Source: a virus
IMG/VR virus record: IMGVR_UViG_3300033553_000338
Location: 32,001-96,000 of that record
Length of the DNA stretch: 64,000 nt
Direction: 5' to 3' (one strand)
Shown: piece by piece, positions 1 to 64,000 of the stretch
Layout of the letters: the number at the start of each line of letters is the position of its first letter
How positions within the stretch are numbered: position 1 is the stretch's first letter
The notes under the pieces: generated by a model
What the model was told of the DNA's origin: nothing
What the model saw: the letters and a program-made list of their open reading frames with translations, nothing else
The model's database searches: none
Program-made: the position numbers and the translations under genes

Positions 1-1
1 C

Positions 2-1939
2 ATCACGGGCATAGGAAAGCTTCTCACTTCCGAAGGCTCCCTTAGGTTTTTTAGCGATCATAACATCAATGATATTGCGCTCCTCAGCTGTATTTGAGGC
101 TTTTACCATTGTTTTTATGTAATTGTCCGAAGTAATGCGGGTAACTTTTTTACCCATGTTTTGATTCAGGAGTGATTTACCAATACCACCACCGACAGAA
201 CCCATCGCACCGGCAAATATTGCTTCTTTTGCAAATTCGCTGAAGTCATGTTCCGCAAACCTTCCGTCACCAACTTCTTTTCCTTTTCCCAAGGTGGCGT
301 TGTACATCCATTTAAGGCCGTACTCTTCTGCAGTTTCAACAGTTTCCTCAAGCCCCTCTGACATCATAGCTCCCAGGTATGCTTTCACCCCAGTGGATCC
401 TGCAGATTGGTAAATGTCAGAAACTTTTTCTCGCATAGAATTAAAAGTAGTAGCCATCAGGCCACCTTCCTTAGCTGCTTTTTCCGGGGTAATATTCTTA
501 ACTCCTTGTCCCGTAAGTCTCTTTATGTGGGACTTAAACAGATTTGCTTTAATCTGCTGATCGAAAGTCTCAGGGTAAGGTTTGATAATGTTCTCGGTAA
601 GCTTAGAGGCAAACCCGTACATCAGGGCAGAAAAAGAGGCATGCATGATTAAGGCATCCCGGTCGGATAACCCGCTTTCCTTAGCTTCCCTGGCAAAATC
701 CTCGGTAGCCATCATACTCATCGACCCACGGCCCATAAAGGAGCTGATACTACTAACCATTTTCTTTTGGGCTGCGGAGACTGTTTTATCAGCATAGTAC
801 GATTCGAAAGCTTTAGTAAATCTCTTTCGACCTAACTCACCTGCCAATTTGGAAGACCGTAATCCCAGTATAGACGGTACAATTTTGGTAACGGCTTGCA
901 TACCTAGCAGCTGTGGAACGATATCTCCAATGCTGTTGGTCATGTTATTCAGGTTCCACATACTCTGCCTGGACCGTTCATCCATTTCAAAGGAGTACCG
1001 TTTCAGGTAGTTCTGAGTCATGTTCATGGAACGCATGAAAGAAGAGTCCTTGTCAGCTCCCATGGCAGATCCAATAGATTTGCCAAGCTCTGCAGTTCCG
1101 GAGATTGCTGAAGATATAAATGTTGCAATTGCAGTATAAGGAATCACTTTAGGAATCTGTCTCGCGGCTACACTGAAAAATCCCTGGTCCACCTTATTAC
1201 CATCGAGGAACCCAAAGTTTTTGGCCAGGGCTCCTGAATTGAAAATGGTCACGATATCATCAGTACTATGGATAGTCTCCCCACCATCAACACGTTGGAT
1301 GAAAGGGTTACCATCAACAGTCAGCTTAGGCATCCCTTCCTCATCCCTGGCTACTCGCCATAGGTCAGAAGTCATCATCTGCTCAAAGGTGCCCGGGGCA
1401 TCTTCAAATTTCCCGTCCTTAAGCTCTCCCATGGCCAGGGCAACTTGCTTGTTGGTCTTGGTACGTACACGCTCACCAAATAAGGTAGATGAATCCATAG
1501 AGGCAAAAGAGCCCTCAACAAGGTTCGCGATATTGATCTCTCCCAGGTACTTCTCTCTAAAGACACTCTCCAGGTAGTCCCCATCGGTGTCAGAGATAAA
1601 AGCCTTAGCTCCCAGAACATCATGATCAACCGTTTCCCGAACGCTGTTTATCAAGTGTAGCTTGTCGTAGAAATTGTCAAAATCCTCCTTACCTTCAAAT
1701 TTCTCTTTGATGTTGTCAATTTTCCAGTAATCTTCCCGGTTACGGAGACTGAAATCGACTCCCTGATTCTCCGTCAGATCATACGCTTGGTCGAAGCTCA
1801 TTCCTTTGAATTCGCTGGGATCGTCACTTGCACTAAATATCAGGCCCAGTAAGTCCGGGGCATTTGACTCAACTTCTATCTTTTTTCCAAGATCCACTTC
1901 CTGGGAAGAGTAATCCTTCATTGCTTCGTTATCGCCCAT
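2..1939 (-). CDS. N-terminal part of a large virion/ejection protein (possibly a virion RNA polymerase-cluster subunit), truncated by the window edge
   Basis: Not in the ORF track. ATG at 1939 overlaps the TAA of the 621-aa ORF (TAATG) and reads MGDNEAMKDYSFQEVDLGKK; the parts of the frame I translated (start and window edge) are open. Position after the cargo genes matches crAss-like gene order (inference). Confidence 0.6.
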   Translation of the reverse strand, partial: MGDNEAMKDYSSQEVDLGKKIEVESNAPDLLGLIFSASDDPSEFKGMSFDQAYDLTENQGVDFSLRNREDYWKIDNIKEKFEGKEDFDNFYDKLHLINSVRETVDHDVLGAKAFISDTDGDYLESVFREKYLGEINIANLVEGSFASMDSSTLFGERVRTKTNKQVALAMGELKDGKFEDAPGTFEQMMTSDLWRVARDEEGMPKLTVDGNPFIQRVDGGETIHSTDDIVTIFNSGALAKNFGFLDGNKVDQGFFSVAARQIPKVIPYTAIATFISSAISGTAELGKSIGSAMGADKDSSFMRSMNMTQNYLKRYSFEMDERSRQSMWNLNNMTNSIGDIVPQLLGMQAVTKIVPSILGLRSSKLAGELGRKRFTKAFESYYADKTVSAAQKKMVSSISSFMGRGSMSMMATEDFAREAKESGLSDRDALIMHASFSALMYGFASKLTENIIKPYPETFDQQIKANLFKSHIKRLTGQGVKNITPEKAAKEGGLMATTFNSMREKVSDIYQSAGSTGVKAYLGAMMSEGLEETVETAEEYGLKWMYNATLGKGKEVGDGRFAEHDFSEFAKEAIFAGAMGSVGGGIGKSLLNQNMGKKVTRITSDNYIKTMVKASNTAEERNIIDVMIAKKPKGAFGSEKLSYARD

Positions 1940-3804
1940 TATAAGTTTGTTAAATCTTTGAATGTTAGTAATTTACCGCTAGACCGGTTAATGTTTAATC
2001 TGCCACCTTGCTCCTTACTCTTCATGTACAGGTTTCCGGTAATTGCCTTCTTGATTGGGTAGTTGTCGTTGAGGGGAACGATGATTTTGGTTCGGAACCA
2101 TTGATCAACCTCGCTTTTCGCGTTGTATCCTGTTTTTCTGTAAAGATCTTCCAGTTCCGACTTATCTGTTACAGCACTTGCTCCTGCCTCTGTCATCAAT
2201 TTTTTATCGTCTTGACCAATCCAAGCATCATCAGTAGGAAGAAACCCTGCATAAACAATGGCAGGTTTAAAGGTTGTATCGTTCCCAAAAATTAAAAACT
2301 CTTCGGCAAGCTTTACAAGCTGGTCCTTAAATACGTTAGGGTCATATTTATCAGCATCGTCAACCATCGACTTTTTAGCCTCTTCCAGGAGCTCACCTTT
2401 TCTTTTATTGTAGTCAACAATGTCCTTACCCTCTTTAGTAATCTCAGTCATCACCTGTCCCTTTGAGTTTACAGGTACCATAGTGAGAAGTGCTTGTTCT
2501 GGTATCATTCTACTGACAATGGCATGAACGTTACCCCCAAAATCCCCTGCTGATTTACCCTGAATTCGGGCACCTTCAAACACCAGGGATGAGCTCACTT
2601 TCGAAGATCCTATAGGAGTCAGTTGATCACCATTCTTGTATGCACCTGGCTCTACCTGAGTTCCTATAAGTCCTTTAAGGTCACCTGAAGTATATGCGTG
2701 TCCTTTATCCCCCAACACATCAAGGGCTGACTCATCGGTCAACTCTCCCTCTATACTCGTGGAATGGCTCTCCTTGGCCCTTTCTGCAATTAACCCATAG
2801 ATGGATTTAGTCATCTCGCTATCCAACGCTTTTTGGAAGGCTTCTTTATCTACAAAATCAATTCCTTCAATCTTTCTCATTGCAGCATTACGCAGATGCA
2901 TTTTTGACGCGGCACTGAGTCCCAGATTTGTTCCCAGCAATCGATGAATCGCAGCCTTAAGATTCTCCGCATCAGAAGAATCCTGGGTTCCCTTGGTTTC
3001 TTCCACCAGCCTGTCCGGATCCCAACCAGCGGTAACCAGTAAACTAGCCAGATTTGTATTTCGGAGAAAATCAAACGTGGTTTCTTTTTTACCCTCAGTG
3101 GTACTTCCCACTTGTTTCAGCTGAGTGTCAATCTCATCCATCACTTTGGTCTCGCCATTGACTGCACCGGTAATCTGCTTAAGGTAAATGCCGTTCTTGC
3201 TACCCATTCCGGTATAAGGGGAATCCTTACTGGTATGGATATATTGCAGTGCCTGGGAGTTAGATATTAAGGAATACTTTCCGGTACCTTTAGCCCTGTC
3301 TTGGTTGTACTCAAAGGGAGTGATCTCCTTAAATTGTCCCGTAGCATTATCAATAGCCACCAGGTTTGAGGAAGTCAAGTCTGTAACAAATTCTTTCTCA
3401 GACCCGTTAGTTCCAACCCTTGTCTCCGCAGCATTCGCTAATTCTTTACTCACCTTCAACTCATTGGGTGCGCGGTACAGGATACTTTGAAGCTTGCTCA
3501 AAGCAGCAATACCGTCATGGGTCTCTATCCAGAACCGGTCAGTTAATGTCTTCTCCTTTATCTGATTTTGAAGTTTAAGCACCTCATCGATAACTGCGTT
3601 CCTCTCCCCCATCAAGCCATCAGCCTTTATCAATTGATCCATATCAATCTCGGGGATCTGAACTTCTTCCTGGGGGTTTAATACATCTGACAGGTCAGCA
3701 TAAGGATTATCCTTTGGAGCAACCTGATTCTCTTTCCATTTGATTGGGAGAGCTTCTTGAACGGCCCCACCTTCCTGAAATTTCTTAACACCTATGTAAT
3801 CCAT
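1939..3804 (-). CDS. putative virion cargo/ejection protein
   Basis: 621-aa ORF, N-terminal KKFQEGG motif, downstream of muzzle gene, late motif 23 nt upstream. Confidence 0.55.
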   Translation of the reverse strand: MDYIGVKKFQEGGAVQEALPIKWKENQVAPKDNPYADLSDVLNPQEEVQIPEIDMDQLIKADGLMGERNAVIDEVLKLQNQIKEKTLTDRFWIETHDGIAALSKLQSILYRAPNELKVSKELANAAETRVGTNGSEKEFVTDLTSSNLVAIDNATGQFKEITPFEYNQDRAKGTGKYSLISNSQALQYIHTSKDSPYTGMGSKNGIYLKQITGAVNGETKVMDEIDTQLKQVGSTTEGKKETTFDFLRNTNLASLLVTAGWDPDRLVEETKGTQDSSDAENLKAAIHRLLGTNLGLSAASKMHLRNAAMRKIEGIDFVDKEAFQKALDSEMTKSIYGLIAERAKESHSTSIEGELTDESALDVLGDKGHAYTSGDLKGLIGTQVEPGAYKNGDQLTPIGSSKVSSSLVFEGARIQGKSAGDFGGNVHAIVSRMIPEQALLTMVPVNSKGQVMTEITKEGKDIVDYNKRKGELLEEAKKSMVDDADKYDPNVFKDQLVKLAEEFLIFGNDTTFKPAIVYAGFLPTDDAWIGQDDKKLMTEAGASAVTDKSELEDLYRKTGYNAKSEVDQWFRTKIIVPLNDNYPIKKAITGNLYMKSKEQGGRLNINRSSGKLLTFKDLTNL

Positions 3805-3954
3805 ATAAATACTGTATGTTAGAATTAAATATACGAATTTTATACAGGTTTACCAAGTCATTTATAACTGAAAACGTTATACCAGGTAAAAATAGAAGAG
3901 GTCATACCGCGAACGATATAACCTCTCAAATTATAGTCTGTAAATAGCTTTCAG

Positions 3955-6900
3955 TTAACGCTTAAAGTAGCTTCGTAAAAGAATCTCGTTGGACTTCTTC
4001 ACCAGCTCCGTAGCTTTCCGGAACTCCCGGTGAGAACGAATCTGATCCCGCTTAAGCTCTTTGGCCCGGTCAGCAGACTCTTTCATCTCTGCAATCTTTA
4101 TCCTGGCCTCCGCTTTGATCTTTTCCTTCTGGATAGATCCACCCTTTTTAAATAATGAGTTACCAGCTGACAACATCGCATTACGTTTTCGTACATTAAG
4201 TGTACTTGTTTGGGCCTTCTCAAGCCCAATATCGTAGGCATCGTTGGCCAAATCAAAAGCTGTTTGCGCAGCTGACTCTTGATTAATAAGGTTCTTATCA
4301 GTAGGGTTCATGGCTAAAGCGTTTCTTAACGCCTGTAAGGTATTCTGAGCCATAATAGTCTCTTTCTTTAAACCGGAGATCTCCCTGTTACTTATAGCGA
4401 CCTTTTCCTGCATATCCATATAGCTGGCTGTAGCCTTTCTATTGGAAACAGTACTCAAGGTATCCGCAGCAAACTGGGCCATACGATTTTGCTCCAGTAC
4501 CTCTGCACGGGTATCCGCAGCTTCATCCGCAGCTTTGTTTGCGTAATCCGCAGCCAGGAAATTGTTCTGGTTGCTAAAATCGATCTCCTTATTCTTGATA
4601 GCAGCGGTACTAGCCTCCCGTTCAGAAGCAAGCTTGAAATCAGCCATAGTCGCATGGCTTCCTCTGATCAGATCGGATACTGCCTTCGCTTTACCTACAG
4701 AAGCCCCCACATCGTCCGGATTGGAATTTGTAGGGGAATAGTTGATGCTGTCCACTAAATGCTGCTCAGCCATCCGCTGTGCCTCTGTAGTGATTCCAGT
4801 GTTCACTGTCGGAACCGCAATGTTGGCCATGGCTGCAACCTCTTTCTTCACCGGATTGCTTCGGGTCGGTTTGGAACCTGCGTAATTGACGATTGCTTTA
4901 AGATCCACATTACCCAGCAGCTTTTCCATACCGGACATTGGGGGTTCTACCTTAACATCCCCCTCTCCCGTCTGAGATGCTTTCTTACCCCCCTGGATTG
5001 TTGGCAAGGTAGTTGCAGCATTTACTGCCTTATTCAAGGCATTCCCTGAATTACCATCACCACTTAAAATACCGGTAATGGAGGATGTCAAACCATTTTC
5101 ACTTCCAACACCTTCAAGTAATGAGCCAGGATCAAATGAGGATGTAAAAGGGATATTTTTCCCGGCATCCAGCAAACTCGCTATACCAGCACGATTCCCT
5201 AAAGCCTTTTCTGCTACCGCTTCTCCAGCTCCTGATTTCCCCACACCTTTTATGATATCCAGCATCTTAGCCCCAAACCAATATTTAGGCTTATCCTCCA
5301 GCTCATTCAAAATCGCATAGGGTTTATCTCCCTTACGGTAAGCTCTCTGGAGCATGTTACGGACACCAAATTTACGATCTTCATCTTCCTTGGTTCCCCG
5401 GGTGCCTACAAAAGCATCAGAGTGTTCAGCATCATAGGATGTAATCCGCTGTTTAAGTTTATTGATGTCAGGGTATCCTTGAGCTACCAGCTCCTGTATC
5501 TCACTGTCCTCAAGATAGAACTCTCCGTGTTCCCCGTAAATATCCTTTGCATAATCTCCTAGATTACTGTGGCTGAACTCCGGAATCTCCCCATACTTTT
5601 TCATGATGCCCATCACCGGAATCTTGCCCTGGTACTTGTTGGCCAACGCCTTTGTGTATAAGGCCTGAGCTTTGTAGAACTCATCGAAGTAATCCTGGTC
5701 ATCAGTGTCCAAGGATCCACCGGACTTATGGCTTCTTTGTCCCCCAAAGGATGACTGCAGTATGCCTGGGTTTGTTCTCGTACCCTTAAATCCCCCATAA
5801 GCTCCCTGAGGCCTGTCTGAAGGGATGAATGGGTTGATGGGATTACCCTCTTCGTTTACAGAACTAACCTTACTTCTTTCCCAATTAGCCCCGTCTTGAC
5901 TAGAGTAAGAATCCCTACCTTGATTAAGAATGTATCTTCTGGTTTTAGGATCAAAGAATACTTCAGGGTTTTCTACATTTTCGGGAATGCTGACTTTGTT
6001 TTTCAGGATATCAGAACTGGTAAGTGTGTAACTCTTATTCCCTTCCGGTACATGCCGTTTAATTCCCGAGTAAGTGCGCTCCCCCCTGTCAAGTACTTCC
6101 AATGAGGAATTTTTCAAAAACTCATGCAAGTTACCTTTAGAGTTTGCTCCATTAAGTGCCCTATTCAGGTAATCACTTTCGGTGGTATCCTCAAAATCTC
6201 GCAGTATTGGGTTATACTTTTTTATCAATGTTTTGCTACCGACATTGTTGTACATGTAATACTTTCCTGCCGTCTTATCAAATAACAATGTACCTGGGGA
6301 GTTTTCACCAAATTGAGGTCTGTACTTGTCCCCCTTAGTGACCGGCTTAGCTGCAAAGAAATCCAAAACTTCATTGTCTTTAAATTCTTCCTCACTAAAC
6401 CCAGGGAAACGGGTATATAAATGTGAATCATCAAACTCGGATACGATATCTTTTCGTTGAGGGTTGCTTAAAACCTGGACTCCTGGCTCATGAGTTTCCC
6501 CCGCACTAACTGGATTACTCATAACTACAGCCTGTGCATCAGGGATTGCTCCTCCAGCAACCACAGCATTTTGAGCCTGACCCTCTGCATTAGGAATTCC
6601 CTGCTCCGGAGATGCAGCTTCAGCAACAACCTCAGCAGCCACAGAACCTCCACCATCAGTACCGGCACTTAAACTTGCATCAGCTGGAGCAGTCACAAGT
6701 GGAGTACCAGTTGCAAGTGGGGCACCTGAAGCATCTACAGCTCCCGGGACAACTGCAGCAACCTGAGGAATGTACTCTTTACCTTTGTACTCAACCATCT
6801 CTGTGGGCTGCTCATGTTGCAGATAATCTCCCGATACCAGGTAGTTGAGAACCTTATCGTACTTGGTACCCTTCAACCCTAAGTCACCTTTACCCTTAAA

Positions 6901-7896
6901 CAGCTTTCGCTGGTCACGGGTGTCCACACCGGAGAAACGATTCAAACGAAGACTGGGATCTTCCCACTGCCAGTTGATGTTATCTCCTTTCAGGTTGACT
7001 TTAATTTTGTTGGAATCTCCAAGGTTTTCCCGAATCTTCAAAATACTCTCCCGCATGTCCTTATTTTCAGGAGCATCTCCAAGATCCTGTAACGCCTTAT
7101 CAAAATCAAACGTAGCACGGCTACTCGAAAATCCCTCATCGTAGATCCTTTTGATCTCTGCCGGCTTATACGCACGTTCGTAGTATTTTCCGTTTTCCTC
7201 AATGTACTTGGAAAGATCCTCTGTACTGGCAACTGCTTCAAGTTTTGCAGCAGTTTGTTCAGGTATTGTCTGGCCTCTTTGGCTTGCTCTAAGAGTAATG
7301 TCAGGCTTATTGTGTACGTAAGTTCCTGGAACATAAGCTCTGTTTGACTTTACCTCGTCAAGTACAGTTGCCATTTCATCAAAATGGGTAAGGATATGCT
7401 GACCGGGATAGTGGGCAGTCCCGTCTGCCTTTGAGATTGATGGCCATATACGTCCCAATTTGAGGGTGAATTCTTCATTGGAACGCTCATCTTTCATCCA
7501 CTTGTCCACCCCTGCATCCCCTAGTAGACTTAGTGCAAGACGTTCCTGAACCCGGGCATCAAAGACCGTATTCTCATTAATCTCACCTTTAAGATTTGTA
7601 AGTAAGCCTAATAGGGTTTCTTTCATGAATTGGTACTTCCCTACTGCGGTTGTACCGGCATTAGGGTCATCAGCCGAAAAACCAGCACTTTGTACCCTTA
7701 GCCTATCCTGATACTCCATTACTTCCCCAATAGTCATCTGGGTTAATGGCTTATTTGGCTTAAGACTTTTTGGTCCCACACCATAGCCAAATGGTGCATC
7801 GTATGGAGAATCTAATCCATTTTCTTTCCAGGCACTTGTTTCCCTGGAAATCAAATCCAGCACAGGCCTTATTTTTAAATATTCTGCTTCAGTCAT
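3955..7896 (-). CDS. virion cargo protein with N-terminal lysozyme-like (muramidase/transglycosylase) domain
   Basis: N-terminus DLISRETS...YD...LTQMTIGEV...TAVGKYQF...FDARVQERLA resembles phage lysozyme-like glycosidases; Ala/Gly-rich linker; coiled-coil-like C-terminus. Confidence 0.65.
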   Translation of the reverse strand: MTEAEYLKIRPVLDLISRETSAWKENGLDSPYDAPFGYGVGPKSLKPNKPLTQMTIGEVMEYQDRLRVQSAGFSADDPNAGTTAVGKYQFMKETLLGLLTNLKGEINENTVFDARVQERLALSLLGDAGVDKWMKDERSNEEFTLKLGRIWPSISKADGTAHYPGQHILTHFDEMATVLDEVKSNRAYVPGTYVHNKPDITLRASQRGQTIPEQTAAKLEAVASTEDLSKYIEENGKYYERAYKPAEIKRIYDEGFSSSRATFDFDKALQDLGDAPENKDMRESILKIRENLGDSNKIKVNLKGDNINWQWEDPSLRLNRFSGVDTRDQRKLFKGKGDLGLKGTKYDKVLNYLVSGDYLQHEQPTEMVEYKGKEYIPQVAAVVPGAVDASGAPLATGTPLVTAPADASLSAGTDGGGSVAAEVVAEAASPEQGIPNAEGQAQNAVVAGGAIPDAQAVVMSNPVSAGETHEPGVQVLSNPQRKDIVSEFDDSHLYTRFPGFSEEEFKDNEVLDFFAAKPVTKGDKYRPQFGENSPGTLLFDKTAGKYYMYNNVGSKTLIKKYNPILRDFEDTTESDYLNRALNGANSKGNLHEFLKNSSLEVLDRGERTYSGIKRHVPEGNKSYTLTSSDILKNKVSIPENVENPEVFFDPKTRRYILNQGRDSYSSQDGANWERSKVSSVNEEGNPINPFIPSDRPQGAYGGFKGTRTNPGILQSSFGGQRSHKSGGSLDTDDQDYFDEFYKAQALYTKALANKYQGKIPVMGIMKKYGEIPEFSHSNLGDYAKDIYGEHGEFYLEDSEIQELVAQGYPDINKLKQRITSYDAEHSDAFVGTRGTKEDEDRKFGVRNMLQRAYRKGDKPYAILNELEDKPKYWFGAKMLDIIKGVGKSGAGEAVAEKALGNRAGIASLLDAGKNIPFTSSFDPGSLLEGVGSENGLTSSITGILSGDGNSGNALNKAVNAATTLPTIQGGKKASQTGEGDVKVEPPMSGMEKLLGNVDLKAIVNYAGSKPTRSNPVKKEVAAMANIAVPTVNTGITTEAQRMAEQHLVDSINYSPTNSNPDDVGASVGKAKAVSDLIRGSHATMADFKLASEREASTAAIKNKEIDFSNQNNFLAADYANKAADEAADTRAEVLEQNRMAQFAADTLSTVSNRKATASYMDMQEKVAISNREISGLKKETIMAQNTLQALRNALAMNPTDKNLINQESAAQTAFDLANDAYDIGLEKAQTSTLNVRKRNAMLSAGNSLFKKGGSIQKEKIKAEARIKIAEMKESADRAKELKRDQIRSHREFRKATELVKKSNEILLRSYFKR

Positions 7897-7910
7897 AAAG
7901 TATAGAAATT

Positions 7911-7937
7911 AAAAAAGGAGGGAATACTCCCTCCCTT
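7911..7937 (-). terminator. intrinsic terminator
   Basis: GGAGGGA-loop-TCCCTCC hairpin next to an A-run (U-tract on minus strand). Confidence 0.6.
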
Positions 7938-7962
7938 CATGTTTTTTGATGCACCTCGGAAA

Positions 7963-8253
7963 TTACAATTTGATTTTAGGAACCTTCATTCCATAACGAC
8001 CCATCGGTGGAGCCATTTGTTCTGCAGGTGCAGGACCTTCAGGGGCAGGGCCTCCTGGTGCTGGTCCTTCAGGAGCCATTCCCATCTGTGCTGCCAAAGC
8101 ATTACAGAATTCCAGAGCCATCTGAGGATCTTGGGTTTCGACTACTTGCATAAGCATCTGATCGATACCATCTCCTGCGGGTGCTCCTTCGGGACCTGGT
8201 GCCGGCATACCGCCACCTTCCTGAAACATTTGTAAGTAATTTTTTTTCTTCAT
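7963..8253 (-). CDS. small Pro/Gly/Ala/Met-rich hypothetical virion-module protein
   Basis: 96 aa, MFQEGGG N-terminus, PEGPAP repeats; late motif upstream and terminator downstream. Confidence 0.6.
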   Translation of the reverse strand: MKKKNYLQMFQEGGGMPAPGPEGAPAGDGIDQMLMQVVETQDPQMALEFCNALAAQMGMAPEGPAPGGPAPEGPAPAEQMAPPMGRYGMKVPKIKL

Positions 8254-8308
8254 CTCTTGAATATTTTAGTTCGAACTTTTATTCGTTAAGAAGTAATATA
8301 CGAATTTA

Positions 8309-8935
8309 TTAGGAGTTTTGCAATTCGTAGGTTTCCTTTGTTTTACCCTTCACGTAGTCCTGACCACGGGAATCCTGAGCCACAATTTCTTTTAATGTCA
8401 TCCTGGCCAGTCTGCGTAATTCGGAGTCAGTCTCTGCGTTGAGGGCCAGGTTCACAATCTTACGGGTAGATTTCCGGGAAAAGATCCTCTCCCCTCCCTT
8501 GATGGTCATCTGCACTTCCCCGTCTTCATCCAGTACAAAGGCTCTTCCTTCCTGATCGCCGGCAGTACGAACTTCCTTTGGAATCGTGTCCAGGATATCT
8601 CCAACCTCGATCCCTACCTCTTTAGCCATACCCTCCTGGAGCTCCAGTGCATAGGCGATATCATCTCCTGAACCCAGCAAATCCTCATCATCTGGATCCC
8701 CGGTTTCAATATACAGCACTTCCAGATCCTCGGACAGAAAAATAATGTCCAGTGGAAATTTAGTATCCTTCATCCAGATCCGGTTGTCCCGGATAACCGG
8801 GAAGACGATCAACATACATTCATCATCTTCAGGGATATCCTCAACCCCAGAGTATCCTTTTTTCCGGTCCTCCTCTGCAACTGCGACAGAGCAACGGAAT
8901 TCCTGGTCCTTCAGCTTAAGATTAATTTTCTTCAT
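8309..8935 (-). CDS. DUF192-family protein
   Basis: VAVAEEDRKKGYS...MLIVF...IWMKDTKFPLDIIF...ALEL signature plus C-terminal extension. Confidence 0.8.
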   Translation of the reverse strand: MKKINLKLKDQEFRCSVAVAEEDRKKGYSGVEDIPEDDECMLIVFPVIRDNRIWMKDTKFPLDIIFLSEDLEVLYIETGDPDDEDLLGSGDDIAYALELQEGMAKEVGIEVGDILDTIPKEVRTAGDQEGRAFVLDEDGEVQMTIKGGERIFSRKSTRKIVNLALNAETDSELRRLARMTLKEIVAQDSRGQDYVKGKTKETYELQNS

Positions 8936-10187
8936 CGGTAATCATTTTTTCAGTAAAGTCAATAGTGTTGTTGCGGACCTCATCGCGAAGACGTTTGCCC
9001 ACCTCCAGTAATTCATCTTTGGTGATGTCTCCGGACTCCAGTTTCTTTGCATATTTCTCCAGGAACAAGGTAACATCAATTGTGAAGATGATTTCCTCTC
9101 GCTCGATCTCCGCTATCTTCTTTAAGGATCCACCTTCTTCCCTCACAACCACCGGCAGACCTTTGTCCCCCAGGTTATTTTTATGGGCATGAAGTACCCC
9201 TTTGGGGATCACGTTCATACTACCTCCATCACGGAACTTGTCGATACCCATATTTTCCAGATCAAGGGCTTCAAAATCTGATGGGGCATCCCCTTCAGGA
9301 AATGTGAAGATCTCTCCCTGCTTGTTTTTGTACGGAAGGTAGCCTTCCTCAATATTTTCATAAATGCTGTCAACAAAAGTAGGATGCTTAGAGGTCTTAA
9401 GCATTCGTCCCGTCTTGGGATCGCGTGAAGGGAGATGATATAGCCCATCCTTTTCCTGATACTCTGGTTCCATACCTAGTTCATAGGCCGACTCAAAGTC
9501 ATACAGGTTCGGATCTTCACCTTTCAGGTTATCTGGGAGTGACTCTTTCCACTTATCAAAGGATACTCCTAAAATTCCACCTTCCTGGTAGCTTGCGGTA
9601 AACTTCTTCTTTTTCTCTTTGGGGATATCCCCACCTTCTTCGAGTTTACAACCGCAGCCACACTTTCCACCCTTAAGTAATTTGCATCCGCATCCACAGT
9701 CCCCGAACTCCTCAGAATCATCCTCCCCCTCAACCTTTGTAGTGATCCTTTTACTGGCAACATCGATGCTGATCTTAAGAATCAAATCCTGCAGATCCTC
9801 ATCCAGGTTCTCATGCTTCGCGATATCACCACCGGTCATCAGCAGCTTACCACCGGTACGGTTGAGCATCAGGTTATTAAAATACCCTGTACCCGCTGCA
9901 TTGGCGTTAGCCAGTGAAGCCCCATCCTGATTAAGCATGGAAAGATCCGCAGAGTATTTCTTCTGATCTGCCAGTGCTTTAGCATCTAGCTCATCTCGTT
10001 GTTTGCGGGTTTTGACTAGCCCAAGAACGGTCCCAAGAACAGCCCCCGCAGCAGCACCATAAGGGCCAAATTGAGATCCCATCGATGCTAAGCTGGAAGC
10101 ACTTCCCATAACATTAGATGCCCCGGTACCTTCTGGCAGGGATACGCTTTCAGGCACAGGAGGTGCCCCAAGATTTACCTTTATCAT
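8922..10187 (-). CDS. hypothetical virion-module (cargo-like) protein
   Basis: 421 aa; Gly/Ala-rich hydrophobic helix near N-terminus, repeated xxGG motifs, duplicated CGCGC. Confidence 0.55.
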   Translation of the reverse strand: MIKVNLGAPPVPESVSLPEGTGASNVMGSASSLASMGSQFGPYGAAAGAVLGTVLGLVKTRKQRDELDAKALADQKKYSADLSMLNQDGASLANANAAGTGYFNNLMLNRTGGKLLMTGGDIAKHENLDEDLQDLILKISIDVASKRITTKVEGEDDSEEFGDCGCGCKLLKGGKCGCGCKLEEGGDIPKEKKKKFTASYQEGGILGVSFDKWKESLPDNLKGEDPNLYDFESAYELGMEPEYQEKDGLYHLPSRDPKTGRMLKTSKHPTFVDSIYENIEEGYLPYKNKQGEIFTFPEGDAPSDFEALDLENMGIDKFRDGGSMNVIPKGVLHAHKNNLGDKGLPVVVREEGGSLKKIAEIEREEIIFTIDVTLFLEKYAKKLESGDITKDELLEVGKRLRDEVRNNTIDFTEKMITDEEN

Positions 10188-10232
10188 AGTTTAACTGTTT
10201 ATTATAAGATACGAATAATCAGCGAGATTCCA

Positions 10233-13200
10233 TTACGCTGAGAATGTTGTAACAATACCGTACACTTTAACTTCTTCCCCACTCTCGTACCGGATACTCA
10301 CCTTAATTGCGGAGTCCTGAAAGTGACGGAACTTCATCCTGCTCCAGGCATCCTGAGAAATAAACATCGGTTGAAGGCCTTTGCTCATGACAATCTCCAG
10401 TTTACCGGGAGAGTAGAAAGCATTGGCCCGGGAGATCGGATTGAATCTGCGGTCACGAACTTCCTGACGGAAAAACATGGCAGGGTACGTCACCGAACGA
10501 TCACCAAGAACTCCAAAATGGTTGAAGTATCCGGCCTCAGCCTCCTCCCATGATCCATATTTGCGGGTATCCGGAGCACTCATGACGTGATTGAGTAGTG
10601 GGTTATCCCCACTTAACACGTACATGATGTTGCTTGGAGTCGCATGGTTGCTGATCAGTGTCAGCATTTCAAAATTCTTTAGCATCGTAGGATTCTGCGC
10701 GATGGCCAGGGTAAACTCGACAACCGGGTCTTTCCCGTAAAAAGAACCAAACATCGGGATGGCAGGATTAAATCCTTCATGTTTCCAGATCAGTCTGCGA
10801 AGACTGTCCCCGGGTGCATAAAGTGATGAATTTACCCTCAATATCTCGGAGGAGCCCCCTGCGATAATTCCTGTCTCAATATCCTGAATAAATTTCAGCG
10901 TAGTGGAAGGAAGTTCAGCTGTATCCTGTTTATTCGCGATACTATACATTGTACCATTATGGTTGAACATGAACTCCGGTGCCACACTCCATCTGGTTAC
11001 CCAGATGTCCAGATCCTCGTTGTAGATGATAGTCACACAGTTGTTGATCTTGGAGTTAAAACCTGGTGCAATCTTCGCATAGATTTCAAGAAAAAGCTCC
11101 ACATACCGGATCCGATCCTCTCTCCGAAGATGGTTCATGGAATGATCCTCTCCATACCATCCCTCTTCGGCCCAGTGATACAGAAGATCCTTGGATTTAA
11201 CAAGGTCACCACCTGAGGTGGCCAGCCCTGCATTGTGCAGATTCTTCAAAAAGAAGTAAACATCGGGCTGCATCAGGGTATCGAAATTGGGATGCTGTGA
11301 ATCCTTGTCGTAAATCGTGAAAACCATTTCCCTTTTAGAGGAATCATAGAAAGAAGCAATGTAACGCTCCCCGGGGATTTCCGATTTACCTTTCATCTCG
11401 TACAGGAATCCTTTCAATAAAACTTCAATCCGATTATCCGAGATGATCTCAAACATGCTACCATCCGTTCTCCAGATTTTACCATGGTCCGCATCGATAC
11501 CGTACACGAAACGATCTGATTTCTCCACTGATCTGGGAAACTTACTCCCAAACTTCGCTGACAGCGGAGAAGGTTTTTCAGAAAGCACATTGGAAGACTT
11601 GGTGTACACCGGATTGTTTGGATCCCCGTTGACCAGTTCGCGATCATTCACCCCTACCAGGTACGTTCCCTTGGAGTGGACCACAATCAGGTTATTACGG
11701 TATTCAATCATCCGGTTGATTTCCCCCATCTCTGAGCCATACGTTTTGCTTGCAGCCAGATCGAAGTCACGATAGGCATTGTAAAAGGAATTCCGTGACA
11801 TGGTACCAGAGAAAGCTACAGTGTTTGCACCTTTCTTCGCGTAGAACGGAGCACTTCCGCTCACTGCGTAATACTTCCTTCCCTGAAAGTTATCCTTGAA
11901 TCCCTGGTTAAACGCTGTAGTCTCTTCCTGCTTGGCACCATTCGATATTCTCAACACACTGTCCGAAGCACCGGCTAATGGAAGAAACGTTCTGGGACCA
12001 CCATAAGAGGCTGATTCCGCTTCATCCTTAATCTCGTTATGACGGGCGTAGTTGAGGTAATTGGAGGCATGGGTAGCCATAATACTCATGGAAGCCGCAG
12101 CTGCGCGGTAACTGTTCGGTTCGGTAGTTCCCTGACCTAAACCGGTAAATTGAGGACTATTGGATGAAGGGGAACCGGAGATGGCCGGCAATGACCTTGC
12201 AACATTGTGTACCGTAGTGGTGATAAAACAGTCCCCACGGGTACCAAAGGCAACCGACACCCGCTTGTTGATGAAATCTTTCAACTTCATCTTCGGAGTG
12301 ATGGCAATATGCTGGTCATTGTTGTTGGATCCATAGATCACCTGCAGGGTTTCCTGTGAGATTGGTCCGGCAATGTCCGGATACAAGTCATAGAAACCAG
12401 TCTTTAATTCTTCTTTAGCTGAACACCCCACATACGGGGTATAAGCACCAGTCAGATAGGTCAGCACTTGCTGTCCTTCCTCGTTGGTAATGATCCGGCC
12501 AAGAGATCTGAATGGAATCAGACTTGAAAATCCTCCCGGGCTACGGGTATTCTGTCCGTATGCGCGAAAGTCAGGAACTACCTTGATAGCAGTCTTGGTA
12601 TTCTCCGTCATTAGCTTGGAAGGTTTCAAGGCTTGCAGGATATGCTCATCCCTGGTTTCAAATCCAAGGCTACTCACATCCTCAACATCCGAAAGATACC
12701 TAAGAATGTTACGGGTAGAGGTAAACCTTGAGTAGGAGCTCGTATCAATTGAACTGACCAGACTCATCCCAAAGGGCTTACCGTTAAAGTCAGCAGCTGC
12801 CTGAGCAAAGTTTCCAAAAATATCACCAGACTTCAGCCAATACTTGTACACCGGGACCTTATCGACAAACTCATTGTATTGGTAGTTGTCCTCATAAGAT
12901 TCCGAAGCACTCTTATCGGAAACCATGCTTGCGATAAAGGCACCGGCATGGTTATATTCTTTGATTCCCCAGTTCATGTCATCCCCTGACAAGGAAACAC
13001 AATGCTCATAGGCCATGATACCCAGTCCTGTAAACAGGGAAGGTACACAGGCTTTGAAAGAGTTCACGGAGTTGTTCACCGTTGGGATGTATTTCGTGGG
13101 ATCCTCATCCCTGATCACTGTCTTATCAGTCAAGGTACTGTGTACCGGCCCAAGGAAAGCTTGCATCAAAATGTCAGGCCTTCTTTTTGAACGGGTAAAG

Positions 13201-16200
13201 AAAAATCCCTTGAACTGATCCAGAAATCCTGGGTACTCTTCACTCATCTTGTTCAAGTCGAACACGAATTTCGGAAAGAATACCTGGTTCGGTTTCCGTT
13301 GTTTAGGGAATCTACAAACTCCAAGGTTGTTGAAGGTGTAATTGCCGCTGGTGAACCAAGATCCATCAGAAGGGTTATTACTCTCCTCTCTGGATTGGTT
13401 GAAAGATTCAATAACCTCCTTGTTATTGTCGAACATCAGCGGGTTGAAATCCATCCCGATGTAATCAGCCCCGGTAATGGGTATTGGCCGGGTGATAAAG
13501 TTGTTGTTGGAGATGAAGGAAACACTGTAAACATAGGTTTCTTTGGGCCAGTACGCGGCATACCTCTCCACAAACAGGGGATTGTGGTATCCCTGTGTAC
13601 GTGATAAGTTTAACGTTTCCTGAATATCCAGGATGTTTTGGGAATCCAACGAGCCTGATCTGAATTTCTTCAGCTTCTCATTGTAAAAACTGGTAGAGAA
13701 GGTCTGCAGGTTCACATCCTCAGAATCCCCGGGCCAGGCTTCCATGAAGTCTGTAAATTTGTTTCGATCATTCCCCATGGATGGGGTCACAATGATGGAG
13801 GTTCCAACCTTGAATAACTTGTTGTAATCGATATCCTCATGGGTAAAGTTTCCAACGATAAGCCGGTTCTGGATCTGTGCAATGGTTTTGATGGAGCTGA
13901 TCGGTAATTTTTGCTCATCCAGTTTGGCAGCTGGGGCAACCTCACGGGGTTCAAATCCTGTCAAGGTAATCCCCACCTCTGGGCCTTTTATAAGATACTG
14001 ATAATTAACTTTATAAAAGTTTTTCACCAATTGATTGACACCGGTGGCCAGGTCAATGTAGACATTTACGTGATTGAAATAATTGTCAATCCCCGTTAAA
14101 GCAACCTTGATAGCCTTGGTCGTTCTTGATGCTGTCTCCCCTCCCTGGATGGACCCAAGGGTATCACCAAACATGATGGGGATCAGGCCGGTTTCGGCTA
14201 TGAAGTCAGTCTCATTCCCGTCCACCGTTGACAAGGTGAACAGCAGCTTATATCCACCAACCTCAAGACAACCCCCACTGGAGGTTACTTCCAAAACTTC
14301 CGATTGTGGAATAGCATCTTCGGTTTGTACCAGACGGGTAGAAATTTCAACAGTTTCAGAAAAGTATCGGTTGCTTTCTTTGCCCCCGGACCTGCGGACA
14401 ATTTCATATTCAGAATCTTTTCGTGCGGAAAATCCGGAGTTAATCACCCTTGGGGCATGCTCCCCGTCAGTAAAAATTACATTCACCGAACCATCGTACA
14501 CGGGCTGGATTTCCAGCTCCACATAGGAATTCCCGGATAGCTTGATCTGGTCCGTGATGAACGCGGCCTCGTTTAAGTTTTGCAGTGGTTGGTACACCTC
14601 AATCAGTTTGCCCTTAGGATGGCCGTAGTAAGGTGAAGGGAACGTTCCGATCTCCAGGTTGTACCAATTCCCTTTAAAGTTTTCTGTGACCAGGATAGAC
14701 GATCTGACGATACGTTTGAAGTAAGTCGTGCTGTCCTTGGTCTGCCGGCCTGATAAATAAGTCAACCCACCGATGTACAATTCATCCCGGTCATTGCTGT
14801 TCACGGCATAAATGTTTAGAGTTCCTTCATGTCCCATGACTTGATTCAGCGGGATCCTTGTTTCAGTATCTCCATTAATCGTTGCAATGGGAACCAGGTT
14901 GTGAATATTTTTCTCATCCAGGTAGGTGTACGGAGATATAAAAATGTTATAACCTCCGCTTGCATTCGAGGGATCGTGTACAGTCACCAATAGGTCGAAA
15001 TTAGAGACTTTCTTGTCCCCGGACATATCAACGCTCACCTGAAGCTCTAAGTCCTCAAATTTACGAGTAGAATCCACTGTGATCGATTTCTTTGCGTACA
15101 GGTACTTCCCGGATTGGAATCTCCGGACATACAGGCTGTAACTTCCGGGAGGAAGTCCATAGATTACCCCGTTTCCATCCGGATCCACCGGCCTGAAATC
15201 GGAGTAGTCGATAGCAAATTCATACCCGCTATCCTCCACCGGCTTGGATCCGATAGCCCAAGAAGCTACTGCAGGGTCATTGGCCCGGGAATCCACCTTG
15301 AACGTGTCGATACGGTTATCAAACCGGTACATCGACAACCCTGTCCATACTTTTGTGATGGTGAAGCGGTAGTACCCACCTGACCAACTACCTAAATAGT
15401 AAGCATTTCTTGGAGCTACCCTAAACCAGACGTAGTATTTATAGTCTGTAAGTTTCTTTGAAATATTGGCCACATCAACAGAGAAGGAAGTTTCCGCAGT
15501 TGTCCCTAAAGACTTCCACTCCGCTTCGCTGGCTACCTGGTGATTTGCATTATCTGAAACCACGTACTGCACCTCATACGCATTTACGTTGGAATCATTA
15601 GGTTTTGTCCAGGAGAATTGGGCCGAGTATGATTTTAAGGCCGTAGTCTTTGTTTTCAGTGAAGGGATGTTTGCAGGGTAAGTCAACAGCTCCCCGGGCA
15701 CAAGGTTTTCAACCGCTGTGATAATCTCCACCTTCCCGTTTGAATGTAAGTTAGAAGTGGCCGGAGTGACTACGACAGATTTTAACAAGGTGTTGAGGTT
15801 GCTGTATATATCGGATACCAGCGCATCTTTGGTTTCTACAAGGTGAGTTGTAGTAGAATAGGCACTTGCTTCCAGGGACAGTTTGACCTCCCCTTTAGAT
15901 CTGGCCTCTCCCTGAATCTCCAAGTGAATCTGGTCACCTTTCTTTAAGTCCCGAAGCGTTACAGATCCATTCTTGGATATAGAGGAAGATCCGCGATACT
16001 TATCCCCAATCAACCAATCCTCATTACGGTAAGGGATAACATCACTAGGGTACCCGGGGGTATACTCACTTCCATCCTCACGTTCCACACGAAGACGGGC
16101 ATATACGGCAACATGTCTCCAGCTTTTGTGCTTCATCTTTGCCTCTGCAGTTGCAGTAACATTGAATACGTAATTCCCGTCTGCAGGGATCTTATCTCCA

Positions 16201-17123
16201 ACAGGGGTTTTCTGTATTGGGGAATAAACCCAGGTATCACTTAACAATCCACCCCATCCGGAAAATCCACCCATGTTTGCGGTTTCCATGGTAATAGGCA
16301 TTGTTTCAGTGATATCACTGGTATGAGTCAACTTGTCCCTGTCAGCCTCACTGGAATCCTCTGGGTCGGGCTCCGGATTAAATTGCGCTTGATTAATGGA
16401 GTCGTTGTTCCACTGATCGTATGGCGTGATGCCTACATTGTTGGAGCTAACCACCGGAGTTGTTTTATAGTCCGGGTCTGCAATTATAAAGTAGGTGATG
16501 TTGTTGAATGTCTTTGTTCCTAATATGATCTTATCTTCTGACGGTCCCACATTCTCACTTTCGTTGGAAGTCATCTCGGAGAAATAATCGATGGTGCCTA
16601 CCTGGTATCCAATTACCGGAACTCCGTGAACCTGATAATCGATGGAAGCAATGTACTTATCCGGGTTTACTCCAAGCTTAAAGCGGTCACCCTCTGAGTA
16701 CAGGTGCAGTAAAATTGTTTCTACATAAGCAGCGGAGCCATCGGTATAGCTCACAGTGATATCCATGTAGTAATTGTCCAGGCCCTTAAGCTTACTGAGC
16801 ATGTCGGTTCCAGGAGCATATACAAAATAGGACTCCTTGAATTTTACAGGATCCGCACCCATGTCCACTGAAGAGGCTATATCTCTTGTCAGGAGCTCCT
16901 TCTGAAACATCTCAACAACGTTATCCGTTTTGTTGTAATGCTTCTGGTACAGGGAAGTGACCGGGATGGTAGACTTGAGGGACTGGTAAACAAACTTACT
17001 CCCACTCTCCGGAGAGATGGTTACGTTCACGGCATCCAGTAAGGTATCCGGCTGAATTTTAGCCATGTCCCTGTCTGAGATTATCCCGCTGAGAAGGTTA
17101 TTCTCGCTTGTATTTCTTTGCAT
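10233..17123 (-). CDS. tail muzzle / tail stabilisation protein (crAss Tstab-like) with inserted FN3-containing region
   Basis: 2296 aa; N-terminal ENNLLSGIISD...LLDAVN, EIGTFPSP, YDGSVNVIFTDG..PRVINSGF motifs typical of crAss-like stabilisation proteins; follows IHF-like and ring genes. Confidence 0.8.
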   Translation of the reverse strand: MQRNTSENNLLSGIISDRDMAKIQPDTLLDAVNVTISPESGSKFVYQSLKSTIPVTSLYQKHYNKTDNVVEMFQKELLTRDIASSVDMGADPVKFKESYFVYAPGTDMLSKLKGLDNYYMDITVSYTDGSAAYVETILLHLYSEGDRFKLGVNPDKYIASIDYQVHGVPVIGYQVGTIDYFSEMTSNESENVGPSEDKIILGTKTFNNITYFIIADPDYKTTPVVSSNNVGITPYDQWNNDSINQAQFNPEPDPEDSSEADRDKLTHTSDITETMPITMETANMGGFSGWGGLLSDTWVYSPIQKTPVGDKIPADGNYVFNVTATAEAKMKHKSWRHVAVYARLRVEREDGSEYTPGYPSDVIPYRNEDWLIGDKYRGSSSISKNGSVTLRDLKKGDQIHLEIQGEARSKGEVKLSLEASAYSTTTHLVETKDALVSDIYSNLNTLLKSVVVTPATSNLHSNGKVEIITAVENLVPGELLTYPANIPSLKTKTTALKSYSAQFSWTKPNDSNVNAYEVQYVVSDNANHQVASEAEWKSLGTTAETSFSVDVANISKKLTDYKYYVWFRVAPRNAYYLGSWSGGYYRFTITKVWTGLSMYRFDNRIDTFKVDSRANDPAVASWAIGSKPVEDSGYEFAIDYSDFRPVDPDGNGVIYGLPPGSYSLYVRRFQSGKYLYAKKSITVDSTRKFEDLELQVSVDMSGDKKVSNFDLLVTVHDPSNASGGYNIFISPYTYLDEKNIHNLVPIATINGDTETRIPLNQVMGHEGTLNIYAVNSNDRDELYIGGLTYLSGRQTKDSTTYFKRIVRSSILVTENFKGNWYNLEIGTFPSPYYGHPKGKLIEVYQPLQNLNEAAFITDQIKLSGNSYVELEIQPVYDGSVNVIFTDGEHAPRVINSGFSARKDSEYEIVRRSGGKESNRYFSETVEISTRLVQTEDAIPQSEVLEVTSSGGCLEVGGYKLLFTLSTVDGNETDFIAETGLIPIMFGDTLGSIQGGETASRTTKAIKVALTGIDNYFNHVNVYIDLATGVNQLVKNFYKVNYQYLIKGPEVGITLTGFEPREVAPAAKLDEQKLPISSIKTIAQIQNRLIVGNFTHEDIDYNKLFKVGTSIIVTPSMGNDRNKFTDFMEAWPGDSEDVNLQTFSTSFYNEKLKKFRSGSLDSQNILDIQETLNLSRTQGYHNPLFVERYAAYWPKETYVYSVSFISNNNFITRPIPITGADYIGMDFNPLMFDNNKEVIESFNQSREESNNPSDGSWFTSGNYTFNNLGVCRFPKQRKPNQVFFPKFVFDLNKMSEEYPGFLDQFKGFFFTRSKRRPDILMQAFLGPVHSTLTDKTVIRDEDPTKYIPTVNNSVNSFKACVPSLFTGLGIMAYEHCVSLSGDDMNWGIKEYNHAGAFIASMVSDKSASESYEDNYQYNEFVDKVPVYKYWLKSGDIFGNFAQAAADFNGKPFGMSLVSSIDTSSYSRFTSTRNILRYLSDVEDVSSLGFETRDEHILQALKPSKLMTENTKTAIKVVPDFRAYGQNTRSPGGFSSLIPFRSLGRIITNEEGQQVLTYLTGAYTPYVGCSAKEELKTGFYDLYPDIAGPISQETLQVIYGSNNNDQHIAITPKMKLKDFINKRVSVAFGTRGDCFITTTVHNVARSLPAISGSPSSNSPQFTGLGQGTTEPNSYRAAAASMSIMATHASNYLNYARHNEIKDEAESASYGGPRTFLPLAGASDSVLRISNGAKQEETTAFNQGFKDNFQGRKYYAVSGSAPFYAKKGANTVAFSGTMSRNSFYNAYRDFDLAASKTYGSEMGEINRMIEYRNNLIVVHSKGTYLVGVNDRELVNGDPNNPVYTKSSNVLSEKPSPLSAKFGSKFPRSVEKSDRFVYGIDADHGKIWRTDGSMFEIISDNRIEVLLKGFLYEMKGKSEIPGERYIASFYDSSKREMVFTIYDKDSQHPNFDTLMQPDVYFFLKNLHNAGLATSGGDLVKSKDLLYHWAEEGWYGEDHSMNHLRREDRIRYVELFLEIYAKIAPGFNSKINNCVTIIYNEDLDIWVTRWSVAPEFMFNHNGTMYSIANKQDTAELPSTTLKFIQDIETGIIAGGSSEILRVNSSLYAPGDSLRRLIWKHEGFNPAIPMFGSFYGKDPVVEFTLAIAQNPTMLKNFEMLTLISNHATPSNIMYVLSGDNPLLNHVMSAPDTRKYGSWEEAEAGYFNHFGVLGDRSVTYPAMFFRQEVRDRRFNPISRANAFYSPGKLEIVMSKGLQPMFISQDAWSRMKFRHFQDSAIKVSIRYESGEEVKVYGIVTTFSA

Positions 17124-17400
17124 ATTGCTCTTTTTTAGACTCTCGTAAATTATTCAGCCGAAGCTTGTTGATGAAATATCGCTCTTTCTTTGACTCCGCT
17201 GTCCGCTGGCTCCTGTAAAAAATGATCCGGTACTTGTCAAAGTTCGCGTTGTTACTTTCTAAACGGACATCGTGGTCCCGGTGAATCAAAGACTGGAGAT
17301 TGGACATCCCTTTCTTTACAATCTTGATAATGGACTCTCGCTCGATGTCGGGATACATGCTTTGCAGATCCTCAATATAATTCTTGTAATTTTTTACCAT
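17098..17400 (-). CDS. IHF/HU-like protein
   Basis: Small basic protein with helical N-terminus then beta-arm; tandem with 152-aa gene upstream of muzzle, as in crAss-like gene order. Confidence 0.5.
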   Translation of the reverse strand: MVKNYKNYIEDLQSMYPDIERESIIKIVKKGMSNLQSLIHRDHDVRLESNNANFDKYRIIFYRSQRTAESKKERYFINKLRLNNLRESKKEQYAKKYKRE

Positions 17401-17852
17401 ACTCCAATGTTGTTGCTGTACCGTTTTCCTTCATGGAGATTTCGCATCATCTTGGAATACCGTTGTTTATCGAAAATTACCCTAAACTTGTGGCTTGATC
17501 TGTTGGAAGACTTAAATCGGTAAGTAGGTGCATGAGGGGCCTCAACCATTGCATTGTCAAAGGTTTCCATCTGGTTGTTCTCACGCATACGCTTGAGGGC
17601 AAACTCCGGAATCTTCTCAATATATAGCTTCGCATCGTATGCCGGGAACTCAAACACATCACCTTCCACAACATCATCCATCACCAGGTTCATAAAACTG
17701 TGGAACACCCCACGAGCAAGCCGGCATTTATCTGACTTACCATAAGTACGGGCCAGTCTTCCCTTTCCCTTCACAAAGTCATACTTCTCGTAATCAGGGA
17801 ACAGATCCCCTACCCTGGCCATGTGGTTTTTATGGTGTATTTTCTTATCCAT
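17394..17852 (-). CDS. IHF/HU-like protein
   Basis: VFHSFMNLVMDDVVEGDVFEFP is HU/IHF-like; basic; crAss-like synteny. Confidence 0.55.
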   Translation of the reverse strand: MDKKIHHKNHMARVGDLFPDYEKYDFVKGKGRLARTYGKSDKCRLARGVFHSFMNLVMDDVVEGDVFEFPAYDAKLYIEKIPEFALKRMRENNQMETFDNAMVEAPHAPTYRFKSSNRSSHKFRVIFDKQRYSKMMRNLHEGKRYSNNIGVW

Positions 17853-17869
17853 TAAGGATTAATATACGA

Positions 17870-17897
17870 AAAAAGCCGGACTTAAGGAAGCCGGCTT
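17870..17897 (-). terminator. intrinsic terminator
   Basis: AAGCCGG...CCGGCTT hairpin next to an A-run; near-identical copy at 19400-19429. Confidence 0.65.
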
Positions 17898-17916
17898 CTA
17901 TGAATTACGCTAGTAA

Positions 17917-18630
17917 TTACTGTAATTTGAAATCCTGGTTATACACCTTGCGGTCGTGCGATGCCCGGACATCCAGTAATTCGTTCCATTGGTTGTCTGT
18001 AATGTAATCCGGAACCCGTGATTGAGCTGTCTTTTTGGATGCTTCCGATTTGAAGTACTTCAGTTTGTTGACATCCTTTAAGCAACCCATGATCAGCTGC
18101 TTTTCCAGGAACATGACAATGGTCTGGTAGGCAAAGGCAATCACTTGCTTTTCGGTAAGCAGCGGAGATCCTGCCTCATCCAGGTACGGAGCTGTCCCAA
18201 CCACGTAGATTTCCCGATCTGTCAGAAGCTCCGAAACGTACAGCGTGGATCCCCCGTCAAAACGAAAGTCCACATACTCCCCTGTTACCTTACCCGATGT
18301 ACTCGAAAAGTCGGTCTTACTGCCCCCAAGCTTATTGGTGGATACAATAAAATCCTCACTGCCCAGGGTCTGAACAGATTTCCAGTCATTATACAGGTAG
18401 GCATTGGTGGTCACGGATTTGATGAATTTGAAATCAACAGGGAGATCGACAACACCCCCTTCGCCTACCATGCATGGGGTCTTTGTAATTGCCTGTACGG
18501 GTCTTACAAGGTTGCGGACAATGTATGAAAAGTCCAGAAAGTCATCGTAATTCATGACAATCCCTTGCTGGGTTATCAGTGCATAGGCCACTTCCAGCGG
18601 CTGATCAGGTGGTGTTGCTCTATTCTCCAT
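17917..18630 (-). CDS. tail tubular/ring protein
   Basis: VDLPVDFKFIKSV and YLDEAGSPLL motifs of P22 gp4-like crAss ring proteins; synteny. Confidence 0.65.
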   Translation of the reverse strand: MENRATPPDQPLEVAYALITQQGIVMNYDDFLDFSYIVRNLVRPVQAITKTPCMVGEGGVVDLPVDFKFIKSVTTNAYLYNDWKSVQTLGSEDFIVSTNKLGGSKTDFSSTSGKVTGEYVDFRFDGGSTLYVSELLTDREIYVVGTAPYLDEAGSPLLTEKQVIAFAYQTIVMFLEKQLIMGCLKDVNKLKYFKSEASKKTAQSRVPDYITDNQWNELLDVRASHDRKVYNQDFKLQ

Positions 18631-18632
18631 GT

Positions 18633-19373
18633 TTAGCTGATTTTATCGGCCATGTCTGAAGCTTGAATTGGTGCGTTCATTTGCCGGTAGTAAGTAAGAT
18701 ATCGTTGGGTGATGGTTTCTATAATCTGCAGGATGAGCTGGTCCGGAGCTGCCAAGGCAACTATGTCCTCAACAATACCGTTGGCTACCTGGCAGCACTT
18801 GTATTCATAGATTGCATAAGGATCCCGAAACACTGCTGTAAGGGCAATGGATTTCAGGTACTCCGGAATATTGTATAGATAAGCTTTGTGGTATCCTTGC
18901 TCTGCAGATCCCAGTACCGCGTAGGGCCTGGCTGCTGAAGGTAACAATACCCTGGCCCGATGGCTCTCCCCAAAGTAAATCTTCCAGCTGTACCTGGTCC
19001 TCCGGGAATCCCCAAAGAAGGAATACAGCGGCATGCTTCCTATGCGGAGCATTTCCGGGATACGGACATATTTCACAAGGCTCCCCTCCTCATCAATTTC
19101 AAAACCACTCCCCTCACAACAATCCGATGGATCCCCTTCCAGGATATCCAAACATCCTACGGATTGACTGGCTGGGGTCATCTGAAAACCTTTGGCACAG
19201 GGGCTCCCGTCCGGGGAAAATCCTGCGGTAACCAACGTATTTCTTAACAGCTTAATCTCCTGACGAAGCTGCTCCTTCGGGATGGGTGTATTAGGACTCC
19301 CATGGAGCCCGTCCAGAACATTGTTCATGATTGCATCTGCAATGGCAGATTCTGACCAAACTATCTCATTCAT
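18633..19373 (-). CDS. tail ring/adaptor structural protein
   Basis: 246 aa, LTAVFRDP motif, position between capsid and tail genes. Confidence 0.55.
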   Translation of the reverse strand: MNEIVWSESAIADAIMNNVLDGLHGSPNTPIPKEQLRQEIKLLRNTLVTAGFSPDGSPCAKGFQMTPASQSVGCLDILEGDPSDCCEGSGFEIDEEGSLVKYVRIPEMLRIGSMPLYSFFGDSRRTRYSWKIYFGESHRARVLLPSAARPYAVLGSAEQGYHKAYLYNIPEYLKSIALTAVFRDPYAIYEYKCCQVANGIVEDIVALAAPDQLILQIIETITQRYLTYYRQMNAPIQASDMADKIS

Positions 19374-19399
19374 ACTTAATGGTTATGATTTAATATACG

Positions 19400-19429
19400 A
19401 AAAAAGCCGGACTTATTAAAGCCCGGCTT
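19400..19429 (-). terminator. intrinsic terminator
   Basis: AAGCCGG...CCGGCTT hairpin with A-run, directly abutting the late motif at 19391. Confidence 0.65.
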
Positions 19430-19453
19430 GATTTCTTGATTATGTAAAAAAAA

Positions 19454-20317
19454 TTATGGAATCAGAGGGTCCACAATCGGAGTCCATCCTTGCGGAGACT
19501 TCGCGCCAATGGCGTTCAGAGTTTCCCACAAAACTTCTTCCTGAGATTTCAAAAGGAAAATGCAAAAAGATGCGGTTCCTTTCAAACGGTCGTACATACC
19601 CTGAACTTCATGGTTGTAAGACATCGGAATCTCAAAATAGAACTCGTGATACAGGGCCGATTTGATCGGACGGTCTGAACTCAACTCTGCAGTTGGATGA
19701 ACAGTTGCAGCGGTATCCAGGAATTCGTTTTCTTCCAGGTCTTTGCCAGATCCTACAGCGTATGCAGGGGCAGTAGTAACTGCGATAGCGCAAGCTACTA
19801 AACCAGGAAGTTCCGACTGGGTTTCCACGGCAACCACTTTGGGCTCGTAATTGAATCCGCGATGTGCGTTAATCACTTTGCTGAATTCGTCTTCCATAGT
19901 GAAGATAATCTCAGCACCTGCACCGGTTACTGCGAAAGGCAGATCACCAAATTCATCTTCCTGCAGCTGCTTACGCAGTTCAGCAGCGATGTCAGCAGCG
20001 GTTGCACCGGCAATTGCTCGTACATTGTATACAAATTCGCGTCCCGGAGTTGTTTTAAACCGGGCATTCTCCGATGCATAACGGGTAGTCTCGTAACCAA
20101 ATACGAAAGTGATATTACTGGCCACTGCAGGAGCACCTGTAATGGTTGCAGTGAATACCCCTTTAGTAGCGGCAGCTCCATTTGCAGCGGCCACGTTTAC
20201 CATGTCAGCTACAGTGAACTCACCGAAACCGGGAATTCTGAGAAAAGTTGCATCACCAGTTGCACCCCAAGATGCCAAATCGTTAATCAATACTTGTTTT
20301 GTTCCTAAAGTCGCCAT
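19454..20317 (-). CDS. putative auxiliary capsid/structural protein
   Basis: 287 aa, Ala/Thr-rich beta character, two genes downstream of MCP, strong terminator follows. Confidence 0.5.
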   Translation of the reverse strand: MATLGTKQVLINDLASWGATGDATFLRIPGFGEFTVADMVNVAAANGAAATKGVFTATITGAPAVASNITFVFGYETTRYASENARFKTTPGREFVYNVRAIAGATAADIAAELRKQLQEDEFGDLPFAVTGAGAEIIFTMEDEFSKVINAHRGFNYEPKVVAVETQSELPGLVACAIAVTTAPAYAVGSGKDLEENEFLDTAATVHPTAELSSDRPIKSALYHEFYFEIPMSYNHEVQGMYDRLKGTASFCIFLLKSQEEVLWETLNAIGAKSPQGWTPIVDPLIP

Positions 20318-20335
20318 GTTTTATAGTTTTAGCGA

Positions 20336-21157
20336 TTAATCTACTTGCTGCTTTGTTCTCGGTCCCTTCTTAGTGGTGGCAGCAGCTTCGCCATACACTT
20401 CAGGATTAATTTCTTTTTTGATCTGATTTAAGATCTCTGTGTTTGAAGGATTCTGAAGGTAGCTGATCACAGCATCTTCGTTACCTCCCAGCGGCATGGT
20501 ACCATAAATGAATACCCCGTTTTTCTTTTCAATGACTCCCAGGTCACACGCTCTGTAGAATACCAGAGTCGTAGCAGCTGATCCCTTCTCATACACATCC
20601 AGTACCCGTGCAACTCCATCACGCTCCCGTAAAAGGTGAAGCAGGAATTTTTTGGCACTACCAGGAGATTCCCCGGCCATATCGATACCCAACAGACGGG
20701 CACGGCCAATCAACAGTTCAGGACTATCCTTGTGGACGTACTCCTGGGCTTTGAAGAATCTATCTTCAGTCTCCAGCTCTTTCTGGACCTCAACATCCTC
20801 GTTGAAAACGTAAAACAAAGCATCCTTGGATTGCTGAGCATCATCGAAGCTCATGGCAATTTTTGGATCATGTTGGGCCATGGCCCATAACATACGGTCT
20901 TCGAACCGTTCCAGGTTAAACTGGTAATCATTACGGGCAGTGAAGTGTGTTTTACCAGTGGTAAAAAAGGTCAATTTTTTCTTGTCTTCATCACTAAGTA
21001 CCGGAACGCCTAATAGCCTACCTGTACTGCGGTCCTTTGTGGGTTCAATACGTGCCTTTTGCTCTTTGAAGAACAAGGTCTTTAGCGTGATGATTCCCGT
21101 TTCAGGAATTCCCCTCAGCACATCCTGCGCTGAAATGGGTAAATCTTTCATTTCCAT
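20336..21157 (-). CDS. conserved crAss-like capsid-module protein (gene downstream of MCP)
   Basis: C-terminal GVIEKKNGVFIYG..PLG.NEDAVISYL.NP.N motif; synteny. Confidence 0.6.
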   Translation of the reverse strand: MEMKDLPISAQDVLRGIPETGIITLKTLFFKEQKARIEPTKDRSTGRLLGVPVLSDEDKKKLTFFTTGKTHFTARNDYQFNLERFEDRMLWAMAQHDPKIAMSFDDAQQSKDALFYVFNEDVEVQKELETEDRFFKAQEYVHKDSPELLIGRARLLGIDMAGESPGSAKKFLLHLLRERDGVARVLDVYEKGSAATTLVFYRACDLGVIEKKNGVFIYGTMPLGGNEDAVISYLQNPSNTEILNQIKKEINPEVYGEAAATTKKGPRTKQQVD

Positions 21158-21228
21158 ATAAATTGCATTTAAACATTAAACATTTTTTCTTTTCACTAAT
21201 TTAATCATTATTCTCTATTATACGAAAC

Positions 21229-21254
21229 ACCCGTCAGAAAAAGATCTGACGGGA
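21229..21254 (-). terminator. hairpin/terminator after MCP
   Basis: CCCGTCAGA-loop-TCTGACGGG perfect 9-bp stem. Confidence 0.55.
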
Positions 21255-21285
21255 GTATCGTAAATATAGAGTTTGATCAGCATGA

Positions 21286-22692
21286 TTATTTCACTGACTC
21301 AAGGAAGATCACTGAGCTGTAAGGATCCAGTACCGCGCTGCCGGCATAACCGAGCAGGTGATAGCTGCTTGCAGACACAGGAGTTGAAACTTCTCCGCTT
21401 GTTTTGCCTGTCAATCCACCCATTCCATTTAACGTGCCCGAAATTATGTCTTGTCCCTCAAGGGTGAACATGTTAATGTTACTGTAAGAACCTTCAACTT
21501 TGTCGTTGTTCAAATCCAGCATGATTGCAAATGCGCGATCTTCGAATTCCAGGTTCAGAGCTTCGTTCTTCATCACCGTGAAGGTCGTGCCGGCAAATTC
21601 GTAAGCATTGAAGGTGGCACCGATTTTCAGGTACTTACCGTTAGCTTGGACAAATTTGTTGTCACTCGATTTCAGGAATCGTTTGTCTTCCTTCATGATC
21701 GTGTTGAACTTGTACCAGAAGCGGTTGTTGCAGATCAACGCATAATTCTTATCTGAGTGAGCACCAACACGCTCATTCAAAGATTGGATTGCATCCTCGA
21801 ACAGGTCAGTTGACATTTCGTTGAATCCGAAGATATCAGCGAAGCGGAACAACTGAGTGATAACACCGTCTCCGGAAGGAATATCCTGTCCGTTCTCATC
21901 CTGCAGTTTGCATTTAGAGTTGATGTCGTAATTCGACTCACTGGTCAACATGGACTGCTCACGACTCTCCAGGAAGTGCTTCAGACAGGTGTCTTCGCTT
22001 TTTTCCAGTTTGTAGTAAGACTCTTTGCCCTTCTTACCCATCTCAATGTACTTGTACTCCTGCAATGAAAATGCATTCGTCTTTTCGATTGAGGCACGGT
22101 GAATAGACAGGAAGTTTTTGTGAACTTCACTAGATGAGATATATTTAACATAACCTCTCTCAGACAGTTCACCATAGTAGTTACTATGGTAACGAGTCTT
22201 ACGTCCACCCTGGGCGTAGGCAGTGTTGATTTTCCGGCTGTCCTCATTACCCATCAGGATAACAGTATAACGCCAACGGTTCGCGTTGATACGCGTTGGT
22301 TTTTTCACAACCCACAACTTCTGACGGTTTTCCAACTGGAAAGAGTCGTTTGGATCGTAGTACTTTTCTTTCAGGTCAACGGTTACCGGCTTACCACCTT
22401 GACCATCTCCGCTGATCGCACCAACGATTTCAACTTTTTTGATGAACGACACTTCGATCTGCCATTCCACAGACATTGCATTCAGCGACTGGAACCGGTT
22501 TTTTCCGGCACGGCTGTTCTTGAAGGTGTGTCCCAACAAGTCAGTTAGTACGCTAATGCTCAAAGAAGGATAGCGTTTAACGACTACCCCGAGGCGATCT
22601 GGGTTATTACCCAGAAAGGTTCCAAAATTCTTGATACTTCTGGTATCGGAAGAAATGAAACTAGGTAACGATTGTTTTTGAATAACTCTCAT
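21286..22692 (-). CDS. major capsid protein (crAss-like, HK97 fold)
   Basis: 468 aa; ELSERG, GQDIPSGDGVITQ, IGATFNAYEF motifs; flanked by scaffold-like gene and terminator. Confidence 0.8.
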   Translation of the reverse strand: MRVIQKQSLPSFISSDTRSIKNFGTFLGNNPDRLGVVVKRYPSLSISVLTDLLGHTFKNSRAGKNRFQSLNAMSVEWQIEVSFIKKVEIVGAISGDGQGGKPVTVDLKEKYYDPNDSFQLENRQKLWVVKKPTRINANRWRYTVILMGNEDSRKINTAYAQGGRKTRYHSNYYGELSERGYVKYISSSEVHKNFLSIHRASIEKTNAFSLQEYKYIEMGKKGKESYYKLEKSEDTCLKHFLESREQSMLTSESNYDINSKCKLQDENGQDIPSGDGVITQLFRFADIFGFNEMSTDLFEDAIQSLNERVGAHSDKNYALICNNRFWYKFNTIMKEDKRFLKSSDNKFVQANGKYLKIGATFNAYEFAGTTFTVMKNEALNLEFEDRAFAIMLDLNNDKVEGSYSNINMFTLEGQDIISGTLNGMGGLTGKTSGEVSTPVSASSYHLLGYAGSAVLDPYSSVIFLESVK

Positions 22693-22715
22693 GTTTCAAT
22701 TAATTAATTAATTAT

Positions 22716-23912
22716 TTAACTCTCTGATAAAAAGTCCTCTAGGGTTTGATCGTCAGAGTTACTTTGCCGTCCTCCCTTGTTCACACTTTTACCTTTTACT
22801 TTACTAAATCTTTGTTGGACGGTCTTGCCGGAATTCCCATCCGTGATACCTTTCCGATAAACCTCCGTAAGCTTCGATTTATAGAAAGTGTCCAGCTCTT
22901 TAAATTTGGCCTCTCCGTACTTCATGTACCACATGGCCTGGATTGCCTTGGATTGATCAGCCATTACCTTGTCGAACTCAGTCTTACCTGAAGCATCACG
23001 TTCGGCAAATGCCTCCAGGATGTCGTTCCGGTCCGTGTCGCTTAGTTTCCATCCAGCGATCTCAGTTTGACTCTTTGCGGCATCTACAAAGCCTTTTACC
23101 CGTCCGGTGAATACTTCTTCAGCTTCTTTTTGAATTCCTTTTAAAGCAGCTGCTTTGGCCTCCTCCCGTCTGGAGATAAAATTCTTCCGCAGGGACTCTG
23201 CCGTGTTTCCAAACAGACTGGATTTCTTAAGGTGTTCCACCTCATCCTTAATCTGCTCTTCGGTAGCCTCTTCATTGTTGGCCGCAACATAGAGTTCCAG
23301 GATCTTGTCGTTGGACATGTCCTCAAACTTGTAGTCCGGAGCATCATACTCGTTTTCAACTGAGCTGAGCACACTGAACTCCTGTGCTGACTTCTGCATG
23401 AAATCCTTTACTGTCATCTTGGATTCGCGAATCTGGGCCAGTAAAGCCTTTTCATCATCCTTAATGCTCAGTTCCTCTTCCACGCTTGGCCGGGTACTGT
23501 CTACAATCTGTGCTAGAACGTTCACTTGTTGTTCGGGCTTAAGCTCTGAGAACTTCACTTTCTTTCCATCCTCAGTCTCCAATTCACCCCCAACAATGTT
23601 GTATCTCTCAAGGAAGGTTTCAACAATAGATGACTCACTCACCGGAGCATCATTATCGCTCTCCTCCCCTTCTTCTTCTTCTTCTCCTTCACCTGGTTTA
23701 GGTGGTTCAGGAGTATTACTTGGATCATCCTGAAATCTTGGATCATCTTCTAACCCTTCAAACTCAAACCCTTCTTCCTCGTCTTCTGATCCCGGTGCTG
23801 GTGGGTTGGCAGGGTCTGCAGGTGGATTAGCAGGGTCAATAGAGTCCTCGTTAAAGGACTCATCATCGAATAATTCATCAAACATTAATTCTTCTTCTTC
23901 CATACCTCTCAT
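22716..23912 (-). CDS. acidic scaffolding-like protein (gene upstream of MCP)
   Basis: Very acidic Pro-rich N-terminus, helical C-terminus, immediately upstream of MCP. Confidence 0.6.
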   Translation of the reverse strand: MRGMEEEELMFDELFDDESFNEDSIDPANPPADPANPPAPGSEDEEEGFEFEGLEDDPRFQDDPSNTPEPPKPGEGEEEEEGEESDNDAPVSESSIVETFLERYNIVGGELETEDGKKVKFSELKPEQQVNVLAQIVDSTRPSVEEELSIKDDEKALLAQIRESKMTVKDFMQKSAQEFSVLSSVENEYDAPDYKFEDMSNDKILELYVAANNEEATEEQIKDEVEHLKKSSLFGNTAESLRKNFISRREEAKAAALKGIQKEAEEVFTGRVKGFVDAAKSQTEIAGWKLSDTDRNDILEAFAERDASGKTEFDKVMADQSKAIQAMWYMKYGEAKFKELDTFYKSKLTEVYRKGITDGNSGKTVQQRFSKVKGKSVNKGGRQSNSDDQTLEDFLSES

Positions 23913-23949
23913 TTATTTTACCCTGGTATTCGTTACCAGGCGTTATTTC

Positions 23950-24789
23950 TTATTGCTGAGGCTGCTGTTGCTGGATACCTCCTTGAGGTGGCACCGACTG
24001 GTTTACTGCTGAGTAATTCTGTGCAATTGGGTTGTTGTTCCCAAAGGCGATCAGTACCACAGCCTCTTTGATAATTTCGTGACAGACATCTTCTTTGAAC
24101 TCCATGATTTGAGAGCCATCGATCAGGGTATTCAGTTGATCGTTTGTCAAGACGATCTCCATAGGGTACTTGATAAAGTCACAATGGACTTTGGTCAATT
24201 CAAACACCCCCGCGATATCTCCTGCAGTCCGTACAATATTGGCATCTGGGCCAAAAGTCACCGACAGCTTGCTCCCAGGAGTATCCCCCTGCCCTGCCGT
24301 TGCTTGCCAACCCCCGGATTCAATCTTGAAATAAGGATTCCGGTAAGACGGTTTCAACCAGGCATTCTGTAAAATCAAGCTTTCTTTATCAGATGACAGC
24401 GGCTTGGCCGGCATACTGAAAGAAGAACCTGCCGGGTAACATTTGTACCCTGTCTTCACAGTGTATTCCAAAATGCAGTTAAGCATGTGGAAATAGGTAT
24501 TTGGAAGCTTACCGGTAAAGTAGTAGTTACTACCTTTCCGTTTGAAGCTCAGTTCATTCTCCGCTGGGTTGTCGTAATCTAAGGGTGCTGAGAACTCATA
24601 GTTCATCTTAAGCACCTGGACATCATCGGTAGTCTGCTGGTTGGTGTCATACACATTATACCTTTTCTGGGTCCATTGATAAACGGACTTATTGATATAG
24701 TGATTGAAATCCTCAAGCAGCAGATCCGGAGTTCCGTAATTCTTATTCAACTCAATCAGGATAGCTTCAAATACGTCTCTTGCTGTCAT
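23950..24789 (-). CDS. tail ring/head-tail connector protein
   Basis: MTARDVFEAILIELNK...EDFNHYINK...LPNTYFHML...HEIIKEAV pattern of crAss ring proteins. Confidence 0.6.
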   Translation of the reverse strand: MTARDVFEAILIELNKNYGTPDLLLEDFNHYINKSVYQWTQKRYNVYDTNQQTTDDVQVLKMNYEFSAPLDYDNPAENELSFKRKGSNYYFTGKLPNTYFHMLNCILEYTVKTGYKCYPAGSSFSMPAKPLSSDKESLILQNAWLKPSYRNPYFKIESGGWQATAGQGDTPGSKLSVTFGPDANIVRTAGDIAGVFELTKVHCDFIKYPMEIVLTNDQLNTLIDGSQIMEFKEDVCHEIIKEAVVLIAFGNNNPIAQNYSAVNQSVPPQGGIQQQQPQQ

Positions 24790-24998
24790 TTATTCCACTT
24801 ATTTTGTTTACACAATTTTTTTGATCTAGTCAGTGACGGAAGGAAACACCCACAGGATGTACACCAGTTCCCGTCCCTCAAACTACACGCTGCACAAACT
24901 CTTAATCTTTGCTGGGCCAATTCTTCAACATTGTTATCAGAAGTTCTTCCGATAGATAAAGCGTAATTGACGTATCCCTCTATAATGTGTTTTAGCAT
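24786..24998 (-). CDS. small Cys-rich (DUF6171-like Zn-binding) protein
   Basis: RLRVCAAC...CTSCGCFL...C..NKW. Confidence 0.6.
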   Translation of the reverse strand: MLKHIIEGYVNYALSIGRTSDNNVEELAQQRLRVCAACSLRDGNWCTSCGCFLPSLTRSKKLCKQNKWNK

Positions 24999-25031
24999 TG
25001 TATGTTAAGAAATAATATACGAAATAATTAC

Positions 25032-25259
25032 CTAATTAGCAAGACCCGGCCTTTTGGAGAACTTTTCCAGTCCCGTGGCCCCCAGTATTGCTCCAATCAA
25101 AAATGCAAGCGTATCGATGTAGGCAGCATCAATTTCCAGGAATATCCCAAACAGCAATGCTATCATAAGCACAGCCACTGATTGCCGCTTGAAGGAAGGG
25201 GCACCCTCCGAATCTCTGAAAGTGCCCCCTAACCAACTATATGTTTGTGCTTTACTCAT
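25032..25259 (-). CDS. putative holin / two-TM membrane protein
   Basis: 75 aa, two hydrophobic segments, PSFKR and GLEKF motifs. Confidence 0.55.
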   Translation of the reverse strand: MSKAQTYSWLGGTFRDSEGAPSFKRQSVAVLMIALLFGIFLEIDAAYIDTLAFLIGAILGATGLEKFSKRPGLAN

Positions 25260-25683
25260 GATCCCCAGCCAGTAACGGAATCAGTATCGATAAGTTCTCA
25301 GTCGTAATATCTTCCGGAAGATCCGAAAATTTAAGAGGCGTAACCTCAACATCCACCCGGACAGTGCTGGCAGCTTCTTCAGATGCCTTCTCAAAAGTCC
25401 GCATCTCGTCCAGCTGCTTGATGTACTTCTTGTTGATGGATTCCAGGAGCTTCAATTTCTTCTCCGGCTGGCCCTTCATATCCTCCCCAAACACCGTTCT
25501 AACGGAGTCCTGGTACTCAGACATGTCTGGACCTTTGATCGTCCCTTTAAACACTTCAATAGCCTCGTCCAGCTTCTTGATAATAACAGCATACCGGTAC
25601 TTGGTAGCAATGGGCTTATCAGCTGATAAACCTCCCAGCACCGATTTTGCCCGGTGCATTTCGTTTGGCGTAATTTGAATCAT
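25252..25683 (-). CDS. hypothetical protein
   Basis: 143-aa ORF coupled to the downstream gene. Confidence 0.6.
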   Translation of the reverse strand: MIQITPNEMHRAKSVLGGLSADKPIATKYRYAVIIKKLDEAIEVFKGTIKGPDMSEYQDSVRTVFGEDMKGQPEKKLKLLESINKKYIKQLDEMRTFEKASEEAASTVRVDVEVTPLKFSDLPEDITTENLSILIPLLAGDHE

Positions 25684-25764
25684 AATCTGAATTAATTTTT
25701 TTTTACTTAAACATTTTCATTTGCATAGGATATAATTTAACAACTTATATCCTTATTTCAAAAA

Positions 25765-25788
25765 ACAAAAGGCGGTATAGACCGCCTG
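25765..25788 (-). terminator. intrinsic terminator
   Basis: AGGCGGT-loop-ACCGCCT next to an A-run. Confidence 0.6.
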
Positions 25789-25792
25789 TTAG

Positions 25793-26068
25793 TTACCTCA
25801 TTCGGTTGTAAGAGTCCAGGAGGGTTTCAATTCTTACGATCCGCTTACCCTGGTCTGTCTGTACAATAAGCAAGTCATCATACTTCACTGTAAGAAAATC
25901 GTTTTTGTCTTTGATGTTGTCAACTTTTTCGGCAACATTCTTAGTACCATTATCAATATGTTGCTTGATAAGAGCCACATCGGTCTTAATACTAATGATG
26001 GACAGCGAGGACCAGCTGAGAAGACCTATCAATACTGTTCCTATAATTCCCAGGTACCAATCCCTCAT
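25793..26068 (-). CDS. single-TM coiled-coil protein (holin/spanin-like)
   Basis: N-terminal TM helix, coiled coil ending RIVRIE. Confidence 0.5.
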   Translation of the reverse strand: MRDWYLGIIGTVLIGLLSWSSLSIISIKTDVALIKQHIDNGTKNVAEKVDNIKDKNDFLTVKYDDLLIVQTDQGKRIVRIETLLDSYNRMR

Positions 26069-26074
26069 AACTTA

Positions 26075-26371
26075 TTACACTACAGAATCAAACAATAAAG
26101 GATCCTGAAAGATCGCCAGGACACCAACTTTCATACTCTCGTTCAGCCCCGAGAGATCATCAGTAGCGGTCTGATTTACATTTCCGTAAAAATTGATTCC
26201 GTCACTGGTATGCAGGTCTGCTACGTGCCGGCCTTCTGCCGCCTTAGCGGAACACATTACGGTATCTTTGAGGATTCCACCGGTTAAGTTATACCTGTAT
26301 GTGATATCAAACTCGTTAAAGGTATCAGATAATTCAATCTGTTCTACCCTAGATTTTAGTGATAATGCCAT
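26075..26371 (-). CDS. hypothetical protein (tail-fibre associated)
   Basis: 98 aa, late motif upstream at 26417. Confidence 0.55.
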   Translation of the reverse strand: MALSLKSRVEQIELSDTFNEFDITYRYNLTGGILKDTVMCSAKAAEGRHVADLHTSDGINFYGNVNQTATDDLSGLNESMKVGVLAIFQDPLLFDSVV

Positions 26372-26448
26372 GGGAATAATTTGTTTTTAGTTACTAAACT
26401 TTTAATGATATAATAGTAATATACGAATTTTTTTTCATTATACCCCGC

Positions 26449-26898
26449 CTAAAAGAGTAGTTTGGATAATTTCAACATAAGAGACTCAATCTCTGTAGTT
26501 CGAGCGGAGTACGTTAGTAGCTGATTCTTAGACATGCCTTCCCTACCCTGTTTTATTAGCAAGTACTCTTCTCTTAGATCAGATATAATGGAGTTCACCT
26601 CTATAGAACTACCACCATATAGAAAAATGGCTTGGGAGGTTAGTTCAGTAATATCCCTAAGTAAGTATTTCAATGCCTCGTTTACTTTCTCTTTTAAGTT
26701 ATCTAGGGAGCTGATTTCATGTGGGAATACTGTGTGAAGCCCCTTATCCTTAGTATAGTGTAGTTGCTTCCCTATCGCCTGCTCATCTATTAATTTATCA
26801 CAGTGCTCTTTAAGCATTTTCACCCCATCTTTAGGGATTTTTTTTGCTGGGTTAAAGTCGTAAATTCCCTTTGTAGCTGGATCGTAAATAACATACAT
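26449..26898 (-). CDS. putative tail fibre assembly chaperone
   Basis: Tfa-like N-terminus (YVIYDPATKGIYD...IPKDGV) directly after a tail fibre gene. Confidence 0.5.
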   Translation of the reverse strand: MYVIYDPATKGIYDFNPAKKIPKDGVKMLKEHCDKLIDEQAIGKQLHYTKDKGLHTVFPHEISSLDNLKEKVNEALKYLLRDITELTSQAIFLYGGSSIEVNSIISDLREEYLLIKQGREGMSKNQLLTYSARTTEIESLMLKLSKLLF

Positions 26899-26902
26899 AT
26901 CT

Positions 26903-28393
26903 TTAATTTTTAATTCCTACAGCAATATAATGGCAATCTACGGAGGTATTAATAGCCTCTGCTACATCATGCCAGTAAAAGCTACTATAATTTAAAATAT
27001 ACGCCCTCAAAAGCCCAGTACCTCCCACCATTACAACTGAGTAACAGGTAGTAAAAGCTCCAGATCTAAAATATACAGTACCTCCAGTATTTGCATTGAC
27101 TTGACCCCAGGCGATTGTAAGACCTCCTGGAAACCTCTGGTAACCACTAGAGGCGGTTCCTGATTTATTGTCGTTATACGCAGTGTCAATAGTCCCTATA
27201 GTTAGTACATCATCAAGATCAGTGCTATAGCCCGTATTTCCGTTTGCTGTAAACAGACCTGAGACATGTGTCTGGGCAGCCAACAGAACAGTTCCTGGGG
27301 TTGTAGTGGTGGCCATTCCGACACTATATGAATTCACAGCACTCTTTACAAAAGCTGTTGTGGCAATTTTAGTACTATTATCTGTAGACACCTGTGTTGG
27401 GGCAGTGGACCCATTATATAGAGACACTAGCCCAGTTAAAGTACCCCCTGTTAACGGAAGATACCCATGACTGTGGCTTGACGCAGCAGCACCAACTTCC
27501 GAATAGGTATAACTTGGTTTTGTTGAGGCTTTTGCCCAACTGTAAACATCGGATGCTGAACGGGAATCAGATAACCTCCCGTCATTGTTTAATACGACTG
27601 TTTGTCCGTTGGAAACGATTGATCCGGAAGTCCAGATACCACCTGCAAACCCAATAGCAGTCCCTGGAGTTCCTGCATTACAAAATACAATCTGATGACC
27701 CCCAGCCATAGATCCTCCGGTAGTGTTGTTAGTGTGCTTGTAAGCCATTCCATAGAGGGTACCGAAATTAGCTCCATCTGCAGCAACTCTATAAGCTACA
27801 CCCATCGACCACACATGATTTATCTTGTTCGAATCATAGTCTCCAAAAACACCTTTATCCCGATACCCAGTTTCATTCACTATATATCCTCTGTTGTATA
27901 GGGTGTTGCTAATGTAGTCAGTTGTATCTGATCGTAAAAAGCTTCCGCTGGCAATATTATCTAACTTGCTGGAATCCGCAGCTTTGCCATTGCTAAGTAA
28001 AACACTCGTCCCATTAACTGTTGGAGTAGCTTTAAAGTCAACCACACTCGATGCTCTACTACCAGTCATGATTTCAACACCGTTCAGATTGTTATCATGT
28101 CTCCTAAAATACCATTTCGCATTTGTGCCTCCGTTGGTAGCCCCAGATGGAAATGATGCTGCAGCAGTATCACCAGAGTACCCTATTGACAGTCCGTATA
28201 GAAAGTTTGTAGAATTCTCTTTAAACATTATTCTCGAACTTCTATCTGCACTATGTCCAATAGCCTCAAAAGCGAATCCCCCGTCAAGGATCTCCTCAAT
28301 ATATGATTTCTTAGTAAGCAGGTCATTTCCGGCATTACCTGAATGATACGCCTTATGCCCTCCTATGGTTGTTCCCTCTTTTAATATTCCCAT
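26903..28393 (-). CDS. tail fibre protein (gp53-like C-terminal domain)
   Basis: Start probably MGILKEG at 28393 (track start overlaps the upstream gene); KAADSSKLD, YLPLTGGTLTG, STKIATTAFV, GYQRFPGGLTIAWG fibre motifs. Confidence 0.75.
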   Translation of the reverse strand: MGILKEGTTIGGHKAYHSGNAGNDLLTKKSYIEEILDGGFAFEAIGHSADRSSRIMFKENSTNFLYGLSIGYSGDTAAASFPSGATNGGTNAKWYFRRHDNNLNGVEIMTGSRASSVVDFKATPTVNGTSVLLSNGKAADSSKLDNIASGSFLRSDTTDYISNTLYNRGYIVNETGYRDKGVFGDYDSNKINHVWSMGVAYRVAADGANFGTLYGMAYKHTNNTTGGSMAGGHQIVFCNAGTPGTAIGFAGGIWTSGSIVSNGQTVVLNNDGRLSDSRSASDVYSWAKASTKPSYTYSEVGAAASSHSHGYLPLTGGTLTGLVSLYNGSTAPTQVSTDNSTKIATTAFVKSAVNSYSVGMATTTTPGTVLLAAQTHVSGLFTANGNTGYSTDLDDVLTIGTIDTAYNDNKSGTASSGYQRFPGGLTIAWGQVNANTGGTVYFRSGAFTTCYSVVMVGGTGLLRAYILNYSSFYWHDVAEAINTSVDCHYIAVGIKN

Positions 28394-28395
28394 TG

Positions 28396-31300
28396 TTATA
28401 AGTCGTAATTTATTGTTGCATAAAACCTGTCGTCCCCGTAGGACCTGACTTCTTCTTTGATTAGTCTGTTTCCAAAACCAATACAAGCATAAGGACTTCG
28501 ATAGTAAGAGTCCCAATTATACTCTACAAAGTCAATAGATCCGAGATCAGTCATCACTTGGTCTAGCGTTGCATTTGATTTACAAGCATCGTAACTTGTT
28601 AAAGCCCACCAGAAACTTCCAACATTGAGTAACGCATTTGCAAGATCGGTTCTCGCTTGGTCAACTCCGTATGTATCGTATAAAGTGTTTGATACCAATG
28701 TACCATCGTTCTCAAAAACAGTAAGGTAAAGTCCCCTGCCAGTAGCATTTAGCAGCGTTACATCGTTAAACTTCACTAATCTTGGTAGAACAGCAACATC
28801 ACCAGCGGCTTGAGCACCTCCTATAACGACTACTTTATTTATGCCTTCTATAAATGTACTCAATTTTAACGAGTTTTTCCCTAAGCGCATAGCCTTCTTT
28901 ACATCTGAAATGTCGATTTCTTCAATAACAAGGTCACTTATAAATAAGGTTGTCCCAAGACTCCCAGTGCTCCCATAATTATACCCTATCTTCATTTGAT
29001 AGTAAGTGTCGTAGGTAGTCCCATCTGAACCTAACTGGAATCGGTTAGAAACTGTATAGTAATTAGTTTTCTGAACCCACTCATCTTGGATGGTTCCAGC
29101 TTCCAGTCTTTCAATGTTTCCTATCAAGCCGTGATTTGTCAGCCCAACTCCCATGCTACTCCACCCTATCTCATAAGCAAAATAGTGCTTACAAGTCATT
29201 GTAGACTGACCTTTACACCAATATGTAATTTTATAAGTCTTTCCCTCCTGCTTTGCAGCTTCTGGAGGATATAGACGCAAGCCTCCCCACATTACAGTGC
29301 CTACATCTGGGTAAATGAGATTAGGGGTTCTCTTGATACATACAGAGTACTTGTCAAAGAACCTAGAGGCTTTGACTGCAAATACTTTACATTGAGGCTG
29401 TGTGTAATAACTGATTCCTCCTAAATCCCCAGAAGCCCCACCAAAAACACCATCATTGAAGAAATCTTTGCCCATATACTTTGAACCAAGTAAATTCTCG
29501 GACTCATACATTTCCTCAACAAACACATCACCTGATTTATCTGGGGAGAAAGAGCTTTTTGGGAAGTCGTCTTTAACAACATCGTACACGGACACTTCTT
29601 TAATAATCCCTCCCCAGTCACCTGAAAGTTCAATACTATCAAACTTGAAGCTAGTAGCACCAAAATCTGTTGCCGGATCTACCGGAAGTTGCCATGTTAC
29701 TTGTTGCCCGTCCTGCGAGTGTAATTTGAGTGTGACTGTATTTCCACTACGAGTTATAAATCCTTCAAAAGGGACTCCAGATTCAGTGTTAAAATCCTTA
29801 TGCACGTTATGGCTTCCACCATCAAAGTCATTGCCATTGAGATAAGGTACTGTGGTATAAGACCTAAAGAGAATATCTGTGCCGGAATTATCAACTAGAG
29901 TAAACATAGCAAGCTGTACAGGCCGATTGTCAGAATTCTTCATAGCAATCCCTTTGAAATAAACAGTAGCATCCCCCAGACCCAAGTTAACCGGAAGTTT
30001 CAGTGATCCTGTTGAGGCCCTTTTACCCGCGACAAATGCTGTTGGGTAGTCTTTTCGTTCAAACTGGACATCCCAAATTTCTACATGTACATTTGCTCCT
30101 ATAGTAAAGTCCATAAATCGATAAGTATTGTCGTGAGACGAGCGACTTCCTGTAGCATAGCAAAACAGATAATCATCAAACTCTTTAACCCCTGACTTAG
30201 AAAATACTGTATCACACCAGTCATTCATGTAGAAAGTACCCTCAGAGATAAACTTCATTTTAAAGGACATAGTGTAAGTGTATCCTCCTACTAGCTTACT
30301 GACAGGTATGTAAAACCTCATAGTGCCTCCTGTGGAGCTTCCTAGTATTTTATATCTGGAGTTCTCAATAAGAGTTGTGCAAGTTCCTTGAGATCCTATA
30401 GTCCAGTTAATGACCCCGTTATCATATAATAAGTTCTCAGTCGCCTCGTCAACGATAATACCTTCACGGGAATACTCAACATCTTTAATCTCCAGTCTGT
30501 GAGTCTTTCCTGCTGGTGTTTCCGGGTAAGTTCCTTCTTGGGCACTATCGAAAATAGTGTACCAGAGAATTCCATCAGCAGACACCTCTGTCTTAGTGCT
30601 GTAGTAAGTTCTTCCATCACCATAGTAGTGCCATACCTTGATCTCCTCTAATTTATATAAATGCCCAAGATCAACTTGAACCCAGTCTAATCCATTGCTT
30701 GTATCAAAATGAGAGACCATATTACCGTCAGTTAGCATAGGTCTTGATCCTCCCAAGTTATCAGAAGAAGATTTACCTAGTGCAACGTTCTCTCCAGAAT
30801 AAGTAATTGCCTGTATCTCTACCCAATGGTTATATATATCAGTAGTACTCCCATTCAAATAGTCCCGAATATACCGAACCCCTAAAGGGTTAAATACGTT
30901 CCCTTCTCCATTTAGTAAGTCACTAATACTTGGCTCTGTACCATCAATAAGATCCACACGAGGGTAGCACCAGAGTTGATGTGTTTCAGGTGCTGTGGAG
31001 TAGTACAAGTAAGTCCTGTGACGGGCTGAAGTTGTTTCAGGAATCCATTTATAATCAACACAGGTTGAAATTTTGTTTCCCGATAAGTCGTATGTCCCTG
31101 TATCTGGATGAGTTATATACTCCGTATTGTCATGTTCCCATACATGAGCAACTAATAACACCCACTCATTTAAAGGAAAATACCACCCACCTGACCTGAA
31201 ATAAGGATTAGTGTTTAAAGTTGTACTCCCATTGTTTGCGACAACTCCGCTGACACTTCCATACCCATTGAGCCCAAAGTAAAAGCTACCATTACCTAAA

Positions 31301-31671
31301 GTGTTCCTACGAATCCAAGTAGAAAATCTGTACATTTTTGAGTTGTCTATTGGAAAAGTACTTGTAGCCCAGCCACCATCAGCCCCACTCTCTACATCGT
31401 TGTTTAAAGTTTGCCATACAGGAGTTAATTTCCCAAAAGGGTCTTTGTCCAGTATGATTGAGTTTCCATCCCCATTCTGGCCAAATATCCCTTGAGACCC
31501 AGAAGTACCTACTGCCCAGACTCTATAGTCTATTAAGTTCTTGTATGCAACCCCTTTCATGGAATTACTAATAGCAAATTTCAAGTTGTCTTTATTCGTT
31601 GGAAGTTCAGTAAATACTCCCAAAGCTTTTAAATCACCTCCCCCTGATAAACTTGCTACTTTCGTTCCCAT
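28396..31671 (-). CDS. receptor-binding/tail protein with discoidin (F5/8 type C) and carbohydrate-binding-like domains
   Basis: NVALGK...DWVQVDLG..YKLEEIKVWHY...EVSADG..W discoidin signature; multiple jelly-roll-like segments. Confidence 0.65.
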   Translation of the reverse strand: MGTKVASLSGGGDLKALGVFTELPTNKDNLKFAISNSMKGVAYKNLIDYRVWAVGTSGSQGIFGQNGDGNSIILDKDPFGKLTPVWQTLNNDVESGADGGWATSTFPIDNSKMYRFSTWIRRNTLGNGSFYFGLNGYGSVSGVVANNGSTTLNTNPYFRSGGWYFPLNEWVLLVAHVWEHDNTEYITHPDTGTYDLSGNKISTCVDYKWIPETTSARHRTYLYYSTAPETHQLWCYPRVDLIDGTEPSISDLLNGEGNVFNPLGVRYIRDYLNGSTTDIYNHWVEIQAITYSGENVALGKSSSDNLGGSRPMLTDGNMVSHFDTSNGLDWVQVDLGHLYKLEEIKVWHYYGDGRTYYSTKTEVSADGILWYTIFDSAQEGTYPETPAGKTHRLEIKDVEYSREGIIVDEATENLLYDNGVINWTIGSQGTCTTLIENSRYKILGSSTGGTMRFYIPVSKLVGGYTYTMSFKMKFISEGTFYMNDWCDTVFSKSGVKEFDDYLFCYATGSRSSHDNTYRFMDFTIGANVHVEIWDVQFERKDYPTAFVAGKRASTGSLKLPVNLGLGDATVYFKGIAMKNSDNRPVQLAMFTLVDNSGTDILFRSYTTVPYLNGNDFDGGSHNVHKDFNTESGVPFEGFITRSGNTVTLKLHSQDGQQVTWQLPVDPATDFGATSFKFDSIELSGDWGGIIKEVSVYDVVKDDFPKSSFSPDKSGDVFVEEMYESENLLGSKYMGKDFFNDGVFGGASGDLGGISYYTQPQCKVFAVKASRFFDKYSVCIKRTPNLIYPDVGTVMWGGLRLYPPEAAKQEGKTYKITYWCKGQSTMTCKHYFAYEIGWSSMGVGLTNHGLIGNIERLEAGTIQDEWVQKTNYYTVSNRFQLGSDGTTYDTYYQMKIGYNYGSTGSLGTTLFISDLVIEEIDISDVKKAMRLGKNSLKLSTFIEGINKVVVIGGAQAAGDVAVLPRLVKFNDVTLLNATGRGLYLTVFENDGTLVSNTLYDTYGVDQARTDLANALLNVGSFWWALTSYDACKSNATLDQVMTDLGSIDFVEYNWDSYYRSPYACIGFGNRLIKEEVRSYGDDRFYATINYDL

Positions 31672-31678
31672 GATTAGG

Positions 31679-34645
31679 TTAGTTAATTATAAAATCAATC
31701 GTTTTGTCTGTGTCATTCCATTCAACCTTAAAGCCTTCCGCACCAGAGTCGTTCTTCACTTCAACATGCTTCCGAACTTCCGTATAACCTGCTACTACTA
31801 AATTAGTATGAATGTCTACTTTAGATCCATCGTGCCACACATCTACAGCTCTCCTTACTGTTCCATTATAAGAAAACCATGAGGAGACTGAAGTTCCAAC
31901 TCCGAAAGCAAATCCACCGGATGCATTATTTACAAATAAGGAATTAGAACTAATAACACTGGAACTCCATGCTTGAGCCATATCTACTTTTGCAGCTTTA
32001 ACTGTTCCACTCGATAAAATATTCCCAGATACATCAAGAACACTATCTGTAGGAACAACGGCATCAGACTCCCCATACCCAACGCGGATACCTCTAGCTA
32101 CTGTGAGAAGCCCGCTAGTCGTAAGTGCCATGGCACCACTACCTTGACCATGTGAGGAGTCGCCCCACCAGAAACCTCTTGTATCCATATTACTCATCTG
32201 GAAGGTCATAGCGTATTCATTAACAAGACCCCCAAATGTGAACCCACCCTGCATACCAATCGTGTACTCATTTGAAGTCCATACTCTAAGATGATCCCGA
32301 GAGGATGTAGCAAATGAGGTAATAGGTGAGCTAAATGTCTTAGCTCCGGAAATCGTTTCAGTTCCTGACTTGTGGACAATATCAGAGTCATTACTTGGGG
32401 TACGTGCGTTTGTTAGCCTAGAGTCATCAGTCTTTACTACAGCCTGTCCACCCACATATAGCGTGTTTGAAACTAATTTCATCCACTCCTGAAATGTTCC
32501 AGTACCTTCCATACCGACATCATAAGCTCTCCACACAAATGGCTCAGTATAGTCGTCTGATGTCCAAAACTCCATTGCCCCATCGTTGTTGGAGTAAGTG
32601 TACCGAATGCCGCCTGCATCATTTGCTGAGGTAGGAAGAAAGCGTATCTCCGGATTTGTGCCTGTTAAAGTTCCCCCGGTTAAAGGTAGATATGGATGAG
32701 AATGTGCAGGTGCTGCCCCTACTTCAGTGTAAGTATAGGAAGGCTTCGTTGCAGCTTTTGCCCATGTAGAAATAGCAGTCGAATCTAATTTAGTTGAGGG
32801 ATCAAAGTTCCCAGCATGCCACAATTTGAGCCAAGCCCCAAAGCTATTTGCAGTAATCCGTCTTATGTATAAATCATCGTTATCCGCAAAAGCAATCTGT
32901 TTCCCGTACGGTCCCGAATGGGATGTCATAGAGATTACCCCGTTTGCATTGTTTCCCGCAGTAGGTTTATTCAGTGCAGTTCCTGAAAAATTCCTATAGT
33001 CCAGACCGCCTACTGTGGATGGTAGCGTATTTAAGTCAGCTAGTCCGCTTCCTCTTATTTCTCCATGATAATGAACCGAGAGAGAGTATAAACCTGAATG
33101 ATCCCCCCAACCGTAGGCTGTATTCCATGCACTAATATTTGATAGGGTAACCCCTCTCCTATCGGCCCAGGAATTTAACCTCCTACCGGTGATCAGTCTC
33201 CCGGTGGCCGAGGTTGTACTGTCCGATTCCGCTTCACTTATTTCGGAATAAGTTGTATTGTTATCCGTACTGGAGATCGTAACCTTTTTAGTCGTAGCAT
33301 CGAAGCTAACACTGGTTGCACCGCTACCTTCAAATCGGATGCTGTCGTTGTTTGACCCCGCGCTAAACTGGGTAGTTCCAGCAGAGTTTGAGATGTTTTT
33401 GAAAATACTTTGCGAAGATCCCTTATCCGCATTGGTTATGGTGATATCCCCGGTACCGTAAAGCCGGCCAGTTAATGTACCGGCTAAGGTAACCCCTGAT
33501 CCCTGGATGATGGACCCCTTATTGAAAATAGGCTCATAAACTCCGGAGTGATTATGTGTAGAGCTGGCATAGCTCCCTGCAATTTGGTTACGGATATCCC
33601 TTGGATGCGCGTCAGATAATAAGGTGTGTGTAGCAAGTCCATGATCTCCATGGGATAAGGCTGCATAAAGCGTACTGTGACTATGGTTGCCCTCAGATAT
33701 AGTGCCAGCAGCAGTCCCAAAATCCTTATTAAACGCTGTGTTTTTTGTGAATGAGATTTCATTCCTAGTATCCCTTGGATGAGCAGTAGAAGATGCTGCA
33801 TGAGTGGCTAATCCATGATCCCCATGATCAACCGCAGCTGCACCTATATCCCCTGCTGTGAGATTTCGGGTGCTCCAATTTATAAGGTGCCCAGAGGCAT
33901 CAATACTAAGATTGGATACTATACTGGCAGCAGAAAGATTAGGCTTATCAACCCACGCCTTAACTGGGTGGAGATAATTATTTGCATACTCCTCAACCCC
34001 ATCTAATTTACCCTTATCCATTGAACTCATAAATCCGGACTGAAGAGGTGTAGCCGAGGAATGGACACTACCCCCGGATCCTACGTGGCTAATAGGGGCA
34101 TATAGTCCCGCGTGATCACCCCATGAAAATGCCTCATCCCACTCTGTTTGCTTTGTAGTTAGTGGGATACGGTACCCAGGAGACTCAGCAAATATACCAG
34201 TAAGTTTATCGTAAGTTATTCCGGTTACAGTTGCGTGCAGAGCAGCTTTGGCCCTGCCCTCGATATCATGGTCGTGATTACCAAAAGCCAATTGATTTGC
34301 CTCTGTACCAACACTCTTATTGGCCTGGAGAACATCAAACTTGATATCGTCCAGTACAGCAAACCCGGAAGGCTTGTTTTTAATGTAAGACTTAGATTCC
34401 GGATCGTACTCCTCAAAATCCGTCTGCACTTGATTGGCCACGTTAATTGTCCCATCTTCCCCAAAGGTGACATTTGTTCCAGGTTTCAGCTGTACAATAT
34501 CACCACCGGCACCCTCAGTGGAACCACCAGATGAAATTAGTCCAAGATCCTTCCAGGAAGATCCGGTCCAATAGTAAAGGTGTCGGTCCGAAGCAACGTA
34601 AGTCAGCCCTACACTTGGGTTATTTGGAAATACAATTTTAGCCAC
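31679..34645 (-). CDS. long tail fibre protein
   Basis: GTG start, FPNNPSVG N-terminus, GFMSSMDKGKLDG, His-containing knuckle repeats, WLKLWHAGNFDP. Confidence 0.75.
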   Translation of the reverse strand: MAKIVFPNNPSVGLTYVASDRHLYYWTGSSWKDLGLISSGGSTEGAGGDIVQLKPGTNVTFGEDGTINVANQVQTDFEEYDPESKSYIKNKPSGFAVLDDIKFDVLQANKSVGTEANQLAFGNHDHDIEGRAKAALHATVTGITYDKLTGIFAESPGYRIPLTTKQTEWDEAFSWGDHAGLYAPISHVGSGGSVHSSATPLQSGFMSSMDKGKLDGVEEYANNYLHPVKAWVDKPNLSAASIVSNLSIDASGHLINWSTRNLTAGDIGAAAVDHGDHGLATHAASSTAHPRDTRNEISFTKNTAFNKDFGTAAGTISEGNHSHSTLYAALSHGDHGLATHTLLSDAHPRDIRNQIAGSYASSTHNHSGVYEPIFNKGSIIQGSGVTLAGTLTGRLYGTGDITITNADKGSSQSIFKNISNSAGTTQFSAGSNNDSIRFEGSGATSVSFDATTKKVTISSTDNNTTYSEISEAESDSTTSATGRLITGRRLNSWADRRGVTLSNISAWNTAYGWGDHSGLYSLSVHYHGEIRGSGLADLNTLPSTVGGLDYRNFSGTALNKPTAGNNANGVISMTSHSGPYGKQIAFADNDDLYIRRITANSFGAWLKLWHAGNFDPSTKLDSTAISTWAKAATKPSYTYTEVGAAPAHSHPYLPLTGGTLTGTNPEIRFLPTSANDAGGIRYTYSNNDGAMEFWTSDDYTEPFVWRAYDVGMEGTGTFQEWMKLVSNTLYVGGQAVVKTDDSRLTNARTPSNDSDIVHKSGTETISGAKTFSSPITSFATSSRDHLRVWTSNEYTIGMQGGFTFGGLVNEYAMTFQMSNMDTRGFWWGDSSHGQGSGAMALTTSGLLTVARGIRVGYGESDAVVPTDSVLDVSGNILSSGTVKAAKVDMAQAWSSSVISSNSLFVNNASGGFAFGVGTSVSSWFSYNGTVRRAVDVWHDGSKVDIHTNLVVAGYTEVRKHVEVKNDSGAEGFKVEWNDTDKTIDFIIN

Positions 34646-34667
34646 AGTTTTTAATGATTAAGGTCTA

Positions 34668-36974
34668 TTATACGATGTCTTTCCGAACCAATCGTTGCTG
34701 AGCATTGTCTGACATATACATCTGCTTCTCCTCAAGGTCAAGTGACCGGTCTTTTAGTTCCAGGACCCGGTCATTGTAATCTGTACGGCTGTCAAGATCC
34801 TTCTCTTTCAGCTCCAGATCTTTTTGATGTTTTTCTTTCTGTAACTGAAGCTCGGCCTGTTTAATATCAGACTGTACCTTATTCAAGCGTTCAATTTCTT
34901 TCTTGGCTTTCTCCACAACTTTGGTAAGCTCCTCCATCTCTTTATTCTTTTCTTCCAGAGCCTTGGAAAGATCACCATGTTTTTCTGCAATCTCAGCAGC
35001 GTATTCGATGATTTCGGAAGGATTGTCCATCATGACAATTCTCAGTCCGACCTCAACCGGCACAGCCCCTGTATTCATCGCAGCAGATACAATAGCCTTG
35101 GCCTCTTCCAACTTCGCTTTCTCAGCAGATGAATTGACCACCTTGATGCGGTAATTGGTGAAGCTAAAATATTTTGGAATGATGGAAAAGATAACTTTAC
35201 CCTCATTATATGTTCCTCTGTAATTATCATCCAGCGTAGTTTTCGACAAATTGATAAGATCTGTCAGCAAGTACTTCATCAGAACGTCATGTTCGTCATA
35301 CAAGTGCTTCAACACCAGTGATGAGTTGTTCATCCCTACCCTAACATTTGATACGGCTTCTCTTTGTTGGATCTCCCCGATCATTGCCGGGGTTACACCG
35401 GTGACCTTGGTGGCTTCCCCATCCAGATCCAGGATAGTTTGGTTGATCGCACTCAGCGACTCCCCGTTCACGGTCATATCAAAAGTACCATGAGTAGCCC
35501 CACTAACCGCAGCAGATCCTTCCTGGGTTGTATCCACCAAGTTTAGCCCGTTCTTGAGCATCTTGGAAGCTTTCAAAGCCCGTTCCATCTCGTTAACTCC
35601 ATAGAATTCCGGAATAGCAGAGTACTCTAGGGTCAGCCCACGGACACCGCTGTTAGCCAGCAGGTTGTCACGGTGAAAAACCATGATGTCATGTGTATCC
35701 TGGATATCCTTGCACTTCCAAAGGATGCTGTAGGTGCTGCCCCCACGATCTGAATGACGAACTCCGTTGAATGACAGGTAAACTTTATCAGGATCGGTAT
35801 CATGACGAACAGCGTCCTCAACAAGTCCCATGTCCAGGTAGATGCTGTCATCAACCCTGACGGACCGGAACAGGTGTTCCTTGATACGGGTTTTCCGGAT
35901 CTTCTCCGGGCCAACCACTACCCTACCCTCGCGGACATCATTTGGATCAATTTCGTATTCCGACAATCCGATCCATTCCGTCTCATAGACTTTGATCACT
36001 TCGGAATCATCACCAATCCCGTAGCGGTCCGGAGATGACTTTGCTAATTCAACATCCCGTTCCCCTTGCTGGTTGTATTCAGCTACAGTCATGTTGCTGG
36101 CCCAGGTCTCAGAAAACTTAACGGTACTGCACTGCATCAGCTCCTCACGCTCCTCATCTCCCATGAGATGTCCGTATTTCTGAAGAATGTCCCGTCTGCT
36201 CATGTAGCGGATGTAAACAAACTCCATCGCCTCGTTCATCATCATCTGATCCCTGCGCTTGGTGTAGTAAGCATTTTCCGGGATAAGAGCTTCCGGTTTT
36301 GGTTTCCTTCCTTTCTCAGTAGAGTACACGCGGTAAACCGCTTCCCCTACCACAGTCAGATCCATAAACAGGAGTGAACGAAGCATTGCCAAGTTAGCTA
36401 CCGGGCAATCGCGGTAATCCTCAATCAGGTTCACGGCACTCTCAAGGAACTTGTTACGCCATTTCCTGTTGGTTTCCGTCTTGGCCTGTTCGATTAAACG
36501 ATCAATAGCGGTAGGCTCCTCCCCCTCTTTCTTGGGTTTGACAGACTTTCCAAGACCTGCGTACAGGCTTGAAAGCAATTCAACAGATTGTTCCTGCTCC
36601 GCTAAGAACAGGGATTTATTGTCGGTTACTGTAACTTTGTAATCAAACTCGGTGGCTGACAAAAGGCCTACAAGCACATCAATCCGGTTACGAATAAGTG
36701 GAGTAAACTTGATTGCAGACGGTGACCCTACCCCGTAGTTATCTTCGAGGTATGCGAATTCCTTTTTATCGCGCAAACCGCTATAAAAATCCCGTTGTTT
36801 GAACATCAACTTTCTCCGTCTGGAGTTCTCGTCAACATTCCGATTGATCACCGCATCGGTCATCATCATCAGATAATCAAGGCTATCCCTTTTTTCTTCC
36901 AGGGACAGATTGAATTCATCAAATGCATCCCCTGGTTCGCCCAGGGAATCATTTCCTACGTCTTTGAAAGCCAT
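34668..36974 (-). CDS. portal protein (crAss-like)
   Basis: 768 aa; FTPLIRNRIDVLVG, KDIQDTHDI, TGVTPAMIGEIQQREAVSNV motifs and C-terminal coiled coil. Confidence 0.85.
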   Translation of the reverse strand: MAFKDVGNDSLGEPGDAFDEFNLSLEEKRDSLDYLMMMTDAVINRNVDENSRRRKLMFKQRDFYSGLRDKKEFAYLEDNYGVGSPSAIKFTPLIRNRIDVLVGLLSATEFDYKVTVTDNKSLFLAEQEQSVELLSSLYAGLGKSVKPKKEGEEPTAIDRLIEQAKTETNRKWRNKFLESAVNLIEDYRDCPVANLAMLRSLLFMDLTVVGEAVYRVYSTEKGRKPKPEALIPENAYYTKRRDQMMMNEAMEFVYIRYMSRRDILQKYGHLMGDEEREELMQCSTVKFSETWASNMTVAEYNQQGERDVELAKSSPDRYGIGDDSEVIKVYETEWIGLSEYEIDPNDVREGRVVVGPEKIRKTRIKEHLFRSVRVDDSIYLDMGLVEDAVRHDTDPDKVYLSFNGVRHSDRGGSTYSILWKCKDIQDTHDIMVFHRDNLLANSGVRGLTLEYSAIPEFYGVNEMERALKASKMLKNGLNLVDTTQEGSAAVSGATHGTFDMTVNGESLSAINQTILDLDGEATKVTGVTPAMIGEIQQREAVSNVRVGMNNSSLVLKHLYDEHDVLMKYLLTDLINLSKTTLDDNYRGTYNEGKVIFSIIPKYFSFTNYRIKVVNSSAEKAKLEEAKAIVSAAMNTGAVPVEVGLRIVMMDNPSEIIEYAAEIAEKHGDLSKALEEKNKEMEELTKVVEKAKKEIERLNKVQSDIKQAELQLQKEKHQKDLELKEKDLDSRTDYNDRVLELKDRSLDLEEKQMYMSDNAQQRLVRKDIV

Positions 36975-37054
36975 ACTATTTCACGTTTACTATAAGATAC
37001 GAAAAAAATGGAACAGATACTAGCCCCCGAGCTTCGATGAGCTTGTTACTTTAT

Positions 37055-37240
37055 AACAAACTTTTAATGTCAGAAACATTGTAAGTTTCTTTTAAGATTT
37101 CAAACTTTAAAAGTTTCTTTCAATGTAAGTTTCTTTTGTTGTTGCTTTGTAACAAACTTTGCAAGTTTCTTTTATTGTAACAAATATTGTAACAAACTTC
37201 AAAAGTTTCTTTTATTGTTGCTTTATTTGAAAGTTTCTTT
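37055..37240. repeat. iteron array, putative centromere (parS-like)
   Basis: Six AAGTTTCTTT copies (37083, 37111, 37127, 37163, 37203, 37231) and AACAAA(C/T) copies (37055, 37151, 37179, 37191) directly upstream of parA. Confidence 0.7.
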
Positions 37241-37249
37241 TAATATTTC

Positions 37250-37280
37250 TTGCTTTTTTGAAATGCCTCACCTAGATTTG
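37250..37280 (+). promoter_or_regulatory. Bacteroidota housekeeping-type promoter for parA
   Basis: TTG (37250) - 20 nt - TAGATTTG (37273-37280) matches the -33/-7 TAnnTTTG consensus. Confidence 0.55.
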
Positions 37281-37305
37281 CCTTATCTATCAATTTATCT
37301 ATCAC

Positions 37306-38088
37306 ATGAGAACACTAATTTTCAGCAACAACAAAGGGGGAGTGAGGAAAACTACCCTTGCTTACCACTCTGCCAGAGTATTGTCAGATAGGGGATTTAA
37401 GGTGCTTGGAATTGATTTAGATGAGCAATCCCAGTTTGTAGACCCTTTTGACATTTCCCCGGAGGATCGGGTTACCTTAAAGGATGTAATTGTTCGTCAA
37501 AAGCCCTTAGAGAAATGCCTTACACAGATTAATGAAAACCTATACATGCTCTACTCTAATACGGATATAGGGGAGATAGATGGGTACCTGCACTCCATTA
37601 ATTTCAATTTTCAGAATGTTATTTACAAGCAGTTAGAGGATCTGATCAAGTTATTTGACTTCGTTATCATCGACATGCCCCCAGGAACTACCAAACGATC
37701 TGCCTGTGGGTACGCATTCCCGGATGGCGAAATTATAACTCCTGTATCCACTGAGATTAATAATATCAAATCCCTAAAGCTTCTGATAGATAATGTTGAA
37801 TTTGCTAAGGAAGTGTTTAACCCAAGTCTGGCTATACGTAAAGTCATAATGAACCACACTGGCCCTGCGTTGAGCAAGGACGGGCAGATGGTTATTAAGT
37901 TTGTCAAAGATAAGTTTGATGGGCTTATATGCCCTGTGTGGTTCCGTCATTCTACTGACTATGCAGGATCCGCTGCCCGGGGAAAAACAATTAAGGAGCA
38001 CCTCACAGATGAAAAGAAAATGAATACAAAGGGTGGTGAACTTATTGAGGAATTAGATGCTATTGTAGATTTTATAATTACCAAGTGA
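37306..38088 (+). CDS. parA: ParA/Soj-family Walker ATPase (no N-terminal HTH, type Ib)
   Basis: NNKGGVRKTT deviant Walker A, IDLDEQ, FDFVIIDMPP. Confidence 0.9.
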   Translation: MRTLIFSNNKGGVRKTTLAYHSARVLSDRGFKVLGIDLDEQSQFVDPFDISPEDRVTLKDVIVRQKPLEKCLTQINENLYMLYSNTDIGEIDGYLHSINFNFQNVIYKQLEDLIKLFDFVIIDMPPGTTKRSACGYAFPDGEIITPVSTEINNIKSLKLLIDNVEFAKEVFNPSLAIRKVIMNHTGPALSKDGQMVIKFVKDKFDGLICPVWFRHSTDYAGSAARGKTIKEHLTDEKKMNTKGGELIEELDAIVDFIITK

Positions 38089-38387
38089 TGACTGAAAATA
38101 AAAAAGACAACGATTCGTTCGAAGACAGGATTTCAAGAAGTGTAAGCAAAGGAGCTATGTCATCAATCCTCAAATCAGAAGAGGGTAGGGGAGAGATGCC
38201 TGAAACACTTCCAAAAATTGATACCTCTAAACTAAAAAAGCCCACGAACTACCGTAGGCCTGTTTCTATTCGCGCAGATATTGTGGGATTCTATGAGAAC
38301 TATGCCACCAAGAGAGGGTTCAAGTTTACAACCTTGATCAACCTCATCCTGGAGGAGTACATGAAAGAGCTGTCCGGCAAAAAATAA
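38085..38387 (+). CDS. small ParA partner, putative ribbon-helix-helix centromere-binding protein
   Basis: Overlaps parA stop; disordered-looking N-terminus plus RPVSIRADIVGFYENYATKRGFKFTTLINLILEEYM RHH-like C-terminus. Confidence 0.7.
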   Translation: MMTENKKDNDSFEDRISRSVSKGAMSSILKSEEGRGEMPETLPKIDTSKLKKPTNYRRPVSIRADIVGFYENYATKRGFKFTTLINLILEEYMKELSGKK

Positions 38388-38395
38388 CCGGACAA
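38371..38395. terminator. hairpin between convergent genes
   Basis: TGTCCGG...CCGGACA. Confidence 0.45.
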
Positions 38396-38399
38396 CCTT

Positions 38400-38561
38400 C
38401 TATTCAAACAGGTCTTCCAAGTCGTTTTCTGAAATCTCTTCCGGGGTTATCCCGAGGGATTTCAGCTCTTCAACTTTCTTGTCAATCTGGGTTTCCAGAT
38501 AATCCCTCTCCAGGCAATCCTGGACAAGGTGACTAATTAGCTTCGTTCGTTGCTGGCTCAT
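38400..38561 (-). CDS. small hypothetical protein
   Basis: Probable start MSQQRTK at 38561, overlapping the end of the GroES-like gene. Confidence 0.5.
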   Translation of the reverse strand: MSQQRTKLISHLVQDCLERDYLETQIDKKVEELKSLGITPEEISENDLEDLFE

Positions 38562-39192
38562 TATCAACAATCTTTGCAAGCAACTCATCCACCTGGACCA
38601 TCCGGTAGGTTTCGTCTCCAATCAGTATCTCCGAACCGATGTAAGAATCAAAACGAATCTTGTCACCGGGAACAACCCAATCAACATTTTTGGCCACAGA
38701 AATTACCACACCACCAAGGGTAGGGGCTTCAAACTTAATGTTGTCCTCCATTCCCACGTTGGTAATTACCTCACTGTCTTCCATATCCAGCTCTTCCACC
38801 TTGGTGCTTGTGATACGTACCAATGCCCGGCCTTCACCTGGCACAATTGTTTTTTCGTTGAATACTTTTGTCTTCGAGCTCATTAGCAACATACTTTCAT
38901 GAATCATTTTAATGTACCCTTTCTCGTGTGTAGGGATACCAAAACCGGATAATTGGAACACAATTGCATAGCCACTATCCGGGGTAATGTCCATACATTC
39001 TTTTGATTTCTCAAGGACCTCAACTATATACAGCTTATCCTCTTTGAACCTTACCTGGTGTCCAAAGTCATCGCTTCCTTCGGCCAGTAAAATCCCATCT
39101 TCAGTCTTCTGGCTATCTTCGCGGATAACCATCGTCTTTACATTCTTGTTAAGCGGCCTGATGGAATCACGCCTCTCATTAGTATCAATCAT
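38533..39192 (-). CDS. tandem two-domain GroES (Cpn10/Cpn20-like) co-chaperonin
   Basis: Domain 1 IRPLNKNV...KTEDGILL; domain 2 IVPGEGRALV...GVVISV...VVPGDKIRF...G.EI.IGDETYRMV..DELLAKI. Confidence 0.75.
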   Translation of the reverse strand: MIDTNERRDSIRPLNKNVKTMVIREDSQKTEDGILLAEGSDDFGHQVRFKEDKLYIVEVLEKSKECMDITPDSGYAIVFQLSGFGIPTHEKGYIKMIHESMLLMSSKTKVFNEKTIVPGEGRALVRITSTKVEELDMEDSEVITNVGMEDNIKFEAPTLGGVVISVAKNVDWVVPGDKIRFDSYIGSEILIGDETYRMVQVDELLAKIVDNEPATNEAN

Positions 39193-39237
39193 ACATTAAA
39201 GGTTTTTATTAATAAAGTACTAATATACGAAATATTG

Positions 39238-41523
39238 TTATAAATCGAATTCAAGTAGCTTCTCTTTTTCTTCAACAACCCAATTAAAAGGTGTTTTCTC
39301 TACAGATTCCTCAAAACCCGGAGCATCCATTGGGTTAGAGTAAGAGAGGTTTAACTTCTCATGAGCGCTTCGGGCATCTTTGGACTTTTCTGTGATCACC
39401 CCAAACTCCCGATACCCTTCCTCATTGATGAAGTACCCCAGGTATTTTATCTCTTTGGACTTCCGAACTTCCTTCTGTACGTTCACATTTAATGCAGCAT
39501 CGTCCTCGTCCAGCAATTCACACATACCCATGGCCACCACCAAGTCAAATTTTCCCTTCAGCTCATAGCTGAAATTGATCAGGTTCTCGACCATCTCCAG
39601 AAAGAAAATATTCTCTCCGTAGTCGATGATGTAATCCTTGATCAGTCCGATGTAGTGCTGAATTGTTTTGACCTTGATACTGGTACCTTCAATCCGGGCC
39701 ATTTTCTTGGCTTTGGCCGGGTTCACGTTGTTGGTATTGATGGAAACTTCCTTGGCGATGTACCGGAGCATCTTTCTTCTCCGGAAATAGCTGATCACTT
39801 CCTTACGCGTTCTCTCTACGTTCAGTCGTGCATTGTAATACACCGCAAGTTTCAGTGCCCGTTCATAAGCTTCCCGTTCATCGTTGGGCCGGTCCATATA
39901 GTAGGCCACGTAAATGTTGTTGGTCTTTTCCGAAGACAGGTATTTTTTCTTGATGGCTATGGCGAATTTAGATCCTTTCTCTCCAACCAGGGAGTTTGCC
40001 ACACCATAGTCGATACCATCGACTCCACCAATGTATAAATTTGCAGGTACTTTGCCCCCAGGAGCTTTCTCAGGTTCTTCAATGATGTGGACCTTGCCAC
40101 CGGCCATCTCTTCAAACTTAACGCCTGTAATGACCCCCTTTTCGTTTTTTATCCAAAATAAATCCCCAACGCGATCTTCGGGAATTCCTTTTACGGTCCG
40201 GATATTTCGTTTGACTCCCTCCAGCTTAATCTTATCAAAGTCGTTTGTACCTGATTTGCTAAAAGCTTCGCGGGGCCAGAACGGGTATTCGGCAGCATGA
40301 TCCGTTAATCCTTTTACGTTACCAGCATCTTCCTGCTTTTTCCGTTCCCGGACTTCCTCCTCTAATACCTTGGCACAATCAACTACGCCATGCTTATCTA
40401 TGTATTTAAACGAGAACGCATAAGCTGGAAAAAAGAATCCCTGGAATTCCGGTTCCCCGGAGTCTGTGAAAGGAGAGTGGAGTCCCAGCATCCCAGCTGC
40501 CTCGGGCTGATAAAAAGCCTCCATCAAGCCGGCAAGGTTCTCACCATTACTTCCTTCGTCTCCTCCGGTGCCCCAAACGACCATTGTGCCCATTTTGATT
40601 CCACCAGTTTTAATCAACCCCCTTGCGGCAGAGATAACTTTGCCCAGTCCTTTAAAGGATCCGGCCTCTTCCAGGAACACATATCGGCAACGTGATCCCC
40701 TCAACTTGCTGGGTTTGTCGATCACTTTGGCCATGATGGTCGATAACCACCCGGATGCAGTCCCTTCCTTATCTTTGGTACCTGCAGTTTTTACCGCTGC
40801 AGTATCACTGACATGCCTCAGCTTCTTCATCCCACGCTGGGTATTGGAGTTCAGCCAGTCTAGCTGGGTACTGGCCTTATTCATTACACCATCACCTCCC
40901 AGCAGGTAACCCTCAAAGGAAGCACAGAACATGACCTTACTCCCTTTCTGTACCGTATAAGTATTTGTGGCACAGGACGCTGCATACTCAGACATACCAC
41001 ATCCACGGGGCTTAACACAAACAGCATCGTCCTCTTTATGCCAACTCCATTCCAGGTAGTGTGACCATGCGTAGTGGTATTCAATAAATTTGGGGTGTTT
41101 AATTTCCTCGGTAACAACGGAGCCTTCCTTTTCGCGGACCGGTAGGTTGTAATAGTTCAGCCAGTAGTAAAGATCCCCCGGACATCGGAACCCGTTAATT
41201 TCGTATCCTTGTGTACACCTGCGGTATTCTTCATCCCAGTAGGCTTTGTACTTTGCAGTTTTAAACGGGGCTTTTGTGTAATACTTGTTTTTTTCATGGA
41301 AGATTGCCGCAGGACGGAACCAGTTAGAATCAAATCGCTCAGTTAGCTGTTTATACTTCGAGAGTTTCCATAGATCCTTATTCATGTCCATCCAGGTGTT
41401 GATGGACCCATCCATCAAGCCTTCATCGATAGCTCTTTTATTCTTCTGAATATTTGACCGATAACTCTTGGAGTTAAACTTTTCAAGAAGTTCTAACCAT
41501 TCTGTATACGTGTACTTTTGCAT
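39238..41523 (-). CDS. terL: terminase large subunit
   Basis: KPRGCGMS Walker A, FLEEAG Walker B, VWGTGG, YIGGVDGID nuclease motif, FDLVVAMG. Confidence 0.92.
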   Translation of the reverse strand: MQKYTYTEWLELLEKFNSKSYRSNIQKNKRAIDEGLMDGSINTWMDMNKDLWKLSKYKQLTERFDSNWFRPAAIFHEKNKYYTKAPFKTAKYKAYWDEEYRRCTQGYEINGFRCPGDLYYWLNYYNLPVREKEGSVVTEEIKHPKFIEYHYAWSHYLEWSWHKEDDAVCVKPRGCGMSEYAASCATNTYTVQKGSKVMFCASFEGYLLGGDGVMNKASTQLDWLNSNTQRGMKKLRHVSDTAAVKTAGTKDKEGTASGWLSTIMAKVIDKPSKLRGSRCRYVFLEEAGSFKGLGKVISAARGLIKTGGIKMGTMVVWGTGGDEGSNGENLAGLMEAFYQPEAAGMLGLHSPFTDSGEPEFQGFFFPAYAFSFKYIDKHGVVDCAKVLEEEVRERKKQEDAGNVKGLTDHAAEYPFWPREAFSKSGTNDFDKIKLEGVKRNIRTVKGIPEDRVGDLFWIKNEKGVITGVKFEEMAGGKVHIIEEPEKAPGGKVPANLYIGGVDGIDYGVANSLVGEKGSKFAIAIKKKYLSSEKTNNIYVAYYMDRPNDEREAYERALKLAVYYNARLNVERTRKEVISYFRRRKMLRYIAKEVSINTNNVNPAKAKKMARIEGTSIKVKTIQHYIGLIKDYIIDYGENIFFLEMVENLINFSYELKGKFDLVVAMGMCELLDEDDAALNVNVQKEVRKSKEIKYLGYFINEEGYREFGVITEKSKDARSAHEKLNLSYSNPMDAPGFEESVEKTPFNWVVEEKEKLLEFDL

Positions 41524-41529
41524 CTCACA

Positions 41530-41757
41530 TTACCCTTTAAGCATGTCGTATGCAGCTTGTAGGTGGAGCATTGCTAAGTATTTTTTCATATCCCCCGTTT
41601 TCCGGTGTCCCTGCTGCATACGATCAATCATAATATCTAGGACAACCTCATCTGTTGTGCCGGGGTAATTGCCTTCGGCAAATCTAACTATCTGATCCTT
41701 AACCCCGGTTTCGGAATCTCCTAGACCGTATACCCGGCCAGCTTTAATTATTTCCAT
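41530..41757 (-). CDS. small protein resembling the Tad1/Acb2 hairpin family
   Basis: IVRFAEG..PGTTDEVVLDIMIDRM...AMLHLQAA pattern, judged by eye. Confidence 0.4.
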   Translation of the reverse strand: MEIIKAGRVYGLGDSETGVKDQIVRFAEGNYPGTTDEVVLDIMIDRMQQGHRKTGDMKKYLAMLHLQAAYDMLKG

Positions 41758-42404
41758 TATTTTACTTTATAAGTGTCTGTAATATAATCAACTATGGCAT
41801 CAAAATGCATCGCTGCAACATCACTTTCCCCCTGGGGAGACATAATATATCTGCAGTCGCGCTCCGTGTCCATAAAAAAATTCTCTGTTAAAACTGCAGG
41901 ACATTGGGTATTGGTGAGCATATAGAATCTTGCTTCCTTGTCATGGTCACCATCACTCAAATCAAACCGCATCCTCCAGTCTTTACCCCATTTCTCCTGG
42001 GCATTGTAGCACAGAAAAGAGGCAATGTCGTCACTCCGAGTTTTACCAGGGGAAGTGTAGCATTCCCATCCGGTTCCTCCCCCAGCATTGGCATGGATGG
42101 AGATTAAAAATGAGTCCGGAAATCTTGTGTATAGTGAGTTTGCCCTGCGTACCCGTTCCCCCAGTGAGTTATCCAGGGTAGGGAGGTGGGTGAAATAAAC
42201 CGTTGCACCGGCCATATCCAAAAGATATTTGAGCTTCATGCAGACCGTTCTGTTAAACCCCCATTCAAGAAGTTGTTTCCCATCACTCCAGACAGGGGAT
42301 CTTTTCCCTGGAGTATCCGATCCGTGACCGGCATCCAGCATAATGATTCCTTTAAAGTGTCCCAGTGGGCCATCACCACCTCTGTAGTTTCCTAATAAGT
42401 CCAT
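41757..42404 (-). CDS. N-acetylmuramoyl-L-alanine amidase (Amidase_3) endolysin
   Basis: LDAGHG, E, LISIHANA, PAVLTENFFM Zn-amidase motifs. Confidence 0.92.
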   Translation of the reverse strand: MDLLGNYRGGDGPLGHFKGIIMLDAGHGSDTPGKRSPVWSDGKQLLEWGFNRTVCMKLKYLLDMAGATVYFTHLPTLDNSLGERVRRANSLYTRFPDSFLISIHANAGGGTGWECYTSPGKTRSDDIASFLCYNAQEKWGKDWRMRFDLSDGDHDKEARFYMLTNTQCPAVLTENFFMDTERDCRYIMSPQGESDVAAMHFDAIVDYITDTYKVK

Positions 42405-42754
42405 ACCACCTCCGAATCAAATTCATCTTCATACAGAAACCCGTCATTCGCCAGGACCTCCGGGCTACTATCGTCACTGCTGTCGTAACAAAACCGGCAC
42501 TTAAATTTTTCTTTACCCTTCTCCAGACGATCCCTAAAGAGCCTTCGCATATCCTTTAATTTCCAGTTGTCCGGAAATTTGCTACTCTCTTTGTAAGAGT
42601 ATCCAGCCTCTGCACTCCACACTTCAAATGAGACCCACGTAGTTCCATTGAACTGGTAAATCTTCTCGGTGTATACCGCATCGGCAGCAAGTGTCTTTGC
42701 GAACTTTCTTAAATCATTTTTAAGCATTTTCTTCAATTTTATCAATAATCTCAA
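42392..42754 (-). CDS. hypothetical protein
   Basis: ORF coupled to the amidase, late motif upstream; true start may be 42727. Confidence 0.55.
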   Translation of the reverse strand: MRLLIKLKKMLKNDLRKFAKTLAADAVYTEKIYQFNGTTWVSFEVWSAEAGYSYKESSKFPDNWKLKDMRRLFRDRLEKGKEKFKCRFCYDSSDDSSPEVLANDGFLYEDEFDSEVVWTY

Positions 42755-42839
42755 TTGATCGAATGTATCTTCCTTTCTGCAGATCTTATTCTTACTCTAA
42801 TTTAATGATTAAATTCTATTATACGAAACTTATCTGTAT

Positions 42840-45047
42840 TTATTCTAGGGGCATAAATTCTAAATCAGAGAAAGGTACAAGGACGAATGCCGGACTTTTC
42901 CCTTGCACGTATCCCCCCGGTAATACAGCTGTGTCAAAGAACCCTGCCATTTTCCGTGTCACTGGGCCTTTGTAGGCTGTCATAGTTACAGAACTCATGT
43001 TATCTCCTTTACGAAGGGATATAAGGAATTCTTCCCTTGAACCATCATTGAGTCGTTTAGTTATAACTGCATGAATAACTATGTTTTGTGGAGCTACACC
43101 GTTAAGAACAGTAGCCCGTAATTCAGTGGTAATTGATGATTCATACTGGCCAGTTGTTACGAATCTTAAATCTACAGTAGGAGATTCCATGCCACTTGGC
43201 GTAAGCTCGCTATCGTAGTAGGTCACTCCGGACGTTTCGTAGATCAGGACAATGGCCCCTGCCGGGGTGATTAGAACATTCCCGAAATAAATGTTGGTTG
43301 CCGGCTTTGGGGTACCTTCAGATAATCCACCTACCGGTTCCTGTCCGTTGGTTCCCCGGGTGGTTGTACCCGATACCAGGTACTTGCCGGTCATGGGCAT
43401 GTACTTAACGGTGAGCCCTATATTGGTCTCTGAAAGAATTGGAAAAGCGTTATCGTATTCAAGTATTTTGATATTTTTCATATCCCCTCCAAACATTGCA
43501 AGCGTTGGAGTCTTAGGGTATGCTGTGGCGGCTCTCAAGTGATACTCAATCGTGTTGGGGATTCCGGGGATTCCAGAGTACCTGACAAAGAGGTAAAATT
43601 GATAGTTATCAGGTACATTCACATCTACCTTATCCTTAACGTACAATACCTGATTCGGGACATTGGCTGGATTGAATAGTTGAACAGTCTTGACCTTGGT
43701 TAACTCGGTATCGTAACGCACGAGTACAGGAGTGATTGTAACAGTGCCACCACCCTGATAGAATGAGGTAGTATCATCGTATCCGAAAAAGAAGGCGGCA
43801 TCTTCCTGAATATCACCACTTATTGATGATCCCTGAATTGAGGTTACCACCACACTACTATCAGTGCCCAGCAGCGGATTCTCTTCAGGGTTAGGTATAA
43901 TTATTTCCTCAGCTATCTCTGAAACAACCAAAGGTGTCAGGGCCGCGAAGTTTACTACATCCTGATTGAACACCAAATCCCCAGAAGGGGTAAAGGTTCG
44001 GTCCCCCTGGCCAAAAATGTTACGGGCATATTGCTTTGTGACGATATCGATCTCCACCACATCTTTGGATAACACCAAGGTCTTCCATTCCAGAATACCC
44101 GAATTACTAGGGATTCCTACGCGAACGCTCACATCATCATCCCAGGAACCTGCGGGGATACTCTTCTGGATCTTCCAGGTTACCGTGATGTCCGTATCCG
44201 AACTTACTGCATTGACCAGATCCGGGAAAACCGAAAAGTCCAGCTTACCCCCGGTGGATCCAATCTGCAGGTAATCGCTATTGCCGGCATACACTCCTTT
44301 ATCTGAGTGCTCCCCAAAGTGCAGGTAGGAAAATGTTCCCTGGCTTCCGGGGCTCTTCCGAAGACATACAATTGTTGAGGCTACTGCTCCGGGGAGTAAT
44401 TCCCCGTTGGCAGCATCAAATGCAAGGATTACTCCTCTGCGTCCTTTGATCTCAGCAAGATCTTCCGCAGCCCGGTCATAGTTCCCAAGGGAATCCAATA
44501 TCCTCAAGGCCGTAGGGATCTGCTCCACATCATCAACCAGAACTTCCATTTCAATACGCTCACCTGCCGGGATTACACCGGTTTCTGTGGTTGCGCTCAC
44601 CAACCATTTCTGGAACTTTGCGCTCTCACCAGCTGCTAGGGCAGGGGGGTTGATCTGGGTTATTACCCAGTAGTTGTACCATGTTACATTAAATGTGTAA
44701 CTGGTTTCCAATCCCGGGAAGTATAAAGAGAAAGTTGCCTCGTTTCCGAAGTTATCGATGCCCGGTGACCCAATGGCCCGGTCCATGACATTTACGGTAA
44801 CGGTGAGTGGCTTGTCCGGCAGGACAGCATCATCACTCAAAACCACATCATACCGGGACTCGGTATCACTCAGCTGCAGATTCACAGCCTGGCCCAGCTC
44901 CCCGGTAATGTTTACCTGGAACTCAATACGGGCAGCACCGGCAATGGTACTACGTCTTCCTTGAAATAAATTTCCGAAATTCAGACTGTAACTTGACTCA
45001 CCTGCTAATGAAAACCTTCCATCCGCAGAACTTACTGATAATACCAT
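42840..45047 (-). CDS. large beta-rich hypothetical (likely structural, Ig-like) protein
   Basis: 735-aa ORF rich in V/T/G/S. Confidence 0.55.
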   Translation of the reverse strand: MVLSVSSADGRFSLAGESSYSLNFGNLFQGRRSTIAGAARIEFQVNITGELGQAVNLQLSDTESRYDVVLSDDAVLPDKPLTVTVNVMDRAIGSPGIDNFGNEATFSLYFPGLETSYTFNVTWYNYWVITQINPPALAAGESAKFQKWLVSATTETGVIPAGERIEMEVLVDDVEQIPTALRILDSLGNYDRAAEDLAEIKGRRGVILAFDAANGELLPGAVASTIVCLRKSPGSQGTFSYLHFGEHSDKGVYAGNSDYLQIGSTGGKLDFSVFPDLVNAVSSDTDITVTWKIQKSIPAGSWDDDVSVRVGIPSNSGILEWKTLVLSKDVVEIDIVTKQYARNIFGQGDRTFTPSGDLVFNQDVVNFAALTPLVVSEIAEEIIIPNPEENPLLGTDSSVVVTSIQGSSISGDIQEDAAFFFGYDDTTSFYQGGGTVTITPVLVRYDTELTKVKTVQLFNPANVPNQVLYVKDKVDVNVPDNYQFYLFVRYSGIPGIPNTIEYHLRAATAYPKTPTLAMFGGDMKNIKILEYDNAFPILSETNIGLTVKYMPMTGKYLVSGTTTRGTNGQEPVGGLSEGTPKPATNIYFGNVLITPAGAIVLIYETSGVTYYDSELTPSGMESPTVDLRFVTTGQYESSITTELRATVLNGVAPQNIVIHAVITKRLNDGSREEFLISLRKGDNMSSVTMTAYKGPVTRKMAGFFDTAVLPGGYVQGKSPAFVLVPFSDLEFMPLE

Positions 45048-45053
45048 ATATTT

Positions 45054-45602
45054 TTAGTTGTTATATCCTTCTTCGTTATCCCCTCGAATTCCGCGATCCA
45101 ATCCCATCTCCATCTGAACCTTACGCTCAAGCTCGGAGATGCCATCGTCCAGGAATCCCAGGTCTTTAATCTGTTTGATTGCATCCCCAACCTTATACTT
45201 TTGCCGTCCATGATCGTCTGTTGCCATAAAATCAATCGCATCGTAGTGCTCTCGAATCTTATGCACAACATTACGGGCAGACATCAAAAGCAATGATAGG
45301 GATGTATGTAGCAATGACTTGTACTTGTACGCGGCCATGGCCATGATTGGAAAATCTACATCCTCAATAGTGAACCCACAATCCGATAAAGAGGCCATCA
45401 CTGCTTCGATCTCTGAAATATCCCGGTAAGGACCTCCATAGTTATAGGCCAGGTAGAGGAACTTGAAATACTTAAAAGGCATATCATCATTGATCGCCTT
45501 CCCATATTTAAAAAGATTCTCAAACTCTGTAACCAGCAGGATCTCGGGTACGTTGAGCTTAAACTCATCACCGGTCCACTCAAAGAATTGTACTTTTGCC
45601 AT
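45054..45602 (-). CDS. conserved crAss-like hypothetical protein near terminase
   Basis: 182 aa, FKYFKFLYL..Y.GPY motif, helical C-terminus ending IRGD. Confidence 0.5.
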   Translation of the reverse strand: MAKVQFFEWTGDEFKLNVPEILLVTEFENLFKYGKAINDDMPFKYFKFLYLAYNYGGPYRDISEIEAVMASLSDCGFTIEDVDFPIMAMAAYKYKSLLHTSLSLLLMSARNVVHKIREHYDAIDFMATDDHGRQKYKVGDAIKQIKDLGFLDDGISELERKVQMEMGLDRGIRGDNEEGYNN

Positions 45603-46075
45603 TATTCTAAATTTCGTGCATACGTAGCGATTCCGATGCTCAACACGTCCAGCTGGCCTTCAGGGTACAAGTACTCTTCCATCCACAGCAAAGAAGTGTT
45701 CAATGTTGACAGATCCGTTCTCGGAGCCACATACGCTTTCTTTGATTTAATATTCCGGATCACTTGCCTGGACTCCGTATTCTCCAGGTTGATAAACACA
45801 TCCACATAAGTAGGGGTACCTTCTCCGGGTACTTCGAAATAAAAAACTACCCCCCGGGCACCTGGATGAGCCGTACCAGCTAACAGCAGATTTACTTCCA
45901 ACTGTAGTTTGGCCAGTACGTCAACAAAGAGCAGGTCAACTAAGACTTCCTTGGTCCACACGTAGTAGACAATTCCGGAGCCCCGTAAGGTACCGGCCTC
46001 ATCAGCTACCAGTTGCAGCTCATTGAAGTTAGTTGTTGCTATCGGATTTAGAAGCTCGGGTCTTTGTAATTTCAT
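45602..46075 (-). CDS. hypothetical protein
   Basis: 157-aa ORF, translationally coupled. Confidence 0.55.
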   Translation of the reverse strand: MKLQRPELLNPIATTNFNELQLVADEAGTLRGSGIVYYVWTKEVLVDLLFVDVLAKLQLEVNLLLAGTAHPGARGVVFYFEVPGEGTPTYVDVFINLENTESRQVIRNIKSKKAYVAPRTDLSTLNTSLLWMEEYLYPEGQLDVLSIGIATYARNLE

Positions 46076-46346
46076 TTTTCAGTCGTGTGTATTCGTAGTT
46101 ATTCTCACTCAGATCTTCCTGCTCTACCAGGTCAAGATCTTTAAAGTTGAAGCGCATCTTTTGGATGGCCTCCGTGGGGGTGAACCAGATACAGTCAATC
46201 CCAATCAGCAATTTACTAAAAGGGGATTTGCCAGCCTCATCCTTTGGGTCTTCCCGCACAATCTCGTACACCATCATCAGTGGACGGTTGGGCAGTTCTT
46301 TGTTCAGCTGAACTATGTCTCCTTCTTTTAGGTACGTTGTGGCCAT
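46029..46346 (-). CDS. DUF2158 (YodC)-like protein
   Basis: LKEGDIVQL...PLMMV...IDCIWF...F..KDL. Confidence 0.6.
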   Translation of the reverse strand: MATTYLKEGDIVQLNKELPNRPLMMVYEIVREDPKDEAGKSPFSKLLIGIDCIWFTPTEAIQKMRFNFKDLDLVEQEDLSENNYEYTRLKNEITKTRASKSDSNN

Positions 46347-46672
46347 AGCTCTACAGGTTCAAAGGTGAATACTAAACTTGCTGGTTCCTTGGGTACAGTG
46401 ACGTTCGACCGGTAAGTCCGGGCATACACATCATGGAGAATCAACCTCTTCTTTTTTAAAGCCGAAAGCACATTATTAAATGAGTAGGTTGACAACCCCA
46501 GTTTATTGCGTATTTCTTTACGCTCTTCACACCCAATTAAATCGTGCTTGACTATTTCACTAAGTACCATGTATTGAGTCTCCGAGAGGATATTGAAAGT
46601 TCGCAACTTCAAATACCTTAAGATGTACTCCTGCCTTGTAGCTACTGGTACTTTCACTACGTCATTAAGCAT
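46328..46672 (-). CDS. winged-HTH DNA-binding protein (RepL-like)
   Basis: LSETQYMVL...KEIRNKLGLSTYSFNNVLSALKKKRLI wHTH pattern. Confidence 0.65.
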   Translation of the reverse strand: MLNDVVKVPVATRQEYILRYLKLRTFNILSETQYMVLSEIVKHDLIGCEERKEIRNKLGLSTYSFNNVLSALKKKRLILHDVYARTYRSNVTVPKEPASLVFTFEPVELWPQRT

Positions 46673-46731
46673 CGTTTTATTTTTAATCGTTTATATTAAT
46701 ATAACGATTATATACGAAAACCCAATGGTCC

Positions 46732-47478
46732 CTACCAATATTTCCTTACAGTACGCTCGGATATCATTAAAAGCTCTGCAATATCACTCTTCCCCTTGTT
46801 CGGAAATTCAATCCTGGCCCTCTTGATGCGCTCGAAGTTGTTGAGCTTCGTGCCTACATACAGCCCCTTACCATGCTTGATGATTGTGTTCTTGGTCATG
46901 GTGCCAATCTCCCGGTCCAGGTACCCAATAGTGGGCAGCACATCGTAGTTGTGGATCCGGTAATCAAAGGAGCTCTCAGCAATCTCTTCCCTCTTCTCCG
47001 TAGAGTCCCTTAAACTCCTTGCCGCAGCCTTGGCCTTACTACGCTCGACTCCCACAAGACGCTCGATTTCATCGCTGTACCAAGTCTTCCTGAATTCACA
47101 GATAGGCTCGACTAAACGTTCACCTTCCTCAACCCACCAGATAGCAGTGTCCAGTAGACCGGGGTTATTGATCAGGGCACGTTGTACCAGGTTGTTACCC
47201 CTCCAGTTGATGATCCTCTGTCTGATTACCATGGACAGCATGAATGAATCCGCTTCCGGGTTGTTCAGCTTGAGGATCTTGAACTGCTCGGCTAGGTACA
47301 GGGTGATCGCTTCCTGGTTAATCTTGGACTCCCAACGCAGGTATGGGTAGTTCTCATAGTAGGGTAAGCCTCTCCCAATAATGGTGGTCACAGGTTCTGT
47401 AGGGTAGGGGCTCCGTGTTTTGAACCATACCGATTCTATAGATGTCTGAAGGTCTTTGTACTTAGCGGTTAAACTCAT
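46732..47478 (-). CDS. putative replication-initiator-like protein with C-terminal HTH
   Basis: Probable start MSLTAKY at 47478; C-terminal KSDIAELLMISERTVRKYW HTH. Confidence 0.5.
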   Translation of the reverse strand: MSLTAKYKDLQTSIESVWFKTRSPYPTEPVTTIIGRGLPYYENYPYLRWESKINQEAITLYLAEQFKILKLNNPEADSFMLSMVIRQRIINWRGNNLVQRALINNPGLLDTAIWWVEEGERLVEPICEFRKTWYSDEIERLVGVERSKAKAAARSLRDSTEKREEIAESSFDYRIHNYDVLPTIGYLDREIGTMTKNTIIKHGKGLYVGTKLNNFERIKRARIEFPNKGKSDIAELLMISERTVRKYW

Positions 47479-47922
47479 GTAGAGGGTTGTTTTAAAGTAG
47501 ATTACATGCAAATATACGAAGGAATTTCATCACTACAAAACACCTTTTGGAAAATTTGTGCAAGGTTCCCTATTAGTAATATAAATAGAGACGATTGCAC
47601 AAGTTTTCCGGAGCCTGTTTCGGAGCATCTACCACCGTCATACCTGTCCCTTGGTTAAGTCGATAGGAGGTTAGGAGTTGGTCCATTCCGAAGCCATTTT
47701 AAAAAATGTGTGTGTTACGGCTGTGAGGAGCCCATATACCTGTAAAAACTGATTTTCGAAAATGGGAAAACACCCCCCGGGGTCTTCCCAAATAATATAC
47801 GAACGTCAACGAAAAAAAAAAACAAAGAACATAAACCCTCATGACAGGCAAGATCGCTACGCTCATAAACCCAACTCACCTTCGGTAAATAAATTTATTA
47901 ATAACCTTAAAATTAGCATGTT

Positions 47923-48540
47923 ATGAAAAAGCAAATGGAGTTTATTGCAGCGTACAACACAAGAGTTGAAGAACGTTCTTTCTCAGAAAAACTGAACGGC
48001 CTTATGCCGGGTGCAGAGTATCCGATGAAAGAGTTCTTGAGCTTTCCTGTTTCAGATGACGGGACAACAGTCCTGGACACGATGCCTTCGGGTGGTAAGG
48101 AACGGGAGTATGTGGAGTACGCTGGCAGCAAAATCTTTCTGGAATGGTTCGCAAAGAATCTCACGGAGAAGCCTGGTCAAATCATCAATGCAGACAAGGG
48201 CATCATCCATCGATGTGTACTGACTGCAGCACAAGACCTGACTGCACTTCCCGTTGGAGAGTACGTTGCAGAATTAGCAAAAGGGCCTGTGAAGGACTAC
48301 CCTACCAAGTTCATCGTATCTACTAAGCTACCGGCAGCAATCACTTGTGGTCAAGTCCTTACGGGGGGTTCACCACACTCTATTGTTGAGAGGTATAAGG
48401 AGTACTTCGGAGATGGCACAGACATCAGTCTGTTACCTCCCGAGACTTACATACCTCACGTAGTAAAGCGGGTCAATGGAGTGACGGGCAAATCATTCTT
48501 CGCTCCGGTCAACAGAGTTGCGATCATCAAATTTCAGTAG
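47923..48540 (+). CDS. hypothetical protein (first plus-strand gene)
   Basis: 205 aa, AT-rich leader, terminator downstream. Confidence 0.7.
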   Translation: MKKQMEFIAAYNTRVEERSFSEKLNGLMPGAEYPMKEFLSFPVSDDGTTVLDTMPSGGKEREYVEYAGSKIFLEWFAKNLTEKPGQIINADKGIIHRCVLTAAQDLTALPVGEYVAELAKGPVKDYPTKFIVSTKLPAAITCGQVLTGGSPHSIVERYKEYFGDGTDISLLPPETYIPHVVKRVNGVTGKSFFAPVNRVAIIKFQ

Positions 48541-48551
48541 ACTCTAAATAG

Positions 48552-48584
48552 GACTCTCACCTTCGGGTGGGAGTTTTATTTTTA
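48552..48584 (+). terminator. intrinsic terminator
   Basis: ACTCTCACC-TTCG-GGTGGGAGT followed by T-tract. Confidence 0.8.
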
Positions 48585-48786
48585 GTGCAAGAACATACCT
48601 AAACCCGAACCTATCTAAACCCCTACATTCCACACAAGAACACACCCAAACCCAGCTCAACTCCGCAAGCTCCGTTGGGTACTTTATATAACCAACAGTT
48701 GTGATAGCCGATAGGCCCTACTTGCAAGGGTTTAGCCGATAGGCGTTAGGCATTAGTTATTAATCTTTAATCTGGAGGACATCAAT

Positions 48787-48993
48787 ATGTTTTACCAATT
48801 CAGACTTTCATTCTTCGTACTCTTAACAGTAGTCTTTTGTGTCGCTGCTGTAGTCCTTATGGATATCTCAGACACATTGTTTTACAGGCCTTGGGTCTCA
48901 ATCTTTCTGTTTTTGTTTGCAGTGATATTGCCCTTAGTCCCGGGAGTTATTTACGCTCTCACTTGTTCTAAAACCTTTGGAGTTAGCCGATAG
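48787..48993 (+). CDS. small two-TM membrane protein
   Basis: GGAGG upstream, two hydrophobic helices. Confidence 0.55.
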   Translation: MFYQFRLSFFVLLTVVFCVAAVVLMDISDTLFYRPWVSIFLFLFAVILPLVPGVIYALTCSKTFGVSR

Positions 48994-49036
48994 GCTGCTC
49001 CTTTTTTATAATTATTTATTAAATAAATTTTTCAAG

Positions 49037-49699
49037 ATGAACAAAAATCCTTTTAGTGCATTAGCACTCGGTACTGAATTTGATCCTACAGCGGCTGGAA
49101 CTGGTTCTTATTCAAACACATTTCTTCCAGGAAGTTCTTACAAATTTTATGAGTCGAACTTGGAGGATGCTCCTTGGGGTAGAACAACGACTCCGATCAT
49201 GTTGCTGGATAACGGTGACATTTCTCATGCACGGTATGTAGCTGAGTGTATGGTTGAAGGACCTGGTGTTGTGATCAATGGTGATCATGATAATGCAAAG
49301 ATGAAGTGTTTACGCACTCCTTCATTGGCCGTTAAAGACGGTATCCCTTTCCAGTGTATGTGGGACTTTGTGTCTGCTGACATTGACAACGGAGCTTTTC
49401 CGGAAGTCATTTGTGTTGAGACCCTTCCTGTAGCTCGTCCGGTGGCTTCTATCCGTACTACCGAAGACGGTAATGCTGATTGGAATAACCTGCGTGAATT
49501 CACTGGTTTGTCTAAGGAGGAGATCCTTGCATCTGGTGTTGAGTATGTACCTGCAGTTTTACGCGCAAAGACTGGCTCGAACCCTGACAGCGTGTTTGCG
49601 AGAACTCGTACAACTTTCAAAATTGCTGATGCCAAACGTCTGCCCGTCATCGAACGTGGTGCTGATGGTAAAGCGATTGAGGTTGCAAAAGTTGAATAG
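49037..49699 (+). CDS. hypothetical protein
   Basis: Probable start MNKNPF at 49037 after an AT-rich leader; terminator downstream. Confidence 0.7.
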   Translation: MNKNPFSALALGTEFDPTAAGTGSYSNTFLPGSSYKFYESNLEDAPWGRTTTPIMLLDNGDISHARYVAECMVEGPGVVINGDHDNAKMKCLRTPSLAVKDGIPFQCMWDFVSADIDNGAFPEVICVETLPVARPVASIRTTEDGNADWNNLREFTGLSKEEILASGVEYVPAVLRAKTGSNPDSVFARTRTTFKIADAKRLPVIERGADGKAIEVAKVE

Positions 49700-49739
49700 A
49701 CTTACCTCATAATGTGTTAATTCTTTATTTACCACTGAT

Positions 49740-49772
49740 AGGAGATCCTTTATTGGGTCTCCTTTCTTTTTT
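49740..49772 (+). terminator. intrinsic terminator
   Basis: AGGAGATCC...GGGTCTCCT plus T-tract. Confidence 0.7.
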
Positions 49773-49860
49773 AACTCAGATGATGTTCCTTTGGCCTGAG
49801 TATAAATTAGCCATAAATACAAGGAGTGCATGGTATCTTAAACTCAAAAACTTATTTGTT

Positions 49861-50052
49861 ATGGAGAAATTCAGGTTTCATTTAGACGTAGAGGATCCCA
49901 AAGATTTAGAATTGATATCCTCTGTGTACCTTCACCCTGATGTGAAAAAGGGATTTTCGGATAGGGATTGTGCCAACATCTTTATATCTAAGAGAAAACC
50001 CTACCTATATGGATTTAACGAGAGTGGTTGTGTACGATGTGACCACAAGTAA
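49861..50052 (+). CDS. small hypothetical protein
   Basis: Probable start MEKFRF; the track's longer start runs through the terminator. Confidence 0.45.
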   Translation: MEKFRFHLDVEDPKDLELISSVYLHPDVKKGFSDRDCANIFISKRKPYLYGFNESGCVRCDHK

Positions 50053-50058
50053 AAACTT

Positions 50059-50349
50059 TTGAGTTTCCCCGGAGATAGTATCAATGGGTGGATTCTCTTT
50101 AATACCTTTGCAGATATGGAAAATAAAAAACGTTTAGGTTTCACCAGCTTCATCCCTGAGGCCTTTTTAGGTGAGGATGGAAAGGTGTGGAATAAGGTAC
50201 AAGGTGGTAACTGGTTACTCAAAGATAATTGGATTCGTGGTGTTATTAAGATCGAACCCTTGGCCGATAGCACCATTAAGGTATGGTGGTTGAATGAAGG
50301 TGAACCAGATTGGGAACCGTTCACCATTTACCGTGGCATTCTGGAGTAA
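50059..50349 (+). CDS. hypothetical Trp-rich protein
   Basis: ORF co-oriented with neighbours; start uncertain. Confidence 0.5.
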   Translation: MSFPGDSINGWILFNTFADMENKKRLGFTSFIPEAFLGEDGKVWNKVQGGNWLLKDNWIRGVIKIEPLADSTIKVWWLNEGEPDWEPFTIYRGILE

Positions 50350-50492
50350 TTTTGTATAAAACTTCTTAATCTACAACATCGATAGAGATATTTTTATATC
50401 TTCGCAACCATCAATCAAAATGGTGTGTTTTCGATGTTGTTGATTATGAAGTAATTGACGAAACACAGTTTTTACACACTAAGACGTATCGT

Positions 50493-50675
50493 ATGGAATC
50501 GAATGATAAGAAGTTTCAAGAATCCGTTATGGAGGACATTCTGGAGTTGCAAGATTACCCAGACCACCCAATGTGGGATCATCTGTTACTCCGAAACGCT
50601 TTTTGGGCTAAGTCATATAGAGCCAATGCGTTAGACGGTGGTAGAGAGAAGTTAATTTGTGTGAGTGTGAATTGA
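50493..50675 (+). CDS. small hypothetical protein
   Basis: 60-aa ORF. Confidence 0.4.
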   Translation: MESNDKKFQESVMEDILELQDYPDHPMWDHLLLRNAFWAKSYRANALDGGREKLICVSVN

Positions 50676-50941
50676 ATGTGTGGTGACGGTGCTTACACGG
50701 GCTCCCAACACCCCTAATTCACCAATTCCGAAACAACCCTCAAAATAGCTGTAAGGCTGTAATACAACCTTGCATAGGCCATTAAAGTGGGTAGTTATTC
50801 TGGGCACAATATTCAGGTGTGTGTACACAAAAGTCAAACGGGTTCGCGGGCTTTTGACGAGTTTTCGACTGTTTTTGACACACCTATAATGGAGCGTAAT
50901 TATACCAGTATTAATAAGCAAACTTCCCTTAATAGGGTAGA

Positions 50942-51151
50942 ATGCTCAACCAATCGACTATGAAACAATTGAACACTTGCACTGACGTTAATCGTAACAA
51001 GTCTTTGACGGAGATCGAGGATGAAAGTCGTACTCATATTATCCATGCACCTTACATGCAGGAGGATCAGTATTACTCTCTTAAGCAAAAGCGGACCAAC
51101 CACGAGAGGCAACCTTCAAGGTTTGGTAAACGCAACAACAGGAAGAAATAG
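50942..51151 (+). CDS. small basic hypothetical protein
   Basis: 69-aa ORF. Confidence 0.4.
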   Translation: MLNQSTMKQLNTCTDVNRNKSLTEIEDESRTHIIHAPYMQEDQYYSLKQKRTNHERQPSRFGKRNNRKK

Positions 51152-51229
51152 TTTTACATCAATCACATTTGTATAACACTTCTTAATGCCTAAAACTTTT
51201 TGGTGTTTCGGAGTTAAATCCATCACATT

Positions 51230-51670
51230 ATGGAATCAATCGTACAGTTAGAAAGCGTAGTCTCAAGGACTGAACTTTCAAATGCTTTGGCATATTTAAT
51301 TGCGGCCAATCGGAAGGTCGAAGTTTCCGATGAGTTAATTAATGACATTGCTGATTTTACTGACTTGCTTTGTGAGGGTAAGATCGTAGAGGTTAAACCT
51401 AACGAAGGACGTGCTAAGCGTAGCCTTTCAGATACCAAGGATTATTGGCTGTTTAGTTTGAAACGGGATAATGGGCAACCCCTCATTATTCGTGGCAAAG
51501 ATTCTCTAGGTAACCCAATAGCCTATCTTGCATTTGGGCTTGCGTTGGATACTGGTGGTCCTCACCTTAGGGATATTGTCCGGATGATTCGATTTGTCAT
51601 CAACGGACGGACCAACAAGCTGAAAAGAGAATTCTTTAACGAATCCTCACCACTGATAATATGGGAATAG
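51230..51670 (+). CDS. hypothetical protein
   Basis: 146 aa, start of a coupled gene run. Confidence 0.65.
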   Translation: MESIVQLESVVSRTELSNALAYLIAANRKVEVSDELINDIADFTDLLCEGKIVEVKPNEGRAKRSLSDTKDYWLFSLKRDNGQPLIIRGKDSLGNPIAYLAFGLALDTGGPHLRDIVRMIRFVINGRTNKLKREFFNESSPLIIWE

Positions 51671-51990
51671 ACGAAATACAATATGGCAAGGGCTCTTATG
51701 CTCTTGCCCTTACCATTCACGGGTCTCTGGGTCAATCAGCTACACAGTTTTATGCAATTGTAGAGGACAAGATGTTATTCTTTAGGCATAACAAATCAAT
51801 CCGCATTACTCAGAATCCTACAAAGGAAAAGTTTACGGAGTTCATTGACAGTCTTCGTGATATTACCTCGACTGAAGGTATTAATACTGAACTGCTCATT
51901 GAGGAAATTGAGGATGGTCGTGAAATTGTTCGGAAGCTCAAGAAGCTAACGAGAGTATTAACCCTTGATCTGGTAAACCATGGTAGCTGA
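51661..51990 (+). CDS. hypothetical protein
   Basis: 109 aa, overlaps both neighbours. Confidence 0.6.
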   Translation: MGIDEIQYGKGSYALALTIHGSLGQSATQFYAIVEDKMLFFRHNKSIRITQNPTKEKFTEFIDSLRDITSTEGINTELLIEEIEDGREIVRKLKKLTRVLTLDLVNHGS

Positions 51991-52273
51991 GTTCATCAAG
52001 GATGCCACAGGCATTCTGGTATCGGAAGATATCGCAAAGTTCTGTTCTGATGAGTTGGTATGTGAGGTTTGTGATATTTTACAGTCTCGTGACCTTTCAG
52101 ACGCAGGGGAGTTGGACATCAAGATCGTGTGTTTGTCTACCTCGTTACATCTGCTAATAAAGGATGAATCGTGCAAGGTTGTATTAGATGAGGAGATCCC
52201 TTATGCTGATATGAGACATTCAAGGGTACATCTTCAGTTTTCAGATAATTGCTTAACCTTAAAATCAAAGTGA
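51980..52273 (+). CDS. hypothetical protein
   Basis: 97 aa, coupled. Confidence 0.6.
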   Translation: MVAEFIKDATGILVSEDIAKFCSDELVCEVCDILQSRDLSDAGELDIKIVCLSTSLHLLIKDESCKVVLDEEIPYADMRHSRVHLQFSDNCLTLKSK

Positions 52274-52680
52274 TGGGACACATAGCTTACTCTAAACGAA
52301 ACAAGCAAGTTTTAACCAACTGTATAGTACCTTACCCACTAGAGCCCGGAGATGTTGAGTTCGAGGTGAATGAGCGTGGCTTCATAAAAGTGGCTGTTGA
52401 TGGTACTTCTTTCAAAGGAACCGTTGAACAGTTCAAAGACTTGATAAGCAAACCTTCAGCCAGTCAACCTTCAAACACTGTATATTTCCTGCTGGGTGAA
52501 ATCGCTGTACGAACTTATCGTATGGGTGGTGCCGGGCAGGTGATCTCTCAAAACATCCCTTACAAAGTCTCTGCATTTACGGAGAAGGTGACGGATGTTG
52601 CCCAGTTACTCAACCTGGTGTTTTCGTATCGTTTTTACGTGAACATTACCGAGAGTGAGTTTAACCTTCTTAGTGAATAA
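52273..52680 (+). CDS. hypothetical protein
   Basis: Probable start MGHIAY (TGATG coupling). Confidence 0.6.
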   Translation: MGHIAYSKRNKQVLTNCIVPYPLEPGDVEFEVNERGFIKVAVDGTSFKGTVEQFKDLISKPSASQPSNTVYFLLGEIAVRTYRMGGAGQVISQNIPYKVSAFTEKVTDVAQLLNLVFSYRFYVNITESEFNLLSE

Positions 52681-52737
52681 CTCTGACATAATACCCCTGG
52701 AGCCTTTAAGGTGAAGGGGGCTATAAATTAGCTGGTT

Positions 52738-53460
52738 ATGGAATACAATGACTTAATATTTTTTGATGGGAAAGTTTTCCCACGTTTTCGAGCACCTTCT
52801 GGTAAATTAGGGGGTACTTGTATGTTACGGCTTCATAAGGAGGTCTGGTATTTGTGCAATTATGGTGAAGGTATTAAAGATCACTTCCCCGATATGTTGG
52901 GATTTACTCATGCCCTTCACGTAGCACCCTACCTGAATCTGATGGACTTCCTCCATAAGTTTGCACTTGACACTGACGATGCCCGTCAATTATCTGTCAT
53001 CACACGCGCAGTCTTGATGAATAATCGTCAGATTATCCTGGATTTTTTCGGGGAAAACAATGAGTTTGACGGGAAACCTTTGACTGTTTCTCAAATATTT
53101 ACCCGGTACATGAATGGGAATGTTCACCAGTGTATGGCGCACTTAGATGGTCGATACTGCGATAACGAGTTTATGGACATTGAGCTTAATGGAGTTTATC
53201 CGCTTAAGGGATTTAAAGTCAATAAGATTGATATAGATGTCCCTTGCAGTGCATGTCCATTTTTTTCCAAAGATAATTTTGCGGACTTTTTTGGAATTAC
53301 CCAGGAGCAAACATACCTGTCCTTAAAGGCACTGAATGCCCCGGGAACAGTCACTGTGGAAACCTTCAATGAGATTCTGGGTATAGATCTTCCTGGAAAG
53401 CCAGAGTTCGATTCTCATTTATCTTCATCAAGTATGCTTTTTAACGTCCCTAAAATTTAA
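52738..53460 (+). CDS. hypothetical Cys-containing protein
   Basis: 240 aa, CSACPF, ends LFNVPKI. Confidence 0.65.
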   Translation: MEYNDLIFFDGKVFPRFRAPSGKLGGTCMLRLHKEVWYLCNYGEGIKDHFPDMLGFTHALHVAPYLNLMDFLHKFALDTDDARQLSVITRAVLMNNRQIILDFFGENNEFDGKPLTVSQIFTRYMNGNVHQCMAHLDGRYCDNEFMDIELNGVYPLKGFKVNKIDIDVPCSACPFFSKDNFADFFGITQEQTYLSLKALNAPGTVTVETFNEILGIDLPGKPEFDSHLSSSSMLFNVPKI

Positions 53461-53464
53461 ACCT

Positions 53465-54247
53465 ATGATAACAACTCCCAAGGAAATCTTAAAATTGGAC
53501 GGGTCTCATGTTACATTTGATTTTGCAGAAGCTAAAGATATTCCAGGTATACTGATCTTTGGAGAAGGTGAAATTGTAATTGCAAATAATCAATTTCAAT
53601 CTGGCTTCACTTCAAATGACCTTGGTGGATATAAGTACACTGTACTTGTGTTTAGTTATCTTCACCCTGATATAGAACGTGCTAATACCGCTGAGAAATT
53701 CAAGGATGTCTTGAGTAATGCTTACAATATTAAATTTGTTGACCGTCCCCGGATGGCTGCAGTTGAACGGGCACATGCTACCAGAAGGTTATGGGAATTG
53801 ACATCCTATGATGCCTTTCTTGCAAATGAGGACTATTCAGATTCAGAGTACTACATGGCTGAGTTCTTTATAGGACATCTGGATCTTAAGCCAGTAGGTA
53901 AATGTTCATTGAAGGATACTGAATTGATCTGTGATAAGTCTTTCTGCCATAAGTGTGTATTTCAGGGAAGCATAGATACCTTGTGTAACAAGTTTCTTCT
54001 GAATCCATCAATTTTACTGGAGCTGGATGATATGGCCGTAATGACCAGGGGAGGAGCTTCTTACCTTGAGGATATGCATAACTTGATGATAGGCTCAGAC
54101 TTTTTTGACTGGGCTGTACCTCTGCCCGTGGACCCTTCAGGAATTGGAGATCCTGTAATAATGCACAGCTCTCCTGAGTGTGATCTGATCACATCCCCAG
54201 GATCTGAACAACCAGAAATTAAACTATTTAATGTCCCAAAATTATAA
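53465..54247 (+). CDS. hypothetical Cys-containing protein
   Basis: 260 aa, CHKCVF, ends LFNVPKL. Confidence 0.65.
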   Translation: MITTPKEILKLDGSHVTFDFAEAKDIPGILIFGEGEIVIANNQFQSGFTSNDLGGYKYTVLVFSYLHPDIERANTAEKFKDVLSNAYNIKFVDRPRMAAVERAHATRRLWELTSYDAFLANEDYSDSEYYMAEFFIGHLDLKPVGKCSLKDTELICDKSFCHKCVFQGSIDTLCNKFLLNPSILLELDDMAVMTRGGASYLEDMHNLMIGSDFFDWAVPLPVDPSGIGDPVIMHSSPECDLITSPGSEQPEIKLFNVPKL

Positions 54248-54253
54248 TTTGTT

Positions 54254-54691
54254 ATGGAAAATTTAAAATTAGTAGATGCCGTATGTACTCAGCTTGAGGA
54301 CATCTCAACCAAAGCATTGGTTAACAAGTTTTTTGAAATTCAGATTCAGGAGTTTGATCGTGGTTTAGTCATGCTGGAGGCAAACCTGAAGTCCATGAAG
54401 ATCCTTCACACTACCCAGCTTGCAAGTACTGAGTATGATATCGAGGATGCTGAGAAAGCCCTCACACAATCGTACCTGCATGTGGATCTAGACAGAATTG
54501 GTACAAACGCTGATGCCAAAAAGTACATGAGTGCTTACTGGGCAAGTGTCAACGCTGCGAAGGATTCCTTGAAAGCCTTGAAATTAGCGAAAAAGGAAGC
54601 TATCGCTACCTACGAACAGGAGGTCAAGGAAGTTGAGGAAAACATTAAAAATCACAAGGAACGTATCCTGATTATCAAATCTTGGAAATAA
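54254..54691 (+). CDS. coiled-coil hypothetical protein
   Basis: 145 aa, heptad-rich. Confidence 0.65.
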   Translation: MENLKLVDAVCTQLEDISTKALVNKFFEIQIQEFDRGLVMLEANLKSMKILHTTQLASTEYDIEDAEKALTQSYLHVDLDRIGTNADAKKYMSAYWASVNAAKDSLKALKLAKKEAIATYEQEVKEVEENIKNHKERILIIKSWK

Positions 54692-54754
54692 AACTTAGAG
54701 AGTCCACCGGCTGTATGGTTGGTGGTCTCACTTAGTAACCCCAATTAGACTGAT

Positions 54755-54928
54755 ATGAACTACCTAGATATTGCAATTAATGTGGCTAAGCTGTACGGGG
54801 ATTTACATCCTGGTAAAACTCAGTATACCTACATAAGGGAAGGTAAGAAGGCAGATCGTAATGGGCCATGCCCCTGTGGGAGTGGAAAGAAGTATAAAAG
54901 ATGCTGTAGGGGCAGCAACAAAAAATAA
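54755..54928 (+). CDS. SEC-C motif (Zn-binding) small protein
   Basis: 57 aa, below track cut-off; RNGPCPCGSGKKYKRCC. Confidence 0.8.
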   Translation: MNYLDIAINVAKLYGDLHPGKTQYTYIREGKKADRNGPCPCGSGKKYKRCCRGSNKK

Positions 54929-54933
54929 CAATT

Positions 54934-55305
54934 ATGGAACTATCTGAAAGAGATGAAAATAGGGGGATAACAAGGGTAATGGTTGTTGGGAGCCCTACAT
55001 GCGGGTCACACTTAGCACATTTGGGTAGAGTTTTGGAAACTGAGGGAATGTTACTTGTTGGTTGTTGTTTAGACCCCGATGATATGAGGATGAAATCATT
55101 ACATTACACAGAACCTCAAGTTGCTCCTGGTGATTTACAAACAGCTTTAATTGACTTAGGATTAAGGGACGTTCCTATCGAATCTGCACCTCCTGCTAGT
55201 GGGTCATTGGAACCCCTGATGCCAAAGATGATTACCCTGAATCCGTACCCATTAACCCGTGCCCAGCGCAGAAAAAATGCAAGGAGTACCAAGAAAAGAA
55301 AATAA
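54934..55305 (+). CDS. hypothetical protein
   Basis: 123 aa, basic C-terminus LTRAQRRK. Confidence 0.55.
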   Translation: MELSERDENRGITRVMVVGSPTCGSHLAHLGRVLETEGMLLVGCCLDPDDMRMKSLHYTEPQVAPGDLQTALIDLGLRDVPIESAPPASGSLEPLMPKMITLNPYPLTRAQRRKNARSTKKRK

Positions 55306-55329
55306 CACATCACAAAAATAACCAACACA

Positions 55330-56322
55330 ATGGAAAACGATAAATTAAAGCAATTGTGCGACATCGCATTAGTACTTAACCCGGTTAAATCCCTTGAAAG
55401 GAATGATGTCCGGCTTACCGTCCTGGAAATTCTAGTAGCTGAGAAGCTGGGAATTTCTGGATTTGAGCTTCTTGGAACTGCCCGTCTCCACGATGGGGGT
55501 ATTCTTTTTGACAACCTTCGTTATTGGGAAATTTTGATGGAACGTACCGGGTTCAAGTACACCTACATTCATGACTTTGAGAAGAAAGTTCACAATCCTA
55601 GAACACGCTACACTGTTATGAAAGTGATCAATGACTGTTATGACTTAGTGAGTACCCATTCTCATTTGGTGACCAGCGAGTTGATTGAAAATACAACAAT
55701 GGATGTTGCCAGGTATTTAAGAAGAGTATGCCTTCAGGACTTTATTGACTCCAATGTCAAGCTCCATGAATTTCATACTAACCTAGTCAGCCCGATCATT
55801 GAGATGGTTTTTGCAACTAATCTCACCGAACCCAACCCTGTTGACAAGGTAAGTATTGACGAATTGTCCAAACTCCCGGGAACTAAAGTTACAGAGCCGG
55901 TAGCTGTGGAGAAGGAAGTAAAAGGCAAGCGGAAGTATACCCCTAGAAAATCTAAAGGTGGCCAGCTGGACCCTATTACCTCAGATATAGTACCCGGTAT
56001 ACCCGGTGATACCAAACCTGCTAATGAAGGTCCACCGATATTCTGCACTACGTCATTGGTGAATAAGCCCAAAGCAACCCCTGCAGAACCTCCGGCACCT
56101 GTACGTGGGATCCCAGGTGAGCGTAATGAAGTCATTACAGAAGTTGATGTGTCTTCCCCAGACGCTGAACTCCCTCAACCCCCAACAATAGGGACTGCAC
56201 AGGAACTACATGAGGAAACGGTAGGATTTGGTAGAGCATCTGGTAGGATTAACAGCCGGGCCAATCGTATAAAACAACTTAGCAAGCACCCATCGGTGTT
56301 TCTCTCTTTAAACCCACAGTAA
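55330..56322 (+). CDS. hypothetical protein with Pro-rich disordered C-terminus
   Basis: 330-aa ORF. Confidence 0.65.
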   Translation: MENDKLKQLCDIALVLNPVKSLERNDVRLTVLEILVAEKLGISGFELLGTARLHDGGILFDNLRYWEILMERTGFKYTYIHDFEKKVHNPRTRYTVMKVINDCYDLVSTHSHLVTSELIENTTMDVARYLRRVCLQDFIDSNVKLHEFHTNLVSPIIEMVFATNLTEPNPVDKVSIDELSKLPGTKVTEPVAVEKEVKGKRKYTPRKSKGGQLDPITSDIVPGIPGDTKPANEGPPIFCTTSLVNKPKATPAEPPAPVRGIPGERNEVITEVDVSSPDAELPQPPTIGTAQELHEETVGFGRASGRINSRANRIKQLSKHPSVFLSLNPQ

Positions 56323-56507
56323 TGACCGACTACGGAGTACAAAGACTGGCTTTGGTACTTGCTGTTCAAGCAGAGGTAGAAGGTATGAAGGCTGAAAATT
56401 TAATCCGGGAGCAGCAGAATCTCTCACCTGCCTACGGAAGAGATAATTTTGAAGAAATGTCTGGAAGATTAACCAATTTAGCTTATTCAAATGATGACCA
56501 ACTTTAA
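56322..56507 (+). CDS. small hypothetical protein
   Basis: TAATG-coupled 61-aa ORF. Confidence 0.6.
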   Translation: MTDYGVQRLALVLAVQAEVEGMKAENLIREQQNLSPAYGRDNFEEMSGRLTNLAYSNDDQL

Positions 56508-57483
56508 TGCATTTGATTACGACCGCTATATTGTAGCATTTTCCGGAGGTAAAGACAGTGTAGCGTGTTTTTTACATTTGATTCAACTCGGTATCCCTTT
56601 GGAAAAAGTTGAACTTTGGCACCATCGGATCGATGGGCATGAGGGATCCAACTTAATGGATTGGCCGGTGACCGATGACTACTGCCGAAAGTTTGCAAAA
56701 GCTTTTGGGGTACCTATCTACTATTCTTGGAAAACTGAAGGATTTGAAGGGGAGTTACTTCGGGAAAACCGGAAGACTCTGCCCAATCGATTTGAGTATC
56801 CTGCGGAAGATTCCATTGTTGAGTGTGGATTGGTTGGAGGTGTTCGGGGAAAGGACTCCACCAGGAGATTGTTTCCCCAAGTTACCGCGAACCTGTCACA
56901 ACGTTGGTGCAGTGCCTATCTGAAAATCGATGTTGCTTCAGCTGCGCTGAATAACCAGAAACGATTCCACAACAAGCGGACCCTATTTATTACCGGGGAA
57001 CGTGCTGAGGAATCAACTGCCCGGGCACATTATGCAGTGTTTGAACCACATCGATGTGATGCCCGTAATGGAGTGAAGAAACGATGGGTTGACCATTGGA
57101 GACCGGTACATTCCTGGGGTGAGCCTCAGGTTTGGGATATTATAGAACGTGCCAATGTTTTACCACATCCGGCTTACCGGCTAGGGTGGGGGAGACTATC
57201 TTGTATGTTCTGTATCTTCGGATCTGATAACCAGTGGAAGTCTGCTCACGAGGTTGACCCTCAACGAGTGCAACGGATTATCCAGTATGAACAAGAATTC
57301 GGTAAAACCATTCATCGCAAGCTGAGTGTTATCGAACGAATATCTAAAGGAGTAGCCCACTGTAAAGATTGGGATCGAGAGCTTATCGCTCTGGCCTTGT
57401 CGGATACTTACACTGAAAGCATCTTTGCTGAAGAGTGGGAACTTCCCATTGGAGCCTATGGTGAGAACGCTGGACCTACTTAG
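56491..57483 (+). CDS. PAPS reductase-family (PP-loop, Fe-S) protein
   Basis: VAFSGGKDS, RWCSAYLKI, TGERAEES..R, HPAY.LGWGRLSCMFC. Confidence 0.85.
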   Translation: MMTNFNAFDYDRYIVAFSGGKDSVACFLHLIQLGIPLEKVELWHHRIDGHEGSNLMDWPVTDDYCRKFAKAFGVPIYYSWKTEGFEGELLRENRKTLPNRFEYPAEDSIVECGLVGGVRGKDSTRRLFPQVTANLSQRWCSAYLKIDVASAALNNQKRFHNKRTLFITGERAEESTARAHYAVFEPHRCDARNGVKKRWVDHWRPVHSWGEPQVWDIIERANVLPHPAYRLGWGRLSCMFCIFGSDNQWKSAHEVDPQRVQRIIQYEQEFGKTIHRKLSVIERISKGVAHCKDWDRELIALALSDTYTESIFAEEWELPIGAYGENAGPT

Positions 57484-57516
57484 TTATCAGGTATAACCTC
57501 TAATATTACAGAATTC

Positions 57517-57798
57517 ATGATCTTTCGATACGCATTAAGGAATCAGCAGAAGATTGCTCAGAAGCTGGGAAACCACGTTCTTTTGGACCTTCGTAAGTCC
57601 CTTGACGGGTACTTTTCCAAGGATCAGGAATTGGTGGTTAAGGAGTTCCCTGACATTAAACCTGGGGTAGCTATGAAAGGACTTCTGGTAAAGTCATCTA
57701 AAGATGAACCAGTTACCCATACTTTTCTGATTACACGAATTACTTTTAACGTATATAATTTAGCCTATTATGGTACAAACAGCAATATTGGCGGGTAA
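57517..57798 (+). CDS. hypothetical protein
   Basis: 93-aa ORF. Confidence 0.55.
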   Translation: MIFRYALRNQQKIAQKLGNHVLLDLRKSLDGYFSKDQELVVKEFPDIKPGVAMKGLLVKSSKDEPVTHTFLITRITFNVYNLAYYGTNSNIGG

Positions 57799-58453
57799 AA
57801 CAGTTGCCCTGAAGATCGTCCCTGATAATGACTGCAGAAGCCCTCGGGAAGATGATGAGGGTATTTTGGGGACAATGGTGTACACTTCCTCAGACTATGT
57901 GCTTGGAGATAAGAGGATATCTGATCCCATTGAATTTCTCATCGATATCTTAGGGTACAGCTATGACACGTATAGTGAGTACCTTTCCTCAAAGTTTGAG
58001 AGGGCTAGTGATATACTGGCATATCTGGAGGATAAGTTTGAAAAGAAATTTGTTGTTCATAAGTTGTATCTGTATGATCATTCAGGGATAACCATGAGTA
58101 CAAGTCCTTTCTCCTGCCGCTGGGACTCTGGCCAGGTAGGTTACATTTATGCTTCTCTGGAACGATACAATGAGTTGACCTGCAATAAGCATAAACGATT
58201 GACCAAAACTTTACGCAATAAAATCCTTGAGGAATTGAAGGGGGAGGTAAAAACTTTTGACGACCACCTCACAGGTAGCGTCTATGGATTTGAAATCAAT
58301 GAGGTTGATGAGGATGGGGATGAATTAAACTTCATCGATTCCTGTTACGGCTTCTACGGAGATGAGTGGTTTAAAAATGGGATGTCTGATTATGTCCCGG
58401 ACGAGCTTCACCAACTTCTGAAAGATGTTGAAATAACTTATAGCAATAGCTAA
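57770..58453 (+). CDS. conserved phage hypothetical protein (YDHSG...WDSGQVG)
   Basis: LYDHSGITMS, WDSGQVGYIY, DSCYGFYG motifs. Confidence 0.65.
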   Translation: MVQTAILAGKTVALKIVPDNDCRSPREDDEGILGTMVYTSSDYVLGDKRISDPIEFLIDILGYSYDTYSEYLSSKFERASDILAYLEDKFEKKFVVHKLYLYDHSGITMSTSPFSCRWDSGQVGYIYASLERYNELTCNKHKRLTKTLRNKILEELKGEVKTFDDHLTGSVYGFEINEVDEDGDELNFIDSCYGFYGDEWFKNGMSDYVPDELHQLLKDVEITYSNS

Positions 58454-58635
58454 TGACAGTCAATGAATTGATTACAGCCCTGCAACTCCTTAAGCCCAGC
58501 TTACGGGATAAACCGGTGTTTATCGTTGCTCCTAATGGACTGAAGTTTGAGCCAAAGCCAAAATGTCTTTTAGGTAAAGGTAAAAACTACTGGGATGAAG
58601 ATGCAGTTGAAAGTGTTCTACTAACTTACGAATAA
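58453..58635 (+). CDS. small hypothetical protein
   Basis: MTVNELITALQ N-terminus, common in phage small proteins. Confidence 0.55.
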   Translation: MTVNELITALQLLKPSLRDKPVFIVAPNGLKFEPKPKCLLGKGKNYWDEDAVESVLLTYE

Positions 58636-58636
58636 T

Positions 58637-58662
58637 GGAGAGGGGTATAATTTCCCCTCCCC
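58637..58662. terminator. hairpin between convergent genes
   Basis: GAGGGG...CCCCTC-type stem. Confidence 0.5.
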
Positions 58663-58671
58663 ACTTATTTT

Positions 58672-60282
58672 CTATAGGTCACTGAAGGCATCATCGCTGG
58701 TCTCCATTTCCTCCTTACCGGTGATCATACACTCTGTAGTGAGGATCATCCCTGCAACTGAGGAAGCATTGAGTAAAGCATTCTTTGCAACCAATGAAGG
58801 GTCAATTACTTTGGTGATTAGCATATCTCCAAAGTCACCAGTCCGTAGGTTCAGGCAAGAATGTATATCTCCCTTAAGAATCATTTCAGCAGCAGAGCCG
58901 ATGGCGTTCTTTTTGCCGGCATTTGTAAGAATGCACTGAAAGGGAGCATGTAATGCTTGCTTCATGATTTCCCAGGCGATAACGTCATGGGTGTTTGAGC
59001 TATTGTAGCTTAATACTGAAGCAGCTCTCAGGTAAGTGGCACCACCACCGGGCACAACTCCGTCTTGGATAGCCGAACGACAGGCCGCGAGAGCATCGTC
59101 AATCCGGTCAATCTTTTCGCGGATCTCAAATTCGGAGTATGCTCCAACATTGATTGTTGCAATACCCCCGGTGAACTTCGCGTAACGCTGACGGTTTTTC
59201 TTCAAGTCAAACTCATCATCTGATGAGGCTACTTGTTTTTCGATAATCTCTTTACGCAGAGCCTTAAGCTCATTGCTACCATGTCCACCAATAATGGTGG
59301 TTGAGTTTTCGGTAACGATTACTTTCTCAGCTGATCCCAGGTACACAGATTTAAAGGATCCCAACAGATAACCTCTGTCCGGGGCAAATACAGTTGCACC
59401 GGTCATAGCTGCTATGTCATCCAAAGTCTCAACGCGGTAGGAACCGTGTTCCGGTGTATGAGTAGCACAAATTTCTACAGCTCCTTTCATCCGGTTTAGG
59501 ATAAGGTTGTTTAATACTTTCTGATCGTACTCATTGGCAATGATCAGTATAGGTCTTTTTTGCTCTTTGGCATAAGTAAGTACCTGGACAATTTCAGCTA
59601 CCTTTTCAATCTTTGCCTGGCACACTAAGATCAATGGGTCTTTAAGGATACACTGTTTTTTGTCCGGAGTATTGGAAAACTGACTGTTAAGGAATCCTTT
59701 CATGTACTCCAGACCATCGGTGAAGGTCACAGTTGTTTCAAAAGATGAGGATTCACCCAGTTCAATGACCCCCTGGTATCCAATACGGGAATAGGCCTGG
59801 TAGATTAGGTTTCCGATCTCTGTATCATTGTTCGCGGATATTGTGGCCACTTCACGCAGGATGTCCAGGTCTACCGGACGTTTTACACGGTCGATAAACT
59901 CTACAATCTCCTGAACTCGCAGGTCGATGCAACGCTTAAGCTCGACAGGATTGACATCTTTTTTCAGTGCCTCCATGCCCAGCTTGGTGATTGCATGTGC
60001 TAAAACCGTAGCAGTGGTTGTACCGTCACCGGCATCATCGGAAGTCCTGGAAGCTACCTCCTTTACAATGTTAGCTCCAAGGTTCTCAAAGGGATCCTCA
60101 AGGGTAATACTTCGGGCCACAGTCACACCGTCTTTGGTAATGTGGGCTTTTCCGGAGTTTCTTTCAATAATCACATTTCGTCCCATAGGCCCTAAGGTGA
60201 CTGAGACTGCCTTTGCAAGGATGGTCAATCCACGAAGGATTGCTTCCCTTGACTCATCGTTGAATTTAATTTGTTTTGCCAT
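58672..60282 (-). CDS. groEL: chaperonin GroEL
   Basis: Start MAKQIKF at 60282; VTLGPMGRNV, ITKDGVTVA, AGDGTTTATVLA, GVVPGGG. Confidence 0.97.
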   Translation of the reverse strand: MAKQIKFNDESREAILRGLTILAKAVSVTLGPMGRNVIIERNSGKAHITKDGVTVARSITLEDPFENLGANIVKEVASRTSDDAGDGTTTATVLAHAITKLGMEALKKDVNPVELKRCIDLRVQEIVEFIDRVKRPVDLDILREVATISANNDTEIGNLIYQAYSRIGYQGVIELGESSSFETTVTFTDGLEYMKGFLNSQFSNTPDKKQCILKDPLILVCQAKIEKVAEIVQVLTYAKEQKRPILIIANEYDQKVLNNLILNRMKGAVEICATHTPEHGSYRVETLDDIAAMTGATVFAPDRGYLLGSFKSVYLGSAEKVIVTENSTTIIGGHGSNELKALRKEIIEKQVASSDDEFDLKKNRQRYAKFTGGIATINVGAYSEFEIREKIDRIDDALAACRSAIQDGVVPGGGATYLRAASVLSYNSSNTHDVIAWEIMKQALHAPFQCILTNAGKKNAIGSAAEMILKGDIHSCLNLRTGDFGDMLITKVIDPSLVAKNALLNASSVAGMILTTECMITGKEEMETSDDAFSDL

Positions 60283-60354
60283 ATTATAACTAGAATTATT
60301 ATCTAGTAAGAATATAATCAAAAATTGTCGTATAATCAATCTTAATTATTACTT

Positions 60355-61014
60355 TTGAAGCATTTTATCATGGAATATAAAGAACTCGAAGAACTTGTAA
60401 AAGCCGAAAAGGTTGAGTATATCATCATGGCTGATGGGACTAAAGCCAGGTTATTCATTTCAAACATGGATCGCCTTTGCAGATTTAAACCCAAATCTTC
60501 CAGAAGAGGGTATGTCCTATCCGAAGTTGATGTTAACACACTTCAGGCAATTGTGTACCTGAAAGAAAAAACCCAGGAGGATCTGGATAAAGATGAATTC
60601 AAGCTCATCTCAAAATACCGGAAGCTTGCGGAGAAATCCAGCTTCACAAATCCCTTTATTGAGGATTGTCGGTTTCTTCCTGCCACTTTGGAAGAGTGGG
60701 TTAAGCAAGGTAAGAAGAGCCTGTATGACTATCGTATCACCACTGGAAACCGGATTGATGGGAAGGTTATTACGCTTGACAAAATTTTCAGACTGTACCC
60801 AGAGGCAGTAAACTCCTTCAGGGATGCCATTAGAAAGAAAAGGGAAAGTAGGCATTCAGGTCCTATGGATGGGTATGATATGACAATCAGTACCCAGAAG
60901 AGGGGAGATGGTACCTTTGTAGGGTACCTTGCTATGGAGTTCAAGGGATGTGCCAATGGTTATTACTATGCCCTAATCAATGACAATACTTTTATAGGTG
61001 TTGATGTTGATTAA
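60355..61014 (+). CDS. hypothetical protein
   Basis: 219 aa, C-terminal EFKGCANGYYY. Confidence 0.65.
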   Translation: MKHFIMEYKELEELVKAEKVEYIIMADGTKARLFISNMDRLCRFKPKSSRRGYVLSEVDVNTLQAIVYLKEKTQEDLDKDEFKLISKYRKLAEKSSFTNPFIEDCRFLPATLEEWVKQGKKSLYDYRITTGNRIDGKVITLDKIFRLYPEAVNSFRDAIRKKRESRHSGPMDGYDMTISTQKRGDGTFVGYLAMEFKGCANGYYYALINDNTFIGVDVD

Positions 61015-61023
61015 TTTTAGGGT

Positions 61024-61326
61024 ATGGATAGGATAAAAGAGTTAGTAGAACTTATAGCTATTTCAATTTTTCTTAGCCCTTGTACAGATGAAGAATTATG
61101 TGATAGGGAATTTCTAAATAATATATGCCTGGGCAATGTGCAAAGGCTTATTATGAGGTTAGAAAAAGAGAAAGCAATTTATTATAAAGGGGAAACTATG
61201 CACATTTACAGATCCTGGGCCAAGAAAAACTTAAAAGGACATGATCTTGATTTCCGCACAGAGAAGGAAAAATACTTGGATGGTATGACTACTTTTGCAC
61301 GTGAAGTTTATAAGGGTAACTTTTGA
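61024..61326 (+). CDS. hypothetical protein (possible wHTH)
   Basis: 100-aa ORF. Confidence 0.55.
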   Translation: MDRIKELVELIAISIFLSPCTDEELCDREFLNNICLGNVQRLIMRLEKEKAIYYKGETMHIYRSWAKKNLKGHDLDFRTEKEKYLDGMTTFAREVYKGNF

Positions 61327-61346
61327 GAAACTATTGCAAATTTTTA

Positions 61347-61377
61347 TTTGTATAATAGTTTTTAATGATTAAATTCG
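61347..61377 (+). promoter_or_regulatory. Bacteroidota-type promoter driving the RNA cluster
   Basis: TTTG (61347) - 19 nt - TAAATTCG (61370-61377), a near-consensus -33/-7 pair just upstream of the tmRNA acceptor piece. Confidence 0.55.
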
Positions 61378-61384
61378 TGTATTG

Positions 61385-61752
61385 TATGGCGTAAGCTATT
61401 CGATATAGTTCAATGCTACATTAAGTCGCATGTTTGGACCCGGGTTCGATTCCCGGCATCTCCACTCGTAGTCCAATTAAAAGAAGAAGTTGTCCGGGTA
61501 ATTCCCGGCTGATCTTAGGAGATTTTTGGGGTAGCCTAAGAAAGAATGACAAAAACATTTTCGGAAGTACTATAGGTACGTTATACCGGATTTGCCCATC
61601 CACGGGGATGACTGGTTTTGACAGGTGTGTAGAAGTGATGTAGGGAACACAAGCAGTTTTTTAAACGGCAAAACAATTCCATTATTTAGCAACGCGCAGG
61701 TCAGACTTGCAGCGTAGTTAACGGTTTCTCCTGGCTCCGTAATGCCGGGAAA
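61385..61752 (+). ncRNA. ssrA: circularly permuted (two-piece) tmRNA
   Basis: 3' acceptor piece (GGAC-CCGGG-TTCGATT-CCCGG-CATCTCC-A, ends 61464) lies upstream of the 5' piece GGGGATGACTGGTTTTGACAGG (starts 61604). 7-bp acceptor stem with G3:U70; tag ORF 61667-61717 GKTIPLFSNAQVRLAA*. Outer ends approximate. Confidence 0.88.
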
Positions 61753-61753
61753 T

Positions 61754-61893
61754 GGGAAAGTAGCTCAGTTGGTAGAGCTGGAGGCTGAACGCCTCTGGAG
61801 AGCCTCGGAAACACGGATGCGTGTTTTGTCAGTAAAGGCCAACGAATCGGGGGACATCCCGAAAGTGCGTAGGTTCGAGTCCTACCTATCCCA
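61754..61893 (+). ncRNA. oversized tRNA-like RNA (GAA loop) with 72-nt variable-region insert
   Basis: GGGAAAG/CTATCCC acceptor (one mismatch), GCTC-AGTTGGTA-GAGC D arm, GGAGG-CTGAACG-CCTCT arm, GTAGG-TTCGAGT-CCTAC T arm. Confidence 0.7.
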
Positions 61894-61912
61894 CAACTAA
61901 AATCAGCTATTA

Positions 61913-62100
61913 TGGTAGTTTACCCTTTAGTAGCGGATGTGCCGAATGTGACAATCTTTGCGAAATGCATTGAGATCCGGTGGTTCTATAAAATCGAAAA
62001 ACCACTGGGTAAATTAACCAAGAACACTTGCCTTAGGCCGAATTTGGGGTTCGGTAACTAAGCAAAGCACATTCGTAATCCCGGGATGGTTTATCCCGGG
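61913..62100 (+). ncRNA. unidentified structured RNA
   Basis: Several long complementary segments (see findings); no credible ORF. Confidence 0.45.
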
Positions 62101-62105
62101 TACAA

Positions 62106-62194
62106 GGAGAGTTGGGTAAGAGGCTTAAGCCACCGGTTTGCTAAACCGGCGTACAGATTAAACTGTACCGGGGGTTCGAATCCCTCACTCTCCG
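62106..62194 (+). tRNA. tRNA-Ser(GCT)
   Basis: GGAGAGT/ACTCTCC acceptor, G73, CCGGT-TTGCTAA-ACCGG anticodon arm, long variable arm, GGTTCGAATCC. Confidence 0.92.
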
Positions 62195-62205
62195 CTGAAA
62201 TGTAT

Positions 62206-62333
62206 AGGGATATGACGGAATTGGTAGACGCTAAAGATGGAGGTATGAAACAATCAAGCTGCATTGTGCATGATGTGTAGAGCATGTTAGTAATATCTGT
62301 GAAGTCGTGCAGGTTCGAATCCTGCTATCTCTT
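62206..62333 (+). ncRNA. tRNA-like RNA (Leu-type D arm) with ~55-nt insert in the anticodon arm
   Basis: AGGGATA/TATCTCT acceptor with G3:U70, GACGGAATTGGTAGACG D region, GCAGG-TTCGAAT-CCTGC T arm. Confidence 0.7.
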
Positions 62334-62345
62334 AAAATTAAACAT

Positions 62346-62519
62346 GTATGTCTGTCCCAGTTGGGGGAGCATCTGGAGCACAAGGAAAGGGAGTCATGCC
62401 CCGGAACTTGTGTTCATGTACAATACCTGGAGTTTTTGTAAAAGTGTACATATTACACAAACTCCAATCATTGTCTTATGGAAACAAAAGGATGTAGGGT
62501 TCGAATCCCTGGATATACT
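62346..62519 (+). ncRNA. oversized tRNA-like RNA with ~120-nt structured insert
   Basis: GTATGTC/GATATAC acceptor, TCCC-AGTT-GGGG D-like hairpin, TAGGG-TTCGAAT-CCCTG T arm. Confidence 0.6.
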
Positions 62520-62620
62520 CTGATACAAAAGACGGAAACAGGCATCGGTCCGGATTTGAATGGAGATACCATAGGCTTTCAGCGTAGGCTGATGATGCGG
62601 AAAACTAAGTCTTTTTATCT

Positions 62621-62687
62621 GGACCTCTATCACTTTAGAATGGTTGCCCTTGGCTCAAGGGTTCAGGTTCGATTCCTGAGAGGTCCG
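62621..62687 (+). ncRNA. undersized tRNA-like RNA lacking a variable loop
   Basis: GGACCTC/GAGGTCC acceptor, GCCCT-TGGCTCA-AGGGT arm running directly into TCAGG-TTCGATT-CCTGA. Confidence 0.55.
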
Positions 62688-62724
62688 CTTAGTTGGTTGG
62701 TTAGTTTTTTAGTGTTGGTTTTTT

Positions 62725-62798
62725 AGGTCTTTAGCTCAGTTGGAAGAGCGTTAGGTTCACCCCTAAAGGTCCCGGGTTCGAGTCCCGGAAGGCCCCCA
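62725..62798 (+). tRNA. atypical tRNA, 6-nt anticodon loop (TTCACC); isotype undetermined
   Basis: Canonical D (GCTC-AGTTGGAA-GAGC) and T (CCGGG-TTCGAGT-CCCGG) arms; TTAGG/CCTAA stem; A:C mismatch at pair 1. Confidence 0.6.
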
Positions 62799-62810
62799 AA
62801 TTTAGTAACA

Positions 62811-63026
62811 ATGTTCACAGATAAAGTAAAGACAATGACACTCTTATCAGTAATTGCAGTAATAGTTCTATACTTAACCGTCTTCTACAGTTTCATACTG
62901 CCTAAGATGATCTACAGTGAGTCTAATTTTATTGCATCAATGGGGAGTTTCCTATTCTTTACCAGTCTGATAGCACTCTTGATTTTAATTAACATTTTTA
63001 AATATTTTCTTTTTATTAATCCTTAA
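62811..63026 (+). CDS. small two-TM membrane protein
   Basis: Two hydrophobic segments. Confidence 0.45.
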   Translation: MFTDKVKTMTLLSVIAVIVLYLTVFYSFILPKMIYSESNFIASMGSFLFFTSLIALLILINIFKYFLFINP

Positions 63027-63038
63027 ATTTTATCAAAA

Positions 63039-63443
63039 ATGAAGAAGTACATTGTTGTTTTATTGCTAGTACTTAGCGCGTGTTTGATCCCGCAGATTGA
63101 CTGGGATCCTGGAGAAGGCTTGGATAAGCCTATTGTAGAAAATTGTATTGATTGCCCTGCCAGCATGGTTCAGGGGGTTACCGCGTATCAGATGATCCAC
63201 CAGGACATCAATCAGGTAGTGTATGCTCCTTTGGAGTATCAACCTTTGTCAGTGGAATCCACCGGTTTAAATCCAAAGCAAGCGACTCTACCAGAGAGTT
63301 TTCAGCGATTTCGACCCCAGAATAGTCTACAGGCGAAGTACCATCTATACAATACCATAAGCAAATTGAATCCCGAGTACATGGACCAGCATATTGATGC
63401 AACGGTCTTACGACACATTACAACTCAGGAATACCAGGTTTAG
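63039..63443 (+). CDS. secreted/lipoprotein-like hypothetical protein
   Basis: MKK + hydrophobic core + LSAC lipobox-like signal. Confidence 0.6.
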   Translation: MKKYIVVLLLVLSACLIPQIDWDPGEGLDKPIVENCIDCPASMVQGVTAYQMIHQDINQVVYAPLEYQPLSVESTGLNPKQATLPESFQRFRPQNSLQAKYHLYNTISKLNPEYMDQHIDATVLRHITTQEYQV

Positions 63444-63471
63444 CCTACAAAAGAAAGTACAATAAATAATA

Positions 63472-63503
63472 AAAATCAGGTAGGGTTTTCTCTACCTGAT
63501 TTT
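63472..63503. terminator. bidirectional terminator-like hairpin
   Basis: AAAATCAGGTAG...CTACCTGATTTT. Confidence 0.7.
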
Positions 63504-63508
63504 CACAA

Positions 63509-63671
63509 GGGGATTAAGCTGTTGGACCAGCCCGGGGAGAATGTACCTGGAGAGTGTTTGTGGAGCGTGAAGCATATCCGAGGATTTAAGATAGCCTAAG
63601 GTAACACATAACGGTGTGTGAAATACAGAATCCTAAAAGTAGCCACTGAGGTTCGAGTCCTCAAATCCCCA
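63509..63671 (+). ncRNA. oversized tRNA-like RNA with ~95-nt variable-region insert
   Basis: Perfect GGGGATT/AATCCCC acceptor, A73, GCTG-TTGGAC-CAGC D arm, TGAGG-TTCGAGT-CCTCA T arm. Confidence 0.65.
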
Positions 63672-63713
63672 CAATAATTCAGTATTTAAAATCAATCTAT
63701 TAAATAAATACTC

Positions 63714-64000
63714 ATGGAAAATCAAATTACTTTAGAATTCCCAGAAAGCACTCACTTCTTAGGCAGGAATGGAATCTCAAAATGTTCCGGCCTATGCCTA
63801 CAAAAGGCAGAGGCTGGAAAGTACCTGGCTATTTTTCCGATTAATTTAAAAAATCTCACGGGAAGCTCTCGTGTGGATATCCCTGAATCAAGTATCTCTG
63901 AATTGAAAGTTGCCTTACACAGGCTGTATCCTGAAATTTCAAATAAACCAGTCCTACCCATTAAGATCTCCCCAGAAAAACTTGAGGAGATGATCAAGCA
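63714..64000 (+). CDS. hypothetical protein, truncated by window end
   Basis: MENQITLEFPESTHF... open to the window edge. Confidence 0.55.
   Translation, partial: MENQITLEFPESTHFLGRNGISKCSGLCLQKAEAGKYLAIFPINLKNLTGSSRVDIPESSISELKVALHRLYPEISNKPVLPIKISPEKLEEMIK

What the first reader, a model, noticed from the sequence alone, without database searches (positions are those of the whole stretch)
37055..38387. Complete plasmid-type (Ib) partition cassette between portal and terminase
Seen: an iteron array, a host-type promoter, a short ParA and an overlapping small RHH-like gene, all antisense to the surrounding virion genes. Established: this centromere-ATPase-RHH layout matches type Ib systems (TP228 ParFG, pSM19035 delta/omega). 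crAss-like phages are generally regarded as virulent, with poorly explained long-term persistence, and no integrase is present in this window. Inference: this phage may persist as a segregated episome (phage-plasmid or carrier state), or use ParA to position replicating genomes. The Walker A reads KGGVRKT rather than KGGVGKT.
Basis: partly seen in the sequence, partly recalled or inferred. Interest (0 to 1): 0.8.

Follow-up and report, generated by a model that had tools for sequence, protein, structure and literature searches.

The report
Plasmid partition cassette in crAss-like phage
A distant relative of the gut crAss phages carries, inside its DNA-packaging genes, a complete plasmid-style "partition" unit (ATPase, small DNA-binding protein, repeat array), and elsewhere a plasmid replication gene with its own repeats and no integrase, so this phage lineage probably lives in its host as a segregating plasmid.

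Summary
At 37058-38387 (+ strand, antisense to portal, GroES-like gene and large terminase) lie three parts. First, an array of 10 half-sites: 6 exact AAGTTTCTTT and 4 inverted CAAACTT. Second, a 260-aa ParA ATPase with all catalytic motifs. Third, a translationally coupled 99-aa protein with a disordered tail and a C-terminal ribbon-helix-helix (RHH) domain; the best solved-structure match is omega of pSM19035, a type Ib centromere-binding protein.

New here:
- All three other known lineages of this phage clade (portal 36-41% identical) carry an antisense ParA plus RHH-like gene in the same gap. 78 other crAss-like terminase loci and five complete crAss-like genomes carry none.
- The same 157.9-kb genome encodes a Rep_3 initiator beside about eight 21-bp iterons.
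- It has no tyrosine or serine recombinase.
- In one relative, Rep_3, iterons and par genes sit together in the island.

Best reading: a type Ib-like partition system serving a phage-plasmid lifestyle. The architecture is well supported; the function is inferred. KGGVRKT fits the KGGXXK[ST] motif and is no sign of a dead enzyme.

The mechanism is of a known kind. The context (a partition system conserved in a crAss-like clade) was not found in the literature searched. The scan noted this same stretch before in an overlapping window of the same genome, not on other DNA.

The parts
37010..37045 (.). Two adjacent hairpins between the portal start codon and the repeat array; probable insulator or terminator at the left edge of the cassette
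   Evidence: Terminator-like sites found by the scan on both strands; function inferred.
37058..37240 (.). Centromere/operator-like array: 6 forward AAGTTT(CTTT) and 4 inverted (C)AAACTT half-sites, including three convergent pairs spaced 9 bp start to start; 25% G+C
   Evidence: 0 of 20,000 shuffles reach 10 sites; G+C. Binding by the RHH protein is inferred.
37273..37280 (+). TAGATTTG box, a candidate Bacteroidota-type -7 promoter element 26 nt upstream of the parA ATG
   Evidence: Weak: the pattern is not enriched in the window.
37306..38088 (+). parA: 260-aa ParA/MinD-family ATPase. Deviant Walker A KGGVRKT (residues 10-16), Walker A' DLD (37-39), Walker B IIDMPP (D123). No N-terminal HTH domain.
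   Evidence: The catalytic residues are invariant in the four lineages.
38088..38387 (+). Small partner gene (99 aa from the ATG; GTG alternative at 38085). Low-confidence, basic N-terminal half; C-terminal ribbon-helix-helix domain (about residues 56-97). Start overlaps the parA stop (TGATG).
   Evidence: No sequence homologues.
38368..38397 (.). G+C-rich hairpin at the 3' end of the small gene, between convergent genes; probable terminator at the right edge of the cassette
   Evidence: function inferred.
34668..36974 (-). Context: portal protein gene, left neighbour of the cassette
   Evidence: PHROG 6547 portal 4e-38.
38533..39192 (-). Context: GroES-like (Cpn10) gene, right neighbour; conserved in all four lineages
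39238..41523 (-). Context: large terminase subunit, about 30% identical to those of crAss-like phages
   Evidence: PHROG 6681 4.3e-63; tblastn.

Best explanation
This is a type Ib-like plasmid partition cassette (centromere array, small ParA, RHH centromere-binding protein). It is built into the packaging module of a 157.9-kb distant crAss-like phage and has been kept at that position in the whole small clade. Together with a Rep_3/iteron replicon elsewhere in the genome, and in the absence of any integrase, it most likely keeps the phage genome as a low-copy extrachromosomal plasmid that is actively segregated at host division (a phage-plasmid).

Proposed mechanism:
1. Dimers of the 99-aa protein insert their paired beta-strands into the major groove at the AAGTTT/AAACTT half-sites and coat the about 180-bp array cooperatively. 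This forms the partition complex and at the same time represses the adjacent par promoter.
2. ParA-ATP dimers bind the host nucleoid non-specifically.
3. The flexible basic N-terminal tail of the RHH protein stimulates ParA ATP hydrolysis, so sister copies are pulled apart on the ParA gradient (diffusion-ratchet).

Shown here: the presence, layout, motif integrity and conservation of the parts; the predicted RHH dimer fold; the co-occurrence with Rep_3 and iterons; and the absence of recombinases. Inferred: DNA binding, ATPase stimulation, autoregulation and the plasmid state itself. The confidence given (0.6) is for the partition/phage-plasmid function; for the architecture alone it is about 0.9.
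For: ParA identity: Pfam AAA_31 4.3e-25, PHROG 164 2.2e-30, and solved relatives McdA, Soj and ParA.

Catalytic motifs: K10, G11, G12, K15, T16, D37, D39 and D123 are invariant across four lineages whose ParAs are otherwise only 18-37% identical.

Array: 10 half-sites; 0 of 20,000 shuffles reach that number; 6 of the genome's 9 exact 10-mers are here.

RHH fold of the small protein:
- ESM Atlas structure neighbours of residues 51-99 are CopG, RHH_1, RHH_5 and TraY clusters, TM about 0.8 by target.
- The AF2 model built from the 5-row alignment has pLDDT 83.5.
- Its best PDB match is omega of pSM19035 (1irq_A, probability 0.98, TM 0.64/0.67, rmsd 1.2 A). All of the top 50 are RHH proteins, including ParG at rank 17. 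E-values are weak (0.27 or more) for this 51-residue query.
- Homodimer prediction: score 0.53, best of 3 controls 0.00. The mark was reached by 20 of 30 proteins solved as pairs of one chain and by 1 of 23 solved as single chains; these counts hold only roughly because my own alignment was used. The runs agree in at least 95% of contacts, and the partner's pLDDT is at least 78. The contacts are symmetric strand-to-strand (domain residues 9-13 with 9-13), as in an RHH ribbon. RHH dimers have been solved, so the pass may reflect likeness.

Layout: it matches the published definition of type Ib (PMC3074162).

Clade conservation: L003, L007 and L002 all carry an antisense ParA plus a small RHH-pattern gene between the GroES-like/TerL genes and the portal. 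Controls lack it: outgroup MT835470.1 has TerL and portal collinear with no island; 78 other crAss-like TerL loci have no ParA within 9 kb; five complete crAss-like genomes have no AAA_31 match.

Plasmid replicon: a Rep_3 initiator at genome 151,463-152,464 (-) scores Rep3_N 5.8e-12 and Rep3_C 1.1e-16, both over the cut-offs. 21-bp iterons with core TGTCGTAG lie at 152,568-152,798. In L002, Rep_3 and 21-bp iterons sit directly beside the par genes.

No integration route found: there is no PF00589 or PF00239 match in the complete genome.
Against: The genome also encodes its own lytic-type machinery, and many phages not known to be plasmids carry ParA-like genes, so a lytic-cycle role cannot be excluded.

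No CI/S24-type repressor was found in this genome, and no Cro/CI-type HTH gene flanks the cassette here, unlike in L003 and L007. A latency switch is therefore not identified.

The RHH assignment rests on predictions: Foldseek E-values are not significant and the best sequence-profile hit in the PDB is E = 0.083.

Arrays upstream of parA in the relatives are much weaker, with 3-4 copies of lineage-specific 8-mers.

The promoter call is weak.

The 141-bp identical ends could be an assembly overlap, so the physical form of the genome is unknown.
Confidence: 0.6

Rival explanations
1. Lytic-cycle positioning. ParA and the RHH adaptor organise replicating or packaging-ready phage genomes on the nucleoid during productive infection (spacing of replication or packaging foci), not during inheritance of a plasmid.
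For: The cassette sits in the middle of the packaging module, between portal and TerL. ParA-like genes occur in many phages that are not documented plasmids, such as large Bacillus phages. ParA-family ATPases position many kinds of cargo (PMC9178275).
Against: The cassette is on the opposite strand to the late genes and is bracketed by hairpins. It therefore looks like a separately regulated unit rather than part of the late operon. It co-occurs with a Rep_3/iteron plasmid replicon and is physically fused to one in L002. That pairing is the normal rep-par backbone of low-copy plasmids.
Confidence: 0.15
2. Mainly a regulatory module. The RHH protein is an omega-like or Arc/Mnt-like repressor whose operator array controls the divergent portal/late promoter and its own operon. 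ParA is an accessory or co-repressor, and no segregation takes place.
For: The best structural match, omega, is also a global transcriptional repressor (title of 1irq). The array lies in the 330-bp divergent region between the portal and parA starts. Three of the sites are palindromic, operator-like pairs.
Against: The full ATPase motif set is conserved through extreme sequence divergence in four lineages, which argues that ATP turnover is selected. In type Ib systems, autoregulation and centromere function share the same sites (PMC3074162), so this reading is not exclusive of partition.
Confidence: 0.12
3. Host interference. The phage ParA mimics or poisons the host ParA/MinD/Soj systems to arrest chromosome segregation or division during takeover.
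For: There is a general similarity to Soj/MinD. There is no direct evidence.
Against: Such a role needs neither a dedicated DNA-binding partner nor a cis-acting repeat array on the phage genome, yet both are present and conserved in layout.
Confidence: 0.04
4. Passenger or remnant. A plasmid-derived cassette was captured by recombination and is now selectively neutral or decaying.
For: The ParA has no close homologue anywhere: best 25-26% identity among 5.8 billion clustered proteins. Cassette G+C (40.9%) is slightly below that of its neighbours (45.8-46.6%).
Against: The ORFs are intact and translationally coupled, and all catalytic residues are kept. The island occupies the same site in four lineages whose portals are only 36-41% identical (71% for the L003-L007 pair), so it has been retained over a long time.
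Confidence: 0.05

Closest known systems
pSM19035 delta/omega (type Ib partition; omega structure 1IRQ)
   Same: It has a small Walker ParA and a small RHH dimer with a flexible N-terminal tail. Short binding sites occur in both direct and inverted orientation, upstream of the operon. Omega is the top structural match to the C-terminal domain model.
   Different: No detectable sequence homology: only 28% identity over 36 aligned structural columns. The site here is a 6-10-bp AAGTTT(CTTT) core, not the omega heptad (the latter is from my own knowledge). The genes here are adjacent and translationally coupled, and the host replicon is a 158-kb phage.
TP228 ParF/ParG/parH and pCXC100 ParA/ParB/parS (type Ib)
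   Same: The order is centromere, then parA, then the RHH gene. The RHH protein is undetectable by sequence search, as reported for pCXC100 ParB (PMC3074162). There are about 10 degenerate repeats in a 90-180-bp region upstream of parA. ParG (1p94) is among the structural matches at rank 17.
   Different: ParA here is 260 aa, against 317 aa for pCXC100 ParA. The repeat sequence is unrelated. Same-orientation sites are spaced in multiples of 4 bp, which recalls the parH tetramer boxes only by analogy.
Phage-plasmids P1 (ParA/ParB/parS) and N15 (SopAB)
   Same: These are tailed phages maintained as low-copy plasmids by a plasmid replicon plus a ParA-type partition system, without integration (PMC7969092; PMC10983915).
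   Different: P1 and N15 use type Ia systems: a large ParA with an HTH, an HTH ParB, and a centromere downstream or dispersed (own knowledge; type definitions). Here the system is type Ib-like and is inserted antisense in the packaging module of a crAss-like podovirus-type genome.
Carjivirus communis (prototypic crAssphage) as a proposed phage-plasmid
   Same: It is a crAss-type phage with no integrase that carries plasmid-type replication initiator genes, and it is proposed to persist as a plasmid (PMC10983915; PMC11652158).
   Different: The C. communis case rests on two RepL genes and a toxin-antitoxin pair. ParA is mentioned in that paper only for P1. Here the initiator is Rep_3 with classical 21-bp iterons, and there is a complete ParA/RHH/array cassette. 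TerL is only about 30% identical to those of gut crAss-like phages.

Membership tests
Type Ib plasmid partition system | [quoted passage not shown] | tested here: met
   KGGVRKT at residues 10-16, D37/D39 and D123. Motif definition, with SopA KGGVYKT as precedent for a non-Gly fifth residue: PMC9178275.
Type Ib plasmid partition system | Small ParA without the N-terminal HTH domain of type Ia | tested here: met
   The protein is 260 aa and Walker A starts at residue 10. Pfam AAA_31 covers residues 1-177 with no extra N-terminal domain. Definition from PMC3074162.
Type Ib plasmid partition system | [quoted passage not shown] | tested here: met
   By prediction only. The 99-aa gene overlaps the parA stop. 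RHH neighbours appear in the Atlas. The AF2 model has pLDDT 83.5 and its top PDB match is omega. The homodimer scores 0.53 against a best control of 0.00, with strand-to-strand contacts. The N-terminal half has low confidence.
Type Ib plasmid partition system | Centromere repeats located upstream of parA, overlapping or abutting the promoter | tested here: met
   There are 10 half-sites at 37058-37240, ending 66 bp before the ATG. Their overlap with the promoter is uncertain.
Type Ib plasmid partition system | The centromere-binding protein binds the repeats specifically, stimulates the ParA ATPase, and the cassette stabilises a plasmid | not testable with these tools
   Needs EMSA or footprinting, ATPase assays and plasmid-loss assays.
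Type Ia partition system (P1 ParAB, F SopAB) | Large ParA with an N-terminal HTH; ParB with an HTH and a ParB_N domain; centromere downstream | tested here: not met
   ParA is 260 aa with no HTH. There is no PF02195 ParB_N match anywhere in the genome. The repeats lie upstream.
Phage-plasmid | Phage virion and packaging genes together with a plasmid replication initiator and origin on one replicon | tested here: met
   Portal, TerL and major head protein. Rep_3 WH1+WH2 over the Pfam cut-offs and about eight 21-bp iterons at genome 151.5-152.8 kb. The record is rated 100% complete.
Phage-plasmid | No integration machinery | tested here: met
   No PF00589 or PF00239 match at E <= 1 in the whole genome, while controls matched in 14 of 14 and 13 of 14 genomes. 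Unusual recombinases are not excluded.
Phage-plasmid | Stable extrachromosomal maintenance in dividing host cells | not testable with these tools
No relative was found in bacterial genome assemblies.
crAss-like phages (Crassvirales in the broad sense) | TerL, portal and major capsid protein related to those of crAss-like phages | tested here: met
   TerL tblastn hits are almost all crAss-like phages at 27-34% identity. PHROG portal 6547, TerL 6681 and major head 11589 all match. The relationship is distant; formal placement by phylogeny was not done.

The most novel reading that the evidence does not exclude
A whole, so far undescribed clade of large-genome crAss-like phages are true phage-plasmids. 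They carry a Rep_3/iteron replicon and a fast-diverging, type Ib-like ParA/RHH partition module fixed antisense inside the late packaging operon. That placement would act as a built-in switch: late transcription running through the cassette would silence par in the lytic cycle, and RHH binding at the array next to the portal start would help keep late genes quiet in the plasmid state. The extreme divergence of ParA, RHH protein and repeat motif between lineages would then reflect selection for plasmid incompatibility escape among co-infecting relatives.
Probability: 0.4. Interest if true: 0.8.

Novelty: new member of a known kind. Interest (0 to 1): 0.66.

Why it matters
How crAss-like phages persist for years at high abundance without integrases is a long-standing question. 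The phage-plasmid proposal for the prototypic crAssphage rests on RepL genes and culture dynamics, with no partition system identified.

Here a crAss-like lineage shows the full textbook backbone of a low-copy plasmid (initiator, iterons, ParA, RHH adaptor, centromere-like array). It is conserved across the clade and absent from other crAss-like genomes.

That gives a compact, directly testable handle: a 1.35-kb cassette for stabilisation assays and a 1.3-kb rep/ori fragment for mini-replicon tests. It also suggests that plasmid-type persistence arose more than once among crAss-like phages, with different plasmid modules.

Finally, it shows that screens based on repL alone will miss such phages.

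Tried and rejected
- Sequence homologues of the small protein: none beyond itself in the word-indexed search. The exhaustive HMMER search gave only one extra hit, a 687-aa protein matched in 4 stretches that I judged probably low complexity and did not follow. Pfam, PHROGs and NCBIfam gave nothing.
- Single-sequence AF2 of the full 100-aa protein was poor (pLDDT 56). One collecting call had failed first.
- A PDB profile search with the 5-row C-terminal alignment gave only a marginal hit, 3kk4 at E = 0.083.
- Close ParA relatives: none in IMG/VR, none above 30% identity in GenBank phages, best 25-26% in the 5.8-billion-cluster set, and below 31% in PLSDB plasmids.
- Relatives in bacterial genome assemblies, which would have given a host and a physical state: the portal profile found none. 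The TerL profile found only a 26%-identical crAss-like contig in a Sphingobacterium MAG.
- Longer contigs for the L003 and L007 lineages: none. Whether they also carry Rep_3 is therefore unknown.
- Defence-system membership is rejected: PADLOC gave only P-loop-only matches.
- The first-reader lead that the 259-aa ORF at 46732-47511 (-) is a second Rep got no support from Pfam or PHROGs.
It is not adjacent to parA, so I rejected it as the ParA partner.
- The sigma-70 promoter scan found nothing above chance.
- Selection analysis between the L003 and L008 copies was uninformative, with 0-4 differences per gene.
Full report
WHAT IS THERE

The window is bases 32,001-96,000 of a 157,880-bp IMG/VR virus record rated 100% complete. 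Its two ends are identical over 141 bp. That could be a true terminal repeat or an assembler overlap of a circular or permuted genome.

Between the portal gene (34668-36974, - strand; PHROG 6547, 4e-38) and a GroES-like gene plus the large terminase (38533-39192 and 39238-41523, - strand; Cpn10 2e-05, PHROG 6681 4.3e-63) lies a 1.35-kb unit on the + strand.

It starts with an A+T-rich region (25% G+C) that holds six exact copies of AAGTTTCTTT. Only one other exact copy occurs in the 64-kb window and three in the rest of the genome. Four copies of the inverted core (C)AAACTT are interleaved with them. This gives ten half-sites in 180 bp and three convergent, operator-like pairs CAAACTT-N2-AAGTTTC. 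No shuffle out of 20,000 reached ten sites; the maximum was four. Same-orientation copies are all spaced by multiples of 4 bp (positions).

Then follow parA (37306-38088, 260 aa) and a 99-aa gene whose ATG shares one base with the parA stop codon (TGATG). Hairpins bracket the unit on both sides (37010-37045 and 38368-38397). Only the 'host-type promoter' is weak: a TAGATTTG box sits 26 nt before the ATG, but that pattern is not enriched in the window.

THE TWO PROTEINS

ParA matches Pfam AAA_31 (4.3e-25), CbiA and MipZ, PHROG 164 'ParA-like partition protein' (2.2e-30) and NCBIfam ParA_partition, below its cut-off. Its nearest solved relatives are McdA, Soj and ParA.

It has the signature and catalytic lysines (KGGVRKT), the Walker A' aspartates and the Walker B aspartate. 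The family motif is KGGXXK[S/T], and F SopA reads KGGVYKT (PMC9178275). There is no N-terminal HTH domain.

The small protein has no sequence relatives at all and no family match. This is usual for centromere-binding proteins of type Ib systems (PMC3074162). Three lines of prediction agree on a C-terminal ribbon-helix-helix domain:
- The ESM Atlas model of residues 51-99 is nearest to CopG, RHH_1, RHH_5 and TraY clusters, TM about 0.8 by target.
- An AF2 model from a five-row alignment of the clade's C-terminal domains has pLDDT 83.5. Its best PDB match is the omega repressor of pSM19035 (1irq_A, probability 0.98, TM 0.64/0.67, rmsd 1.2 A). All 50 best matches are RHH proteins, with ParG at rank 17. 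E-values are not significant for so short a query.
- A two-copy complex prediction scored 0.53 against a best control of 0.00. The mark was reached by 20 of 30 proteins solved as pairs of one chain and by 1 of 23 solved as single chains; these counts are rough because my own alignment was used. The runs agree in at least 95% of contacts and the partner's pLDDT is at least 78. The contacts are symmetric strand-to-strand (domain residues 9-13, which are ORF residues 58-62, RPVSI) plus helix-to-helix, which is the RHH ribbon. Because RHH dimers have been solved, this pass shows likeness rather than proof.

The N-terminal half of the small protein is basic and of low confidence, like the flexible tails of ParG, omega and pCXC100 ParB.

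RELATIVES

The portal and TerL profiles found only three further lineages:
- L002 (IMG/VR 3300035698_028364);
- L003 (3300035034_002662, with near-identical copies L006 and L008 from two other metagenomes);
- L007 (Ga0306906_1000183).

Their portals are 36-41% identical to the window's and to each other, except L003-L007 at 71%.

Every one of them has, in the same gap and on the antisense strand, a ParA-family gene followed by an overlapping or abutting small gene with the same strand-helix-helix C-terminal pattern. L003 and L007 add a Cro/CI-type HTH gene upstream. L002 has two small RHH-pattern genes, then about seven 21-bp iterons (ATACAATNCGTGAGT core), then a Rep_3 initiator (Rep3_C 1.2e-08; Rep3_N 3.4e-04, just under its cut-off).

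The ParAs have diverged far faster than the virion genes: 37% identity for the pair whose TerL is 84% identical, 28-33% over about half the length against the window's ParA, and little beyond the P-loop for L002. Yet all catalytic residues are invariant.

Each lineage has its own short motif concentrated upstream of parA (AAAGTTAT, AATTTGTA, TGTTAACA), with only 3-4 copies each, so this is suggestive only.

Controls lack the cassette:
- The nearest outgroup, MT835470.1 (TerL 34%, portal 26% identical), has TerL, a 103-aa gene and portal collinear with no island, and no Rep3_N match.
- A ParA profile found nothing within 9 kb of TerL in 78 other crAss-like loci.
- Five complete crAss-like genomes of 94-155 kb have no AAA_31 match and no Rep3_C match over the cut-off.

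THE REST OF THE GENOME

Outside the window, at genome 151,463-152,464 (- strand), lies a full Rep_3 initiator (Rep3_N 5.8e-12, Rep3_C 1.1e-16, both over the cut-offs). Immediately upstream are about eight 21-bp iterons with the core TGTCGTAG, an A-rich GAAATAAAG tract, and a divergent 192-aa gene with only the WH2 domain. The nearest Rep proteins are plasmid RepM/Rep_3 initiators; the best-covering hit is from a Runella (Bacteroidota) plasmid.

The genome gave no match to the tyrosine-integrase, serine-recombinase, S24-peptidase (repressor) or ParB_N families, and it has only this one ParA.

INTERPRETATION

By the published criteria, every sequence-testable feature is that of a type Ib partition system. 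Those criteria are a small Walker ParA without HTH, an RHH centromere-binding protein with a flexible tail encoded downstream, and centromere repeats upstream that double as the operator.

The cassette co-occurs with a classical iteron replicon, and in L002 is physically joined to one. No integrase was found. The island has been kept at one site through deep divergence, and it is absent from other crAss-like phages. Together these make plasmid-type maintenance of the phage genome the best explanation. I put about 0.6 on that function and about 0.9 on the architecture.

The likely mechanism is the standard one. RHH dimers coat the array. ParA-ATP binds the nucleoid. The adaptor's tail triggers hydrolysis, and the copies separate on the ParA gradient.

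Alternatives are a lytic-cycle positioning role, a mainly regulatory omega-like role at the divergent portal/par region, host interference, or a passenger cassette. They are weighed in the rivals section. The regulatory role is compatible with partition rather than opposed to it. The antisense position inside the late operon suggests mutual exclusion of par expression and late transcription, but this is speculation.

COMPARISON WITH WHAT IS KNOWN

Phage-plasmids with ParA systems are well known (P1, N15; PMC7969092). The prototypic crAssphage has been proposed as a phage-plasmid on the basis of two RepL genes, a toxin-antitoxin pair and culture behaviour, and only 19 further Crassvirales were found by repL homology (PMC10983915; PMC11652158).

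In the library searched I found no report of a partition system or a Rep_3/iteron replicon in a crAss-like phage. The finding is therefore a new member of a known kind in mechanism, in a context where it bears on an open question. The same stretch and the Rep_3 origin were already noted by first-stage readers of overlapping windows of this genome, but not on other DNA.

LIMITS

The host is unknown, with a Bacteroidota-type promoter box and the Runella-like Rep as the only hints. The relatives are fragments, so whether L003 and L007 carry Rep_3 is unknown.

Noticed in passing
window 38533-39192 (-); L002:2732-3373, L003:2058-2660, L007:6272-6874: A 200-219-aa GroES/Cpn10-like protein sits directly after TerL and is conserved in all four lineages at 26-56% identity. 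In L007, Pfam sees two Cpn10 stretches in one chain.
   Followed up: partly
genome 150,902-151,228 and 151,239-151,451 (L009:391-717, 728-940), outside the window: Two tandem Tad2-like (Thoeris anti-defence 2) genes, Pfam PF11195 at 5.8e-21 and 6.8e-10, lie immediately next to the Rep_3 gene.
   Followed up: no
genome 153,094-153,672 (L009:2583-3161), outside the window: A 192-aa gene transcribed divergently across the iterons matches only the WH2 (Rep3_C) domain of Rep_3 (7.1e-05). It may be a truncated second initiator or a copy-number regulator.
   Followed up: partly
genome 154,526-154,927, outside the window: A 133-aa ORF has an LLDGKHRIE motif reminiscent of ParB/sulfiredoxin-type nuclease domains. 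It has no PF02195 match and is not adjacent to parA.
   Followed up: partly
window 37058-37240: All spacings between same-orientation half-sites are multiples of 4 bp: 28, 16, 36, 40, 28 for the forward sites and 44, 52, 40 for the inverted sites. This could reflect a 4-bp binding lattice or a history of 12- and 40-bp duplications.
   Followed up: partly
window, e.g. 34657-34673 (-), 42808-42824 (-), 50354, 51171, 60330, 61350 (+): The motif GTATAA-N6-TTAAT occurs 10 times with up to 1 mismatch, against 1.8 expected. It is absent from the par cassette and is probably a phage-specific promoter element.
   Followed up: no
L017:624-3699 and L018:5943-8979: In two crAss-like contigs the TerL match (33-34% identity) spans about 3.05 kb instead of about 2.2 kb. 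This suggests an insertion (intron, intein or homing element) in the terminase gene.
   Followed up: no
genome 1-141 and 157,740-157,880: The terminal repeat is exactly 141 bp and identical at both ends. That length equals a common maximum assembler k-mer, so it may mark a circular assembly rather than true terminal repeats.
   Followed up: no
L002:5738-6392 (-): The L002 island has two consecutive small genes (126 and 94 aa), both with the RHH-like C-terminal pattern, between parA and the iterons. One may serve partition and the other replication or copy control.
   Followed up: no

Follow-up and report, generated by a model that had tools for sequence, protein, structure and literature searches.

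Phages T4 and T5 have long been annotated with stable, oversized tRNA-like RNAs to which no function is assigned. T5 RNA1 (rna1, T5s03; NC_005859, positions 30501-30644), which is encoded in the phage tRNA cluster, is recorded as a 'tRNA-like stable RNA with unknown functions'. It has a leucine-type D region (CCGGAAUUGGUAGACGG), CGUG before a canonical T arm and a paired acceptor, and its anticodon and variable arms are replaced by about 85 nt of unrelated sequence. T4 species 1 RNA (rnaC/RNAC; NC_000866, positions 70908-71046; 139 nt) and species 2 RNA (rnaD; 119 nt) are encoded at the end of the tRNA cluster, and RNAC has a CCGGGUUCGAAUCCCGG T arm. Both T4 RNAs are expressed late, RNAC has been validated by Northern analysis and its function is given as unknown (PMC9697503). 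Oversized tRNA genes that bacterial tRNA scanners cannot classify are also present in the Lak megaphages of Bacteroidota hosts, where they are described as carrying 'enigmatic' predicted introns (Devoto et al. 2019, PMC6784885).

Other RNAs share parts of this design. In tmRNA, the upper part of a tRNA, with acceptor, T arm and a degenerate D region, carries a large insert that replaces the anticodon arm. Bacterial Y RNAs (YrlA) and viral RNAs with an ACAGCAA handle are non-coding and join a tRNA-like module to a second domain; the acceptor stem of the tRNA-like module is closed in YrlA, where the Ro site is formed by the ends of the RNA. In engineered tRNA scaffolds, a foreign RNA placed in the anticodon arm is processed and stabilised by the tRNA enzymes of the cell, but such scaffolds are artificial and show feasibility only.

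Four tRNA frames with unlike inserts

The window analysed here, 64,000 nt of a crAss-like phage (IMG/VR record IMGVR_UViG_3300033553_000338, positions 32,001 to 96,000), contains eight GGTTCGANTCC T arms against an expectation of 0.11, and none of 100 shuffles of the window contained eight or more. All eight lie on the + strand within less than 2.3 kb (61443-63660), and four of them, at 61872, 62312, 62498 and 63650, belong to the + strand elements that an earlier note had reported and that we call El1 to El4 (Table 1). The elements lie at the positions first given, and the T arms, acceptors and D arms ascribed to them were confirmed, the D arms including the GG of the elbow. With lengths of 140, 128, 174 and 163 nt, the elements exceed the roughly 70-95 nt of a canonical decoding tRNA. 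Scanning and direct reading of the sequence gave an acceptor paired at 7/7 positions in El2, El3 and El4 and at 6/7 in El1. UUGG, the source of G18 and G19, is present in each D region, G53:C61 is retained throughout and every T loop fits UUCRANY.

As the earlier note had proposed, acceptor, D elbow and T arm are kept in all four elements while the inserts, at the anticodon or variable position, are mutually unlike; their lengths (72, 77, 125 and 96 nt) run slightly above the upper bound of the 55-120 nt first given. The insert stems named at that time are all present, but El3 alone has an insert that folds better than shuffled sequence (z = −3.1, against −1.0 for El1, +1.0 for El2 and −0.2 for El4). 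A canonical anticodon arm, with a 5-bp stem and a 7-nt loop containing U33 and a purine at position 37, is absent from all four, and because none has a normal 7-base anticodon loop, the elements as encoded should not decode. C74 follows the discriminator in three elements (not in El2), and three have U at position −1. Among the canonical tRNAs of this phage and of the relatives examined, 71 of 71 encode C74 and none encodes CCA.

Table 1. Features of the RNA island (positions in the window)
Feature	Position	Strand	Description
Permuted two-piece tmRNA gene	61375-61808	+	head of island; ARAGORN tag peptide GKTIPLFSNAQVRLAA*
El1	61754-61893	+	140 nt; frame from tRNA-Phe(GAA)
El1 acceptor	61754-61760 / 61886-61892	+	GGGAAAG/CTATCCC, 6/7 pairs, A:A mismatch
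El1 D arm	61763-61778	+	
El1 anticodon-position arm	61780-61796	+	loop CUGAACG; C32-G38 pair, C37
El1 variable region	61797-61868	+	72 nt, two hairpins
El1 T arm	61869-61885	+	
El1 discriminator	61893	+	A, then CAA
tRNA-Ser(GCU), canonical	62106-62194	+	between El1 and El2; ARAGORN; RF00005 50.8 bits
El2	62206-62333	+	128 nt; leucine-type frame
El2 acceptor	62206-62212 / 62326-62332	+	AGGGATA/TATCTCT, 7/7, including G3:U70
El2 D region	62215-62231	+	ACGGAAUUGGUAGACGC
El2 insert	62232-62308	+	77 nt replacing anticodon and variable arms; 3' end CGUG
El2 T arm	62309-62325	+	
El2 discriminator	62333	+	U; C74 absent
El3	62346-62519	+	174 nt
El3 acceptor	62346-62352 / 62512-62518	+	GUAUGUC/GAUAUAC, 7/7, one G-U
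El3 D arm	62355-62368	+	
El3 insert	62370-62494	+	125-nt three-branch domain, opened by CAUCU/GGAUG at anticodon-stem position
El3 T arm	62495-62511	+	
El3 discriminator	62519	+	U, then C
Fifth tRNA-like unit	62621-62687	+	67 nt; acceptor GGACCUC/GAGGUCC 7/7, canonical T arm
tRNA with 6-nt anticodon loop	62725-62797	+	ARAGORN 'tRNA-??? (ca)'; RF00005 52.7 bits
Terminator-like hairpin	63469-63506		directly upstream of El4, after ORF 63039-63443
El4	63509-63671	+	163 nt
El4 acceptor	63509-63515 / 63664-63670	+	GGGGAUU/AAUCCCC, 7/7 Watson-Crick
El4 D arm	63518-63531	+	
El4 stem at anticodon position	63532-63550	+	CCGGG/CCUGG, 9-nt loop
El4 large region	63551-63646	+	96 nt
El4 T arm	63647-63663	+	
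El4 discriminator	63671	+	A, then CAA

The frames themselves differ. The 5' half of El1 aligns with the tRNA-Phe(GAA) of three relatives (G009, G007 and G015) and, judged by sequence, the El1 frame is derived from the tRNA-Phe(GAA) of the clade; its arm at the anticodon position is folded by RNAfold into a 6-bp stem with a 5-nt loop. El3 has no variable loop, and its minimum free energy and centroid folds coincide (z = −3.18 for the whole element and −3.08 for the insert alone). El4 has A8 and U14, the usual U8:A14 pair being swapped.

El2 alone was compared with T5 RNA1, the tRNA-Leu genes of the clade and 73 IMG/VR elements. For the comparison we defined a set of T5 RNA1-type features ourselves, the family having no curated definition: a D region GGAAUUGGUAGAC; a canonical T arm preceded by C(G/A)UG; a 7-bp acceptor; and, where the anticodon and variable arms would normally lie, 65-95 nt separating the D region from the T arm. 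El2 shows every one of these, the CGUG junction at the end of its insert being typical of tRNA-Leu, and on these sequence features its frame is the leucine-type frame of T5 RNA1. Its D stem is degenerate and weak, with an A10:C25 mismatch. An 11-codon ORF in El2, with its AUG one base 3' of GGAGG, was set aside as a probable chance occurrence.

The earlier note overstated novelty, since T5 RNA1 and T4 RNAC, both with a canonical T arm, have long been known. The El2 insert is unrelated to that of T5 RNA1, the T5 T loop contains UUCAACU, and the G3:U70 pair and U discriminator of El2 set it apart. El1, El3 and El4 depart further in having non-leucine frames, and El1 and El4 in keeping a stem-loop at the anticodon position and expanding the variable region instead. 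T4 RNAC has a weaker acceptor (5/7 pairs by eye) and no sequence similarity to the elements, and T4 has eight working tRNAs for its two RNAs of this sort; in the present phage, by contrast, there are more aberrant forms than canonical tRNAs. With tmRNA, El2 shares G3:U70, the pair used by alanyl-tRNA synthetase, but El1-El4 have neither a pseudoknot series nor a tag frame with the usual hydrophobic end. The ACAGCAA handle (a short helix, 2-4 nt, then ACAGCAA) is loosely resembled by a hairpin followed by UCAGUAA in El1 or ACAGAAU in El4, but neither of these sequences keeps the invariant CAGC.

Scanner calls, splicing and the surrounding island

tRNA scanners had been expected to miss the elements, and default ARAGORN indeed calls none of the four. 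The Rfam tRNA model RF00005 scores El1 at 42.8 bits (gathering score 29), placing the insert in the variable region, and covers only part of El2 (22.2 bits, under the gathering threshold of 29); it gave no hit to El3 or El4 at E≤10, and El3 had no Rfam hit. tRNA is the only Rfam family that matches any of El1-El4, and under the refuting condition set in the earlier note El1 does match a known family (RF00005). The tmRNA models matched none of the elements, only 61375-61808 being called as tmRNA, and the best YrlA match (RF02553), at 62662-62749 and outside El1-El4, scored 19 bits where the gathering score is 69.

As has been proposed for Lak megaphages, the elements might be intron-bearing tRNA genes that yield decoding tRNAs once some activity of the host or the phage has cut out the inserts. 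ARAGORN in intron mode calls El1 tRNA-Pro(GGG) and calls elements of two relatives Ser(CGA) (G009) and Met(CAU) (G001), the insert falling between positions 31 and 32 in both. Predicted introns in phage tRNAs have been described (Devoto et al., PMC6784885), and RtcB is present in the Bacteroides thetaiotaomicron control genome, the phage GroEL being nearest to Bacteroidales GroELs. We removed every possible segment and ran ARAGORN on the products, with controls in which the interior was shuffled and the frame kept. Full-length tRNA calls among the deletion variants numbered 48-877 for the real sequences and 0-616 per 1140 variants for shuffled interiors. Because shuffled interiors yield calls at overlapping rates, the intron-mode calls carry no weight, and the search for a tRNA hidden by the insert was rejected as a test, shuffled interiors being called equally often.

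The structures also argue against splicing. El1 without its insert still has C37 and a closed loop, and in El2, El3 and El4 there is no anticodon stem-loop that removal could restore, whereas the Lak inserts, conserved within a lineage and without a match in Rfam (PMC6784885), are read as introns whose removal leaves a predicted anticodon. Group I introns, taken here as an RF00028 catalytic core, usually above 200 nt, in the anticodon loop, had already been discounted on length, and rightly so: inserts of 72-125 nt are too short, and 61200-63800 gave no RF00028 match at E≤10. As for protein-spliced (BHB-type) introns, the phage encodes no RtcB or Rnl2-type ligase and has no match to the tRNA splicing endonuclease (tRNA_int_endo) or RNA_ligase families, the endonuclease family matching only the four archaeal control genomes. 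We consider intron-bearing tRNA genes very improbable.

The island also holds other RNA genes. The tmRNA gene at its head scores 67.5 bits with RF04321 (gathering score 47; Rfam span 61417-61717). In the 67-nt unit the D region is unpaired, and the place of the anticodon arm is taken by a closed hairpin (6-bp stem, 3-nt loop; z = −3.0 for the unit). Searches of the phage for a CCA-adding enzyme, SmpB and a TROVE gene found none; nor was a DUF2828 gene found, in a search that matched none of the control genomes either. The best antisense matches of the inserts in the phage genome are 12 nt long at E 0.5, no better than those of shuffled inserts.

Relatives and wider distribution

Flanking proteins led to no close relative of the island in IMG/VR. 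The 251-aa downstream protein has no homologue among 5.8 billion proteins, the 195 homologues of the 214-aa upstream protein lie on short contigs or away from RNA genes, and the neighbours of the phage GroEL in searches are cellular. The closest capsid relative (73% identity) is on a 101-kb Logan contig that by calculation stops short of the island. In GenBank phages the tRNA-Ser gene is the only match to the island; the frame patterns of El3, El4 and the Ser-El2 pair found no match in IMG/VR or the JGI metagenomes; and the inserts have no sequence similarity to relatives or to 79 leucine-frame inserts.

The design itself recurs. Oversized tRNA-like genes are present in five distant relatives (G009, G001, G011, G003 and G006), and two frame patterns, each a narrow search, found conserved frames with mostly unrelated inserts. 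The leucine-frame pattern occurs on at least 113 IMG/VR contigs; of the 80 fetched, 65 have 7/7 acceptors, a single acceptor sequence is common to 27 of 73, the 79 inserts fall into 61 clusters, and one subfamily shows compensatory changes. The class I-frame pattern occurs on at least 115 contigs, with 7/7 acceptors in 52 of 80. The constant frame and variable insert first noticed at this locus are shared by relatives of the phage and by hundreds of viral contigs. In IMG/VR, a 'hairpin + ACAGCAA' module also lies within many class I tRNA frames of the oversized kind; CAGC is invariant in 18 of 18 members of the ACAGCAA-handle family. ACAGCAA does not occur within 61300-63700, and in the window as a whole it is not enriched (13 against 8.3 expected).

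These distributions bear on whether the elements are decaying pseudogenes, remnants of a larger array that gained insertions as selection was lost. Besides the elements, the phage has two tRNA genes where relatives have 11-22 canonical tRNAs, and because relatives have up to 22, the island could be a decaying tRNA array. The mismatched acceptor and aberrant anticodon loop of El1 fit this, as do the weak D stem and unstably folded insert of El2, and no homologues were found in which purifying selection would be displayed. Decay, however, would be unlikely to replace just the lower half of four genes and leave precisely the acceptor, elbow and T-arm positions of each intact. Of the acceptors, three are fully paired; the T arms are perfect in all four and the El3 insert is strongly structured; moreover, the recurrence elsewhere includes some subfamilies with compensatory changes, and the corresponding RNAs of T5 and T4 are recorded as stable, RNAC with Northern support. 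We regard decay as rather unlikely.

Proposed maturation and function

Our preferred reading, held with moderate confidence, is that El1-El4 are stable RNAs on a tRNA frame that do not decode and that the host's tRNA enzymes mature. With similar reserve, we take them to be probably of the same kind as T5 RNA1 and T4 species 1 RNA, a kind that is already known. The elements would be transcribed rightward along with the phage tmRNA and tRNA genes, their 5' ends would be cut by host RNase P, and their 3' ends would be trimmed and CCA-tailed by host enzymes. The phage itself lacks a CCA-adding enzyme, and in three of the four elements, as in the canonical tRNAs, C74 but not CCA is encoded. The products would accumulate as stable RNAs of 128-174 nt, with the tRNA half conferring processing and stability. 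The lower half would most likely serve either in binding or titrating a host factor specific for the tRNA top half or in displaying the insert to a partner. The acceptor mismatch of El1, the weak D stem and missing C74 of El2, the inserts of El1, El2 and El4, whose folds do not surpass those of shuffled sequence, and the small number of other tRNA genes in this phage count against this reading.

Alternatively, the top halves might act only as processing marks ('t-elements') that recruit RNase P and 3' trimming enzymes, so that a long transcript is cut and the ends of adjacent RNAs or mRNAs are set; the RNA thereby released would be functionless. El4 is suitably placed for such a role, between the terminator-like hairpin and the first downstream ORF, which starts at 63714, and El1-El3 are packed among other RNA genes. 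RNase P does process non-tRNA substrates (PMC11143913), and plant mitochondrial t-elements offer a precedent (PMC1920247). A processing mark, however, has no need of a 72-125-nt insert, as a minihelix or a unit like that of 67 nt would suffice, and we argue that the insert matters because El3 has a large structured domain and inserts of related families covary. Processing marks are in our view improbable.

A broader form of the stable-RNA reading is that the elements belong to a modular system across many phage lineages, in which a few conserved frames, possibly still chargeable, carry fast-evolving inserts. Such RNAs would take part in the arms race between phage and host, for instance by decoying or inhibiting host factors that recognise the body of a tRNA, and this phage would have given over most of its tRNA array to that use. 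The frames would then be leucine-, phenylalanine- and alanine-like, and the synthetases for these types depend little or not at all on the anticodon arm. We think this unlikely, if conceivable.

The window repeats the design of the T4 and T5 RNAs four times within a single island of a distant crAss-like phage, and the pattern scans show that genes of this kind, for which Rfam has no dedicated family, are common in uncultivated phages. For annotation, intron calls made by tRNA scanners on such genes should be distrusted. If the elements are functional and depend on host tRNA maturation, they would represent a large class of phage small RNAs that annotation has passed over, and the natural equivalent of engineered tRNA scaffolds.

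Frames and interiors of the four elements

The earlier note had described four oversized elements (El1 to El4) as tRNA frames, each an acceptor stem, D arm and T arm, carrying structured inserts, and this observation was confirmed. The window has eight copies of the T-arm sequence GGTTCGANTCC, with 0.11 expected, always on the + strand within 61443-63660, and El1 to El4 account for four of the eight. Acceptor pairing is 7/7 in El2 (including G3:U70), El3 and El4 and 6/7 in El1 (A:A mismatch); UUGG, the source of elbow G18 and G19, is kept in all four D regions. ARAGORN in default mode called none of the elements. The Rfam tRNA model recovered El1 above threshold, placing a long insertion in the variable region, and El2 in part, below threshold; El3 and El4 did not match it, and none of the four matched any other Rfam family at E<=10.

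Three relatives have tRNA-Phe(GAA) genes to which the 5' half of El1 can be aligned, but the El1 loop reads CUGAACG rather than their CUGAAGA. This places a pyrimidine at position 37 and allows a C32-G38 pair, so that the anticodon position folds into a 6-bp stem capped by a 5-nt loop, followed by a 72-nt variable region. El2 has a tRNA-Leu D region and a CGUG/T-arm junction, and the 77 nt between them lack an anticodon arm. In El3, a stem at the anticodon position opens into a 125-nt, three-branch domain and the variable loop is absent, and in El4 a 5-bp stem with a 9-nt loop precedes a 96-nt stretch. In their encoded form, all four are unable to present an anticodon in the normal manner. The insert stems noted earlier all exist, but only for El3 does the insert exceed shuffled sequence in stability (z = -3.1, versus -1.0 for El1, +1.0 for El2 and -0.2 for El4). 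El1 and El2 are recognizable as being of tRNA ancestry, and in all four elements the minihelix and elbow have been selectively retained and the anticodon loop lost; that they are pseudogenes appears unlikely.

The alternative that El1 to El4 are intron-bearing tRNA genes would fit the output of the intron mode of ARAGORN, which yields a tRNA-Pro from El1 and neat tRNAs from elements of two relatives. However, when we kept the frame, shuffled the interior and ran ARAGORN after deleting every possible segment, shuffled interiors gave full-length tRNA calls as readily as the real sequences, and these calls are therefore no evidence. Three of the four lack anything like an anticodon arm that could be restored, no group I core was found in the elements, and searches of the phage for a splicing endonuclease, RtcB or an Rnl2-type ligase found none. 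Splicing is highly improbable.

The island and its phage

The virus record is complete (157,880 bp with direct terminal repeats; the window is its bases 32001-96000). The major capsid protein contains a Crass_capsid domain and is 21% identical to that of named crAss-like phages and 36% to that of an unclassified human-gut phage. A GroEL-type chaperonin (58672-60339, - strand) is nearest to Bacteroidales GroELs (44% identity); GroEL homologues are also present in two related genomes, G007 and G010. The elements lie in a 2.3-kb island in which the only credible genes are two small ORFs.

Features of the island, in order
Item	Feature	Position	Strand	Length (nt)	Basis
1	Permuted (two-piece) tmRNA	61375-61808			RF04321, 67.5 bits; tag GKTIPLFSNAQVRLAA*
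2	El1	61754-61893	+	140	
3	Structured spacer	61898-62103		206	Folding versus shuffles
4	tRNA-Ser(GCU)	62106-62194	+		
5	El2	62206-62333	+	128	
6	El3	62346-62519	+	174	
7	Closed structured domain (62522-62619), then adjoining 67-nt tRNA-like unit (62621-62687, +)	62522-62690			
8	tRNA with 6-nt anticodon loop	62725-62797			ARAGORN 'ca'; RF00005, 52.7 bits
9	Two small ORFs				
10	El4 (last)	63509-63671	+	163	

No SmpB gene was found in the phage. Permuted tmRNAs are likewise present in relatives G009 and G006. The spacer is far more stable than its shuffles (-68.2 kcal/mol, z = -4.94) and has neither an Rfam match nor an ORF, and is therefore probably a further structured RNA gene. In the 67-nt unit the acceptor is 7/7 and the T arm canonical, the D region is unpaired, and a hairpin with a 3-nt loop replaces the anticodon arm. 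Among the relatives' tRNA genes, the top blastn match of the tRNA with the 6-nt loop is a tRNA-Ala of G009. In G007, two tRNAs have anticodon loops of 8 nt (gaag, taaa), and there is a CUA suppressor tRNA as well. Between the ORF at 63039-63443 and El4 lies a terminator-like hairpin (63469-63506; 15 pairs and a U tract), its end three bases short of El4.

Recurrence of the design

No close relative of the island was found via protein neighbours or DNA patterns. Capsid alignment reached 21 IMG/VR records (32-49% identity), several of which have oversized tRNA-like genes with perfect acceptors, for example G001 (106, 134 and 136 nt), G011 (137 and 161 nt), G009 (112 nt, close to the permuted tmRNA of that genome), G006 (110 nt) and G003 (126 nt). 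Their frames resemble those of El1 to El4 but their inserts do not. Each of the 71 canonical tRNAs called across this phage and the relatives covered (G000-G015) has a C immediately 3' of the discriminator, most often with AA or UA next, and none encodes a full CCA. The same C, not CCA, follows the discriminator in El1, El3, El4 and most of the relatives' oversized elements, which is consistent with a common route of 3' maturation, or at least a common ancestry.

We also searched IMG/VR for T arms lying 65-95 nt from a leucine D region, a spacing that excludes both a tRNA's own T arm and its neighbour's. This pattern occurs in at least 113 viral contigs, with genes of 111-141 nt (loci L170-L249), and the acceptor is 7/7 in 65 of the 80 that were retrieved. 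Clustering placed the 79 inserts in 61 groups, and 27 of 73 elements examined share the identical acceptor AGUCAGG/CCUGACU with unrelated inserts. Compensatory changes were seen in one subfamily. In a seven-member subfamily (L131 of G003, 19168-19294; L188, L192, L209, L236, L240 and L246) the insert has the potential for an H-type pseudoknot (AAGGUUA/UAACCUU and GAUAAC/GUUAUC) with nearly invariant stems and a variable stretch between. The class I D-arm version occurs in at least 115 contigs (acceptor 7/7 in 52 of 80; loci L284-L363), and at least 52 contigs have oversized frames of 112-141 nt. Among 39 unique class I elements, about 20 contain a hairpin, 2-4 nt and ACAGCAA in that order, the hairpin covarying with both-sided changes at 6/6 pairs; a second subset has GUUACUUC in common. 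The ACAGCAA module was not found in the island, where El1 and El4 offer loose look-alikes with its invariant CAGC broken.

Known counterparts and interpretation

The tRNA cluster of the T5 record includes a 144-nt 'tRNA-like stable RNA with unknown functions' (T5 RNA1), which shares with El2 a leucine-type D region, CGUG junction and T arm but has an unrelated insert sequence. T4 species 1 RNA (RNAC) has a canonical T arm, as do El1 to El4; it is a late RNA confirmed by Northern blotting, with no known function (PMC9697503).

The best-supported explanation, which we favor with moderate confidence, is that El1 to El4 are tRNA-framed genes for non-decoding small RNAs, of the T5 RNA1 and T4 RNAC kind, and the interpretation in the earlier note is borne out in part. 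The elements would be co-transcribed with the tmRNA and tRNAs and processed by host RNase P and 3' maturation enzymes into RNAs that may be stable, with inserts that might have some role. Neither complementarity to targets within the phage genome nor, in searches of the phage genes, a phage-encoded partner was found. That the elements are bare processing marks seems very unlikely. The tRNA-framed design recurs across phages, and El1 to El4 would belong to an already known kind of phage RNA.
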